This document shows positions 1 through 42,708 of a stretch of 42,708 nt of DNA, in pieces; the stretch's first letter is position 1; every line of letters begins with the position of its first letter. The stretch is taken from the sequence record QB031384.1. One strand, 5' to 3'. This DNA comes from a phage. The translations under genes were made by a program, and so were the position numbers. The notes beneath the pieces were generated by a model. It was not told where the DNA came from, ran no database searches, and saw only the letters and a list, made by a program, of their open reading frames with translations.

Positions 1-2
1 TA

Positions 3-3000
3 TTACCCCTTATTATGTGCCAGCGATTTTACCTGCTCCTTTAGACGGGCAAGTTCTCTACGCTGGTACAGCATCTCAATGAAGAACATCTGATCAGGTC
101 GAATACCCCAACGACTACCTGCAGGAGTAACTACACTTACATTACCTTCCTCGTCATATTCCACCATCTCAGGGTACTCATCGTAGCACAGGAACCCGTA
201 CTTACATGAAGTAGCTTCAGGCTCCATAAGTCCGTTCGTAACGAGCACGTCACGTACCTGCTGTGCTATTACACCGAAGTGAGTACGAGCAGCATCCCCT
301 TTAGTAGCTAGACTGTCAAGCCACTTAAAGCTAATGATATGTACATCCTCCCAAGCATCTAACAGTGCCGATTCCACTTCCTCTGGAGCTGTTTTAAGAG
401 TACCGTCAGAAGTATTGATAGTGCCTGTAGCAGCGTACACCGTACTCCACCTATTAGATGCGCCTCCTAATGCTACAGAGGAGTCGTTATAAGGTAGCAG
501 GTTGTTTTGAGTGTAGACACCTCCCGTTGCGTACAGGACTGCCCTATTAGGCGTACTGTGATTAGATCCATAGAGTTGCACAATAGCGCCAGAGGCAGCG
601 GAGTTACCTGACCCTCCGCCCAGAATAAGCCGTTGCTGTGCTGGGTTATCAGTAGGCACTGACTTGTAAATCTGACCGTAATCCCCGTCCAGAAGTACTT
701 CAGACCGTACAGCAGGGATTCCGTTATGCCCAGTACCTGTAACACGCAAGGAGTTAACCTGTACGCTCTCATCAAAGACCATAGGCGCTGAAACATGACG
801 TAACCCATCTACCCCCATAGACACAGGTACAGTACGGTTAGGTGCTGCCCCGTATTTAAAGTCGCGAGACACATGCTGCTGCGGACCTACCTTAATACGG
901 TAGCTGTACAGGTCAGTAGGATGACCATCCTGCACGTACCAGCGCTTAGCAGAGTTACCTCCAATGGACCACGGGGATAAGAAATCCTCTCCGCCGAACA
1001 GATAGTACAGCCACCCATCCTTAACGCATACAGAACCTACCCCTACTGAGGAGTTAACTATGTTACCCTGATAAATCTGGTCGGTAACATTAAACCACTG
1101 CACCTCATCTAATGAGCTAGGCCAGTTACGGACGTTAACCTTGCACATAAAGGTGCGTGCGTAATTACCGTTGTAACGGTTATCAGGGGTATCCGCTTCC
1201 CACTCGTTTGCAGCCCGCTCACTCGAGAAGATATACAACTCGTCCCCCACCTTAGCAAAAGGTAGGTTACTGTTATGTACCTTGTTAGGGAAACGTAAGT
1301 ACTCCCAAGTCAAGCCTGAGTTAGTACTACGTGCCAAGGTAGAACCTGCGGAGGTGGCGGATGTTCCCCGAGTAGTAAGATACAACTCCCCGTCGTAATA
1401 GCGTATGCAAGGTTCGGAGGCATCGTTCGCGTACTCCTGAGACACTGTACGACGTTCAAATACTCCGGGATTGTTGTACACATCAGGGAAGTACAGGATA
1501 CCTAAACGTCTAGGAGAGACGTCACCGTTATGATAACCTACTGCAACTGCGTTACCTTCAAGGGCGGTAAAGCTATGGGTTTCAGTTACAGCTAAGTCAG
1601 CGTTAGTAGAGTATGCGATTCCCGGCAGTAAGGTCACTTCCCACTGGCAGTCCCAGAAACGTGTACCAAAGCTCCAAGTAACCCCGGCGTTGGTCAACGT
1701 TGAGGCAGCTGCGTTAGTTAAAGGTACTGTAATAGTATTAGCGTCAACTACGGTACGTACTACAGTATTACCTGAAACACCCGTAACCCCAGAGTTCGAG
1801 AAGTTAATAGTATCTCCTACCTTAAGCCCATGCATAGGAAGTACTACAGTAGCGAAGTTATCCCCAGCCACTGTGCTGATACCCCCAGTAGGCCTACGAG
1901 CATACGGCATTGGGCGCGACCACATCTCCGCCCGTACCATCCTAGCGTCAGATAGATTACGGGTCTCTACTAGCATGTACAAGCGGTTATTAGAAACACC
2001 CATGCTCATACAATGGTAGTTAACACCTGAGGCATAGTTAGGGTGGATAGGAGTAAGCCATTCTGGCATCGTCCACGTCTGACCATCGTCACCTGAACGT
2101 ACCCATGCTACATGCAGGTTCTGTACGCCATGCCGTTCACCTGCCATGAATGGTACGTATATTACATTATCATATACGAAAGACTTATCCTGAGTCCACG
2201 CATTGTAGAACGGGGTGTCTGTAATCTTAGTAAGACCTGCTTCGAAATAACCCTCCGATACATAAGTAAGAGGCTGACCCGCTAAGCGCTCATACTTAAA
2301 CGCGGCATTGCGGAAGCGGCTGAGGTCAGGTAAGGTAGTTACTTTAAAAGTTAAACCTTTACCGTCTATGTACTGATTATGGACCGCCGCTGCCAGCATG
2401 GCTTGAAGTGCTGCCGTATCATCCGTAACTGCATCACCTGCTACTCCCCATCCACGTACGTCAAAGGAATCTCTCCAATGAGGGCGGTAATACTCAGGAT
2501 TAACCTCAGGCCCGTCTATGCGAGTTAAGGCGTTACTCAGTGCAGCTAAACTCTCAGTAGTAGCATAACCTCCTTCCAGAACATCCTCACCTAGTCGCAT
2601 GAATACGTGAGTACCTGCGGGAACAGGGTCGGCTAGTATTACTGTATTGTCCCTAATGGTGTAACTGTACCCCGGAGTTTGACACACCCCGTTAATGTAC
2701 ACTGCTGCCTTTGTGAAGTTAAGGGCAATTCGGAACTCTTTAGTAGGTTCAGTAGTGTTGAAGTACATAGGGTAGCTGGAGGTAACACCGTTAAATGCAC
2801 CTTCGATGTTATCTACCCTGGTACTCACCTCATCCAGCTGTGACTTATTAACTGCATCCGTAGCGTCCTTACCTGCTGCCAGATTAATGATGCGGAAGCC
2901 GTTCATGTTGATAGTACCAAAGAAACCTTCGATACTGCGACCTTCTACCAGTTCCTGAGCTAAGTGCAGGAACTGGGTATTCTGAGTGTCTAAGTTCTCC

Positions 3001-3251
3001 TTAATAAAGGCAGCGCCTTCTGAGAACATGATGTAAAGAAACTCTTTAGCAGTGCGACGTACAATCAGTACAGTGCTCTCTGCATCGAGAGGCTTGTCAA
3101 AGCGGATGCGCGTATCACTGTCCCAAGTAAAATCAAATACCTCTTCACGGTTCACGTACAAGTAAATGTAGGAACGGTCGAGATAGTTGATCTCTACTGG
3201 GACAGTCTGTGCACCAGCTGGTAGAATTTGTTCTTGCCAGCTATAGGCCAT
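3..3251 (-). CDS. Tail fiber / tailspike: N-terminal T7 gp17-like adaptor, central Asp-box (BNR) beta-propeller glycosidase-like region, C-terminal intramolecular chaperone (peptidase S74-like)
   Basis: 1082-aa ORF. N-terminal region carries the tail-fiber motif FRIINLAAGKDATDAVNKSQLD. Central region has Asp-box-like motifs SGDDGQTWTM and STNSGLTWEY. C-terminus has TSDGTLK ... HFGVIAQQVRDVL, typical of autocleaving chaperone domains. Last gene of the structural module. Confidence 0.8.
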   Translation of the reverse strand: MAYSWQEQILPAGAQTVPVEINYLDRSYIYLYVNREEVFDFTWDSDTRIRFDKPLDAESTVLIVRRTAKEFLYIMFSEGAAFIKENLDTQNTQFLHLAQELVEGRSIEGFFGTINMNGFRIINLAAGKDATDAVNKSQLDEVSTRVDNIEGAFNGVTSSYPMYFNTTEPTKEFRIALNFTKAAVYINGVCQTPGYSYTIRDNTVILADPVPAGTHVFMRLGEDVLEGGYATTESLAALSNALTRIDGPEVNPEYYRPHWRDSFDVRGWGVAGDAVTDDTAALQAMLAAAVHNQYIDGKGLTFKVTTLPDLSRFRNAAFKYERLAGQPLTYVSEGYFEAGLTKITDTPFYNAWTQDKSFVYDNVIYVPFMAGERHGVQNLHVAWVRSGDDGQTWTMPEWLTPIHPNYASGVNYHCMSMGVSNNRLYMLVETRNLSDARMVRAEMWSRPMPYARRPTGGISTVAGDNFATVVLPMHGLKVGDTINFSNSGVTGVSGNTVVRTVVDANTITVPLTNAAASTLTNAGVTWSFGTRFWDCQWEVTLLPGIAYSTNADLAVTETHSFTALEGNAVAVGYHNGDVSPRRLGILYFPDVYNNPGVFERRTVSQEYANDASEPCIRYYDGELYLTTRGTSATSAGSTLARSTNSGLTWEYLRFPNKVHNSNLPFAKVGDELYIFSSERAANEWEADTPDNRYNGNYARTFMCKVNVRNWPSSLDEVQWFNVTDQIYQGNIVNSSVGVGSVCVKDGWLYYLFGGEDFLSPWSIGGNSAKRWYVQDGHPTDLYSYRIKVGPQQHVSRDFKYGAAPNRTVPVSMGVDGLRHVSAPMVFDESVQVNSLRVTGTGHNGIPAVRSEVLLDGDYGQIYKSVPTDNPAQQRLILGGGSGNSAASGAIVQLYGSNHSTPNRAVLYATGGVYTQNNLLPYNDSSVALGGASNRWSTVYAATGTINTSDGTLKTAPEEVESALLDAWEDVHIISFKWLDSLATKGDAARTHFGVIAQQVRDVLVTNGLMEPEATSCKYGFLCYDEYPEMVEYDEEGNVSVVTPAGSRWGIRPDQMFFIEMLYQRRELARLKEQVKSLAHNKG

Positions 3252-3253
3252 GT

Positions 3254-6200
3254 TTAATCTCCAAAGTTATTAATGATTGCACGGGTAGGCATGAACTCCT
3301 GCAAGAGCGGGAGACTACGGGACACGTCTTTAAGGTCTGCTTCTCCTGCTGCTACCTTCTGAATCAGTCCTAAGATGTTCATAGCATATCCAGTAGCGGT
3401 CAGGCTATGACGTGGGGACTGGTCGCTGAAGATATCAGTCACAAAGCTGAAGCCGCCTAGTATACTCATAGCTTTAACAGCTTCTGCGATAATCTTACCT
3501 TCTGATTCCTGCTTACCGTCAGCAGCGAAACGAGCTTGAGTAATAAGGTACATCAAAGGGAACTGATACGCAGCGAGATGGGCTAAGCCAATCCAGCCGT
3601 TATCACGGTATTCACGACGTAGAATCTTGTTAGTACCTGCTACAGCAAAGCTACCGTAACCAACTACTACGCGACCTACTGGACTGAACTGTGCAAAGTG
3701 AGAAGTCTCACCTACACGAATCTGCTGGATAACATGGTCCATTAGACGAGTACCAATAATCTCTAGCTGAAACTGTAAGTCATCTGGCAGTAAAGCATCA
3801 ACATCAGGACTAGCAGCAGCTTGCATACGCTTAGCAAGTTCAGGGTCAAGACCCCAACGCTGTAAACGCTTAGTAGCTTCTGCATCTCCGTTCAGCATGA
3901 GCTTAAGCTCATCCATTACGATACCTGCGTTAACGTTAGTCTGAAGACGATGCACCAGACCCATACCGTTTACGTGACGTGCAGCCTGACCGATGTTCTG
4001 AGTGATGTTAAACCAGCGGGAACTACGGGTAAGGTCTAAGTTATCATCAGCGTAAGAGTTCAACCAACGGAACCGAAGTTCCTTCTGAATGCTACCACGC
4101 AGGATAGAATCAAGACGAGCGGATTGACTAGCGTCTTTAGCGACAGCTGTAGCTTCCTTCCACCACTTTTCTTTCTTCATGCTGCGGAGTACTCGGGTCA
4201 TCCCGAACTCTTTCATAGCAAGCGCAGTATCTGCCAGCTGATACAAACCGGAGTTCTTAAGTACGGTGGCGTTGGCAAGGTTACCAGCAGCGCGGAATAT
4301 CTCCGGAACTTCTGAACCCTGAACAGGTGCGCCTACCATGAAGTCGATAGTATCATCTACATGCTTCTGATAACGGTCTGGGTCGCGTACTGTAGACTTA
4401 GCTGTGTTAATCATACCTTCCAGTGCATTCAAGTCAGTTACACCCGCGTATGCAAATGCTACACGACCTGATACACGGTTAGTATAACCTTGCATCTGCT
4501 TAGCTACGTCAGTATCCAGAATATCCGCCATACGCATAGCCTGGCCATTAACTATATACTCCTTCTGCAAGTCAAAGCGGTTACGAGTACGCAGGTTCTT
4601 AACCCGAGAAGTCTGAGTCGCTTCGCGTGCTACGTTAGTAGTAAGGAAGTTACGAATCTGGTCGTCTGCTACGCCTGCTGCACGCATTGCATCAACGATA
4701 ACTTCGTTGCCTACACCGCCCAGAATACTACGCCATGCCGGACCAGTCTGCTTAGACTTACCATCATAGATGCTTTCGAACATCTCACGAGCTACGCGAC
4801 CAGCAACCTCAGTTGTCATATCTGGGTAGATATCACGCAGGGCTTGACGGAACAGGTCGCGGTAGTCAGAAGCCTGACGCGCGCCAGTGTTAATCTGCTG
4901 ACGAATAGCATCGTAACTGTACGAGCGTGGGAAGTAGTAAGGACTACGCTTAATCTGAGAATCCACCTCAACCAGTCCAGACTTCTGGAGATGGTCATAC
5001 CATTTAGTAGCCCACTCAGAGTCTACATACGCCTTAACTAACGGGGCAATATCCTGAGGAGGGGTAGGAATCTCACGACCTGCTGTCTCCGCTGAGTATG
5101 CTTGGTCAAGGTATTGTGCAAGTTTAGACTCACGCTCACGACGAGCAGCTTTGAACTTGTTACGTTGCAAGAACGCATCCAGTAAACCAATACCATCTGC
5201 ACGCAGGGAATCAATAATGGCCTTCTCAACTACAGAGGCTGCACCATCAAGCTCTAACTGTAGGTTACGCTTATAGTCAGCTACAGAAGGACGACGTGCA
5301 CCTACTGCTGCGCCGTCAGCTACTAGCAGGTCTGCTAGGTCTTTAGAGCCTTCAGCAATGTTATCGTACAGGCTGAAGCTGCGAGCGAACGCCTTCTTAA
5401 AGCTATCTAACTGCTTAACTGCACCGTTAGCCGTATCGGCGAACTCACCATACTCAGATAATGCCTGAGACTTATAACGGGTAACACCACGCTCTTTAGC
5501 AGCTACATCCAGAAGCGCATCATAGGAATCAAGCACAGAGTTCAAGGCATTACCTTCTACCTTAGCACCTAATGCTTTAAGGATAGTTTGAGCAATACGA
5601 CGAATAGCACTAGCACCTTCTACTTCAGTATTACGCAGTAGCTTAACCAGACCTTTATCATCTGCAAGACCTGCAAGTAACTCTTCGTTACTGCTCAGGC
5701 TGTAGCGCATACGCGCATCAAGATTAGGACTAGTAAGAAGCTGCTCACGAATACGAGTAAGGTTAGTGGTAGCTTCCAATGCTTCTGGAGTACCAGACTG
5801 AATAGCGCGTACAGTAGCAGCATGTATAAGCTCATGCACAGCAATTTTAGCAGTATTAGAATCCAGGCCATTGATAGCATCTCCGTAGGTCTTCCAAGTA
5901 CGTGGGCCTTTCTTAGAGGCACGCAGGGTGACCGCATTGTTAACTAGGTTATAACGGCTAGAGATGTTAGTGTCACCTACGAGGTGTACAGGCACATCAT
6001 CTATGATACCGTCCAGTGAACGCAGCAATGCCTTCTGACCCTCATCCAGTACATCGCGTGCTAACAGGTTCTTAGTAACGTCACTTGCGCGTACACTTAC
6101 ACGAGCCTGCTGACCTTTCAGGATACGAATAGGTTTCTTAAGCGGGGTAGATTCTAAGGAATCAATCTTAGTAGTAAAGGCATCCGAGTCTGGAGCTGTA

Positions 6201-7024
6201 CGCTTAGTAGGAGCAGCTTCATCGAACTGCATTTCTGTACGAGTACTGCCACGAGTAGTACCAGTACTTGCATCTACAGCGTTACTAGCTGTGGTATCTG
6301 CTGCATCTTCCGTTGCACCTGCAACAGTACGCTGAACAGCACGGCTTGCATTAACTGCTTTGCGGATATCGAATAACTGGTCTACGCCTGATACTGCAGC
6401 TACTAATGCAGTGATACCTTCGGACTGTCCCAGCTGGTCCTGCGCATAGTACGCTGAACCTACGTCTGCTGCACGGATAGCTGAACGAACTGCTAAGCCT
6501 GCGCGACCTGCTACACCTGCGGCTGCAAACGGAGCTAACAGGGTAGGGGCGTCACCTAGAATAGAACCAGCGATACCAGACACGATGTTAGCGCTAGCAG
6601 TAGTATCACGCTCGCGCTGCTCCAGCATCTGTTCAATGCGGTAGTTATAATCATCCAAACTAACCGAAGTGCGTAAGTAATCAATTTCTTCCTGATTAGG
6701 GGTGTAAATTCTAGTCCGTGCATCTTTCTGGAGCATCTCCGTAGAGTTGAAGTCCAGGTCAGTTGGGAAGTCTGGAGAGAAAGCTTTGCGTAGACCTGCT
6801 GCGATAATACTGTTACCTGCACCAGCTATAAAGGACTGACCTGCAGTGATAGCAGCAGTACGAGCCTGGGCAGTATTAGATGCACGCTCAAGAGCGGAAG
6901 CACCTAAGTCTGTTGCATCACCCCAATTAACTGTAGCCTGAGGTTGTTGCACTTCAATGAGAGTATCTTGTTTAGCAGAATCCTTTATACCGGGACTAGC
7001 ATCTTGATTCAGGAACTGAGCCAT
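3254..7024 (-). CDS. Internal virion protein D-like (large ejection/core protein, T7 gp16 analogue)
   Basis: 1256-aa ORF between the gp15-like gene and the tail fiber. Size and position match T7/phiKMV synteny. No catalytic motif recognised by eye. Confidence 0.6.
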   Translation of the reverse strand: MAQFLNQDASPGIKDSAKQDTLIEVQQPQATVNWGDATDLGASALERASNTAQARTAAITAGQSFIAGAGNSIIAAGLRKAFSPDFPTDLDFNSTEMLQKDARTRIYTPNQEEIDYLRTSVSLDDYNYRIEQMLEQRERDTTASANIVSGIAGSILGDAPTLLAPFAAAGVAGRAGLAVRSAIRAADVGSAYYAQDQLGQSEGITALVAAVSGVDQLFDIRKAVNASRAVQRTVAGATEDAADTTASNAVDASTGTTRGSTRTEMQFDEAAPTKRTAPDSDAFTTKIDSLESTPLKKPIRILKGQQARVSVRASDVTKNLLARDVLDEGQKALLRSLDGIIDDVPVHLVGDTNISSRYNLVNNAVTLRASKKGPRTWKTYGDAINGLDSNTAKIAVHELIHAATVRAIQSGTPEALEATTNLTRIREQLLTSPNLDARMRYSLSSNEELLAGLADDKGLVKLLRNTEVEGASAIRRIAQTILKALGAKVEGNALNSVLDSYDALLDVAAKERGVTRYKSQALSEYGEFADTANGAVKQLDSFKKAFARSFSLYDNIAEGSKDLADLLVADGAAVGARRPSVADYKRNLQLELDGAASVVEKAIIDSLRADGIGLLDAFLQRNKFKAARRERESKLAQYLDQAYSAETAGREIPTPPQDIAPLVKAYVDSEWATKWYDHLQKSGLVEVDSQIKRSPYYFPRSYSYDAIRQQINTGARQASDYRDLFRQALRDIYPDMTTEVAGRVAREMFESIYDGKSKQTGPAWRSILGGVGNEVIVDAMRAAGVADDQIRNFLTTNVAREATQTSRVKNLRTRNRFDLQKEYIVNGQAMRMADILDTDVAKQMQGYTNRVSGRVAFAYAGVTDLNALEGMINTAKSTVRDPDRYQKHVDDTIDFMVGAPVQGSEVPEIFRAAGNLANATVLKNSGLYQLADTALAMKEFGMTRVLRSMKKEKWWKEATAVAKDASQSARLDSILRGSIQKELRFRWLNSYADDNLDLTRSSRWFNITQNIGQAARHVNGMGLVHRLQTNVNAGIVMDELKLMLNGDAEATKRLQRWGLDPELAKRMQAAASPDVDALLPDDLQFQLEIIGTRLMDHVIQQIRVGETSHFAQFSPVGRVVVGYGSFAVAGTNKILRREYRDNGWIGLAHLAAYQFPLMYLITQARFAADGKQESEGKIIAEAVKAMSILGGFSFVTDIFSDQSPRHSLTATGYAMNILGLIQKVAAGEADLKDVSRSLPLLQEFMPTRAIINNFGD

Positions 7025-7105
7025 TTATAAATCCTTAAAGGGTTGTGATAAAGAAGATAATAGAGCAGGGATACTGGAGGTGTATCCCGGCGCTGGAAGG
7101 GTTTT

Positions 7106-7134
7106 ATTATATCATGGATTTCATGATTCGTCAA
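7106..7134 (-). promoter_or_regulatory. Sigma70-like promoter (TTGACG - 17 bp - TGaTATAAT, extended -10) upstream of the gp16-like gene; copy A of an inverted duplicated element
   Basis: Minus-strand reading gives TTGACG (7129-7134), a 17-nt spacer, then TGATATAAT with -10 at 7106-7111. It sits in the 130-bp gap between gp15-like and gp16-like genes. About 40 bp is near-identical to 26624-26680 on the opposite strand. Confidence 0.4.
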
Positions 7135-7154
7135 ACCCTTTCTAAATATTTACA

Positions 7155-9851
7155 TTACTGACCAAGACGGACAGCTTGAACCGCTTGCCAATACTGAATC
7201 TCCAGGTACTGTTTACGCTTAGGTTGGGCTTGCTTATAAGCAGGCTGTTTCTTAAGTGTATCCAGCCCTACTAAAGACTGCGCTTGGAACGGGTCCTGCT
7301 GGTAGCCGTATGTCGCAGAGGAGCCTTGACCTTGTACTGATTTCAAGGTACGAAGAGCATCTGCTACAGGGGCGGAACTGCCGTTACCACCGTGATAGTT
7401 CAAGTCTACCAGAAGCTTCAGCCCAGAAGGGTCCTGAGTAATACCTTGCAGCTGTTTCTTAACCGCAGGGATGTACTGCTTCTCGAGAGAACCTTTCAAT
7501 ACCTCAATACCTTGTTCAGGAGTCAGGGATTCAGGAACTGGTAAGCCAGAGTTATCATGCAGACCAAAGCCTACGCTACCTTTCTTCTTAGTAGCACGGA
7601 AGCCTTCGAACTGAGCAGTAGTAGCTACGATGTCTGAGAAGAGGGCAGGTTGAATCCCAACACTGTTCTTGCCATTAACGTTCAGACTAATAGTACGTCC
7701 ATTATCAGCATCCCAGAATGTAGCAGGGCGAGAACCTACAGCCTTCTGACCAATCTCAATACCACCAGCTAGTGCTTCATCGTACCCAGCCTGAGCTAGC
7801 TGCTGAACCTGCTGCACGTCGATACTTACGTTCTGGTAGATACCGTCAGTAGTAAGGACAGAAGCAGTTAAGTTTTGACCCTGCGCACCAGCAGTACCTG
7901 CCTGCACGATTACACGGGAAACTTTAGAAGGGTCAGCTATGGCATCAACACTAGTTTGAATCTGCTGAGCAAGTGCAGTACGGAACTGTTCGGCATCCCC
8001 ACGATAAGAACCTTGAAGGTCTGCGAGTGTAGTACCAGCGGGAAGATAAACGTGACGCGGCTTACCTGATACTTCAACCTGCAACTGACGGGACTGGATA
8101 CGTCCCTTAAGAAGCGTGTTGATATCCTCCGGGGACTTACCTACCAGAAGTTCAGGGTTGCTACGGTACAACTGTTTATACTCTTCCTGTAATGCTACAC
8201 GTCCCTCCTGACGCTGCTGGTCCGCAGTATCACCAAAGCTAAACCAGTTAGCAGTAGACTCAGCATCAATAGCTGCTTCCGGAGGATTAGCTGGGAGGTT
8301 ATCATAGCGTCCGCTTGCACGGTTACGGGCTAAACGACGGATATCATCCAGAATGATATTACTAGCGTTAGACTGGCCCTGAGCAGCAGCACGTTGAATA
8401 ATACCACGGTACTCTTCAGGTACGTCACCGCTCAGTGCAATCTTATCTAAGTCACCGCCAGAGATGTACTGCTGTACCCAACCTGCGATAGCTGCGTTGT
8501 TCTCTGCACTAACTGTACCGTCCTCTGCGAGAGAGTCCAGCGAGGCTAAGGTGTTAGCCATTAAGCGTGAAGTACGCTGGTTAGCCTTCTGGATAAGTCC
8601 TGCATCTTTAGAGGTCTTACCGTACTGTAGAAGCGTAGCATTACCTACCGGAGTATCCGGGAACTGGTCCAAGATGAATTTCTGCGCTTTCTCTACATCC
8701 CCCTCGAACTGACCGGCAAGTACAGACGTAGGCTGACGATTATTAATCGCTATCTGCAACGCATACTTATCAGCTGCATCATCACGAAGCTTAGTAGCAC
8801 TGTTCCAGATATCAAGCTGAGTACCTGTGCTTAATACACCACTGCGCCCATACTGCTGTACTTGGGAGCGGATATTCTGTAAAGCTACTTCCTGCTGTTC
8901 CGGGGATGCACTACGGAGAGCTTCAAGCTGGTCAGCAATATCAAAGCGGACCTGTGCTTCCATCCGGGAGCCTGCACGCTTAAACTCAGTACGCAGTGCC
9001 TTAACGACATCTACAGAGTTAACACCGAGCTGCTCAGTTGCAATACGTTGAATACGGTCAATGACCAGAGGGTCAGTGGCATTCTGTGCAATAGATACAA
9101 GATAGTCCTGTACACGTGCAAACTTACTACTTTTATCGAGGTGCCCCGCACCTAGAATGGCACTCATACCAGATACTACAGCAGCGTCACCGGCAGGGAT
9201 ATTCCCGCTTTGGATATGGTTAAAGAACTCCTGACCGGAGGCACTTAAGTTCTGGTCTAATGCAGCATCTGCTCGCTGATTAGCAACTTTAGCGCGTCCC
9301 TCTTGGAAGGCGGCATAGTTAGCTGCGCTAGCTTGCTGCACCTGTGTAAGAGTAGCCGCAGCAGCCTGGCGGTCCAGCTGAGGTAGCCACTTGGATACTT
9401 GCTCAGAGAACTTAGCATTACCCTGTTGCTCTTGTAAACGAAACTCCTCATCAGACAAGCCTTGCGCTGCTGCGGAGTTAGCACGCTGAAGAGCGCCTAT
9501 ACGCCAGTCAGCAAGCTCACGACTTACTGCTGCGGAGGTGTAGCCTTGTGTATAAGAATCACGAAGGAATATGTTCTGCTGCTTAACCTTCTCATCTCTA
9601 GTAGCTTCTAAGTCGACAGCACCTTGAGCATCAAGCGCACCCTGTACAGCTGCCTTAGCGCCGTATACCTGGGCACGCTCAGAGAATCCTTCTACTGTTC
9701 CTTGAAGGAACTGACCAATAGCCTGACGCCTAGCTAATGCTGAGTCATCTACTGCTACTGCACCTACCGCCCCCTGTACTGCCTCAGTAGCCTGAAGCTG
9801 AACACCTTGAAGCTGCAAGCCTTGACGTTGTACACTTTGAGTAATAGGCAC
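7155..9851 (-). CDS. Internal virion protein C-like (T7 gp15 analogue)
   Basis: 898-aa ORF, Ala/Gln-rich and predicted helical, placed between gp14-like and gp16-like genes. Call is by synteny. Confidence 0.6.
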   Translation of the reverse strand: MPITQSVQRQGLQLQGVQLQATEAVQGAVGAVAVDDSALARRQAIGQFLQGTVEGFSERAQVYGAKAAVQGALDAQGAVDLEATRDEKVKQQNIFLRDSYTQGYTSAAVSRELADWRIGALQRANSAAAQGLSDEEFRLQEQQGNAKFSEQVSKWLPQLDRQAAAATLTQVQQASAANYAAFQEGRAKVANQRADAALDQNLSASGQEFFNHIQSGNIPAGDAAVVSGMSAILGAGHLDKSSKFARVQDYLVSIAQNATDPLVIDRIQRIATEQLGVNSVDVVKALRTEFKRAGSRMEAQVRFDIADQLEALRSASPEQQEVALQNIRSQVQQYGRSGVLSTGTQLDIWNSATKLRDDAADKYALQIAINNRQPTSVLAGQFEGDVEKAQKFILDQFPDTPVGNATLLQYGKTSKDAGLIQKANQRTSRLMANTLASLDSLAEDGTVSAENNAAIAGWVQQYISGGDLDKIALSGDVPEEYRGIIQRAAAQGQSNASNIILDDIRRLARNRASGRYDNLPANPPEAAIDAESTANWFSFGDTADQQRQEGRVALQEEYKQLYRSNPELLVGKSPEDINTLLKGRIQSRQLQVEVSGKPRHVYLPAGTTLADLQGSYRGDAEQFRTALAQQIQTSVDAIADPSKVSRVIVQAGTAGAQGQNLTASVLTTDGIYQNVSIDVQQVQQLAQAGYDEALAGGIEIGQKAVGSRPATFWDADNGRTISLNVNGKNSVGIQPALFSDIVATTAQFEGFRATKKKGSVGFGLHDNSGLPVPESLTPEQGIEVLKGSLEKQYIPAVKKQLQGITQDPSGLKLLVDLNYHGGNGSSAPVADALRTLKSVQGQGSSATYGYQQDPFQAQSLVGLDTLKKQPAYKQAQPKRKQYLEIQYWQAVQAVRLGQ

Positions 9852-9852
9852 T

Positions 9853-10404
9853 TTAGCCTCCTAAATAATTCTTCCACGCAGTTATAGTTGAACCTACTCG
9901 GCTTCCCCAGCTGTCGTAATCGAAGTCACCTAATACGCCATCAGCTGCTGCGGAGCCTGTAGAGGAGCCTACAGAGCCTAAGGCTGCGTTAAATATAATA
10001 TCCTGGCCTGACTGCTGAGAAGTATTGGCACGGGCATTATCAACCGCAGCTGTTGCTTGTTGGAAGAAACCTTCCTCACGAGCTGCTTGGTTTGCACGTA
10101 CACTTGCTTCAGCACGGCTGTTTACTACGTTGACTGTTGCGACTGCATCACGTACGGATGCACCTATAGTATCCGATGCCGCAGCTTGAAGGCCTACCTG
10201 CGATAAGGCTTGTTGCTTCTGCTGCCGCACGTTAAATAAGGCAGAGTTAGTAGCAGTACGGGACTGACTTCTCTGGAGGTTAATCTGACTAATGCCTTTA
10301 GCAAGCTGTGCCTGCGTAGCTTTAGATTGAGCTACATTAGCTTTAATCTGAGAGCCCGCCCCGAACAGCGATAGAGCGGCTTGAGCTGCTGCGAACTGCC
10401 ACAT
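9853..10404 (-). CDS. Internal virion protein B-like (T7 gp14 analogue)
   Basis: 183-aa ORF directly after tail tubular protein B. Call is by synteny and size. Confidence 0.5.
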   Translation of the reverse strand: MWQFAAAQAALSLFGAGSQIKANVAQSKATQAQLAKGISQINLQRSQSRTATNSALFNVRQQKQQALSQVGLQAAASDTIGASVRDAVATVNVVNSRAEASVRANQAAREEGFFQQATAAVDNARANTSQQSGQDIIFNAALGSVGSSTGSAAADGVLGDFDYDSWGSRVGSTITAWKNYLGG

Positions 10405-10417
10405 GGGCGGTCTCCTT

Positions 10418-12796
10418 TTAAATGCGTCTACGACGCTGATTGTAACGGAGGATATACGAGATATCCAGTATATTCATTTCCAACGTATCGTCAGTCATGA
10501 AAGTTACTTCTGTTGTACCTGAGTTAGTGCGGCAAGGTATAATTACGTTGCCAAGCTCATACCGAGGGGTAAGGCTCGGGGCTAAATCCTGAGAGTTCAG
10601 AATCAGTCCTGAGTAATCCCCTTCATTATTAACCCCGCGTGCCGTATCAAGTACCTGAACATTGAAGACACCAGACTTACGCGCAGCTACATCTAAACGC
10701 AGAAGACGTACATGTCCTGAGCCAACCAAGTTGTCGTTCTGGTCCTTAATCATTGGAGGGGTAATAGTGAATGAACTCGGAATACGGAAGCCACAATAAT
10801 ACAGGCCATCACGAACCCCGCGTACTACTGTACCTACGTCCCCGTCGTACGAGCGTACACCTACCGAGTCAGTTGCGATAGTAGAGGCCTCAGTAAAAGC
10901 TAATGCTAGCTTAGTACTGTAATCCCCACCCCGTAAGTGCTCTGGTACTGTGAACTTCCCGCCAGATACCTGCACAGCTATACGCGCATCCATATAAGGT
11001 ACGTCATACAACCCATCAGCTACGAAGCCCTCACGAGGGTCAATAGTCTGGACCTGTACTTGCCCTGAGCTAGGGTTACGTGTAAACAGGTACATTACCT
11101 CAGATTGACTATGTACGCTCAAGACTTCCTGCTGGAATGTCCACTGGTGCCAAGCAGCCTGTGACTTGCCTTCGTTATCCCATAAGTACTCATGCACAAG
11201 CAGCGCGTTACGATTACCGCTGTACTGGATAAATCCAATGTTAGTTACCGAGCTTAGTACCATCTTCATTATACGACCGGGTATATATCTAGGCAGGTGC
11301 GCTGTGGCATCTGTAGATGTATACTGCGATGACGTATAAGGACTTGGCACAAACTCAAGCACCCCTGCATAAGCAGAGTTGCGTCGGTTAGGGTAGAGGA
11401 TAGTCTGCCCTGCTACAATTGGCACAATCCGGCTATCACATGAGAATTCTGAGGTTAAGCTTACGCTAGCATTACTGGGAGTAAGGGCACCACTACCTGG
11501 AACTACTGCTTGCATACTATCACCGAAGACTACTAAGTCACGGTTGAACTGCAACGCTGTACGGAATACAGAATCCTGTGCAGATGCAGAAGCAATATCT
11601 ATACGGTCAGTATCGAGCAACGAGGTTACTGTACTGCGGTAGAACCTAGTGTACAAGCCGGACGCTGATAAGCTAATACCTGCACCTGATAGCAGTACAA
11701 GCCTGCCTTGGAATGCAGCAATACCAGTAAGGTACCCGTTATCTACAAAGTAAGGATTAGCGTTAGTATCATCGTCACCTGACAGACGTCCCTCGAAATC
11801 ACGTACAATGATGTTATCATCTGCTGCTAGTTCAAGCGGCATGTTAGAGATGCGGGAAATGCTATTATAACCGCCTACCTCTGTCCAAGCACGGGTGCTG
11901 TAATTGAACTGGTACCATGTACTATCTGAACCTGCGCGACCAACTGCGCATAGCGCCCCGTTAGCAGATGCAGGTAAGGATGCAGGAAGGTCAGATTCCT
12001 GACTTACTCGGGACTGGTTGGAAACAGATGCATATGTAGAGCCTGACGAAGTAGTTACTACACATCCCGGGAGGTTGTTGATAAAGATAGTCGTACCTGC
12101 GGCATCTATCTCTACAGTGCCACCAGCCGCTTCTACCCTACTACGAATACCTGCCACGGTCTGACCATCTACAGAAGATGCAGAACCATTTACCAGCAAC
12201 CCAATGATGCGACCAGAGGTAGCTTTGCTTGGGTCATCATTATTACCGGGTAAGGTGTACGAGGTAGATATAACCCCGCCGTTGTGAGTTACGGTAATAT
12301 TCCATTCCTTACCTGCAAGCACTGTCGTAATGAGACGGAAGAAACCACTGTTATTCGGATTCAGCTTACCTGTATTGTCACGGGTAATAACAGGCCGTTG
12401 CTCAGTATTCAGGATGTATGTCAATCCGCCTACGCTAGCTGTCTGGATAGATGTAGCGCCTATACTAGCCAGAAGGTATGCGTGATTGCCTGAGTTAACT
12501 ACCTGACCTGTATTCTTACCTAAAAGGTACCAATCGCCTGTAGCTGTATTAATTACGAGGTGACGCCCGTCAGTACCGCGCTCTACATAAGAGGTAAAGA
12601 GCTGACCTGATAAAGGTGCAGTGATACCTGTACTGTTATTAAGAAGAACAGCACCCGGGCGGCGTCGGATACTAGTTACAGGGTCAGAGAGCATGTTCAC
12701 CTGAGACCCTAATTGTCCCGGCTTACGCTCACGGGGAATCTGTTGCGATACTCCCTGCAATAAGCTAGGGATAGTTCCTTCCAAGGAATTAGCCAT
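10418..12796 (-). CDS. Tail tubular protein B (T7 gp12-like)
   Basis: 792-aa ORF (T7 gp12 is about 794 aa), immediately downstream of the tail tubular A-like gene with stop/start overlap. Confidence 0.7.
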   Translation of the reverse strand: MANSLEGTIPSLLQGVSQQIPRERKPGQLGSQVNMLSDPVTSIRRRPGAVLLNNSTGITAPLSGQLFTSYVERGTDGRHLVINTATGDWYLLGKNTGQVVNSGNHAYLLASIGATSIQTASVGGLTYILNTEQRPVITRDNTGKLNPNNSGFFRLITTVLAGKEWNITVTHNGGVISTSYTLPGNNDDPSKATSGRIIGLLVNGSASSVDGQTVAGIRSRVEAAGGTVEIDAAGTTIFINNLPGCVVTTSSGSTYASVSNQSRVSQESDLPASLPASANGALCAVGRAGSDSTWYQFNYSTRAWTEVGGYNSISRISNMPLELAADDNIIVRDFEGRLSGDDDTNANPYFVDNGYLTGIAAFQGRLVLLSGAGISLSASGLYTRFYRSTVTSLLDTDRIDIASASAQDSVFRTALQFNRDLVVFGDSMQAVVPGSGALTPSNASVSLTSEFSCDSRIVPIVAGQTILYPNRRNSAYAGVLEFVPSPYTSSQYTSTDATAHLPRYIPGRIMKMVLSSVTNIGFIQYSGNRNALLVHEYLWDNEGKSQAAWHQWTFQQEVLSVHSQSEVMYLFTRNPSSGQVQVQTIDPREGFVADGLYDVPYMDARIAVQVSGGKFTVPEHLRGGDYSTKLALAFTEASTIATDSVGVRSYDGDVGTVVRGVRDGLYYCGFRIPSSFTITPPMIKDQNDNLVGSGHVRLLRLDVAARKSGVFNVQVLDTARGVNNEGDYSGLILNSQDLAPSLTPRYELGNVIIPCRTNSGTTEVTFMTDDTLEMNILDISYILRYNQRRRRI

Positions 12797-13350
12797 TACA
12801 GTCTAAACCCTCTACGAATATTATGAGCGTTACGAGCACGCGTAGTACTGTAACGTTGATTACGAAGATGCTCACGCAATGTAAGAGCTTCGTACTGTCG
12901 TGCCTGAGCTTCCAGCACCTGGTAGTTAGCATCAGTACCTAAGTCGTTAGCATAGACCTGAGCAGCTGCTTCGTACGCAATCCATAAGGCTACGTGCTCC
13001 GGTAAGTCTTCGAAGTCGAAGTCCAGAATAACACGCAGAGTTACAGGATTCTCAAAGCGCTGAGTCTGCTCTACAAGGTCATATAAGTTACCATTGCGCT
13101 CACTGTACTTCTTACCATCCAAGCCATAGATAGCGACTTGCTTCCACGGAATAGTAATACGCTGTACAGTGCTCGGAGTAACTTCACGGGTAATAGTATT
13201 AAACCAGTAACCAGTACTAAGCGTCCCGCGACGGGTACGTTCAATAGCTGCTTTAGCTAGGCCCACTGAAGGGTTCTGGCTATTTAAATCAACAGCCCTA
13301 GATTCGCCCAGAGCTTCAAGTGTTACGTTTACAGCGTCGATGAGTCTCAA
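12796..13350 (-). CDS. Tail tubular protein A (T7 gp11-like)
   Basis: 184-aa ORF following the capsid terminator and preceding gp12-like gene. Call is by synteny and size. Confidence 0.65.
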   Translation of the reverse strand: MRLIDAVNVTLEALGESRAVDLNSQNPSVGLAKAAIERTRRGTLSTGYWFNTITREVTPSTVQRITIPWKQVAIYGLDGKKYSERNGNLYDLVEQTQRFENPVTLRVILDFDFEDLPEHVALWIAYEAAAQVYANDLGTDANYQVLEAQARQYEALTLREHLRNQRYSTTRARNAHNIRRGFRL

Positions 13351-13389
13351 CGTTTAGTCTCCTTTGTATTTTAAGCTCTGGGATAGAAC

Positions 13390-13420
13390 TTAAAAGACAA
13401 AGCCCCGCACAAGGCGGGGA
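13390..13420 (-). terminator. Rho-independent terminator downstream of the capsid gene (Tphi-like)
   Basis: On the minus strand: 6-bp GC stem (CCCCGC / GCGGGG, 13403-13408 paired with 13414-13419), 5-nt loop, then CUUUGUCUUUUAAGUU. Same position as the T7-group capsid terminator. Confidence 0.65.
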
Positions 13421-13424
13421 CAGT

Positions 13425-13619
13425 TTACTCAGCTTTCTTAGACTTAGTCTTTTTAACTTCTAAGTCTGTAGAGATGATTTCAATAACCGCTGGCAGAAGC
13501 TCAGCGGCTGTAATCTTATCATCAAAGTCATGGATACGACGCGCAACTTCTTTAAGGTTGCGCAGCACGATATCACGCGGGCCCTCAGGACCCGCAACTA
13601 CTTTAGCAATGATTGCCAT
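13425..13619 (-). CDS. Hypothetical small protein (64 aa) between capsid gene and terminator
   Basis: ORF starts 8 nt after the capsid stop, with an AAGGT SD overlapping the capsid stop codon, and ends just before the terminator hairpin. No recognisable motif. Confidence 0.4.
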   Translation of the reverse strand: MAIIAKVVAGPEGPRDIVLRNLKEVARRIHDFDDKITAAELLPAVIEIISTDLEVKKTKSKKAE

Positions 13620-13627
13620 TTTGTACC

Positions 13628-14620
13628 TTACGCAGTGGTGAAGCTAACGATAGCTGCGGTATCTGGACGACGGTTACCAACAGTATACATCGCATAGCAA
13701 TCCAGTACGTTAGCGAAGTTCAGTTCATCGTCCCAAATACGGGCGGTGAACGGTTGAGCTTCAACAGTTACCAGAGTCTTAGACTTGCTGAAGGTTACCA
13801 TACGGCACTTTGCATCAGCAGCAGTAACGGTATAAGCAGAACCCAGCGGATGCGGACCAGCGCCCGGGAACTCTACAGCCTCAACAACCGGGATACCGTT
13901 CATTACAACTACGCGACGCTGTTTGAAACCGTCATCGTTACTGTTACCAAAGTCACGGTCGAATAGTTTCGGGTGTTCCAGCAACTGAGAATAGATCTCA
14001 GTAGATACCAGAGTAACCATGTCAGACAGCGGAACCTTACGCTTAATCAGCTCGTCAACACCTTTACGGTGTGCTTCGTTGATTGCTACTGCGTTAGCTT
14101 CACGACCAGTTACGCCAACCGGGTTAGCAGTCAGCGAGGCAGCAATCTCAATACCATCAGAGAATGCAGGTTTCAGATGCTCAGGAGCAACCCAAGTACG
14201 GCCTTTAATCAGCTGAATCAAGTGTGCCTGGTCAAAGGTCTCTGCGAACTCATAACCGTTGTTCTGACCCATCTCGGTAAGGAAGTCTGGAGCAGTCCAA
14301 TCATCCTGATAGTCAATCGGGTTACGGATGTACAGCACGGTATCAACAACGATAATCATCTTATCGTTACGAACCGGAGTCGGAGCCAGAGCTTCACCAG
14401 ACTGACGGCCTTTAACTGAAGAAGTATTCAGGCGGTCAATACGATAAGTGTTAGACTGGTTCTGAGTAGAACGCTGAGAGGACAGGCCCAAGAACAGCGC
14501 TTGGTATTCGAAGCGAGAATCTACTTCTGATTGATACACTTCCAGATGGATGTCAGTATCAGACTGCGCGCCAGCCCAATGTGGCTTAGTTGAGTTACCA
14601 GTGTATGCAGTATTAGCCAT
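13628..14620 (-). CDS. Major capsid protein (T7 gp10-like)
   Basis: 330-aa ORF preceded by AGGAAA SD, located between the scaffold gene and the terminator. Call is by synteny and size. Confidence 0.8.
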   Translation of the reverse strand: MANTAYTGNSTKPHWAGAQSDTDIHLEVYQSEVDSRFEYQALFLGLSSQRSTQNQSNTYRIDRLNTSSVKGRQSGEALAPTPVRNDKMIIVVDTVLYIRNPIDYQDDWTAPDFLTEMGQNNGYEFAETFDQAHLIQLIKGRTWVAPEHLKPAFSDGIEIAASLTANPVGVTGREANAVAINEAHRKGVDELIKRKVPLSDMVTLVSTEIYSQLLEHPKLFDRDFGNSNDDGFKQRRVVVMNGIPVVEAVEFPGAGPHPLGSAYTVTAADAKCRMVTFSKSKTLVTVEAQPFTARIWDDELNFANVLDCYAMYTVGNRRPDTAAIVSFTTA

Positions 14621-14743
14621 GTTATGTATTTCCTATATATAGAGTGATTGAGAGTTTAAGTTTAGTTGCCGGAGGTGGGCAGGGAGTATTAAGCAGAAAG
14701 CCACACGGAGTGTACTGTGCTTCCACATCTCCAGCAGGTTTAA

Positions 14744-15568
14744 TTACAGCCCAGCACGCTTACCAGCAGCGCGACGGTCTAACAGGTCTTGGTAGCGACC
14801 AGCGAAAGCTTGAGACTGCAAGCTGCGGTTACCTACCTCTTTGCGAAGTTTAGAATATTCTTCGCTGAATGCCTTAGCACTAAGAGCACCAGCAGAGCCA
14901 GGTGCGCCTTGAAACTTAGGATTAATAGTCGCCATTACGCCGAGGCTTTGACAAGTCTCGATAACGAACTTAGCAGCCCCTGCGATATCGCCTGAATCGG
15001 CGAGTGCACGTGCAGCCTTACGGATGTGCTCGGGAGCCTTAGCATTAAATACCTGCGTCGCTGCATCCCATTGCTCTTTACCGCCAGCCATTTCATAAGC
15101 CGAATTAACTGCCTTCTGAACCCGACCTACTTGGTCTTCCAGATACGCCTTAGCTAGCATCTCTGCATATGCAGCATGTTCACCGAAACGTTCTTGGATG
15201 AATGCCTTATCAATTAAGTTAGCATCACCATACTCAATAGCCTTACCGATAGCACGGACCATGTCCGAGTCATTCAGTTTAGATACTTGTTTGAGCATAG
15301 CAATACCGGCATCAATTGCTGGATTACCTGTCTCTGCTAATTCAGTCTGAGCTGAAGCAGGAGTCGGAGCCTCTGATTTATTAAGTAGCTTAGACAGCGC
15401 TTCAATATCAAGCGTAGCAGGAGCAGGAGCTACTGCGACCTCAGGCACACCTTGCATGTTTGGTGCCTTAACGTTTGCGCCAGGGCCCGGAATCTTGGGG
15501 CCGTCGACATTCTCAACAACTATAGTTGCTGGAACTTCGCTTGGTACTGCTGAAATATCATCTGACAT
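14744..15568 (-). CDS. Scaffolding protein (T7 gp9-like)
   Basis: 274-aa Ala-rich, acidic, helical-looking ORF between portal and capsid genes. Confidence 0.65.
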   Translation of the reverse strand: MSDDISAVPSEVPATIVVENVDGPKIPGPGANVKAPNMQGVPEVAVAPAPATLDIEALSKLLNKSEAPTPASAQTELAETGNPAIDAGIAMLKQVSKLNDSDMVRAIGKAIEYGDANLIDKAFIQERFGEHAAYAEMLAKAYLEDQVGRVQKAVNSAYEMAGGKEQWDAATQVFNAKAPEHIRKAARALADSGDIAGAAKFVIETCQSLGVMATINPKFQGAPGSAGALSAKAFSEEYSKLRKEVGNRSLQSQAFAGRYQDLLDRRAAGKRAGL

Positions 15569-15577
15569 TTGTAACCC

Positions 15578-17134
15578 TTATTGAATTAAACCTAATTGTT
15601 GACCTGCTACAGTCGGGTCAGTAACTTGCAATAATGATTGCTGCTGCTGCTGGTCCTGCTGCTGCTGTGCTTGCTCTGCTTGCTGGCGTGCTTGCAATTC
15701 CTCTTCACTATAGAAGAAGGCACTGCTCTGAATGCCGAAGCTATCCATTACACTGTCAATCAAAGCATCAACGTTAGTACGTACAGTTGCCTGTTGCAGT
15801 ACCGGTACAATTAATTGAAGACTCTGTACTGCTTCAAGTAGTCTATCAGCCTGGGCTGACTTGTACAAGCTAGCGGTCCCTACCGTTACATCCAGCCCCA
15901 ATGCACCGAGCTCGAACATAGGTCGAATCTCAGGATACTTATTAAGAACGTACAGGTACGCGAGTTTACGAAGCCAATTATCTGCAAGTGTAGAGTAAGC
16001 GTCACCTAAGGCTGATTGTGCTTCTTGAGCATTCTGACGAATCTCATAAGCAGTTACACGCTCACCTTGACGAGTGTTACCGCCGTACATGAATGCACGG
16101 GATAGCTTCTGCTCGATAGTGCTAATCTCAGCTTGTAGCGCGGCAATCTTCTGAGCGTTCCCACCTTCATGGGACCATACTCCAGAACTGGTACCTGCGG
16201 GCTGGTTAGTCTGTACGAACTCACCTGTCTCTGCATCTTGCAATGCATCAATATCTACACCAGAAGCTGAGCTAACCATGTTAACTACTCTCGCTGCTTC
16301 CACCTCATACAAGGTTAAGCTACGGGAAAGCACAGATAAACGGGCGAAGTCACCAGCGTAATCCTCAACGAGGCTACGACCGTAGTGCTCACCATTAACA
16401 AGGTTCCATGCCAGTACTACGTACGGACATTGGTCCTCAGGATAATAGCTAGGCTCACCTACAGGGTAGGTTTCGACTTCCTGATATACTTTATATACAT
16501 AACCAAGCTCACGACGCTCACGCATAATTCCAGTAAATAAGCGCACATCATCGTACATCTCCTTATTGGAGAAGTGAGCTCGTCGGATATCATCTGGGAT
16601 ATCCGCAACGCTGATACGTTCACGTAGGATTGTAGTCAGTACGTTACCGGCTCCATCACGCTTAGTAGCATAATCGCGCACGCTGTATACGTAAGAACGT
16701 TCAGTTTCGGAGTCGAAGTATTCCAGAGCATTGCCAGTTACGAGTAATAGTTTAATAGCGCGTAGCTTTGCAGCATACCCGCCTTTAGTGAATACGATAC
16801 TAGATGCTACAGCTTCCATTTCAGCCTGAGCTGAGAAGACCGAACCTTGCAGACCTAATTGGTCAACAATCCCTGTAAGGTCAGCGGATGCCGCGAATCT
16901 AAAGAATGGACTGCCTTGTGGAAACAATGCATCTACAATCTTAGTAGCTGCTGAGTTGACAAGCAGCGCACCAGTACTCTGATAGTCATGCACCAGAGAA
17001 GTACGCTTACCGTCACTCGCTGTAATATCCTTAGTGAATACGTTAGGAAGTGTCCAGCGAGCGTATTGCTCAGCAGCGTCTAGTGTAGATGCATCCTTCA
17101 ATCGAACGAATAAATCTGCTAAACGCTTTTGCAT
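15578..17134 (-). CDS. Head-tail connector (portal) protein (T7 gp8-like)
   Basis: 518-aa ORF, first large gene of the structural module, with an acidic/Gln-rich C-terminus. Call is by synteny. Confidence 0.75.
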   Translation of the reverse strand: MQKRLADLFVRLKDASTLDAAEQYARWTLPNVFTKDITASDGKRTSLVHDYQSTGALLVNSAATKIVDALFPQGSPFFRFAASADLTGIVDQLGLQGSVFSAQAEMEAVASSIVFTKGGYAAKLRAIKLLLVTGNALEYFDSETERSYVYSVRDYATKRDGAGNVLTTILRERISVADIPDDIRRAHFSNKEMYDDVRLFTGIMRERRELGYVYKVYQEVETYPVGEPSYYPEDQCPYVVLAWNLVNGEHYGRSLVEDYAGDFARLSVLSRSLTLYEVEAARVVNMVSSASGVDIDALQDAETGEFVQTNQPAGTSSGVWSHEGGNAQKIAALQAEISTIEQKLSRAFMYGGNTRQGERVTAYEIRQNAQEAQSALGDAYSTLADNWLRKLAYLYVLNKYPEIRPMFELGALGLDVTVGTASLYKSAQADRLLEAVQSLQLIVPVLQQATVRTNVDALIDSVMDSFGIQSSAFFYSEEELQARQQAEQAQQQQDQQQQQSLLQVTDPTVAGQQLGLIQ

Positions 17135-17137
17135 AGT

Positions 17138-17368
17138 TTAAATCCCAAGTGCAGACGATGCTGCGCCTTGACGACGTCGCTTCTGGTCTGAGGTAATTGC
17201 AGTTGCAGATGCAGAGGCTGCGCCGCCTGAATCTACCTGAGTCAGGTTCTCACCAGAAGCATCGTTATCTAATGCAGCCTGTGCCGCGATGGCTTGCCGC
17301 TGTTGTTCAGCTGCTTTCTGCTGCGCTTCCAGTGCCGCAGTGTCAGTCAGTCCAACAAGGTCAGTCAC
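17138..17368 (-). CDS. Hypothetical protein (76 aa, GTG start)
   Basis: ORF-track ORF beginning with GTG (plus CAC at 17366-17368) and ending 3 nt before the portal ATG. Ala/Gln-rich, weak SD. Confidence 0.35.
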   Translation of the reverse strand: MTDLVGLTDTAALEAQQKAAEQQRQAIAAQAALDNDASGENLTQVDSGGAASASATAITSDQKRRRQGAASSALGI

Positions 17369-17427
17369 AGATGATAATGCTTTCTTAATCCCGCCGATGA
17401 TGCTACCCTCCGCCCGAAGGCTATATG

Positions 17428-17856
17428 TTAGTTGAGTTTGATTCCGCGCTGAAGATAGTCCTTATCCGACACCGCACGGGTGAGTATTAACCAGTCTGCA
17501 CCGTTCTCTCGAACAATACGTTTTAAATTCCTGTAGAGTGTAGCAACTGCCTGGGGATGATAAGGCTCAACTACCAAGAAGCCCGTAACCATACTCTTCC
17601 CAGGGTAATGTGAATTCTCTAGTAATTCAGGCAGGATACTTACCCCACCTACCAACTCATCTCCACTGAACACAGCTAAGACACTGTGCCCTTGTATCTC
17701 CTGGACAACCTTCTGGAAGTGCTCTTCCTCGTCCATACCTAGCTTAATGCCAATGCCCCAGATATGAAGCTGTTTTACAATCTTGATTATGTAATCACTG
17801 GAAGTATTCCAATTGTATAATCTAGTGTTGTAGAGAGTGTTGTTTTGTTTGCTCAT
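17428..17856 (-). CDS. Hypothetical protein (142 aa)
   Basis: ORF between the HNH gene and the portal region. A weak resemblance to an acetyltransferase-type fold (GFLVVEPYH...) is unverified. Confidence 0.5.
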   Translation of the reverse strand: MSKQNNTLYNTRLYNWNTSSDYIIKIVKQLHIWGIGIKLGMDEEEHFQKVVQEIQGHSVLAVFSGDELVGGVSILPELLENSHYPGKSMVTGFLVVEPYHPQAVATLYRNLKRIVRENGADWLILTRAVSDKDYLQRGIKLN

Positions 17857-17924
17857 GTTGGTTGCTACCCCTTACTATTACCTGTGGTTCCTCCATCCCA
17901 GAAATCGAACTACTGGGAGGAGAT

Positions 17925-18572
17925 TTAAGCTTCAGGTAAGTGATTGTATTTACCTAAGTAATGCCGTATATACTCGGCCCTTGCAGATAACATATCATCC
18001 GCTTGACCTAGATGTACTCCCGCTACTCGCACATAGAACTTACCTGCCGCGCTATTCCAAAAGAAACCTTTAGTTTGACCAGACTTACGATTCTGTGCAT
18101 TCTTAACTTGAGTAGATGCACGTAGGTTGGTTGGATTATTGTTTAGTGGGTTGTTATCTATGTGGTCGACTACCTCGGGCCAACTGCTATATGTCAGAAA
18201 GTACACCGCCCTACTAGCTGATAAAGTCTTGTTGAAAGCCCTGCCAGAATATGCTGTTCTCTGGCTACTCTGATACTTATGAGCACTAGTAACCTTACCT
18301 GACAGGGCAGGACTGCCTGCCTTAATCTTACTGGCAGGCCCGGTAGTCCCCACTAAAGGCCGTCTCCAGCTAACCCAGCTCTCAGAGGAAGCATCTACTT
18401 GAAGGTACACTGCAATAAGCTCTTCCGTAGATAGCCTGTTAAGCATTTCCTTATACTTAGGCATAGGTGGTCCCCAGTTATCTGGATTATCTAGGTACTC
18501 TTTTGTAGCATACTTCTGAACAGGAGGGTGCACGCACGCCATCCATATTTCCCAATCGGTCATCTTAGTCAT
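17925..18572 (-). CDS. HNH homing endonuclease with AP2-like DNA-binding domain
   Basis: 215-aa ORF. HNH-type motif VDHIDNNPLNNNPTNLR and AP2-like GFFWNSAAGKFYVRV...RAEYI. Free-standing between the RNAP gene and the structural module. Confidence 0.7.
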   Translation of the reverse strand: MTKMTDWEIWMACVHPPVQKYATKEYLDNPDNWGPPMPKYKEMLNRLSTEELIAVYLQVDASSESWVSWRRPLVGTTGPASKIKAGSPALSGKVTSAHKYQSSQRTAYSGRAFNKTLSASRAVYFLTYSSWPEVVDHIDNNPLNNNPTNLRASTQVKNAQNRKSGQTKGFFWNSAAGKFYVRVAGVHLGQADDMLSARAEYIRHYLGKYNHLPEA

Positions 18573-18581
18573 ATAACACCT

Positions 18582-21032
18582 CTAACAGAAAAAGAATCTG
18601 CTACCCAGTACCTGCTTAAGGTCCAAAGAACCTTTAGCTGGTAACTCCAGCCCTTCTAAGTCTGCCCCACAAGCTACTGCCGCATCAGTAATCTCCTGAA
18701 GTACGTCATGCTCTGTGTACAGACGTAGGAACTGTTCGCGGATAGCAGAATGCATTTCATCTACATCGCAAGCGTGAGTAGCTACCGAGTCGTGGATAGG
18801 CATAATGTCTCCTGAGAATGCAGAGATAGTCATACCTAAGTGAGTAGCGTCTAAGCTGTGCACCCAATTAGGGGAGATGCCTGACTTAGCCTTACGCTTG
18901 TTGTTTACATTGTAGTTACGGTTGTACACCAGCAGGTGTGTCAGGTTCATGCTCTTAACAGAAACCTTAGTCTCTTCTGATTCAGTGTATCGGTTGATAA
19001 CCAGCCCGCCTAACGGAGTCTTCCATTGAAGGTGGTTGGCTGCTGGTACACGATAGCACAGTGACTGTACATATTTCATCGCCTCAGTAGCTGCTGGGTT
19101 AGCGTCCTCTACTGCTGCCTTCATGCGAGTACTCAGATATCCTGCCAGCTTGAACAGGCTGTACTCTTCCGTTCCTTCGTAACCTTCTTCCTGTGCAGAC
19201 TGAAGGATGTACTCGGAGCAAGAGCGCACAGTAGCCGAGTATACGTGTGTCATGCATGGACGTTTAGCCATGCTGCGGGTAATCTCGTTCCCACGCCAGT
19301 AGTTAGCCTGCACTACGAAGTCAGGATTGTCCAGGTCCATGATGACCTTAGCATCAGTACGGCGCTTAACGTCCATGTACATATCTGCTTTCTCTTCGTT
19401 ACCCTCCCAGAACAGGTTAACTAAACGACCACCTACTGAGTCACGCAGTAACGCGGCGAAGTGCTGCTGCCCCGAGTTGGTTGCATCCATAGCCACCGGA
19501 ATGCGTGATTCGTATGTTTCCGGGCTGCCAGAGTCAATAGCAGCAACGAGGTCGATGCAGGCTGCCAGAAAACACCACGGGCTGTCTGCACTCCTGAAAG
19601 CTTCTGCATTAAACGGATTTGATGCGACAAGTCGAATCTGCTCGATATTAGCATCAGTCCAAGCTGCACGCTTTTCGAATAAGGCTTTATCATAACCATA
19701 GCAGGTAGCGACGTGTACCTTGAGCCAAAACAAACCCCGCTCTCCCAGAGGCTTTGCCCGACTGAAGGAGAGCAAAGCTTTCTGCATGTCAGGACCCTGA
19801 GGGTGCAGGCTTGATTTGAAGTACAGGCGGTAGCGCCAGTCAACGCAGGTTGGGAAGTACAGTTCTTTCTCATCCTTAAACTCCTCGCAGAGTTGAACCA
19901 GTGTCACCATGGAACGCAACTTACTTACGCGAGTACGCTCTTGGATGTACCAGTTACGCATATTCATCTTCCAAGTCTGGAAGTCATCCATCTGGCGCTC
20001 GGTGTAATCCTCTTTAGGTACACCGTCCAGATACCACTCAGGTCTAGGGGCTGGGTAGGAACTAGGCATACCTGTCGTTACACCTTCACGACGTGCTTGG
20101 TTAAGCAGATTAAGTACTTCCTTGTTGATAACGTAAGGCACTTCCTGCGCCTTGTTCAGCATATCCTTCAGTCCCTCTGCCTGCTTGAATGCCTCTGCTA
20201 CTTCACGTTTCATTGCACGAGTAATCTGGTGATTATGGTAAGTACCGCGCTTGCAAGTGCTGCTTAGAAGGTATCCACCTGAGAACATGTCTACATGCTT
20301 CTGCGGAGGTACAATCATTGGGGGTTTAATCTCTACGGTATCTGCGTCCAGTACTAAATCGCCTAGTACCTCAGCTAATACTTCAGACGGTGCCAAGTAT
20401 TGTAGCTGGGTTGCGTCAGTGCTCTTATCCCACGTGAACAGGCCTGTTTCCCACACAGGTTGTAGGATTAATTTACCTACTGCTACACACTGAGAAGCGG
20501 ACCAAGGTTCATGCCCGTAGTGCACGTTCTCTGCTGAAGCACGTAAGGTCTTCATAATATGCGACTGACTTGTAGTGTTACGTTCTTTCAAGTACTCAAA
20601 TACACGATTCATATATGCGGGTGCAACTACTTCTAGCTGTATGCTAAGGACCTCGGCTTGAACCTGGCGCCCTAGGTTAGCCAGCAAAGCTTGTGCAGAT
20701 GTACGGCTTCCACCAGACTCTTTAAGGAAGAGGGAGTCAATGCATTTAGTGAGTGCCATTACAGCGAGAACGTCAGTAGGGACCAGACGGATAATGCTGC
20801 GGTACTTACCGCCGACGCCTGCGGTCTTCTGTACCTTCATCTCGTCAATGCCTTGAGCAACAGTATCATAGGCTGCTGCAATCATGCGACTTACCTTAGG
20901 CAGGCTGCTTAAGTTACCTGCTGCCAGTGCCTTCTGCACCAGCTCACGCGACTTGTTCAAGCTGCGCGTACGGTAATCTTTCTCTAACTGTAACTGGCGT
21001 TCTACTTTCTGTTCTAATGTTTCGTGTTGCAT
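18582..21032 (-). CDS. DNA-directed RNA polymerase, single-subunit (T7-like)
   Basis: 816-aa ORF. Motif A DATNSGQQHFAALLRD, motif B RSMAKRPCMTHVYSAT, motif C IHDS. GAGGG SD 4 nt upstream. Sits directly before the structural genes. Confidence 0.9.
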   Translation of the reverse strand: MQHETLEQKVERQLQLEKDYRTRSLNKSRELVQKALAAGNLSSLPKVSRMIAAAYDTVAQGIDEMKVQKTAGVGGKYRSIIRLVPTDVLAVMALTKCIDSLFLKESGGSRTSAQALLANLGRQVQAEVLSIQLEVVAPAYMNRVFEYLKERNTTSQSHIMKTLRASAENVHYGHEPWSASQCVAVGKLILQPVWETGLFTWDKSTDATQLQYLAPSEVLAEVLGDLVLDADTVEIKPPMIVPPQKHVDMFSGGYLLSSTCKRGTYHNHQITRAMKREVAEAFKQAEGLKDMLNKAQEVPYVINKEVLNLLNQARREGVTTGMPSSYPAPRPEWYLDGVPKEDYTERQMDDFQTWKMNMRNWYIQERTRVSKLRSMVTLVQLCEEFKDEKELYFPTCVDWRYRLYFKSSLHPQGPDMQKALLSFSRAKPLGERGLFWLKVHVATCYGYDKALFEKRAAWTDANIEQIRLVASNPFNAEAFRSADSPWCFLAACIDLVAAIDSGSPETYESRIPVAMDATNSGQQHFAALLRDSVGGRLVNLFWEGNEEKADMYMDVKRRTDAKVIMDLDNPDFVVQANYWRGNEITRSMAKRPCMTHVYSATVRSCSEYILQSAQEEGYEGTEEYSLFKLAGYLSTRMKAAVEDANPAATEAMKYVQSLCYRVPAANHLQWKTPLGGLVINRYTESEETKVSVKSMNLTHLLVYNRNYNVNNKRKAKSGISPNWVHSLDATHLGMTISAFSGDIMPIHDSVATHACDVDEMHSAIREQFLRLYTEHDVLQEITDAAVACGADLEGLELPAKGSLDLKQVLGSRFFFC

Positions 21033-21071
21033 TTGATTCCCTCTAGCTAATCGTGGCTGTATGTGAGGTTA

Positions 21072-21191
21072 TTACTTGGACTCACGTCCCTTCCAAAACT
21101 GATAAAGCTCTTCGTAATCCTTAGCTGCTGCTGTGTCTCCCCGCTCAACAGCTTCTGACCACTTCTGCATTGCCCACTCTGACTGTAACAT
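21072..21191 (-). CDS. Small ORF (39 aa), not in ORF track
   Basis: ATG at 21191-21189, in frame after the upstream small ORF's stop; translation MLQSEWAMQKWSEAVERGDTAAAKDYEELYQFWKGRESK. Fills an otherwise empty gap upstream of the RNAP gene. Confidence 0.3.
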   Translation of the reverse strand: MLQSEWAMQKWSEAVERGDTAAAKDYEELYQFWKGRESK

Positions 21192-21194
21192 CAA

Positions 21195-21323
21195 TTACCC
21201 TTTTACAACTTTAATCATGAAGGTTGAAGTAATATCTAAATAGTAAGCTGCCCCATATTGCCATGCACGGTCTTCACTCTCAAACTCACCTACTACTTTA
21301 TGATTTACGATTAGTTTATACAT
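21195..21323 (-). CDS. Small ORF (42 aa), not in ORF track
   Basis: ATG overlaps the stop of the upstream gene as TAATG; translation MYKLIVNHKVVGEFESEDRAWQYGAAYYLDITSTFMIKVVKG. Confidence 0.3.
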   Translation of the reverse strand: MYKLIVNHKVVGEFESEDRAWQYGAAYYLDITSTFMIKVVKG

Positions 21324-21499
21324 TAGTGTAATATCTCCCCTGTAGACTCAGTACCTTCCATGAGGTAGAAGTCATAATCATGTTCTACTACGCCAGCTTG
21401 CTGCCCGGCCCAGAACAGGTCCTGCATGAACTCTTCAGCATAATCTAGGTCAGTAGTATCCAATTCAATAATTGCAATAATCTTATTAGGCTTATGCAT
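21323..21499 (-). CDS. Hypothetical protein (58 aa from internal start; the ORF track extends it to 21646)
   Basis: The 107-aa ORF-track ORF overlaps the upstream gene by 155 nt. The internal ATG at 21499 reduces this to an 8-nt overlap. Confidence 0.35.
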   Translation of the reverse strand: MHKPNKIIAIIELDTTDLDYAEEFMQDLFWAGQQAGVVEHDYDFYLMEGTESTGEILH

Positions 21500-21956
21500 A
21501 GCATTTATCCTTATGTTGTTCGAACAGCTCTTTGTAGAAATCGGCCTTCTTAAGGTCCTTCTCCATCGTAGCGAGCTCTGCTTTCTTACCAGCACGCAAG
21601 CGATATTTGAGCACGTTCCCCATGCAGAAGCCCTTGAACTCTGCATGTGTCATGCTGCGTGCAATAATCTCAATGCTCTCTACGTCAGGGAATACTTGGT
21701 AATGCGACGGCTTACGTACATCATCCGTAGAGCCCTTACTGCGTGCTTCCTCGTGAACCTCTTCTAATAGTTGCGCCTTCTCATCCAAATAACGGAAACC
21801 ACTATAAGTAGTAGCTTCCTTAATATGTGCTGCTGCCCTGTGCGGCGATAACCTAGTACTATTAGTGAGGCAATAAATTCCATCTTTATCGTAGATGTAC
21901 TCAAATACCCCACGTCCCCAAGTGTATTCACGATACATTTCTAAAGGATTACTCAT
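21492..21956 (-). CDS. Hypothetical protein, DUF3310-like
   Basis: 154-aa ORF with SHYQ ... GNVLKYRLRAGKK, recalled as characteristic of the phage DUF3310 family. Confidence 0.5.
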   Translation of the reverse strand: MSNPLEMYREYTWGRGVFEYIYDKDGIYCLTNSTRLSPHRAAAHIKEATTYSGFRYLDEKAQLLEEVHEEARSKGSTDDVRKPSHYQVFPDVESIEIIARSMTHAEFKGFCMGNVLKYRLRAGKKAELATMEKDLKKADFYKELFEQHKDKCYA

Positions 21957-22378
21957 TTCTTAATCTCCTTTGCTGCACGTTTAACTGCACGCTGCTTACG
22001 TGCCTTAGCGTTAGCTACTAGGCGCTTCTCTTCTTCGGTCTTATGCGTAGGGTAAATATACTCAGTGGGTTCACGGTCTAAGTAATCTGCCATATTGCGT
22101 AGAGCATTGGCGATAGCAGCACTACTACCCATGCTACCAACAATCCACCTACCACAAGCGGACGCCACTTTCCCCTCACCCCCATTGCATGACCTATGCA
22201 ATGCACCACGTATACGCCCATTATTATGGTCATGGTCACATACAACACTGTCACCTTTAGCCCCCTTAATTGAGAAATCTAGCGGCTTACCGCAGAGTAG
22301 GCAATTGCCACCCTGCTCCTTAGCAAGTTTCATTGTAATAGTTCTGAGCTGCGCTCTAGTAACCTTACGCATTACCAT
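21953..22378 (-). CDS. Recombination endonuclease VII (junction-resolving enzyme)
   Basis: 141-aa ORF with CLLCGKPL ... CDHDHNNGRIRGALHRSCNGGEG, matching the Cys/His-rich zinc-binding core of T4 endonuclease VII. Confidence 0.75.
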   Translation of the reverse strand: MVMRKVTRAQLRTITMKLAKEQGGNCLLCGKPLDFSIKGAKGDSVVCDHDHNNGRIRGALHRSCNGGEGKVASACGRWIVGSMGSSAAIANALRNMADYLDREPTEYIYPTHKTEEEKRLVANAKARKQRAVKRAAKEIKK

Positions 22379-22608
22379 AGGTCGAGTTCCTCGCCTTCAT
22401 CTAAATAGTGCTGCTCTGCAATCAAGTCCTCAAGCTGTACCTGCGCCTGCTTATACAATGCAGGGTCTTGCTTGTACAGCTCAGCCAGCTTGTCTTCCAT
22501 CTCTGCGAAGTTCTCTTGGAAGTACAGTTCAATTACTGCTTCTACTGCTGCGTTGAAAGTCGCCATGCCTTGTATTCCTCGTTGTATTGATGCAAGGCTT
22601 CCGCCCAT
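22372..22608 (-). CDS. Hypothetical protein (78 aa, acidic)
   Basis: ORF-track ORF overlapping the exonuclease 3' end. The true start may be the internal Met near 22566. Confidence 0.4.
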   Translation of the reverse strand: MGGSLASIQRGIQGMATFNAAVEAVIELYFQENFAEMEDKLAELYKQDPALYKQAQVQLEDLIAEQHYLDEGEELDLW

Positions 22609-23462
22609 TTCTGGAGGTCGCCCTCCAGTAGGGGGTGTATATAACTGAATGCCGAGTCATCTGGACTGCGACGAAGGAACAAGCATTCCATCTCAGCTAG
22701 GAAGTTCTGGTTAATCTCTGCGTAGGCCGCGACTACTTTGTTAGCCGCTCCCTTCTCCGTACTGCAATCCTTTAGGAACTCATACGCACCAGCTGGGCCT
22801 ATGTTCTTTCCCTTGTACTTAGTAAGTCCAGCAACGTGGTCAGCAGCGTCACCCATTAGCATCTGGGCGAACATGAAAGCTAAACCATGACCGACTACCT
22901 TACCTCTGGATTTATCGTACTCAATCCAGCCGTAAGCATCATCAATCGCATCTACAGTACCTAGCTCAGGGTTCCACTTAGGACCTCGGCAGAGGTTCAT
23001 ATCCTTATCGAAGCTACTTACTAGGCCTCGGTCACCGAAGGCCAAGCTGTCTGCAATAATGCAGTCGTCGGCTTCAGCTTGATAGTCGAAGATAATTTCA
23101 ATTCCTTGCACAGCATACTCGTGAGCATGCGCGATGAGATGAGCCTTAAGGGGTGCTTTGAGCGGTATCTCTTCTCGAGCTGCACGTTGGCCTTGGTACG
23201 GCTTAACGGTAGGCAGAAGGAACCTGCCGCATTTAAAGTTATCAGAAGGAGTAATGTATGCACGTACTTCCTTAGCGTTGCAGTAGAATTTCTCTTCGAG
23301 AACTAATTGATAGAAGCGCCGGACAGCTGTGTCCAAGCGCTTCACTGTACTCGCTGCCTTGTAGACTGCTTGGTCTGCGTCAAGCAGCAGCACAGTATCT
23401 GAAGGAGCAGGTGGCGCTAACTGAGCGCCAAGCTCATCTAAGTTAATGCCACCAATCTTCAT
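22542..23462 (-). CDS. 5'-3' exonuclease (T7 gp6-like, FEN/PIN-type)
   Basis: 306-aa ORF with an Asp-rich N-terminal active-site pattern (LLLDADQAVYKA, EADD). Position downstream of the DNA polymerase matches T7-group synteny. Confidence 0.65.
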   Translation of the reverse strand: MKIGGINLDELGAQLAPPAPSDTVLLLDADQAVYKAASTVKRLDTAVRRFYQLVLEEKFYCNAKEVRAYITPSDNFKCGRFLLPTVKPYQGQRAAREEIPLKAPLKAHLIAHAHEYAVQGIEIIFDYQAEADDCIIADSLAFGDRGLVSSFDKDMNLCRGPKWNPELGTVDAIDDAYGWIEYDKSRGKVVGHGLAFMFAQMLMGDAADHVAGLTKYKGKNIGPAGAYEFLKDCSTEKGAANKVVAAYAEINQNFLAEMECLFLRRSPDDSAFSYIHPLLEGDLQKWAEALHQYNEEYKAWRLSTQQ

Positions 23463-23834
23463 CTAGTAACCTGCTTCCTCAAGGATAAGGATTGTACCAA
23501 TCATCTCATTGATAACACCTACTGCGTGCAGGCCCTGCTCGATATCATAGATGATTGAAGCGATGTTGCTTACGTGAGCGAACAGACTACCAGTGATGCG
23601 AACATACACTAGCTCATCACCAGTCAGCTTACCAGCCTGGGCTGTAATGTCGTTGTTATCCTTCAGGACCTGTACGACCTCATCAGCCGTGATGCCAAAG
23701 TCTTCAGCGACTGCCCAGAGAGCAGCCTTAATATCACCTACGCCCAGACTTTCATCTGAGGTGTACAGGCTAACTACAAAGTCAGACACAGAGTTGCAGA
23801 GTTCAGTGTAATGGTTAAGTACTTTATCAGTCAT
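23463..23834 (-). CDS. Hypothetical protein (123 aa)
   Basis: ORF tightly packed between the 263-aa ORF and the exonuclease. No motif recognised. Confidence 0.5.
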   Translation of the reverse strand: MTDKVLNHYTELCNSVSDFVVSLYTSDESLGVGDIKAALWAVAEDFGITADEVVQVLKDNNDITAQAGKLTGDELVYVRITGSLFAHVSNIASIIYDIEQGLHAVGVINEMIGTILILEEAGY

Positions 23835-23848
23835 AGCCTAATCCTTAA

Positions 23849-24640
23849 TTAAAGTGCAGGAGGAACAACAGCGAATGTAGGTGCGGCTGGAGCTACTGGG
23901 GCTACTGGAGCAGTTGGGGCAGCAGGTGCAGCAGGTGCAGATACTGAGGCAGGTGCAGCCATAGCCGCCATGTCAGGAACATCGCCCATTAGCATCTGCT
24001 GAAGAGCCGAGCCTTCGAAGTTAACTGCGCTCAGAATGTCTTCCTGAATGAAGTTGTTCTTCTCAATATGCAGAGAACCCCAAGTTTCTTTAGTCGGGTT
24101 ATCAAACAGGAACAGACGAAGACCTGATTCGTCCAATGCTGGCAGCTCTACCGGAGCGCCAGTCTGCGGGTCAAACTTAGGTAGAGTACGCAGACTCAGG
24201 AAGTCGATGGTGTTAGAAGTCTTACCAGCCTTACTGGTGTACTGCTCAACCTCAAACATGAACGCTTGGCCTAGACGTTGTGCCATGTGCTTCAGCGTGC
24301 CGTCATAGTTCATCTTGTCGAAGACTTGTTTAAACTTAGCTTTCTCGAAGCTGCTAATGGCCATTGGGAACGGATTAATACGCTTGATAGAACCATCAGG
24401 GGTGTAAACGATGAAGCCTAAGCGCACGTTCATTACTGCTGGCTTGCCAGTCGGCTTACCCATGTGCATAGGAATCTTTTTACCTAACTCGATGTACTCC
24501 ATGAAGCGGCCGAAGTAGGTACCTTTTGGCAGCAGTACATCGGCGAAGTTACCGCCTGACTGCGTTACTGATTGGTCGATACCTTGCTCAGCTACAGTTG
24601 CGTTAACGAGGGAAGACAGTGCGCTCAGATTGATGGTCAT
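23849..24640 (-). CDS. Hypothetical protein (263 aa) with Ala/Pro-rich low-complexity C-terminal tail
   Basis: ORF in the replication module. The last ~45 residues are low-complexity (APASVSAPAAPAAPTAPVAPVAPAAP...). Confidence 0.55.
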   Translation of the reverse strand: MTINLSALSSLVNATVAEQGIDQSVTQSGGNFADVLLPKGTYFGRFMEYIELGKKIPMHMGKPTGKPAVMNVRLGFIVYTPDGSIKRINPFPMAISSFEKAKFKQVFDKMNYDGTLKHMAQRLGQAFMFEVEQYTSKAGKTSNTIDFLSLRTLPKFDPQTGAPVELPALDESGLRLFLFDNPTKETWGSLHIEKNNFIQEDILSAVNFEGSALQQMLMGDVPDMAAMAAPASVSAPAAPAAPTAPVAPVAPAAPTFAVVPPAL

Positions 24641-24667
24641 ATTTGAATCCTTATATAAGTTTAAGAG

Positions 24668-24832
24668 TTACTTAGAGATTAATGTATTAGCAATACCATA
24701 GAACGTGGCAAGCAATGCAATCAGTGCCATCCCTACTACAGCGACTTTACCATAGAGTTGTATAAGGCCTAGTATACTAAATCCTACCGAACTTAGTGCG
24801 GCTGTTAGGCCCACTACCTTTAGAGTGCGCAT
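24668..24832 (-). CDS. Small hydrophobic protein (54 aa), not in ORF track
   Basis: ATG at 24832-24830 with AAGGT upstream; translation MRTLKVVGLTAALSSVGFSILGLIQLYGKVAVVGMALIALLATFYGIANTLISK, consistent with 1-2 transmembrane helices. Lies in a 300-bp gap. Confidence 0.35.
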   Translation of the reverse strand: MRTLKVVGLTAALSSVGFSILGLIQLYGKVAVVGMALIALLATFYGIANTLISK

Positions 24833-24943
24833 AGTGAAATACCTTAGTTGGTTGATTCACGCAAGGGGAAATCCGTTTGGGGAAGAACCAGCTCGCGTGG
24901 CTAATGCAAAAAGAAGGTGTATATGTAGGGAGGTACGAAGAGA

Positions 24944-25924
24944 TTACTTCTTACGCCCTACCCAACGGCCGTCGGAATCCATCAGCATGGGGATGAGGCT
25001 CGGACAACCTTCGGTAATAGTCATGACACCTAAGATGGGCTTGTTACGTGAGAGCTTGCCGTATGCAAATGCCATTGCCTTATGATCAATCAAGCAACCT
25101 GCGTGTGCACCAAAGTACAGTGCTGTGCTGCTGGCCTTGTAAGTGATATCATACTTTCCATGCTCGTGGCCTATCACCATACTGGTACGTTCATGAGAGG
25201 CGTTCAGCATGAGGTCACCAGATACTTGATGCTGGAATCGTACAGGTCCGGTCGGAGTATTCAACACCCACGCATCCGACCAACTCCACTTCTTAGCCCC
25301 GTGCTCTGGGAACAGAATGTCACGGTACTTCTTAATGAATTGTACTGGTAAGCCATGTGCCTTAGCTCGACGATACACTAAGCTGCCGTGGTTGGAGTCA
25401 CACACCAGCAGGTTAGGGAAGAGGTCATGAATCTTAGCAAGATAAGCCTTAGCCTTCTCCAGTTCTACCCCCGCGCTATCTAGGTCAGGGTCAGAGTCGT
25501 GGAAGCTGATAGCGTGACCATCCGTCTCATCGCCTACCTGAACAACCATGTCAGGGCCGTAACTGTCTCTTACAGAACGAAGGAAAGCGAGAGCGTCAGG
25601 ATGTGTATAAGGAGCGTGCAAGTCTCCTACAACAAGGATGCGGTGGCACATATCAGGCACATTAGTATCGCCAATGTCGTCCGTAGGGGAAGGCTGAATA
25701 AGTTTACGAGCCTCGACCAAACCTTTGTTAGCTTTTGCTTTACTACCATTTGCGGCCTCATAAATTCTACGCCAGTACTTGACCAGCTGACGGTAAACTA
25801 CCGGCTCGCTCAGACCAGATGCTTCGTTATAAGCTGCTGCTGCCTCGACGTTAGATTTGTACTTGCTAAGAATCTCTTGATGTTGCTCTTTAGTGAACAG
25901 CTTAATAGCGTTAATGCGTGGCAT
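24944..25924 (-). CDS. Calcineurin-like metallophosphoesterase
   Basis: 326-aa ORF with metallophosphatase motifs in order: VVGDLHAPY, QVGDETDGH, CDSNHG, IGHEHG. Confidence 0.7.
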   Translation of the reverse strand: MPRINAIKLFTKEQHQEILSKYKSNVEAAAAYNEASGLSEPVVYRQLVKYWRRIYEAANGSKAKANKGLVEARKLIQPSPTDDIGDTNVPDMCHRILVVGDLHAPYTHPDALAFLRSVRDSYGPDMVVQVGDETDGHAISFHDSDPDLDSAGVELEKAKAYLAKIHDLFPNLLVCDSNHGSLVYRRAKAHGLPVQFIKKYRDILFPEHGAKKWSWSDAWVLNTPTGPVRFQHQVSGDLMLNASHERTSMVIGHEHGKYDITYKASSTALYFGAHAGCLIDHKAMAFAYGKLSRNKPILGVMTITEGCPSLIPMLMDSDGRWVGRKK

Positions 25925-26018
25925 TGTAATTCCTCAGTTGTCTGTGCCTAACGTTTCACTTCTACCCACCAAGTTTCACACTCAATGGAAGAAGTCAACA
26001 ATTTATTTAATTATTTGC

Positions 26019-26591
26019 TTACATTGCCCAATCAGGACGCTCACCCTTACCGCAGTAAAAGTCAATCAGGTCTAGTAAGCGCGGATAATACTTCAGCGAA
26101 CTCTTACCGTCCATTTCCGCAACCTGGCGCCTACTGAAGCTGCGCCACTCTGCTGCCGTATGCTGCTGACATCCTGCACGCACTATGTCCTTACAGATAC
26201 TAATGAAGTACGTTTCTCCGTATATAATGACAGTCTTGGCGCCGCGCAGGTCAGCGCGGCGCAGGTTAGCGCCGCGCAGGTCAGCGTAGCGCAGGTCAGC
26301 GTCGCGCAGGTCAGTACCGGTCAGGTCAGCGCCGCGCAGGTCAGCGATGCGCAGGTCAGCGTCGCGCAGGTCAGCGCCGCTCAGGTCAGCGCCGCGCAGG
26401 TCAGTACCGGTCAGGTCAGCGCCGCGCAGGTTAGCGTAGCGCAGGTTAGCGCCGCGCAGGTCAGCGTCGCGCAGGTCAGTGCTGCTCAGGTCAGCGTCGC
26501 ACAGGTCAGCGTCGCGCAGGTTAGCGCGGCGCAGGTCAACGCTGTGCAGTCTTCCTAACTTATATATTTCGCAGATTTCTTGATAGTTCAT
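26019..26591 (-). CDS. Pentapeptide-repeat protein 1 (about 21 tandem A(D/N)LxG-type pentapeptides plus 70-aa non-repeat C-terminal domain)
   Basis: 190-aa ORF with an unbroken run of [15 protein letters not shown] pentapeptides after the N-terminal cap [12 protein letters not shown]. Strand chosen because all flanking genes are minus-strand. Confidence 0.8.
26238..26549. repeat. Tandem array of about 21 copies of a 15-bp unit (CGCAGGTCAGCGNCG-like) encoding the pentapeptide repeats
   Basis: Periodicity is visible directly: gcgcaggtcagcg recurs every 15 bp, varying mainly at 2-3 positions per unit. Confidence 0.9.
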
Positions 26592-26623
26592 AGTTAACCT
26601 ATATGTAAAGAATTATTTATTAC

Positions 26624-26652
26624 TGGACAAATCCTGATATTCATGATATAAT
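26624..26652 (+). promoter_or_regulatory. Sigma70-like promoter on the plus strand (TGGACA - 17 bp - TGaTATAAT), antisense to all neighbouring genes; copy B of the inverted duplicated element
   Basis: Plus strand has TGGACA (26624-26629), a 17-nt spacer, then TGATATAAT with -10 at 26647-26652. Sequence is near-identical to the minus-strand element at 7095-7134. Confidence 0.35.
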
Positions 26653-26678
26653 AAAACCCTTCCTACGCAGGGCTACAC

Positions 26679-27182
26679 CTACTTCTCCACAACTTCATAC
26701 TCTCCATGATTAGGATGGAATCCATGTAACCGCTCGACAGCCTTTCTTGCTTTAACAGCAAGGGTAATATCTGTAAACAAGCCCAAGTGCATATAAATGC
26801 CATCTACCTTTATACGCGCACGCCACTTACCAGCATTCTTATCCCAGCCTACGCCGCATATGCCGCTGGTGTTGCTCGAGTGTAGCCTCATATTGCGGCT
26901 GTTAGTGCTTTGATTTACTAACCTTAGATTAATTAACCTATTATCATCTTTAATATGGTTAATATGGTCTATTTGCAAACCTGCCGGAATAGGTCCATTT
27001 ACCATCTCATAAATTATGCGATGTAATTTGTAAGTCTTACCCCTTACCATGACCTGCATGTAACCACGCTTGTTTAAGCAACCAGCTACCTCTCCTACCT
27101 TTGAAGCACTTCTAGGTAACCTAATCTTCCAAATCAAAGCCCCTGTATCTGGGCAGTAGTTGAATATACTATTCCAATCCAT
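26679..27182 (-). CDS. HNH homing endonuclease with AP2-like DNA-binding domain
   Basis: 167-aa ORF with HNH motif LQIDHINHIKDDNRLINLRLVNQSTNSRN and AP2-like GVGWDKNAGKWRARIKVDGIYMHLGLF. Second such gene in the genome. Confidence 0.7.
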   Translation of the reverse strand: MDWNSIFNYCPDTGALIWKIRLPRSASKVGEVAGCLNKRGYMQVMVRGKTYKLHRIIYEMVNGPIPAGLQIDHINHIKDDNRLINLRLVNQSTNSRNMRLHSSNTSGICGVGWDKNAGKWRARIKVDGIYMHLGLFTDITLAVKARKAVERLHGFHPNHGEYEVVEK

Positions 27183-27378
27183 AGTATTCCCCTTCTTCTA
27201 CTACAAGATATTCACAAGGTGCAAAAGTAAACTCCTCATCTTCATCTCCTAAATCAACCTCTCCTGTGTCAGGGAAGAACTCATATACTTCGTGAACACT
27301 GCCTACCGGGAATCTATCCATGTACTCGAACATCTCGCCTACACCATATGCACTGTAGTTAAGAATGCGAACTTTCAT
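27169..27378 (-). CDS. Hypothetical acidic protein (69 aa)
   Basis: First ORF downstream of the promoter-leader cassette at 27490-27638. Strongly acidic (DLGDEDEEF, VVEEGEYYGLE). Confidence 0.45.
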   Translation of the reverse strand: MKVRILNYSAYGVGEMFEYMDRFPVGSVHEVYEFFPDTGEVDLGDEDEEFTFAPCEYLVVEEGEYYGLE

Positions 27379-27489
27379 ATTGAATCCTCTTAAGTCTGCA
27401 ACCTCACCGCGAAGTTGCTTAACTAAGAGACTTCCTTAGCGAGTCTTATTTCTCTTAGACTCTCATCTGCATCGCACTGTATTACCTGT

Positions 27490-27638
27490 GCACGGGAGGA
27501 ACCGCTCAAGCTCGTACTATCTACCCAGAGCTTTCAGGAGGGCACCGGGATTAAAGTCCCCGGTGACTAACAAGCCGCTTTGCTATCTGCATCTCGTCTT
27601 GATGAAATGAATTCTACAGCATTCTAAAACTGTGTCAA
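27490..27638 (-). promoter_or_regulatory. Promoter-leader cassette R1: sigma70-like promoter (TTGACA - 16 bp - TAGAAT) plus conserved structured 5' leader
   Basis: -35 at 27633-27638 and -10 at 27611-27616. Downstream leader contains a hairpin (CACCGGG/CCCGGTG), GCCCTCCTGAA, a second hairpin with loop GGGTAGATA, and GAGCGGTTCCTCCCGT. Homologous to copies at 34406-34528 and 35943-36080. Confidence 0.55.
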
Positions 27639-27650
27639 CACTTATTTTAA

Positions 27651-28838
27651 TTAAATTACCTCTTCCTCTTTAAAGGATTTACCAATACCACATTCGGCGG
27701 GAAACTTAACTTCAGACAGTATGCCAAAGTTAGGCCACAACTGTAGCATCCTATCACGGGCTCCTTCCATAACGTTTTTGATGAGCTTACCCGCCTTACG
27801 GGCCGTCTCTTCGTCAGCACAATCTATGTACAAACAGTCATGGACGGTAACCAGCAAACACCATTTACCCCCCATCCAATTGTCAGCTATACCAGCCCTC
27901 ATAGCCATTCCGGTTGCAATAAGCATAAGCAGGGAACCTGATCCTTGAAACGGATAGTTAGCCATCTCTGTGGGCTTAAAGTCCATTACCTGCTTACCTT
28001 CGCGCCACACCGGCTTCTGACGGAAGCGGTAGCGAGTACCGCAAGGCGTAGTGAAGTAGCCCTCGCGATAGATACGCCAGCTGCCGTCATCTGCTTGTTC
28101 ACGGCGTATAGGCTCCAGCAGCGCAGTACGGTTTACTTCAGCTGCAATGACATCCCTGTACTTAATAGACTCAGGGAATAGTGCCTCCTCGTTAGCTAAG
28201 AACTTCTCAGCGTCGGCTAAGCTAGCACCTGAGGCGAACGCCAGTCCTTTAGCGGATGCTCCATATTGTGCTGCGAAGCTGAAGGTTTTGATGGCTGTTC
28301 GCTTCTTCTTCCATCCTTTATGGTCCGGTGCATCCGGGTTATGGCAAAGCTCGTAGACTTCTTCATAAGGCATACCTTCTTGGAATGCTAGACGATAGCA
28401 GTGCATATCCGTACCGGCTTCAAGCAAGCTCAGTAATTTCTTATCACCAGTGATTACACAGCCCATTACAACCTCCATAGCTGAGTAGTCACACTGTGCA
28501 ATCATACCCTGCTCACCATAGCGGCTACGCAGAATCTGCTTAACCTTAGACTCACGCGGCAGCTGCTGCATGTTCGGGTTAGATGTTGACAGGCGTCCGG
28601 TAGTAGTTGAGCAGTGATTCGACCTGTGGTGAATGATGCCAGAACCATCTGCTGATGTAGGGATGACGTACGGCAGCATGCCCGTCACCTTACGCAGACT
28701 GCCATCCTTATTAGTCTCACGTACTTCATAGAAGCCGAGGTCCTTCTGGCGTGTAGTCATTTCTTTGTATGCTTTGAAGAAGTCTGAAGCTAACTTAGCC
28801 ATCTTGTTCCATCCCAATAAAATAATGTGCAAGGTCAT
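27651..28838 (-). CDS. DNA polymerase, family A: polymerase (fingers/palm) part
   Basis: 395-aa ORF with TGRLSTSNPNMQQLP, motif A-like CDYSAMEV, motif B-like RTAIKTFSFAAQYG and motif C VHD. Overlaps the upstream exonuclease-domain ORF by 44 nt in a different frame. Confidence 0.85.
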   Translation of the reverse strand: MTLHIILLGWNKMAKLASDFFKAYKEMTTRQKDLGFYEVRETNKDGSLRKVTGMLPYVIPTSADGSGIIHHRSNHCSTTTGRLSTSNPNMQQLPRESKVKQILRSRYGEQGMIAQCDYSAMEVVMGCVITGDKKLLSLLEAGTDMHCYRLAFQEGMPYEEVYELCHNPDAPDHKGWKKKRTAIKTFSFAAQYGASAKGLAFASGASLADAEKFLANEEALFPESIKYRDVIAAEVNRTALLEPIRREQADDGSWRIYREGYFTTPCGTRYRFRQKPVWREGKQVMDFKPTEMANYPFQGSGSLLMLIATGMAMRAGIADNWMGGKWCLLVTVHDCLYIDCADEETARKAGKLIKNVMEGARDRMLQLWPNFGILSEVKFPAECGIGKSFKEEEVI

Positions 28839-29940
28839 TCATTGCGTCCGTTCCTGTGCTGTACACAGGGCTACCATCCGCTAATGTTTGAGCACCTTTG
28901 TATTCACCGCGGTCTCCGTACTTCTCACGTAGAGACTGAGGTAGGTCCTGAATATTAACCAGCCCGTCGAAGCGGTACAGGCGTTCACCCCACTTCATAG
29001 CTTGCTCGTCAGTGTCTACTTTTATGAACTTAGGCATACCCTTATTACGCCCAGACTTATACACCCCGTCCTGTACTTCCTTCTTAATGTATTTAGGTGG
29101 GTCATAAGGAACCTTGCACTTGTACTTAACCATGCCACCATACACTAAAGCGGACATATGATAACCGCTATTCCAGTTAAACTCGAAGCCCTCTGGCAAT
29201 TCTGGCAAGAATGTCTGAAGTAACTCCCGCAGATTCCGAATAGCGTCCTCCTGCTCCTTCTGGTTTACGCGTGCTGTAGGCATATCAACGTACACGCCAT
29301 TGAACTCACAGTATGCCAGAGCTGCGACTGCCTCCATCCTTTCCCAGACCATAGGCATCTGTCCACGTTCCGCAAATACTGCGCATTGCCCGTAGAAGCA
29401 CAGCGCTGTGTTGACTATGTCACCGTTAGGCCCTGTTAAGTATTCATGTAGTAGCATAGGGTCAATGTCTGCTGTCAGAACCCCTTGCTGCCATAGTAGC
29501 TTAACGCCGTCGACTTTGTGTGACCCGCCATACTTAGGGGCAGTCTCATCTAGTGACGGGTAAAGATTCTGGAAGTCGCTGGCAATGTACTCGCCCTGCA
29601 TAGTATCAAAGACTCGACCTCCTCGTCTAAGGAACGACTCGAACTGCTCACGGGCAAAGGTCAGCGCCCAGCTAATCTCGTACGCTGCGTTGTGCGCTAC
29701 GATTAACCACGTATCATCCTGAATAGGTAGCCACTGCTTAGGGTCAGCTGCTAAGAAATCAGTTCGGGATTCATAGCGTACACTCTGCACCTCGCTGCAC
29801 TGTACAGTCCCATCCGGCATAGTCCTATCAATGCGGAAGCCTGATTCTACGATGTAGTTATCAGGGCAGTACGGAGTTGCGACCCCGCCGTAGTACGGAT
29901 GATTTTGAGTTTCAATATCCCAAATTAGAATGCTACTCAT
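28795..29940 (-). CDS. DNA polymerase, family A: N-terminal 3'-5' exonuclease part (separate frame from the polymerase part)
   Basis: Exo I motif WDIET near the N-terminus. The ORF track starts it at a TTG (29946); the ATG at 29940 overlaps the upstream small ORF's stop as ATGA. Ends 44 nt inside the polymerase-domain ORF. Confidence 0.8.
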   Translation of the reverse strand: MSSILIWDIETQNHPYYGGVATPYCPDNYIVESGFRIDRTMPDGTVQCSEVQSVRYESRTDFLAADPKQWLPIQDDTWLIVAHNAAYEISWALTFAREQFESFLRRGGRVFDTMQGEYIASDFQNLYPSLDETAPKYGGSHKVDGVKLLWQQGVLTADIDPMLLHEYLTGPNGDIVNTALCFYGQCAVFAERGQMPMVWERMEAVAALAYCEFNGVYVDMPTARVNQKEQEDAIRNLRELLQTFLPELPEGFEFNWNSGYHMSALVYGGMVKYKCKVPYDPPKYIKKEVQDGVYKSGRNKGMPKFIKVDTDEQAMKWGERLYRFDGLVNIQDLPQSLREKYGDRGEYKGAQTLADGSPVYSTGTDAMNDLAHYFIGMEQDG

Positions 29941-30089
29941 TTCCAATTACTCCGACGTGATTTATTAATGGCTGCCCGTACAATCATCTCGCTACTGTCC
30001 AGCGTGTAGCGCCTAACCTGCTTACGATTGTTAGCAATTGCTCTGATGACTTCGTAGTCTGCCTCAGTAATATCACTTTGCTTTAGCAT
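29937..30089 (-). CDS. Small basic ORF (50 aa), not in ORF track
   Basis: ATG at 30089-30087 preceded by GGTGAGGTG; stop overlaps the DNA polymerase ATG. Translation MLKQSDITEADYEVIRAIANNRKQVRRYTLDSSEMIVRAAINKSRRSNWK. Confidence 0.35.
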   Translation of the reverse strand: MLKQSDITEADYEVIRAIANNRKQVRRYTLDSSEMIVRAAINKSRRSNWK

Positions 30090-30234
30090 TGTTATTCACC
30101 TCACCTTTAAGGCCAGCTAGATGGGATTTAAGGCACTCGACTAACTCAACAATAGTATCCTCATCCAGTTCGAACATTCCTGAATCCCCCTGCTCCAACT
30201 CTATTAATTTTAAAGCTGCTTCATGTAATGTCAT
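30073..30234 (-). CDS. Small acidic ORF (53 aa), not in ORF track
   Basis: ATG at 30234-30232 preceded by a near-consensus SD, AGGAGGT, at about 7 nt. Translation MTLHEAALKLIELEQGDSGMFELDEDTIVELVECLKSHLAGLKGEVNNNAKAK. Confidence 0.45.
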   Translation of the reverse strand: MTLHEAALKLIELEQGDSGMFELDEDTIVELVECLKSHLAGLKGEVNNNAKAK

Positions 30235-30287
30235 TGCCTTACCTCCTAGTTAGTTGACACTGCGCCCCTTGCGAGACGCAGTAGCTA

Positions 30288-31574
30288 CTACGCTAAGCCT
30301 TCTGAGAACCGACACGTACCTCCGTTAAACTCTACCTGAAATTGAACATACGCTGGACTGCCTGACAGTCCTAGCTTATTTTTTGGTGTCGAGATTCCAC
30401 GTACCGTAGCCATATCCGGCCTATCGTTAACATTCATGCGACCCATCATAATACACAAATCTAAAGCCCCTTGAATTCCTATCTTAGAACCTTTCAGCGC
30501 TGTCAGCGGGGGGTACATACAGTCATACCCTTCGACTGACAGCTGCACAGTTCCTAAGATTATACAGTCGTGTTCGCATCCTAAGATTCGTAACTGCTGC
30601 CACTTCTGCTCTAATGCCTGGTATTCAGATTCAGCGTTCCCGCCTTTGATGTTACTTACCATGTCCACCACCAGCACAGCCGGACGCATCTCTTCCAGAA
30701 GGGTAGAGATTTGCCCCAAGCTCATACTGTGGGCATCCTTAACGCGAATCTTATCCCACGTCCCGACCTTCTTCAGATACTTGTCCGCGAACTTACCTTC
30801 CTTATGCTGCTCAACAATCTGCTGCAACGTAAGCCCAGTAGCTGCTTGATAGATACGCGGAACAGTACGCTTAGCTAGTGATTCGTTCACTAACCAGAGT
30901 ATCGGTCTGTCAGAGTAGATGTCAGGGCTTTGATGCATCTGCTCTGCAAGCGAGACAACGGTAGCAGCAAGCAGACTCGTCTTTCCCGCGTCCACTGGCG
31001 CAGCAATAGCGACGCAATCACCACCACGCAGGCCGCGAATGTTCCGAGATAACTCAGAGAATACAGTAAGCTGTAACCCGCCGCTTTCATCAGTAGCTGC
31101 AAGGATATCATCTACACCTCCGTCTTCCCATTTCAATAATGAATCATTAGCAGCTGCTACGCCTGAGTACTTACGCTCAAGCGCTTTAGCTTCTTGTACG
31201 AAATCTATTTCCCCTCCTGCCTGATACTTACTTACAAGCGCAGCCATCTCACCTGAGTAAGCCAGCTCGTTCAGAGTCTTAACTGTACCAGCTACAAGCT
31301 CGTTAGGTACGTTCTGGATAGTCTTAAGCATATGCTTCAGGATATCCATCTGCTCTTTCTGAAGATGCGTACCGCGCATATCCAAGAGCGTATTCATCAT
31401 CTCAAAGTTAACTTCGTTAGAGTCAGGGTAAGTTGCAAAGTACAGTTGCAGCCAACCAATCATCGCTACTGTATCAGGTGCTAACAGAGACTTAGGTGTC
31501 TGCTCATACAACCTGTCCATTATCTTACGTTCACAGAAAGCGCGTAGTAAATTAAAGTCCATCAAGTGCTCCAA
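30288..31574 (-). CDS. Replicative DNA helicase (DnaB/T7 gp4 helicase-domain-like)
   Basis: 428-aa ORF with Walker A AAPVDAGKTS and Walker B-like VLVVDMV. Lies between primase and DNA polymerase. Confidence 0.8.
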   Translation of the reverse strand: MEHLMDFNLLRAFCERKIMDRLYEQTPKSLLAPDTVAMIGWLQLYFATYPDSNEVNFEMMNTLLDMRGTHLQKEQMDILKHMLKTIQNVPNELVAGTVKTLNELAYSGEMAALVSKYQAGGEIDFVQEAKALERKYSGVAAANDSLLKWEDGGVDDILAATDESGGLQLTVFSELSRNIRGLRGGDCVAIAAPVDAGKTSLLAATVVSLAEQMHQSPDIYSDRPILWLVNESLAKRTVPRIYQAATGLTLQQIVEQHKEGKFADKYLKKVGTWDKIRVKDAHSMSLGQISTLLEEMRPAVLVVDMVSNIKGGNAESEYQALEQKWQQLRILGCEHDCIILGTVQLSVEGYDCMYPPLTALKGSKIGIQGALDLCIMMGRMNVNDRPDMATVRGISTPKNKLGLSGSPAYVQFQVEFNGGTCRFSEGLA

Positions 31575-32322
31575 GTATTTGGCTGCATTGAGCAGCCTTT
31601 GGGTCTACGTTCAGATGTCTATCATGCACGGGCACGAAGGGCTTAAGTTGCTTAGTAATTGAAACCGTGCCGTTCCAACCTGCACGGTCATCGTCTAACA
31701 TACAGATTACTGGCTTACCTTCTTTAATAAGTTGGGCCTTAAGCCCAAGCGGAAGCTTCGTCCCAAGCAAAGCTATTGCCTGAGCAGTCTGTGAAGAATA
31801 CTTCTCCAAGACCTGCTGAACCTTCAGCGCTGAAAGGTAGTCCTCGGTCAGTATCGTTATGGTTCCAGTATTCCCAAGCTGCACCCACTGTAATGACTTC
31901 CCTAGCATCACCCACTTCGGATGCTGGTACTCGTGCAGTGCTCTTGCTATGTAACTTCCCGTTGATAATTTCCACACTAACCTCTTGTATTGTTCTGAGT
32001 AATAAACGTCGCCGACCATATCAGGCCAGATGCCTTTCTGTATTAAGAATCCGTATAGGAACTGCTGAAGCCCTACGTCCAGTTCAGGCAGCGGCTTCAG
32101 GTCCTGAGGGGCGGCTAACTCACGCCCCAGCACTTCTGGTACTGCTAATTGAGCGTACTGCTTACGCTCTGAATGATATGACTTGCATCTGAAGCAAGAG
32201 CAAGTCCACTTATCTGGCTCGTTCCTGATTACTGCTGCTGCTGTTTTACCGCAGCATCGGAATCTTTCAGTTTGGCCAACAGCCAATCTCTGTGCTGCTC
32301 TAAGCCATTGCTCGTTAGCCAT
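31552..32322 (-). CDS. DNA primase (zinc-ribbon + TOPRIM)
   Basis: 256-aa ORF with an N-terminal Cys cluster (CCGKT ... CSCFRC) and TOPRIM acidic motifs (LTEDYLSA, MLDDDRAG). Confidence 0.75.
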   Translation of the reverse strand: MANEQWLRAAQRLAVGQTERFRCCGKTAAAVIRNEPDKWTCSCFRCKSYHSERKQYAQLAVPEVLGRELAAPQDLKPLPELDVGLQQFLYGFLIQKGIWPDMVGDVYYSEQYKRLVWKLSTGSYIARALHEYQHPKWVMLGKSLQWVQLGNTGTITILTEDYLSALKVQQVLEKYSSQTAQAIALLGTKLPLGLKAQLIKEGKPVICMLDDDRAGWNGTVSITKQLKPFVPVHDRHLNVDPKAAQCSQILGALDGL

Positions 32323-32501
32323 GATTCTATTAACTCCTTAACGTTATCACTCGTAACGAATACCGTACTGCATGCAGGGTTATCCTCAAATCCGTGCAGC
32401 TGGTCTATACGGTAGATACTGCTACTCCCTGTCTTGATAGGGGAAATCTTTAAGTTGTGCTCAACGAAGTTCATTAGATACCTCTGTAGGATGTCTGCCA
32501 T
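32229..32501 (-). CDS. Hypothetical protein (90 aa)
   Basis: ORF-track ORF that overlaps the primase 5' end by 94 nt in another frame, which weakens the call. Confidence 0.35.
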   Translation of the reverse strand: MADILQRYLMNFVEHNLKISPIKTGSSSIYRIDQLHGFEDNPACSTVFVTSDNVKELIESWLTSNGLEQHRDWLLAKLKDSDAAVKQQQQ

Positions 32502-32803
32502 GCATAATACTCAATGCAAGCAGCCTTAAACGCCTGCTTAGCGCCTTCATACCCCAGCTGCTGCAACTGCCTTACTATATCGAAATTGATGCGTCGCAGG
32601 ACCTCTGAGGCCCTTTCAGCATCATACTTATAATAACCTACCAACAACCGCATACCTTCCTTAGTATCGTAGTCCCTGCACCATTTTAAAGGGCAGAGCT
32701 TACGCAGTTCAATCGGTACGTCCTTTAACGTCTTAAGGCCTAAGCTGCTCTGGCTCTCGAGCATACGCCAGTACTGCTCTGTTACTTCTTCTACTGGTAA
32801 CAT
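32474..32803 (-). CDS. Hypothetical protein (109 aa)
   Basis: ORF starting about 10 nt after the stop of pentapeptide-repeat protein 2. No motif recognised. Confidence 0.5.
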   Translation of the reverse strand: MLPVEEVTEQYWRMLESQSSLGLKTLKDVPIELRKLCPLKWCRDYDTKEGMRLLVGYYKYDAERASEVLRRINFDIVRQLQQLGYEGAKQAFKAACIEYYAWQTSYRGI

Positions 32804-32813
32804 GCCTAGCTCC

Positions 32814-33350
32814 TTAGATACTAACCCAATCAGCGACGCGCAGGTCAGCGTCGCGCAGGTCAGTGCCGGTCAGGTCAGCGCCGCGCAGGTTAGCGCCGCG
32901 CAGGTTAGCGCCAATCAGGTTAGCGTCGCGCAGGTTAGCGCCGCTCAGGTCAGTGCCGCGCAGGTTAGCGCCGCGCAGGTTAGCGCCGTGCAGGTCAGCG
33001 CTGCGCAGGTCAGCGCCGCTCAGGTCAGCGCCGCTCAGGTCAGCGATGTTCAGGTCAGCGTAGCGCAGGTCAGCGCCGCGCAGGTCAGCGCCGCTCAGGT
33101 CAGCGCCGCGCAGGTTAGCGCCAATCAGGTTAGCGTCGCGCAGCTTAGCGTCGCTCAGGTCAGCGACGCGCAGGTCAGCGTCGCTCAGGTCAGCGTAGCG
33201 CAGGTCAGCGCCGCTCAGGTCAGCGCCGCGCAGGTCAGCGTCGAGCAGGTTAGCGCGGCGCAGGTCAGCGCCGCACAGGTCAGCGCCGCACAGGTCAGCG
33301 CCTTCCAAGGATTCTAACTTGTATTTATTACAGATATTGTCATAAGTCAT
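32814..33350 (-). CDS. Pentapeptide-repeat protein 2 (about 32 tandem pentapeptides; paralogue of 26019-26591)
   Basis: Unbroken A(D/N)L(R/S/C)G-type run that ends at the stop codon. Preferred start is the internal ATG at 33350 (GAGGT SD 8 nt upstream; cap MTYDNICNKYKL matches [12 protein letters not shown] of protein 1). The ORF track extends it to 33401. Confidence 0.8.
   Translation of the reverse strand: MTYDNICNKYKLESLEGADLCGADLCGADLRRANLLDADLRGADLSGADLRYADLSDADLRVADLSDAKLRDANLIGANLRGADLSGADLRGADLRYADLNIADLSGADLSGADLRSADLHGANLRGANLRGTDLSGANLRDANLIGANLRGANLRGADLTGTDLRDADLRVADWVSI
32827..33302. repeat. Tandem array of about 32 copies of the same 15-bp unit (CGCAGGTCAGCGNCG-like)
   Basis: Same 15-bp periodicity and unit sequence as the array at 26238-26549, on the same strand. 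Confidence 0.9.
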
Positions 33351-33360
33351 ATTAGTAACC

Positions 33361-33597
33361 TCAGTTAATTTTAATATTAAAACGTGCACAATACCCTTCA
33401 AGGGTCATCCCTACTTTAGCTGCTTTAAGACTGTAAGCTAACTTAAGAGCTTCCTTAGCGTCATGCTCACGAGCCAGCTTCTCAATCGTTACTTCATCAT
33501 TACGCATCAGAATCATTTCGGGGTTCCGGTTAATCATTTCTGCATCTCCAGTTTGAAAAGGGCCATTGCAGCGTTCCAGGCGAAACGCGGGTTGCAT
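33361..33597 (-). CDS. Hypothetical protein (78 aa)
   Basis: ORF-track ORF in the early/middle region. No motif recognised. Confidence 0.45.
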   Translation of the reverse strand: MQPAFRLERCNGPFQTGDAEMINRNPEMILMRNDEVTIEKLAREHDAKEALKLAYSLKAAKVGMTLEGYCARFNIKIN

Positions 33598-33658
33598 TCA
33601 TTGTTAATCAGGAAAGTGTGATAAGCCTTAGCAATCTGCTGTGCTTTCTGTTGCTGTG

Positions 33659-33871
33659 TCATTCTAAATTCCTCTGTAAGTAATACATGTATACTTCACG
33701 AGCTCGCATTTTAGCGTAATCTTCGCAATGCCCTCTCTTAATCGCAGCAAGGTAAGTTTCGGTAGCCGCCTTCCGAGCGCATGTCTTTACATAAGAGTTA
33801 AACCAGTTATTAAAGCCCATCATTTTGTAATCCTCTGTAGAAGTAAGTTTGCTGACGCTGACGTTTCTCAT
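33659..33871 (-). CDS. Hypothetical protein (70 aa)
   Basis: ORF-track ORF. Its 5' end overlaps the SD-supported small ORF at 33800-33976, so the true start may be an internal Met near 33823. Confidence 0.4.
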   Translation of the reverse strand: MRNVSVSKLTSTEDYKMMGFNNWFNSYVKTCARKAATETYLAAIKRGHCEDYAKMRAREVYMYYLQRNLE

Positions 33872-33976
33872 TAAGGTAGGTGCTAGCTTCGTTAGCTGCC
33901 CCGCCTGTCAGGAATTCGAAAAGCTTGAACATCTCAGCTTCACGTTGACGCTCAACCTCAACTGTCTGGCTAGTTT
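33800..33976 (-). CDS. Small ORF (58 aa), not in ORF track
   Basis: ATG at 33976-33974 preceded by AAGGAG SD at 8 nt. Translation MVGQTSQTVEVERQREAEMFKLFEFLTGGAANEASTYLNEKRQRQQTYFYRGLQNDGL. Confidence 0.4.
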
Positions 33977-33985
33977 GACCGACCA

Positions 33986-34312
33986 TTATTTAACTCCTTT
34001 CGGTGTAGAAGACTTAGATTTAAAATAACTGTTAATGCGCTGGCAAGTCTTGCTACTAGGGCGGCAAGTGCGTTCACCACGTTCCTTGTACTCAGCGCTC
34101 TTAGCACTGCGCTGAGAGGCTTTATCTGACCAGTCATTACTAGGAATGGCTTCTGCTTTATAAGTATGCGTCATGAGCTTCTTAAGAGCTTTACGGGCCT
34201 CAGTACCCTCAGGCTTCTGTGCCAGCTGCACTAATTCACTACGATTAGCTTCTAACTTCTTAGCATCTTCAACAGAGATACCGAAACGACGTGCTTGAGC
34301 TTTAGCGTTCAT
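33986..34312 (-). CDS. Hypothetical basic protein (108 aa)
   Basis: First gene after promoter-leader cassette R2, with AAGGAG SD 6 nt upstream. Lys/Arg-rich, possibly nucleic-acid binding. Confidence 0.5.
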   Translation of the reverse strand: MNAKAQARRFGISVEDAKKLEANRSELVQLAQKPEGTEARKALKKLMTHTYKAEAIPSNDWSDKASQRSAKSAEYKERGERTCRPSSKTCQRINSYFKSKSSTPKGVK

Positions 34313-34405
34313 CTTAACTCCTTAGTGGTTTTATTAAAGCCCTCCGCAGAAGGCTTTGTAAAACTACTTTAGTTTCTTTCATCTCAGACCCACTGAATTA
34401 TCCGT

Positions 34406-34528
34406 GGACGGGAGGAACCGCTCGAGCCTGTTCTATCTACCCTAGGCTCTCAGAAGGGCAATCACTTAGCGTTGTTGATTAACGTCCTGCTATGAATCCA
34501 ACTATACTCCTATTTTATTTTGTGTCAA
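34406..34528 (-). promoter_or_regulatory. Promoter-leader cassette R2: sigma70-like promoter (TTGACA - 16 bp - TATAGT) plus conserved structured leader
   Basis: -35 at 34523-34528 and -10 at 34501-34506. Leader has a hairpin (AATCA/TGATT), GCCCTTCTGA, a GAGCC/GGCTC stem around GGGTAGATA, and GAGCGGTTCCTCCCGT. Confidence 0.55.
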
Positions 34529-34531
34529 CAC

Positions 34532-35197
34532 TTATTTTGAAATTCTTTCTGAAATATACACAAATCCCTTAGGAGTAAACTGCGCAGAGATGCGTGCAAC
34601 CTTTAATCTGTCAAAAGTAACCTTATGCTCCCCACGTTTAGCCTTTAGCCAGCCTGCACTGAATGTCCACGTACCATTCAATTTATACATATGCTTATTC
34701 TCTACCAGCCAACTTCTTACTTCAGCTTCAGTGTAAGATAAGAACTTACACATCTCACGGAAAGTCATAAGACCTGTAGTATCTACATAGTTACCTACGA
34801 ACTCAACCTTAGGCGCTGCTTCTTCTACCTTCTCTTGGAGCTTCAAGTTCTCTTCTGCGTAGTTCTGGAGAAGTCCCAGCAACTGCTTAGGGTCATGCAA
34901 GTTAATAGCAGGCTGACGTTGCTTACGCTCCAGCTCTTCCCAACGGTCAATGATACGGGCGCGCAGTTCTACATTGTAGCCAGAGATAATAAGTAATGTA
35001 TCACGTTTAGTTAAATGCCACTCGCGCTGTTGCTGATTATTATATCCGGCGTAAGTTACTGATTTACTTGATTGGCTCAAAACTGAGCCAATGCTTTCAA
35101 TGTCCCTAAGTACGTTCTTATGCAACTTACCAGTCAGCTCAGCAATCTCGCGGCTAGTCATGGTCTGTACATCAGTAGTAGTAGTTAAATCAAACAT
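34532..35197 (-). CDS. Rha-family regulatory protein with KilA-C/antirepressor-like C-terminal domain
   Basis: 221-aa ORF. N-terminal MTSREIAELTGKLHKNVLRDIESI matches the Rha signature as recalled. C-terminal half resembles antirepressor KilA-C domains. Confidence 0.55.
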   Translation of the reverse strand: MFDLTTTTDVQTMTSREIAELTGKLHKNVLRDIESIGSVLSQSSKSVTYAGYNNQQQREWHLTKRDTLLIISGYNVELRARIIDRWEELERKQRQPAINLHDPKQLLGLLQNYAEENLKLQEKVEEAAPKVEFVGNYVDTTGLMTFREMCKFLSYTEAEVRSWLVENKHMYKLNGTWTFSAGWLKAKRGEHKVTFDRLKVARISAQFTPKGFVYISERISK

Positions 35198-35448
35198 TAC
35201 ATAGTCCCCATAGAATCAACAAAGCAAGCAACAACGATAGTCTTATCTTCATAAGGCATAGCCTCGACACTGTTGAGAGTGTCTACAAGGTCCTTCAGCT
35301 CGATACCTTGTGTGTACGCCCACTTACCCCAGTTGCACAGCTCAATACTGTTAGGCGCTGCTTTAGACGGGTTACAGTACACCATAGCCGCAGTACCTAC
35401 CAGTGCCGCACAGAACCAGATTTTAAACGTATTCAGTTTCATATACAC
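35197..35448 (-). CDS. Small secreted/membrane-targeted protein (83 aa) with N-terminal signal peptide-like segment
   Basis: N-terminus MYMKLNTFKIWFCAALVGTAAMVYC is hydrophobic and signal-like. GAGGTG SD upstream. Confidence 0.45.
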   Translation of the reverse strand: MYMKLNTFKIWFCAALVGTAAMVYCNPSKAAPNSIELCNWGKWAYTQGIELKDLVDTLNSVEAMPYEDKTIVVACFVDSMGTM

Positions 35449-35543
35449 CTCAGGAGAACAGTTGAATTAAGCCGTAGATAGCTAAGAAAGGTGCTGCTAC
35501 CTGCAACAGCATTAAAGGGATGATGAATAGCATGTACAGTGTA

Positions 35544-35882
35544 TTACGCATTATGTGCATTCTCCTCACAATACTGCAACGCAAAGCGCAGCAATTCATT
35601 ATACAGCGAAGTAGTCAGAATCCCTTCATTGTAGTACTCAGCCTCATGCTTACGGAGAGTATCCTTAGCAGCGCATGCAACCTTCAAGCTGCACCCTGTA
35701 GCCTGCATAAGGCCGCGTACAAGCTGTGTATCCTTATAAGCTTTCTTAGCATGCCATTTAACAAAACTTACTGCTGCACCTACAACAACCATACCACCCA
35801 TCACGACAAAGCCAATTGCACTAGACATATCATATACCTTTAATTCTGTACCCTCGCAGCGAGGATACTTAACTAAAGACAT
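35544..35882 (-). CDS. Hypothetical membrane protein (112 aa)
   Basis: First ORF after promoter-leader cassette R3. Contains one clear hydrophobic helix (GFVVMGGMVVVGAAVSFV). Confidence 0.45.
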   Translation of the reverse strand: MSLVKYPRCEGTELKVYDMSSAIGFVVMGGMVVVGAAVSFVKWHAKKAYKDTQLVRGLMQATGCSLKVACAAKDTLRKHEAEYYNEGILTTSLYNELLRFALQYCEENAHNA

Positions 35883-35942
35883 CTTAGCGAAGCTCTTGTC
35901 TCTTCAATCTAGTGAGCTTCTCATCTATTCCCTCTGTATAAC

Positions 35943-36080
35943 CCGAGGACGCTAGGTAACGCTCAGAACCTGTTTATCTACCCCGATTCTTCAGGAGGGC
36001 AGCGGCTTTATGTTATCCGCTAACGTCTTGCTTATGTCTTGCTATGTGATGAAGTATACGCTTCAAAACAGGTAAGTCAA
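35943..36080 (-). promoter_or_regulatory. Promoter-leader cassette R3: sigma70-like promoter (TTGACT - 16 bp - TATACT) plus conserved structured leader
   Basis: -35 at 36075-36080 and -10 at 36053-36058. Leader has a hairpin (AGCGG/CCGCT), GCCCTCCTGAA, an AGAAUC/GGUUCU stem (one G-U pair) around GGGTAGATA, and a diverged GAGCG...CCUC segment. Confidence 0.55.
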
Positions 36081-36135
36081 CAACTATTTTCAATTATTTC
36101 ATTCAGCGTAGTAAAATCTCGCACTATTAATAACA

Positions 36136-36909
36136 CTAACAAACTTCAGTGTCCTTACCTACTGCCTCAGATTGTAAGCGGACTAGCTCAATCTCTATCT
36201 CCTCCCAACTCTTAGAAGAGTAATCAGAATCTTCATACTCATCGCTAGTCATCCACTTACTATAGCGCTTGATACCATACTTCGTACGCACTATAGGAGT
36301 AGTATCTAATCCTTCACAATGGTTATTAGGATACGCTACTGAGCAGTTTAACCCGCCTAAAGAACCTTCAGCTATATCTATAGCTAAGCCTAAGCGTGCT
36401 TCCTTACCTCCAACTATACCATCACTATAAGGATACTCTGCACCTGCATTAACAGTACGTATAAAGTTAAGCTCATAAGCCCATATCATGTCAGCAGCAG
36501 CGTAAGGTGCTATAACAGCAGCTACACTACGCAAAGCCTTACTGAGCCTCCTAGACTCTGTACCACTACAACTACAGTACTTCTTAATACTGGCAGGAGT
36601 ATAGTCTGGTAGAGTCTTAGAGAGCCATAGCAGTTGTTCTATCTTCCCAATGTCCTTACTACTCCAGTCCTTAGTAAGCGCTACGGCAGCTCCATATAAA
36701 GCAAGAACATCAGCAGGTACTGTATCTATATCCTTACCTGTAAGATACGCAGACAACAGCGTAGAGTCAGCCTGCCTGTACTCTCGCAGCTGCTTACGCT
36801 TAGCTGTTATCTCCTTAGAGCTTTGAACTACAGCACCAGTAACTTGATTAACCCAACCATTTCTTCCCTGCTTCCAGAGATTACCGTTTACATCTATCTT
36901 AGTAGCCAT
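36136..36909 (-). CDS. First early protein (257 aa from SD-supported ATG), function unknown; acidic C-terminus
   Basis: The ORF track starts at 36924, but the second ATG (36909) has a GAGGT SD 6 nt upstream. It is the first gene after the putative genome end; C-terminus is acidic (DEYEDSDYSS, EEIEIE). Confidence 0.55.
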   Translation of the reverse strand: MATKIDVNGNLWKQGRNGWVNQVTGAVVQSSKEITAKRKQLREYRQADSTLLSAYLTGKDIDTVPADVLALYGAAVALTKDWSSKDIGKIEQLLWLSKTLPDYTPASIKKYCSCSGTESRRLSKALRSVAAVIAPYAAADMIWAYELNFIRTVNAGAEYPYSDGIVGGKEARLGLAIDIAEGSLGGLNCSVAYPNNHCEGLDTTPIVRTKYGIKRYSKWMTSDEYEDSDYSSKSWEEIEIELVRLQSEAVGKDTEVC

Positions 36910-37093
36910 CCTATACCTCTGCATGTAGTAAAAACTCGCACTATATATATAACAGTACTTAGTTCATTGACTCACCTGATTGTTAAAGAACTACCTATAC
37001 TACCTATAATATCACAGCGCTAACCCTGCATCAAGCATTGCACAGCCTGGGAGCAAAAGAGGTAAGCCCGGAGGCATAGCAGCGGCATGCAGC

Positions 37094-37187
37094 AGAGATA
37101 CAGTAGAGATACAGTACTGAACAAGGTGCTGAACAAAATAGGCAAAAGCATCTCAGAGCATCTCCCTGTGCTCGACAAAATAGGCAA
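37094..37187. repeat. Cluster of short direct repeats in the non-coding putative terminal region
   Basis: agagatacagt is tandemly duplicated (37094-37115); ctgaacaa occurs twice; acaaaataggcaa occurs twice 42 bp apart; agcatctc occurs twice. Confidence 0.5.
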
Positions 37188-37354
37188 GACTAACCTCTCC
37201 CGCACCCTCAACAGAGAGCGCAGAGACAGCCAGCCAAGCCAGGTCCTGCCAGAGATACGCAGAGGCACCCCCTACCCTCCCTCCAGAAGATTCCCAGAGG
37301 CCGCCCCTACGGGGGGAACAGCGCGTTGGTCGGGTGAGGGAGGGCCTCGTGTGA

Positions 37355-37391
37355 GTATAATAAATTCAAGGTGCTTGTTTACACGAGCACC
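37355..37391 (-). terminator. Putative rho-independent terminator after the last gene (tailspike)
   Basis: On the minus strand: stem GGUGCU/AGCACC (37370-37375 paired with 37386-37391), 10-nt loop, then UUGAAUUUAUUAU. Stem is short and the U-tract is interrupted. Confidence 0.4.
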
Positions 37392-37416
37392 CTGATGCTT
37401 CTCAGGTACATCCCCT

Positions 37417-39162
37417 TTAGTTATTGCGTCCTGTAAGAAGTACTGCATGATCATACGTGTGCTGCACCCCATCCAGCTGCATGCACAGACCTATTAACTG
37501 ACCGTTACTGCTGCCGGAATAACTAGCAGGAGCATCAAACTGACCTGAGATACCGCGTCTATCCAGGGCATCTGCACGAGCAACCCAACTGTAGTTACCT
37601 GGAGCAGCACTACGCTGTACGCCCGACCCAGCGGGTAAAGTAAAGCTAAGCTGTTTAGGGAAGCTACAGCGTAAGTTCAGAGGAGGTGCACCGCCATCTT
37701 CGAAGAACAATGCATTCCCTGAGCTGGTAGCCCAGTTAGAAGGGAATACTTCTACAGTACAGTCGCTGAAGCTCGTGCCAGGACGAAAGTACATGAAGCT
37801 GTAAAGTTCTGAGCTAGGGTGGCGCATCCTGATACTGATGTTGCAGCGGGTCATGCTTGAGATACGTTGTGTTTCAAACAAGTTCAGTCCGGTACGAGTA
37901 CCAGTATTAGTATCGCCGATGATGTTACTTGCATCCCAATTGAAGCGTTCTACCTGAACAGTACGGGGAGACGGTAACTCCGAGACCATAGCTTGTTTAA
38001 CATCGAAGAAGTTATCCTGGAACACTATGCCCTGAATACTACCGTTCATAGTAATGGCTGCGCTCAGGCTACGGCTGCGGTCTACAATGAAGCTACAACC
38101 ACGTACAGTAACATCATTAATGAGATACTGGCTTGAGTCGGAGTTAGAGTCCTGAAAGAAGTCTACGAAGCTGCACATACCCGGGTGGTTACCTGAAGTG
38201 AACCGACAATTCTCTACAGTAAAGCCGTTAATATGCGTAGTAGCTACTGCATCTGGACCTGCTGCAAAGATAACAACCTGACCTGATACGTCCCCAGTTA
38301 CCCCGGACATAACAGAGTTGTAAAGGTACGTACCAGCACCCTCTGACTCTGCGCCGTGCAGTGCTACATAGCAGCCGCGGGTATATCCTGAAATGAAAGA
38401 ATCGCGATAGTACGTATTATGCTGGTGCAGTTCTACAGTAGCAGCAATTACACGTGCACGGGCAGAATTAGCCCGGAATGTACAGCCTGTGACACCACTA
38501 AATGGTGCGTTTACATATACAGTACTGTGGTCACGGTTTACATCGCTCTGAATCAGGTTAAGGAACCGGCAGTTACGTACATGCGTATCTGAGCCGTACC
38601 CGTTCCAGCCAATAGTAACGCCCCATGTAACGTCCCCGTTCTGGAAGGTAATGCCATCTACGCTACAGTTATACCCGCGTCCGAATGCGATACCATTGCG
38701 GAGATGCCCGGCGTTAGCGAAGTCGTAACCGCCAAAGTCAATAGTACCCTCGCCATAAATATGGCAGTTATCAAGGTTGCCCGAGTTAGCTGGGTTACCA
38801 TCAGTAAAGCCTACGAAGACTTGGAAGGAACTATTAGCTAAAGCAGGGCCTACTTTAATAGTACCGTCCAGTTTAATACTTACATTGCTTTTAAGCTGGA
38901 TAAGACCGCTATGCCCTGAAACTGGGCCAGTGCTAATGCTGTTCAGCGTCCATGTACCTTCCGGGATAACTAGTAAACCGCCACCTACTGACTCTATGTA
39001 ATCAATAGCTGCCTGCATACCTTCTCGGGCATCAGCTACGTCGGGAGTAATCCACTGGCGCAGGTTATACCCATTATCATTGAGGTAGGTGCTAAGCTGT
39101 AAACCTGAATGGTCTACATGCAGCGTATCCAGTTCGACTTCAACTAACTTTACTAAGGTCAT
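37417..39162 (-). CDS. Tailspike / polysaccharide depolymerase with right-handed beta-helix (pectate-lyase-like), no N-terminal particle-anchor domain
   Basis: 581-aa ORF with N-terminal REGMQAAIDYIESVGGGLLVIPEGTWTLNS, then Gly/Asn/Thr-rich repeats typical of parallel beta-helices. No gp17-like adaptor region. Last gene before the putative genome end. Confidence 0.7.
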   Translation of the reverse strand: MTLVKLVEVELDTLHVDHSGLQLSTYLNDNGYNLRQWITPDVADAREGMQAAIDYIESVGGGLLVIPEGTWTLNSISTGPVSGHSGLIQLKSNVSIKLDGTIKVGPALANSSFQVFVGFTDGNPANSGNLDNCHIYGEGTIDFGGYDFANAGHLRNGIAFGRGYNCSVDGITFQNGDVTWGVTIGWNGYGSDTHVRNCRFLNLIQSDVNRDHSTVYVNAPFSGVTGCTFRANSARARVIAATVELHQHNTYYRDSFISGYTRGCYVALHGAESEGAGTYLYNSVMSGVTGDVSGQVVIFAAGPDAVATTHINGFTVENCRFTSGNHPGMCSFVDFFQDSNSDSSQYLINDVTVRGCSFIVDRSRSLSAAITMNGSIQGIVFQDNFFDVKQAMVSELPSPRTVQVERFNWDASNIIGDTNTGTRTGLNLFETQRISSMTRCNISIRMRHPSSELYSFMYFRPGTSFSDCTVEVFPSNWATSSGNALFFEDGGAPPLNLRCSFPKQLSFTLPAGSGVQRSAAPGNYSWVARADALDRRGISGQFDAPASYSGSSNGQLIGLCMQLDGVQHTYDHAVLLTGRNN

Positions 39163-39171
39163 ACCTGTTCC

Positions 39172-39735
39172 TTATTTAGGCATAGCAGCTACTGCTGCTT
39201 GCATAGATTTAAATTCGTTGCCAATAGCTTTGGCTTCCCACTTACGGCGCTCCCAGAGCCCGTAGCAGACCTTATTAGGTTTACCCTTTACCAACATACT
39301 ACAGTCGTACTTAACCCCGTTACGGGTGATATAGCGCCAGCTAAGTACAGCCTTAGCTGCACCTTTAGTATCGCCTTGCATTAGCTTTCGCTTCGCGGTA
39401 CTGTTCTTGAAACCTGAGATACCGGTGTTATAGGTCATGTCCAAAGCACCAAGAATCTGTACGTCCGTAAGGGACATAGGAAGCCCGTCAAGAGCCTTAG
39501 CATGCTCCCCAGCTGATTGTATCAGTTGTTGCTTACACTGCGTCAGAGTGGCTGTATCGCCCATCCTAACGCCCTTAGTCTCACCATAGCAGATAGTAGG
39601 TACTCCGGCGGAGTCCTTGTATGCCTTAAGGGAGAGACCTTCGTTATGCTGTATCACCATAGCGATACTGGCGCCCAGCAGGGAAGTCCCTGCCAGCGCC
39701 GCCTTAACCTTGTTGCTTATGCTCATAGTATTCAA
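39172..39735 (-). CDS. Endolysin, lysozyme family (GH24-like) with N-terminal signal or signal-anchor-release segment
   Basis: 187-aa ORF with catalytic-region pattern EGLSLKAYKDSAGVPTICYGET (E ... D ... T) preceded by the weakly hydrophobic N-terminus KVKAALAGTSLLGASIAMVI. Confidence 0.8.
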   Translation of the reverse strand: MNTMSISNKVKAALAGTSLLGASIAMVIQHNEGLSLKAYKDSAGVPTICYGETKGVRMGDTATLTQCKQQLIQSAGEHAKALDGLPMSLTDVQILGALDMTYNTGISGFKNSTAKRKLMQGDTKGAAKAVLSWRYITRNGVKYDCSMLVKGKPNKVCYGLWERRKWEAKAIGNEFKSMQAAVAAMPK

Positions 39736-39952
39736 GGCCCTTCTCTAAGGCTCGCTCCTTGAGCTTGTACTCTTTGTGCCTGTAGTATGCGTTCCATGCA
39801 AAGGTCAGTACAGCTACAACCGTACCGACTATGAAGGAGATTGTCCCCCAGTTCCAAGACATTATGTTTGCCATCCAACCGCCGCCCATAGTAGCGACTG
39901 ACACATTCGTTCCTACACGGGTGATAGTTTCCCCGTTAATTGGTAGACTCAT
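39704..39952 (-). CDS. Putative holin (82 aa from SD-supported internal ATG; the ORF track extends it to 40027)
   Basis: Hydrophobic helix WGTISFIVGTVVAVLTFAW followed by a charged C-terminus, immediately upstream of the endolysin. The ATG at 39952 has AAGGA 9 nt upstream. Confidence 0.4.
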   Translation of the reverse strand: MSLPINGETITRVGTNVSVATMGGGWMANIMSWNWGTISFIVGTVVAVLTFAWNAYYRHKEYKLKERALEKGLEYYEHKQQG

Positions 39953-40361
39953 CGCTTTCGTCCTTAGTTCTTCCGAGTTTGCGGAACAACAGGACAATGA
40001 TGAGGATTGCGATTGGAACCGCTGCACCTGCCAGTCCTGCTAGAATTATGCTAGTACCGTCATTGTTAACAACCTGTACTCGCTCCGTGTTAATGGTTCC
40101 AGTAGTAACTGAACTGGACTGCTTCTTGGTAGAAGTATCCAGCGTGCCTACGTTAGAATCTTTAATTGATGTTTCATTGTCCGTGCTGGAGTCGGACTTG
40201 CCATTAAGGCCTACAGTTTGTTTCGTATTCTCTGCGCCAGCTTGCACGGACAGGTCTGGCTTAGAGCCAATAAGACCTGTCAATGCAGAGGTCGCTGAGC
40301 AGCCTACCAAACACCCTGTAAGAGCCGTAGCGAGGACTAACCCAGCGACCTTAGCCCGCAT
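39936..40361 (-). CDS. Lipoprotein with C-terminal transmembrane helix (unimolecular-spanin-like)
   Basis: 141-aa ORF. N-terminal signal with lipobox LTGC, a Ser/Thr-rich middle, then C-terminal TMD IILAGLAGAAVPIAILIIVLLF and a charged tail. Confidence 0.5.
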   Translation of the reverse strand: MRAKVAGLVLATALTGCLVGCSATSALTGLIGSKPDLSVQAGAENTKQTVGLNGKSDSSTDNETSIKDSNVGTLDTSTKKQSSSVTTGTINTERVQVVNNDGTSIILAGLAGAAVPIAILIIVLLFRKLGRTKDESDESTN

Positions 40362-40543
40362 CAGGCTGCTGCTTTAACGGCAGCGATAGCCGCTTCCAGA
40401 GCCGCTACTTTAGCATCGTATGCAGCGCCTACAGAGTTCACATCCAGAGGCTGGGTCATAATCTTATAAACCTCCTTAGCGTGAATAGTAAGTTGACGCT
40501 GAAGCTCAATCTTCTGAGCGGGGGTAGCTTTTGCAATTGCCAT
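40361..40543 (-). CDS. Hypothetical protein (60 aa, Ala-rich)
   Basis: ORF-track ORF between terminase large subunit and the lysis genes. No motif recognised. Confidence 0.4.
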   Translation of the reverse strand: MAIAKATPAQKIELQRQLTIHAKEVYKIMTQPLDVNSVGAAYDAKVAALEAAIAAVKAAA

Positions 40544-40569
40544 GTTATATCTCCTTAATTAATATTTAA

Positions 40570-42393
40570 TTAATATTTGATGCGTGCGCTCGCACCACGC
40601 TTGCGCTTGTGCACCATTGACTTCTTCCAGCCCATAGGGTTATCCATAAAGTCTAACGCCTTCTTAAGCTGGTCCTTCTCTGCTGCCTGCTTCTCATCCT
40701 CTACGAGGTGCGAGTTCAGTTCAGCTACGAGCATACTAATAGCGTCTGCCCGGTCATCCTTCGCTAGGCTACCACGGTCATAAGTAATACCAGATAACTG
40801 CTGGAACGCACTGTAAAGCCAGCGCTTATCACGACTGTACTGCATACAGTATTTGATATCGTCTTCCAGCGCCCTAGCGTGCACTACAAAGCGGTGACGA
40901 CGCGTAACAGGGGAGATAGTATCAATGATACGTTTCTCCTTCTGGGACGTGTTATAACCGCCCCTGACACCAATGCCGGGCATACTACGCTCACGCAGAC
41001 GGTTTATAATCAAAGATTCTACCGTGCCGTGACCCATGTTACGCTCGACAAAGATGTCAGTAATACCCATCTCGACCGCTAGGTCAATCAAGGTATCTAC
41101 GTTCTCTGTGCTAAGCCCACCCTGCAACCCGCCTACAGTAAAGAGGTGGATGTAAGAGCTAACTGCACCACCGGCTGCAAAGGATACTTCATCACCACCG
41201 TTACCAGCAGGGTCAAGTACCAGCAGCTTGTGCTTGTAGTTGAGCATATGCTCCCCTATGTGGCTCGGCACATACAGTTGCTGACCTCGAATACCTTCGT
41301 GTTCCTCTCCGTAGAGATAGCGCTTATCAGCCATGTAGTTCAGTCGGTCAGGTGCTGCATCATGCGAGCCAGTGTAAATCAAAGCGTCACTGAGTTTAAT
41401 CTTGGTACGTAGTGCATCGGACATGGTTGTGTCGAGCATATACTGTAATTGGAACCCTTCTGGGCCGAAGTCCAGTTCCTTCTCAATCAAGGCTTCCTCG
41501 TTATAACGTCCTTTATCGGTGCATTCACCTAACGTACCATCCAACCCAAAGCCTGTTTCTTTATACCCTGCGTCGATGAGGGTTTGAATATACGGGGCAA
41601 GGGTTTCTCCGTAACGCTCGCGCATCTCCTGATTAGGAATACGTCCAGGCCATACACGTACCTCGAAGCCACGACCCGGCAGTGTCTTGTAGATACTCTC
41701 CTTAGTCTGAGGAGTACCGAGGTACAGGGTATCACCGTGCGTACAGATAGCTGCAAAGTCTTTAGAGATGTTCAGTAACTGCTCACGCATTGTCTGCGTC
41801 AGGCCGTTCTTGGTTGTTTCAATATCGTCAGGAATCAGGAGGTCAGCACGTTTACCCTGAAGCTGCGCGGTAATACCAACACAAGCAATAGAGGCTGACT
41901 TATCCAGAGGTTTCAAATCGCAGTTAATGTCGTACCCTTCATAAGAGGTACGGTCACCACGGGTAGGGTCTGCTTTCAGGTAACAGAGCAGAGGCCACGT
42001 CTCAATCATACGAATGACAAGCGTAGCTACTTCGGATGCCTGCTTCTCACCGCCAGAGACGATAAGAATACGTGTACGCTGGTCTTGAATAAGCCGCCAT
42101 ACAGCGTACAGGGCAGCCAACGTGGATTTTGCTTCGCCTCGTTGTGCAGCTACCATGCGCTTACGCGGACCGTGCTGCATGAAGTCAGCAATATCACGCT
42201 GCATCTCCGTCAGGTCAAAGCCTAGGAACTTCATACCTAAGTATGCAAACTCCCGGAAGTCCTTCAGGGTAACAGCCATCATCAGTGCTACTTCCTCGCG
42301 CTGGTCCTTAGGGATAGTGCGGGGACTGTCATTCATTACTGTAGTGCGTTGAGATATTAGTTTCAATCGGTTCAGTGTAGTAGGACTAATCAC
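40570..42393 (-). CDS. Terminase large subunit (T7 gp19-like)
   Basis: 607-aa ORF (T7 gp19 is about 586 aa) with ATPase-like N-terminal half and nuclease-like C-terminal half, directly after the small-subunit gene. Confidence 0.85.
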   Translation of the reverse strand: MISPTTLNRLKLISQRTTVMNDSPRTIPKDQREEVALMMAVTLKDFREFAYLGMKFLGFDLTEMQRDIADFMQHGPRKRMVAAQRGEAKSTLAALYAVWRLIQDQRTRILIVSGGEKQASEVATLVIRMIETWPLLCYLKADPTRGDRTSYEGYDINCDLKPLDKSASIACVGITAQLQGKRADLLIPDDIETTKNGLTQTMREQLLNISKDFAAICTHGDTLYLGTPQTKESIYKTLPGRGFEVRVWPGRIPNQEMRERYGETLAPYIQTLIDAGYKETGFGLDGTLGECTDKGRYNEEALIEKELDFGPEGFQLQYMLDTTMSDALRTKIKLSDALIYTGSHDAAPDRLNYMADKRYLYGEEHEGIRGQQLYVPSHIGEHMLNYKHKLLVLDPAGNGGDEVSFAAGGAVSSYIHLFTVGGLQGGLSTENVDTLIDLAVEMGITDIFVERNMGHGTVESLIINRLRERSMPGIGVRGGYNTSQKEKRIIDTISPVTRRHRFVVHARALEDDIKYCMQYSRDKRWLYSAFQQLSGITYDRGSLAKDDRADAISMLVAELNSHLVEDEKQAAEKDQLKKALDFMDNPMGWKKSMVHKRKRGASARIKY

Positions 42394-42408
42394 CGCATAT
42401 TCCTTTTA

Positions 42409-42708
42409 TTATAAGATTCCAGCTAATGGGTCATCAGGGTCTGCACCAGCTTTCGCCAGTAGCCCCTGCGCCCGTGCCTTACGTTTCTCTGCTAACTCAT
42501 CTTGGAACTCATCACGTAGCTCCTGCATCTCCGTAGAGTCTGCATCTGCTGTAACGTCGTTGTCCTTAAGGAATTTAGCGATTACTGATTTGTCAGCAGC
42601 AGGCATAGGAAGCTCTTCATCCTGAGCCTGCTTTAATTCTGAGATGAGTACCTCGGTGAACATCTTGTGAAGTTCAGCGAGGCGACTCTTTGTAGCCGCC
42701 TTAGCCAT
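42409..42708 (-). CDS. Terminase small subunit-like protein (T7 gp18 analogue)
   Basis: 99-aa acidic, helical ORF immediately upstream of the large subunit. Its ATG is the last 3 nt of the window, so its SD would lie across the window junction. Confidence 0.55.
   Translation of the reverse strand: MAKAATKSRLAELHKMFTEVLISELKQAQDEELPMPAADKSVIAKFLKDNDVTADADSTEMQELRDEFQDELAEKRKARAQGLLAKAGADPDDPLAGIL

Follow-up and report, generated by a model that had tools for sequence, protein, structure and literature searches.

A predicted O18-type tailspike in the second receptor-binding protein slot of a KP34-like phage that encodes a K1 endosialidase

Results

Genomic setting of RBP2

The window, by which we mean the whole 42,708-nt stretch of DNA analysed here, contains the entire genome, circularly permuted, of a podovirus of the KP34-like group (Slopekvirinae), and its nearest genomes are those of Escherichia phages P64441 and PAS7. 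The ORF under study, which we call RBP2, occupies 37417..39162 on the minus strand, running from an ATG at 39162 to a stop codon at 37417-37419, and encodes 581 residues. An earlier sequence-only reading of this locus had given no strand for it. From the ORF, Pfam, a PDB match, an AlphaFold2 (AF2) model and Foldseek, the protein is predicted to comprise a docking peptide, an HK620-type β-helix O-antigen endoglycosidase and a C-terminal domain.

The genes that precede RBP2 were ordered by Pfam as terS, terL, a spanin-like gene, holin and endolysin. The last three make up the lysis cassette (39172..40361, minus strand), which lies directly upstream of RBP2 and was assigned from the Pfam Phage_lysozyme and holin families and the P64441 annotation (spanin-like gene 39936-40361, holin 39704-40027, endolysin 39172-39735). 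The endolysin stop and the RBP2 start are separated by a gap of 9 nt, and the RBP2 ATG is preceded by a GGA-rich, Shine-Dalgarno-like stretch. No terminator-like site was seen between the two genes, and RBP2 is probably co-transcribed with the lysis cassette.

On its other side, RBP2, the last late gene, is followed by ~490 nt of non-coding DNA (36925..37416, minus strand) before the first early gene. This region holds terminator-like and promoter-like sites as well as the downstream recombination flank (37009-37384) described below, and the physical genome end probably falls within it. In the linear record of KP34, gp57, the RBP2 equivalent, stops 123 nt short of the right terminal repeat, and the place of this repeat is the equivalent of 36925..37416. 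The RBP2 equivalent is likewise the last gene of the PAS7 record, and many IMG/VR contigs stop just past it. We also considered whether the conserved GC-rich stretch past the RBP2 stop forms a structured RNA or a strong terminator and rejected this, the fold z-score of only -1.69 being not significant.

The sequence-only reading had placed the gene behind the lysis cassette, at the end of the genome and apart from the structural module. Both placements hold: RBP2 follows the endolysin, its equivalents in KP34, PAS7 and the IMG/VR contigs lie near record ends, and between it and the primary fibre gene (3..3251) lie six genes, ~3.25 kb when counted over the circular junction. The position is no oddity. 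It is the canonical RBP2 slot of the Slopekvirinae, which is taken by gp57 in KP34 and by the tailspike in PAS7.

Fold and catalytic residues of RBP2

In a phmmer search against the PDB, RBP2 residues 43-566 matched the HK620 tailspike (E 3e-129). The AF2 monomer model (mean pLDDT 86.6) is an HK620-like β-helix that Foldseek aligned with 6g0x/2vji at TM 0.90 and an rmsd of 2.1 Å; the structure prediction proposed as a check by the sequence-only reading thus bears out its β-helix. The HK620-type body spans residues ~31-581, with the β-helix starting at about residue 31. Pfam matched Phage_spike_2 and HK620_9_C, the latter being the C-terminal domain that contributes to the HK620 trimer and matching at E 0.002, below the gathering score.

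Alignment places the putative catalytic pair at Asp211 (38530..38532, minus strand; context NRDHSTVYV) and Glu244 (38431..38433, minus strand; context TVELHQH), which correspond to HK620 D339 and E372, residues with a reported catalytic role (PMC8217332). Both columns are nearly invariant across 32 homologs. Phe336 (38155..38157, minus strand), at a glucose-pocket position, occupies the only column with Gly in HK620 and Phe in EP75 TSP1, and the loop around it is almost the same as in EP75 TSP1 and K1ind3.

The pectate-lyase-like motif noticed earlier from the sequence corresponds to the N-terminal β-helix cap (DAREGMQAAIDYIESVGGG...), but the enzymatic class that its name implies did not stand. 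No Pfam pectate-lyase family matched RBP2 at E up to 0.1, and the catalytic residues are those of a hydrolase. The nearest solved structures in Foldseek were glycoside hydrolases, with lyases appearing only as remote β-helix matches (TM 0.3-0.4). RBP2 is most likely an O-antigen hydrolase, and neither a lyase nor a capsule enzyme, because it combines the HK620 fold, the Asp/Glu pair, identity to the K1ind3 and EP75 tailspikes and homologs in O18 prophage carriers.

A sialidase activity for RBP2, as suggested by the '63D sialidase' label on its best database matches, was also considered and rejected. No endosialidase Pfam domains were found in RBP2, and the K1ind record ascribes the 63D likeness to the N-terminus only. 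The label on K1ind- and EP75-type records stems from the anchor region and not from the body that they have in common with RBP2. The genuine 63D enzyme (AB015437), a canonical endosialidase, finds its match in RBP1, the primary fibre of the phage, and not in RBP2.

A docking heptapeptide at the N-terminus of RBP2

RBP2 begins with MTLVKLV (codons 1-7; 39142..39162, minus strand), which matches the KP34-group docking heptapeptide M-[A/S/T]-L-x-x-L-[V/I]. The group motif has been defined as MALxxLV (PMC6872550), and the N-terminus of KP34 gp57 reads MALTKLV. Compared with MALxxLV, the RBP2 peptide shows a single departure, the conservative A2T, and position 2 was A, S or T in 26 of the 30 distinct heptapeptides surveyed. 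Residues 1-28 (39079..39162, minus strand), which are disordered in the monomer model (pLDDT <50), would form the docking arm.

The motif was established by a positional survey of the slot, because the peptide is too short for tblastn, in which the first 45 RBP2 residues gave no meaningful match in the phage collection. Among related IMG/VR contigs, 65 of 80 had an ORF start 13-21 nt past the endolysin match, and 56 of the 64 distinct ORFs in the RBP2 slot matched M[AST]Lxx[LIVN][VI], across 28 unrelated bodies. With the first 62 residues as query, phmmer returned from the PDB a chance match only (E 0.9) and no structure with a docked homologous peptide; the crystal entry of KP34 gp57, 8BKE, contains the depolymerase alone. 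In phage KP32, deletion of the conserved peptide, there the longer KP32-type of 29 aa, abolishes RBP2-dependent infection (PMC13352976).

The gp17 anchor PF03906 had no match in RBP2 at E up to 0.1, in agreement with the earlier observation that the protein has no gp17-like adaptor. The term anchor-less, which had been drawn from this, is right for the gp17 anchor and goes too far otherwise: judged from its N-terminus, RBP2 is not truly anchor-less and has a docking heptapeptide in place of the gp17 anchor.

RBP1 as endosialidase fibre and branching platform

The primary fibre RBP1 (3..3251, minus strand; 1082 aa) comprises a gp17-type anchor, a stalk, a branching domain, a K1 endosialidase and an S74 chaperone. 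Its Pfam matches were End_beta_propel (E 8e-197), End_tail_spike, End_N_terminal, Phage_T7_tail and Peptidase_S74, and it is 98.4% identical to the 'endo-N-acetylneuraminidase' of P64441. Residues 1-150 (2802..3251, minus strand) correspond to a T7 gp17-like tail anchor and coiled stalk (PF03906, YadA_stalk), and this N-terminus gave profile matches to the N-terminal cryo-EM chains of HRP29 gp44, PhiM1 gp47 and T7 gp17. The endosialidase catalytic region for K1 polysialic acid, assigned by Pfam to residues 271-947 (411..2441, minus strand), is 64-65% identical to the endosialidases of K1G, K1H, 63D and phi92. The genuine endosialidase of the phage is, as predicted from these domains, RBP1.

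Between the stalk and the catalytic region, residues 158-224 (2580..2780, minus strand) form a compact β domain that, from alignment and model, is probably a T4gp10/XD-like branching domain and the docking site of RBP2. The region at residues ~158-224 aligns with the segment of KP34 gp49 in which the T4gp10-like fragment lies, and it is modelled with a pLDDT of 90-96. Foldseek matched this domain to the N-terminal XD domains of CBA120 TSP4 and to B2 Gp48/49 (rmsd 1.4-2.9 Å). A profile match to residues 188-269 of a K64-1 depolymerase was also obtained for the branching region.

Exchange of the RBP2 gene between conserved flanks

DNA homology to P64441 (95%) breaks off at 39152, 11 nt into the RBP2 ORF, and restarts at 37384; homology to PAS7 past RBP2 covers 37394-37292. 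The RBP2 gene was probably acquired as a cassette by recombination between two conserved flanks, one formed by the endolysin 3' end together with the first four RBP2 codons and the other by the non-coding DNA past the stop codon. In the window, an HK620-type body stands in place of the P64441 RBP2 cassette.

A fixed pairing of the endosialidase with the O18-type spike was rejected, as each partner is also found with a different one. IMG/VR locus L008 carries the same RBP2 (83% amino acid identity) with a different RBP1, and P64441 carries the same RBP1 with a different RBP2. In a further IMG/VR locus, L046, the endolysin is just 56% identical and RBP2 is different.

Predicted substrate of RBP2

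The RBP2 body is 77.6% identical to the K1ind3 tailspike, the host of K1ind being O18:K1:H7, and 72.4% identical to EP75 TSP1. It has been reported that EP75 TSP1 produces haloes on E. coli O18A and that pre-treatment of cells with TSP1 blocks EP75 adsorption, and a Gly-to-Phe switch at the glucose pocket was proposed to exclude the branched O18A1 (PMC8217332). In RBP2, both F336 and the loop around it are EP75-like. Compared with HK620, RBP2 has Phe336 in place of Gly and a 4-residue deletion in the glucose-pocket loop, and this difference suggests O18A rather than O18A1.

Prophage homologs of the RBP2 body were found in 14 of 5,426 complete E. coli genomes. The O18 wzx/wzy genes were present in at least 9 of the 14 carriers, and in 9 of the 10 whose homolog covered at least 31% of the query. 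Against a background of 69 O18 genomes among the 5,426, the enrichment has a hypergeometric P of ~1e-14, a value computed over E. coli genomes that are phylogenetically non-independent. One well-covered carrier, 20AR0354, was without O18 confirmation.

RBP2 is most likely an endo-N-acetylglucosaminidase that binds and cleaves the serogroup O18 O-antigen, most likely of the unbranched O18A type, as predicted from its relatives. At 72-78% identity to O18 tailspikes that are characterised or linked to O18 by their host, RBP2 need not share their O18 subtype; HK620 (O18A1) and EP75 TSP1 (O18A) differ in fine specificity.

Discussion

Attachment and specificity of RBP2

We propose that the ORF is the RBP2 of an E. 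coli podovirus that is KP34-like (Slopekvirinae) and related to Cepavirus, that it docks on RBP1 and acts as an O18 hydrolase, and that it was acquired as a cassette; we put the probability of this reading at roughly 0.8. A second receptor-binding protein, attached through the primary fibre as in other podoviruses, is what the sequence-only reading had proposed here, and the HK620-type body, the docking motif, the conserved slot and the branching-type domain of RBP1 lend this computational support. In this model, whose components were predicted as monomers only, RBP2 trimers would dock via their N-terminal peptide on the branching domain of each RBP1 trimer, so that each of the six tail positions would carry two enzymes. 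RBP1 would then cleave the K1 polysialic-acid capsule and RBP2 the O18 O-antigen. Since the primary fibre is a predicted K1 endosialidase, the two enzymatic specificities envisaged earlier are most likely K1 capsule and O-antigen.

The route by which the protein might act has two other versions. If instead it is a soluble depolymerase that is co-expressed with the lysis genes and leaves the cell when lysis occurs, RBP2 would be non-structural and would strip neighbouring cells or prevent the trapping of progeny. Its gene right behind the endolysin with no terminator-like site between, its missing gp17 anchor, and the haloes that undiluted lysates still gave with unincorporated RBP2 in KP32 engineering (PMC13352976) are consistent with this. 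We consider it very unlikely, as the heptapeptide, kept on 28 unrelated bodies in the slot, would serve no evident purpose in an unattached enzyme, and RBP1 keeps the partner branching domain. In addition, the PAS7 protein in the same slot is the published primary determinant of O103 specificity (PMC11522302), and related tails carry such spikes on the particle: the fibre trimer of PhiM1, whose tail is nearest that of HRP29, 'adapts trimers of spike protein' (PMC11440229), and gp44/gp52 of HRP29 are treated as one tail protein complex (PMC11654681). Less probable still is a virion tailspike bound directly to the tail, at the adaptor or nozzle, or replacing RBP1 at some of the six positions. 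The motif, at 7 residues, is very short, and the account of the KP34-type interaction that was consulted (PMC6872550) gives a model rather than a solved structure. Against direct attachment, RBP2 has neither the PF03906 anchor nor another tail-binding domain, the branching-type domain of RBP1 is retained and well folded and has no known role other than the docking of further RBPs, and the RBP2 of KP32 is not incorporated once the branching domain of RBP1 has been removed (PMC13352976).

The remaining alternative concerns the substrate, and we regard it as unlikely, though more probable than the two above. RBP2 could be an HK620-type virion tailspike whose substrate is not O18 but a different O-antigen, or else a capsule or exopolysaccharide built on a related backbone. 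EP75 TSP1, the sole biochemically tested close relative, is only 72% identical, identity falls to 52-55% at residues ~481-520, and few substitutions can shift tailspike specificity, the difference between O18A and O18A1 having been put to one Gly/Phe switch (PMC8217332). Nonetheless, every characterised or host-linked member of the family leads to O18 (HK620 to O18A1, EP75 TSP1 to O18A, and K1ind, isolated on O18:K1:H7), the O18 enrichment of the prophage homologs is strong, and RBP2 keeps both the catalytic pair and the pocket loop. These observations favour O18 as the substrate.

Implications of the enzyme pair

With a K1 endosialidase and an O18-type hydrolase paired, the predicted host range would centre on O18:K1 ExPEC/NMEC. 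That both enzymes are matched to one pathogen clone, the O18:K1 E. coli of extraintestinal infection and neonatal meningitis, is a tentative suggestion to which we give somewhat less than even odds. If it is true, the endosialidase fibre would first clear away the K1 capsule, after which the mounted O18 tailspike would digest the O-antigen layer beneath. Alternatively, the O18 tailspike would allow infection of capsule-loss mutants, which are normally out of reach of K1 phages, and the phage would then be a naturally 'escape-proofed' K1 phage made by one cassette swap in a KP34-type scaffold. The pairing may also offer a ready template for engineered K1 phages that still infect capsule-loss mutants.

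In the searched literature we found no phage described as combining an endosialidase with an HK620-type spike, and we found no other phage record with this RBP2 in a KP34-type scaffold in the searched phage collection. The locus would represent natural plug-and-play host-range evolution, with a scaffold close to that of P64441 in which only the secondary tailspike was swapped, and the incoming RBP2 body is one that is also in circulation among siphoviruses (K1ind), myoviruses (EP75) and P22-like prophages.

Comparison with known systems

HK620 gp9 (PDB 2VJI), an O18A1-specific endo-N-acetylglucosaminidase, shares with RBP2 the fold of the β-helix and C-terminal domain and the catalytic Asp/Glu pair at 42-43% identity over ~520 residues. 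The two differ at the N-terminus, where HK620 gp9 has a P22-type head-binding domain and RBP2 a short docking peptide only. The closest bodies are those of EP75 TSP1 (Kuttervirus) and the K1ind1-3 tailspikes (Kagunavirus), at 72% and 78%, and their attachment regions, TSP1/Gp66-type tandem domains in the myovirus and a 63D/K1G-type siphovirus anchor in K1ind, are entirely unlike the N-terminus of RBP2.

The nearest scaffolds belong to two members of Cepavirus (Slopekvirinae). With the 12-kb structural-module query, vB_EcoP_P64441 showed 99% nucleotide identity over about half of the query, and vB_EcoP_PAS7 showed 83%. The proteins in their RBP2 slots begin with MTLVANI and MSLVSLV, respectively, which are related to MTLVKLV, while their bodies are unrelated to that of RBP2 (23-24% identity in global alignment).

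Phages K1-5, K1E and SP6 also have two enzymatic tailspikes per tail position, encoded at the genome end and attached by short N-terminal peptides of 7 or 11 residues, and a K1 endosialidase can be among these enzymes. There, both spikes sit on a separate adaptor, gp37, and neither has an anchor, whereas the endosialidase fibre described here would itself be the anchor and branching platform.

The dual-RBP system of the 'group B KP34virus' (Latka et al. 2019) is the same in slot and architecture. KP34 gp57 is encoded by the last gene, directly behind the endolysin, and its MALTKLV is a heptapeptide of the same type as MTLVKLV; the group B RBP1, like the RBP1 described here, has a gp17 anchor and a T4gp10-like branching fragment as well as an enzyme of its own. 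The differences lie in the host, which is Klebsiella for KP34 and E. coli here, and in the enzymes, as RBP1 here carries a K1 endosialidase, and KP34 gp57 is a capsule depolymerase unrelated in sequence to RBP2, a predicted O-antigen hydrolase. The architecture is that of the published KP34 'group B' anchor-branch model, which is standard for this phage group and the understanding of which is unchanged; what is new here is a further example of a known arrangement and not a new kind of system.

Position of the RBP2 gene and genome layout

The RBP2 gene has its ATG at 39162 and extends to 37417; like every long ORF of the window, it is on the minus strand, and it encodes a secondary tailspike of 581 aa. 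In the reading order of this strand, the small terminase gene (terS, 42409-42708) comes first and is followed by the large terminase gene (40570-42393), a 60-aa ORF, a 141-aa spanin-like ORF, the holin gene and the endolysin gene (39172-39735), which directly precedes RBP2. RBP2 starts 9 nt past the endolysin stop, with a GGA-rich ribosome-binding-like sequence before the start, and no terminator-like site was found between the two genes. On its 3' side, ~490 nt without a convincing ORF lead to the early genes, which include a Rha/KilAC antirepressor-like protein and a pentapeptide-repeat protein. Read on the minus strand, the junction of the two window ends is clean: the TAA stop (3-5) of the primary tail fiber RBP1 comes first, then 2 nt, then the terS ATG (42706-42708). 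The window is therefore the whole phage genome in circularly permuted form.

The closest matches among phage records are Escherichia phages vB_EcoP_P64441 (nt identity of 95% across the lysis genes, and of 99% in roughly half of a 12-kb structural-module query) and vB_EcoP_PAS7 (75-83% nt identity). Both are assigned to the Slopekvirinae, the KP34-like subfamily, and PAS7 serves as reference for a proposed genus, Cepavirus (PMC11522302). P64441, PAS7 and KP34 carry, in the same slot right after the endolysin, a 480-630-aa gene named 'tail fiber', 'tailspike' or 'tail protein', and in the linear KP34 record the RBP2 counterpart gp57 ends 123 nt short of the right terminal repeat. Consequently, the sequence-only reading was accurate in placing RBP2 behind the lysis cassette and at the genome end, and this slot is the normal place of the RBP2 gene in the KP34-like subfamily.

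PAS7 also has an extra collagen-repeat/CBM5_12 gene annotated 'putative tail fiber' between holin and endolysin (L002:5079-6179 in the PAS7 locus), which is without counterpart in the window or P64441; its product may be a third fiber-like component of PAS7. Among the early genes, the antirepressor-like ORF of Rha (PF09669) and KilAC/ANT (PF03374) domains (34532..35197, minus) sits in a phage that by its other features would be taken for a strictly lytic T7-supergroup podovirus. A 195-aa ORF (32814..33401, minus) consists nearly entirely of pentapeptide repeats of the ADLxG/ANLRG type, and its P64441 equivalent is annotated as a pentapeptide repeat-containing protein, for which a DNA-mimic or anti-defense role is possible. 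The periodicity of these repeats also gives rise to an antisense ORF of QVSAA repeats (32802..33317, plus).

Fold and catalytic residues of RBP2

RBP2 matched the Pfam family Phage_spike_2 (E 1.4e-10) and, below threshold, HK620_9_C, while the same search returned no pectate-lyase family and no T7 tail-fiber anchor. Against solved structures, residues 43-566 matched the HK620 tailspike (E 3e-129). The AlphaFold2 model built with 32 homologs (mean pLDDT 86.6) has an unbroken β-helix that begins near residue 31 and continues to the C-terminus, and it superimposes on HK620 tailspike structures with a TM score of 0.90 and an rmsd of 2.1 Å, while lyases and other β-helix enzymes gave only remote matches. 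HK620 gp9 is an endo-N-acetylglucosaminidase that cuts the O18A1 O-antigen via D339 and E372 (Barbirz et al. 2008, as cited in PMC8217332). D211 and E244 of RBP2 align with these two residues in conserved contexts, and both columns are near-invariant in the family, the exceptions being engineered PDB mutants. The fold match and the conserved residues thus indicate that RBP2 is an HK620-type glycoside hydrolase and not a lyase; the β-helix enzyme proposed earlier is borne out, but its pectate-lyase-like character is not.

The probable partner fiber RBP1

RBP1 (3..3251, minus, 1082 aa) begins with a T7 gp17 N-terminal domain and a coiled stalk, continues with endosialidase domains and ends in an S74 intramolecular chaperone. 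All four endosialidase domains are present (End_beta_propel E 8e-197), and the protein is 98.4% identical to the 'endo-N-acetylneuraminidase' of P64441 and 64-65% identical to the endosialidases of K1G, K1H, 63D and phi92. Its first ~230 residues share 47% identity with gp49, the short adaptor fiber of KP34, and the aligned portion includes the region of gp49 with the T4gp10-like fragment. In the model of residues 1-280, a compact β domain at ~158-222 (pLDDT 90-96) resembles XD branching domains, those of CBA120 TSP4 and of B2 phage Gp48/49 (rmsd 1.4-2.9 Å), and a profile of the module matches cryo-EM chains from related tails, namely 23sh 'tail fiber gp9', HRP29 gp44 and PhiM1 gp47. In PhiM1, whose tail is most like that of HRP29, the trimeric fiber 'adapts trimers of spike protein' (PMC11440229), and HRP29 gp44/gp52 is treated as a single tail protein complex (PMC11654681). 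RBP1 thus joins a complete K1-type endosialidase to a gp17 anchor and an XD-like branching domain, which makes the window phage a K1-capsule phage within the KP34-like subfamily.

The putative docking peptide of RBP2

The N-terminus of RBP2 reads MTLVKLV. In KP34-group phages, the second RBP has a universally conserved N-terminal heptapeptide, MALxxLV, which has been modeled as docking on the T4gp10-like fragment of the first RBP (Latka et al., PMC6872550). The counterparts begin with MALTKLV (KP34 gp57), MSLVSLV (PAS7) and MTLVANI (P64441), and MTLVKLV and MALVKLV open two metagenomic proteins whose HK620-type bodies have diverged. We surveyed 80 IMG/VR loci with relatives of the window endolysin and found an ORF of 460-690 aa beginning 13-21 nt past the endolysin match in 65 of them. 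The pattern M[AST]Lxx[LIVN][VI] fits 56 of the 64 distinct ORFs, even though their bodies fall into 28 unrelated clusters. Residues 1-28 are the sole low-confidence segment of the RBP2 model, as expected if the peptide becomes ordered only on its partner. In KP32, RBP2-dependent infection is lost when the conserved peptide is deleted (PMC13352976); the peptide removed there is a different, longer one (29 aa), and no equivalent deletion of the KP34-type heptapeptide was found in the literature examined. RBP2 was described earlier as anchor-less, which holds for a gp17-like anchor, but the protein probably carries a short docking peptide instead.

Probable substrate of RBP2

The RBP2 body shares 77.6% identity with the K1ind3 (siphovirus) tailspike, 72.4% with EP75 (myovirus) TSP1 and 41.9% with HK620 gp9. 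The host in the K1ind3 record is E. coli O18:K1:H7. The same record confines the likeness to 63D to the N-terminus and describes the C-terminus as similar to the HK620 tailspike; therefore, we dismissed the name 'sialidase' on this match as misleading. EP75 TSP1 forms haloes on E. coli O18A, and prior exposure of the cells to it stops EP75 adsorption, while it is without activity on O18A1, O18B and O18B1 (PMC8217332). In a single alignment column HK620 has Gly and EP75 has Phe; RBP2 (F336) and K1ind3 both have Phe, and the loop around F336 is nearly identical to that of EP75.

In an independent test, prophage homologs of the RBP2 body were sought in 5,426 complete E. coli genomes and found in 14. 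The O18 marker, wzx/wzy from UTI89, is present in 69 of the 5,426 genomes, and in at least nine of the 14 carriers (9 of the 10 with ≥31% query coverage); the hypergeometric P of ~1e-14 is illustrative only because the genomes are non-independent. P22-like prophage tailspikes resembling the RBP2 body (E. coli genomes H88-H97) occur almost only with O18 wzx/wzy, and many of these genomes are from poultry. Strain 20AR0354 is a well-matching carrier with no O18 confirmation among the matches listed.

Taken together, the K1ind3 and EP75 TSP1 identities, the F336 loop and the prophage enrichment suggest that the substrate is very probably the serogroup O18 O-antigen, most likely in its unbranched O18A form. 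The enzyme was previously assigned to polysaccharide depolymerization, which stands, but the O-antigen is a likelier target than the capsule.

Proposed mechanism

We propose that RBP2 trimers dock via their N-terminal peptides onto the branching domain of each RBP1 trimer, which would give a virion with two enzymes. The RBP1 endosialidase, judging from its family, would degrade the K1 polysialic-acid capsule, and the HK620-type spike would bind and hydrolyze the O18 O-antigen. The two may act in sequence on O18:K1 cells, or they may broaden the host range so that it includes O18 strains lacking a capsule and K1 strains with other O-types. The predicted endosialidase and HK620-type body support the idea of a second receptor-binding protein with a second enzymatic specificity, and the heptapeptide, together with the anchor and branching domain of RBP1, favors attachment through the primary fiber.

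Among the alternatives, an RBP2 substrate other than O18 is the least improbable, yet it is unlikely given the enrichment and the EP75-like loop. RBP2 has no gp17-like anchor and could act as a soluble enzyme outside the virion, but the heptapeptide makes this very improbable compared with a docked virion tailspike. Direct attachment of RBP2 to the tail is more improbable still, as RBP2 has no anchor and the branching domain points to docking on RBP1.

Probable exchange of the RBP2 body

DNA homology to P64441 continues through the endolysin, stops at 39152, 11 nt inside the RBP2 ORF, and restarts at 37384, 33 nt past the RBP2 stop; PAS7 has the segment 37394-37292 in common with the window. 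The break and restart indicate that the whole RBP2 body is a cassette swapped between conserved flanks. The GC-rich non-coding stretch at 37292..37394, close behind the RBP2 stop, is 84-86% conserved in P64441 and PAS7, whose RBP2 bodies are unrelated. It probably acts as the flank for recombination on the downstream side, and a terminator or the genome terminus may lie within it; its predicted RNA fold showed no significant stability (z -1.69).

The HK620-type body family is also joined to P22-type head-binding domains in E. coli prophages, TSP1/Gp66-type N-termini, a siphovirus anchor and full T7 gp17 anchors. Four proteins of 808-904 aa from ~40-kb contigs (P0016, P0017, P0030 and P0035) combine the body with a full T7 gp17 anchor and a TSP1/Gp66-type domain. 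Fusions to full gp17 anchors suggest that the HK620-type enzyme acts as a primary, anchored RBP in other podoviruses. The pairing with the endosialidase is not fixed, since the metagenomic viral contig L008 (IMGVR_UViG_3300045988_002189, ORF 5059-6804) has an RBP2 of 581 aa with 83% full-length identity to that of the window, while the C-terminus of its RBP1 has only the S74 chaperone region (30%) in common with window RBP1, and P64441 has the window-type RBP1 with a different RBP2.

Comparison with known systems

In the literature searched, we found no description of a Slopekvirinae phage with an endosialidase and no paper pairing an endosialidase with an HK620-type spike, and the phage collection searched contained no record with the window RBP2 in this scaffold; an 83%-identical version is present in the metagenomic contig L008. 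For phages directed at O18:K1 E. coli, the combination has moderate practical interest. The architecture fits the 'group B KP34virus' model from the literature, in which an enzymatic RBP1 with anchor and branch is joined by an enzymatic RBP2 bearing the heptapeptide. None of the single elements is new, be it the HK620-type O18 tailspike family, the KP34 anchor-branch system and heptapeptide, the place in the genome or the cassette exchange; the novelty lies in how they are combined here.

Follow-up and report, generated by a model that had tools for sequence, protein, structure and literature searches.

The 141-aa protein encoded at 39936-40361 on the minus strand of a 42.7-kb window (the whole stretch of DNA analyzed, 42,708 nucleotides; sequence record QB031384.1) is very probably a functional unimolecular spanin (u-spanin) of the T1 gp11 family, as judged from homology, protein architecture, and gene neighborhood. 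A preliminary description of this DNA had proposed a u-spanin in place of an Rz/Rz1 pair, and that reading is supported by i) the homology of the protein to T1 gp11 and to the spanin of phage F19; ii) the location of the gene in a lysis cassette; and iii) the absence of any two-component spanin from the genome. Neither the u-spanin identity nor the spanin-holin-endolysin gene order is new, however. Eriksson et al. (2015) presented this order as a hallmark of the KP34-like genus and contrasted it with that of phiKMV, and Buttimer et al. (2018) described both the same order and the phiKMV contrast for PhiM1-like phages; the reading, including the assertion that the gene order is unlike that of phiKMV, is thus right but already in the literature.

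Every gene of the window is on the minus strand, as are the parts of the spanin gene described below. An endosialidase ORF (1082 aa, 3-3251) is found near one window edge, and the small terminase gene ends at the last base of the window. Since the endosialidase and small terminase genes adjoin in vB_EcoP_P64441, the Escherichia phage (Slopekvirinae) whose GenBank record is the nearest (94.6% DNA identity in the lysis region), the window is a complete, circularly permuted genome. It belongs to a KP34-like (Slopekvirinae) podophage, a K1-capsule coliphage, and claims that a gene is absent can therefore be checked genome-wide.

Several other features of the genome deserve mention. The endosialidase matches End_beta_propel with 654 bits, and has a T7 tail-fibre domain at its N-terminus and an S74 chaperone at its C-terminus; taken together with a 581-aa tailspike (37417-39162; phrog_20900), the second receptor-binding protein, encoded directly after the endolysin, it suggests a K1-capsule coliphage in which a KP34-like backbone carries a dual-depolymerase arrangement. 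The DNA polymerase appears to be encoded by two overlapping ORFs, 27651-28838 (395 aa) and 28795-29946 (383 aa), and is likewise represented by two CDS in P64441. Three GenBank records named as 'Listeria phage' or 'Salmonella phage' (OR846963.1, OR849139.1, and OR850875.1) share their lysis region with the E. coli phage ECO104 4-5-2, which is itself flagged UNVERIFIED_ORG; their identity to the window (85.2%), coverage, and score equal those of ECO104 4-5-2, and the Listeria and Salmonella host labels look unreliable.

The large terminase gene (40570-42393) is followed downstream, in order, by a gene for a 60-aa Ala-rich protein (40361-40543; phrog_7375), the spanin gene (39936-40361, with an ATG start, identified as an ORF and by phrog_1804 and BLASTP matches), the holin gene (39704-39952, 82 aa), the endolysin gene (39172-39726 if translated from an ATG, giving 184 aa, or beginning at 39735 if translated from an alternative TTG), and the tailspike gene. 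The genes are tightly packed. The 60-aa gene ends and the spanin gene begins within the sequence TGATG, where stop and start codons overlap, so that translation of the spanin is probably coupled to that of the 60-aa gene; the holin gene starts 17 nt inside the 3′ end of the spanin gene, with AAGGA upstream of the holin ATG; and the endolysin start falls within the holin gene. A scan for sigma-70 promoters and terminators around the cassette gave scores no better than those of shuffled sequences, and such a scan is in any case not relevant to a phage with an RNA polymerase of its own.

The 60-aa protein itself has no TMD and no Pfam or NCBIfam match. Its gene always lies between the terminase and spanin genes in KP34-like phages (for example P64441, Minorna, AttikonH2, and F19), and a homolog, g53, was detected by LC-MS/MS in purified particles of phage fHe-Kpn01. 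In Minorna, AttikonH2, and F19, a hypothetical ORF of ~125 aa separates the 60-aa gene from that of the large terminase; the present lineage lacks this ORF and has in its place only a spacer of 26 nt (40544-40569), which is AT-rich and contains an AAGGAG site.

The identity of the 141-aa protein is supported by homology. It matches PHROG 1804, 'Rz-like spanin', over nearly its full length (E 2.8e-39), and a collection of 5.8 billion proteins contains 1114 homologs at E<=1e-3, many of them named spanin or U-spanin by their sources; the PHROG match and the number of homologs together rule out a chance ORF at 39936-40361. By BLASTP, the protein is 37% identical over 124 aa (E 2e-23) to T1 gp11 (NC_005833, 43581-43982), in an alignment that extends from the lipobox, where LSGC of T1 pairs with LVGC, to the C-terminal TMD; with the spanin of phage F19 it shares 64% identity across 98% of its length (E 1e-63). 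Kongari et al. (2018, PMC6139136) assign to the gp11 family any protein with at least 40% identity over at least 40% of its length to a member, and they include the spanins of KP34, F19, NTUH-K2044-K1-1, and LIMElight; the match to the F19 spanin thus places the 141-aa protein in the family by their definition. The prototype of the u-spanins is T1 gp11 (Summer et al. 2007; Kongari et al. 2018), whose gene complements the lysis defect of lambda RzRz1 (Kongari et al. 2018, PMC6139136).

The family is small, and most of its members keep the same architecture. A profile search of 1.84 billion representatives clustered at 50% identity recovered 72 spanin-family clusters; among the 58 near-full-length representatives, a lipobox was recognized in 56, a strong C-terminal TMD in 50, and both in 48. 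None of the near-full-length representatives with a recognized lipobox has a periplasmic Cys, in agreement with the catalog of Kongari et al. (2018, PMC6139136), where 0 of 58 u-spanins has one. The gene is annotated as 'putative spanin' in P64441, where it is the only annotated spanin, and relatives sharing both the gene order and a spanin annotation include, besides P64441, phages Minorna ('unimolecular spanin'), AttikonH2 ('u-spanin'), and F19. Neither Pfam nor NCBIfam has a model for the spanin, the sole match being a chance hit to Protocadherin at 14 bits; a profile search of PDB sequences with the spanin family found no match at E<=1 and hence no solved structure; and we found no experimental work on the KP34-group homologs in the literature searched.

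The sequence and hydropathy of the 141-aa ORF bear out the lipoprotein signal and C-terminal transmembrane helix described earlier. The N-terminus, MRAKVAGLVLATALTGC17LVGC21SATS, consists of a basic n-region, a hydrophobic h-region, and two adjacent canonical lipoboxes; from the sequence and an alignment of 26 homologs, the predicted signal peptide comprises residues 1-21 (40299-40361). The putative periplasmic domain that follows (residues 22-104; 40050-40298), delimited by composition and conservation, is rich in Ser, Thr, Gly, and Asn, with one-third Ser/Thr, no aromatic residues, and one Pro (as computed on residues 22-103), and includes the conserved motif SALTGL.GSKPD..VQ.GAENTKQ. A predicted C-terminal TMD, I105-F126 (39984-40049; Kyte-Doolittle maxima of 2.81 and 2.92 in 19- and 17-residue windows, respectively), would serve as an inner-membrane anchor. 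It is followed directly by the basic stretch RKLGRTK, and the tail RKLGRTKDESDESTN (39939-39983) would be cytoplasmic by the positive-inside rule. An AlphaFold2 model built on the 26-sequence alignment (mean pLDDT 52, pTM 0.19) has helices only in the signal peptide and the TMD, the best-scoring part being a helix at 102-135; pLDDT is below 50 for the periplasmic domain, which in this family is expected to be mainly beta-strand, with no confident fold or secondary structure at residues 22-100.

The lipobox LTGC to which the preliminary description assigned the lipoprotein signal is indeed present (C17; 40311-40322), but it stands in tandem with a second lipobox, LVGC (C21; 40299-40310), and the family-invariant Cys is that of the second box. 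The doubling can be traced in DNA alignments to a 12-nt in-frame insertion, AGGGTGTTTGGT (40306-40317), which is present in P64441 but absent from the 85%-identical phage ECO104 4-5-2; proteins with the insertion are 141 aa long, and homologs without it 137 aa. Six metagenome proteins of 141 aa (P0001-P0006) also have the duplicated lipobox, which in one of them reads LAGCLAGC. In the 26-sequence alignment, which spans the KP34-like and T1-like branches, L18, G20, and C21 are invariant, and LTGC17 falls in a 4-residue insertion confined to the closest relatives; by alignment, therefore, the predicted lipid acceptor of the family is C21 (LVGC) and not C17 (LTGC). A tandem lipobox nonetheless makes the lipidated Cys, and with it the processing site, ambiguous: the periplasmic domain is free of Cys if C21 is lipidated, but has one Cys, at mature position +5, if C17 is. 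We found no description of the duplicated lipobox in the E. coli K1 sublineage. It is a small variant of uncertain consequence, and we consider it unlikely that the duplication is functional in the K1-coliphage sublineage.

The two genes that follow the spanin gene resemble the usual partners of gp11-family spanins, which are accompanied by pinholin/SAR-endolysin cassettes (Kongari et al. 2018, PMC6139136). The preliminary description had the spanin precede a holin candidate with one TMD and a lysozyme-family endolysin, and family searches support both assignments. The holin matches phrog_20 (E 1.2e-18) and passes the gathering score of Pfam Phage_holin_2_1, the P21 S pinholin model (27.9 versus 26 bits). 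Hydropathy reveals one strong TMD at about residues 35-55, in agreement with published annotations of homologs, and the uncharged, weakly hydrophobic residues 13-33 align with TMD1 of the P21 model. The endolysin matches phrog_7 and Pfam Phage_lysozyme (E 8.7e-25), and can be refined to the SAR type: lysines precede a hydrophobic N-terminal segment, VKAALAGTSLLGASIAMVI, about half of which is Gly, Ala, Ser, or Thr; the E-8-D-5-T lysozyme triad (motif EGLSLKAYKDSAGVPT) lies directly after that segment; and the protein is 30% identical to the T1 endolysin gp12 in an alignment that begins at residue 4 and so includes the N-terminus. By these features the endolysin is of the SAR type, for which SAR release itself would be expected by analogy, and a SAR-like N-terminus on the endolysin makes the holin most likely a pinholin. 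The same SAR-endolysin pattern has been described for KP34-like phages (Eriksson et al. 2015) and for PhiM1-like phages (Buttimer et al. 2018).

The genome holds no two-component spanin. We scanned all six frames for lipoboxes twice from all ATG, GTG, and TTG starts, first with the standard lipobox rule and a minimum of 35 aa, and again with a relaxed rule and a minimum of 25 aa on the circularized sequence. Neither whole-genome scan found a credible lipoprotein ORF on the coding strand, embedded or separate, other than the 141-aa ORF, in accord with the earlier statement that no embedded Rz1-like ORF is evident; the remaining lipobox matches are antisense ORFs, or a Cys that falls within a hydrophobic stretch when the helicase gene is read in another frame. 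Nor was an Rz-like type-II protein, with an N-terminal TMD, found anywhere in the genome. A separate Rz/Rz1 pair, which had been named at the outset as evidence that would count against a u-spanin, was thus looked for genome-wide and not found, and we reject the idea that such a pair was missed. A 112-aa ORF of Rz size (35544-35882) was considered and set aside, being located in the early region and having no PHROG family match, and seven other small membrane or unknown ORFs searched in PHROG for a hidden spanin partner gave no match.

These scans also bear on whether the outer membrane might be disrupted by something else, either a two-component spanin or another disruptor such as a cationic peptide like phiKT gp28, leaving the 141-aa protein redundant or decayed. 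Short embedded o-spanin genes are easily overlooked by ORF callers, and phages that lack a spanin but have alternative disruptors are reported to exist (bioRxiv 10.1101/515445). The scans described above, however, covered all starts down to 25 aa with a relaxed lipobox and gave no other credible coding-strand lipoprotein, and the only N-terminal-TMD candidate of Rz size was the early-region 112-aa ORF without a PHROG; decay is contradicted by the 141-aa ORF itself, which is intact and conserved and retains all family-invariant residues. We regard a hidden disruptor acting beside a redundant or decayed 141-aa protein as extremely unlikely.

Could the 141-aa protein instead be a lipoprotein of the virion or of the host envelope, serving perhaps in superinfection exclusion or receptor masking like T5 Llp or Cor, and not a lysis protein at all? 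LC-MS/MS of purified particles of the Klebsiella phage fHe-Kpn01 gave its homolog g54 a score of 'PPAP yes' (Spruit et al. 2020, PMC7291057), and this is the only datum that leads away from a pure lysis role, although some spanin homologs are also named 'outer membrane lipoprotein SlyB' by their source (JGI). The same proteomics detected 29 of 56 fHe-Kpn01 gene products, among them the endolysin g56, and the authors noted that not all of these are structural (PMC7291057); we therefore read the g54 signal as carry-over of membrane or envelope debris. A particle or envelope lipoprotein is also difficult to reconcile with i) homology to gp11, which complementation has shown to be a spanin; ii) the C-terminal TMD, conserved throughout the family but not needed by an exclusion lipoprotein; and iii) the location of the gene in the late lysis cassette, where it overlaps the holin gene. 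We reject the virion reading on these grounds and judge a particle-associated or host-envelope lipoprotein to be very unlikely, so that a u-spanin is the reading we adopt.

As a u-spanin, the protein would be the last to act in a pinholin/SAR-endolysin/u-spanin cassette. The precursor would be exported by Sec; the lipobox Cys (C21 by homology, with C17 as a possible alternative) would undergo diacylglycerylation by Lgt, cleavage by signal peptidase II, and N-acylation; and the Lol system would sort the lipidated N-terminus to the outer membrane, as expected from a +2 residue that is Ser (or Leu) and not Asp. The helix I105-F126 would stay anchored in the inner membrane, leaving the basic tail on the cytoplasmic side. 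The intervening periplasmic segment of ~83 residues would measure ~270 Å if extended (3.3 Å per residue) but only ~123 Å as a helix, so the envelope could be bridged only if the segment is largely extended, which fits the beta-strand model for gp11. Threaded through the peptidoglycan, the segment would be held inactive there until depolarization of the membrane by the pinholin sets the SAR lysozyme free to degrade the murein, whereupon the freed spanins may cluster and collapse, so that inner and outer membranes fuse and the virions are let out. We wish to stress that it is T1 gp11 for which lambda Rz/Rz1 complementation and the model of membrane fusion have been published.

The resemblance to T1 extends beyond the spanin. 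Like gp11, the 141-aa protein has a lipoprotein signal (LSGC in T1, LVGC here), a C-terminal TMD, a basic tail, a similar size (133 aa in T1, 141 aa here), and the shared motif S-A-L-S/T-G-L...P-D-(V/L)-(T/S)-(A/V)-Q-(V/A)-G-A-E-N-T-K-Q, and in both phages a pinholin-type holin and a SAR lysozyme accompany the spanin. T1, however, is a siphovirus (Drexlerviridae) with the gene order holin-endolysin-spanin, whereas the order is spanin-holin-endolysin in this podovirus (Slopekvirinae), and gp11 lacks the duplicated lipobox and acidic C-terminal end of the 141-aa protein. The closer parallels are with the KP34-like phages (Drulisvirus: KP34, F19, NTUH-K2044-K1-1, SU503, and Minorna) and the PhiM1-like Pectobacterium phages, where the spanin gene likewise follows the large terminase and 60-aa genes, the order spanin-holin-SAR endolysin-tailspike is the same, and the spanins are 64-66% identical; the Minorna genome announcement describes its homolog as a unimolecular spanin similar to that of T1. 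The present lineage also differs from these in its 4-residue lipobox duplication and its infection of K1 E. coli by means of an endosialidase. With the Rz/Rz1 pairs of lambda and phiKMV the protein would share a job, linking both membranes and disrupting the outer membrane once the murein is lost, but little else: it is one polypeptide instead of two, has no sequence similarity to them and no embedded gene, is predicted to form no coiled-coil helices, and would have no periplasmic Cys if C21 is lipidated.

These findings have little significance beyond annotation, in that they assign the gene to the T1 gp11-family u-spanins and the cassette to the pinholin/SAR-endolysin/u-spanin type. U-spanins are of some applied interest because expression of the T1 spanin in Gram-negative cells is strongly bactericidal (PMC10954549), and to the general picture of u-spanins this copy contributes no more than a natural variant with a duplicated lipobox. 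Were C17 to be processed, the mature u-spanin would carry a free Cys five residues from its lipid anchor, and disulfide-linked dimers like those of Rz1, or two isoforms, could arise.
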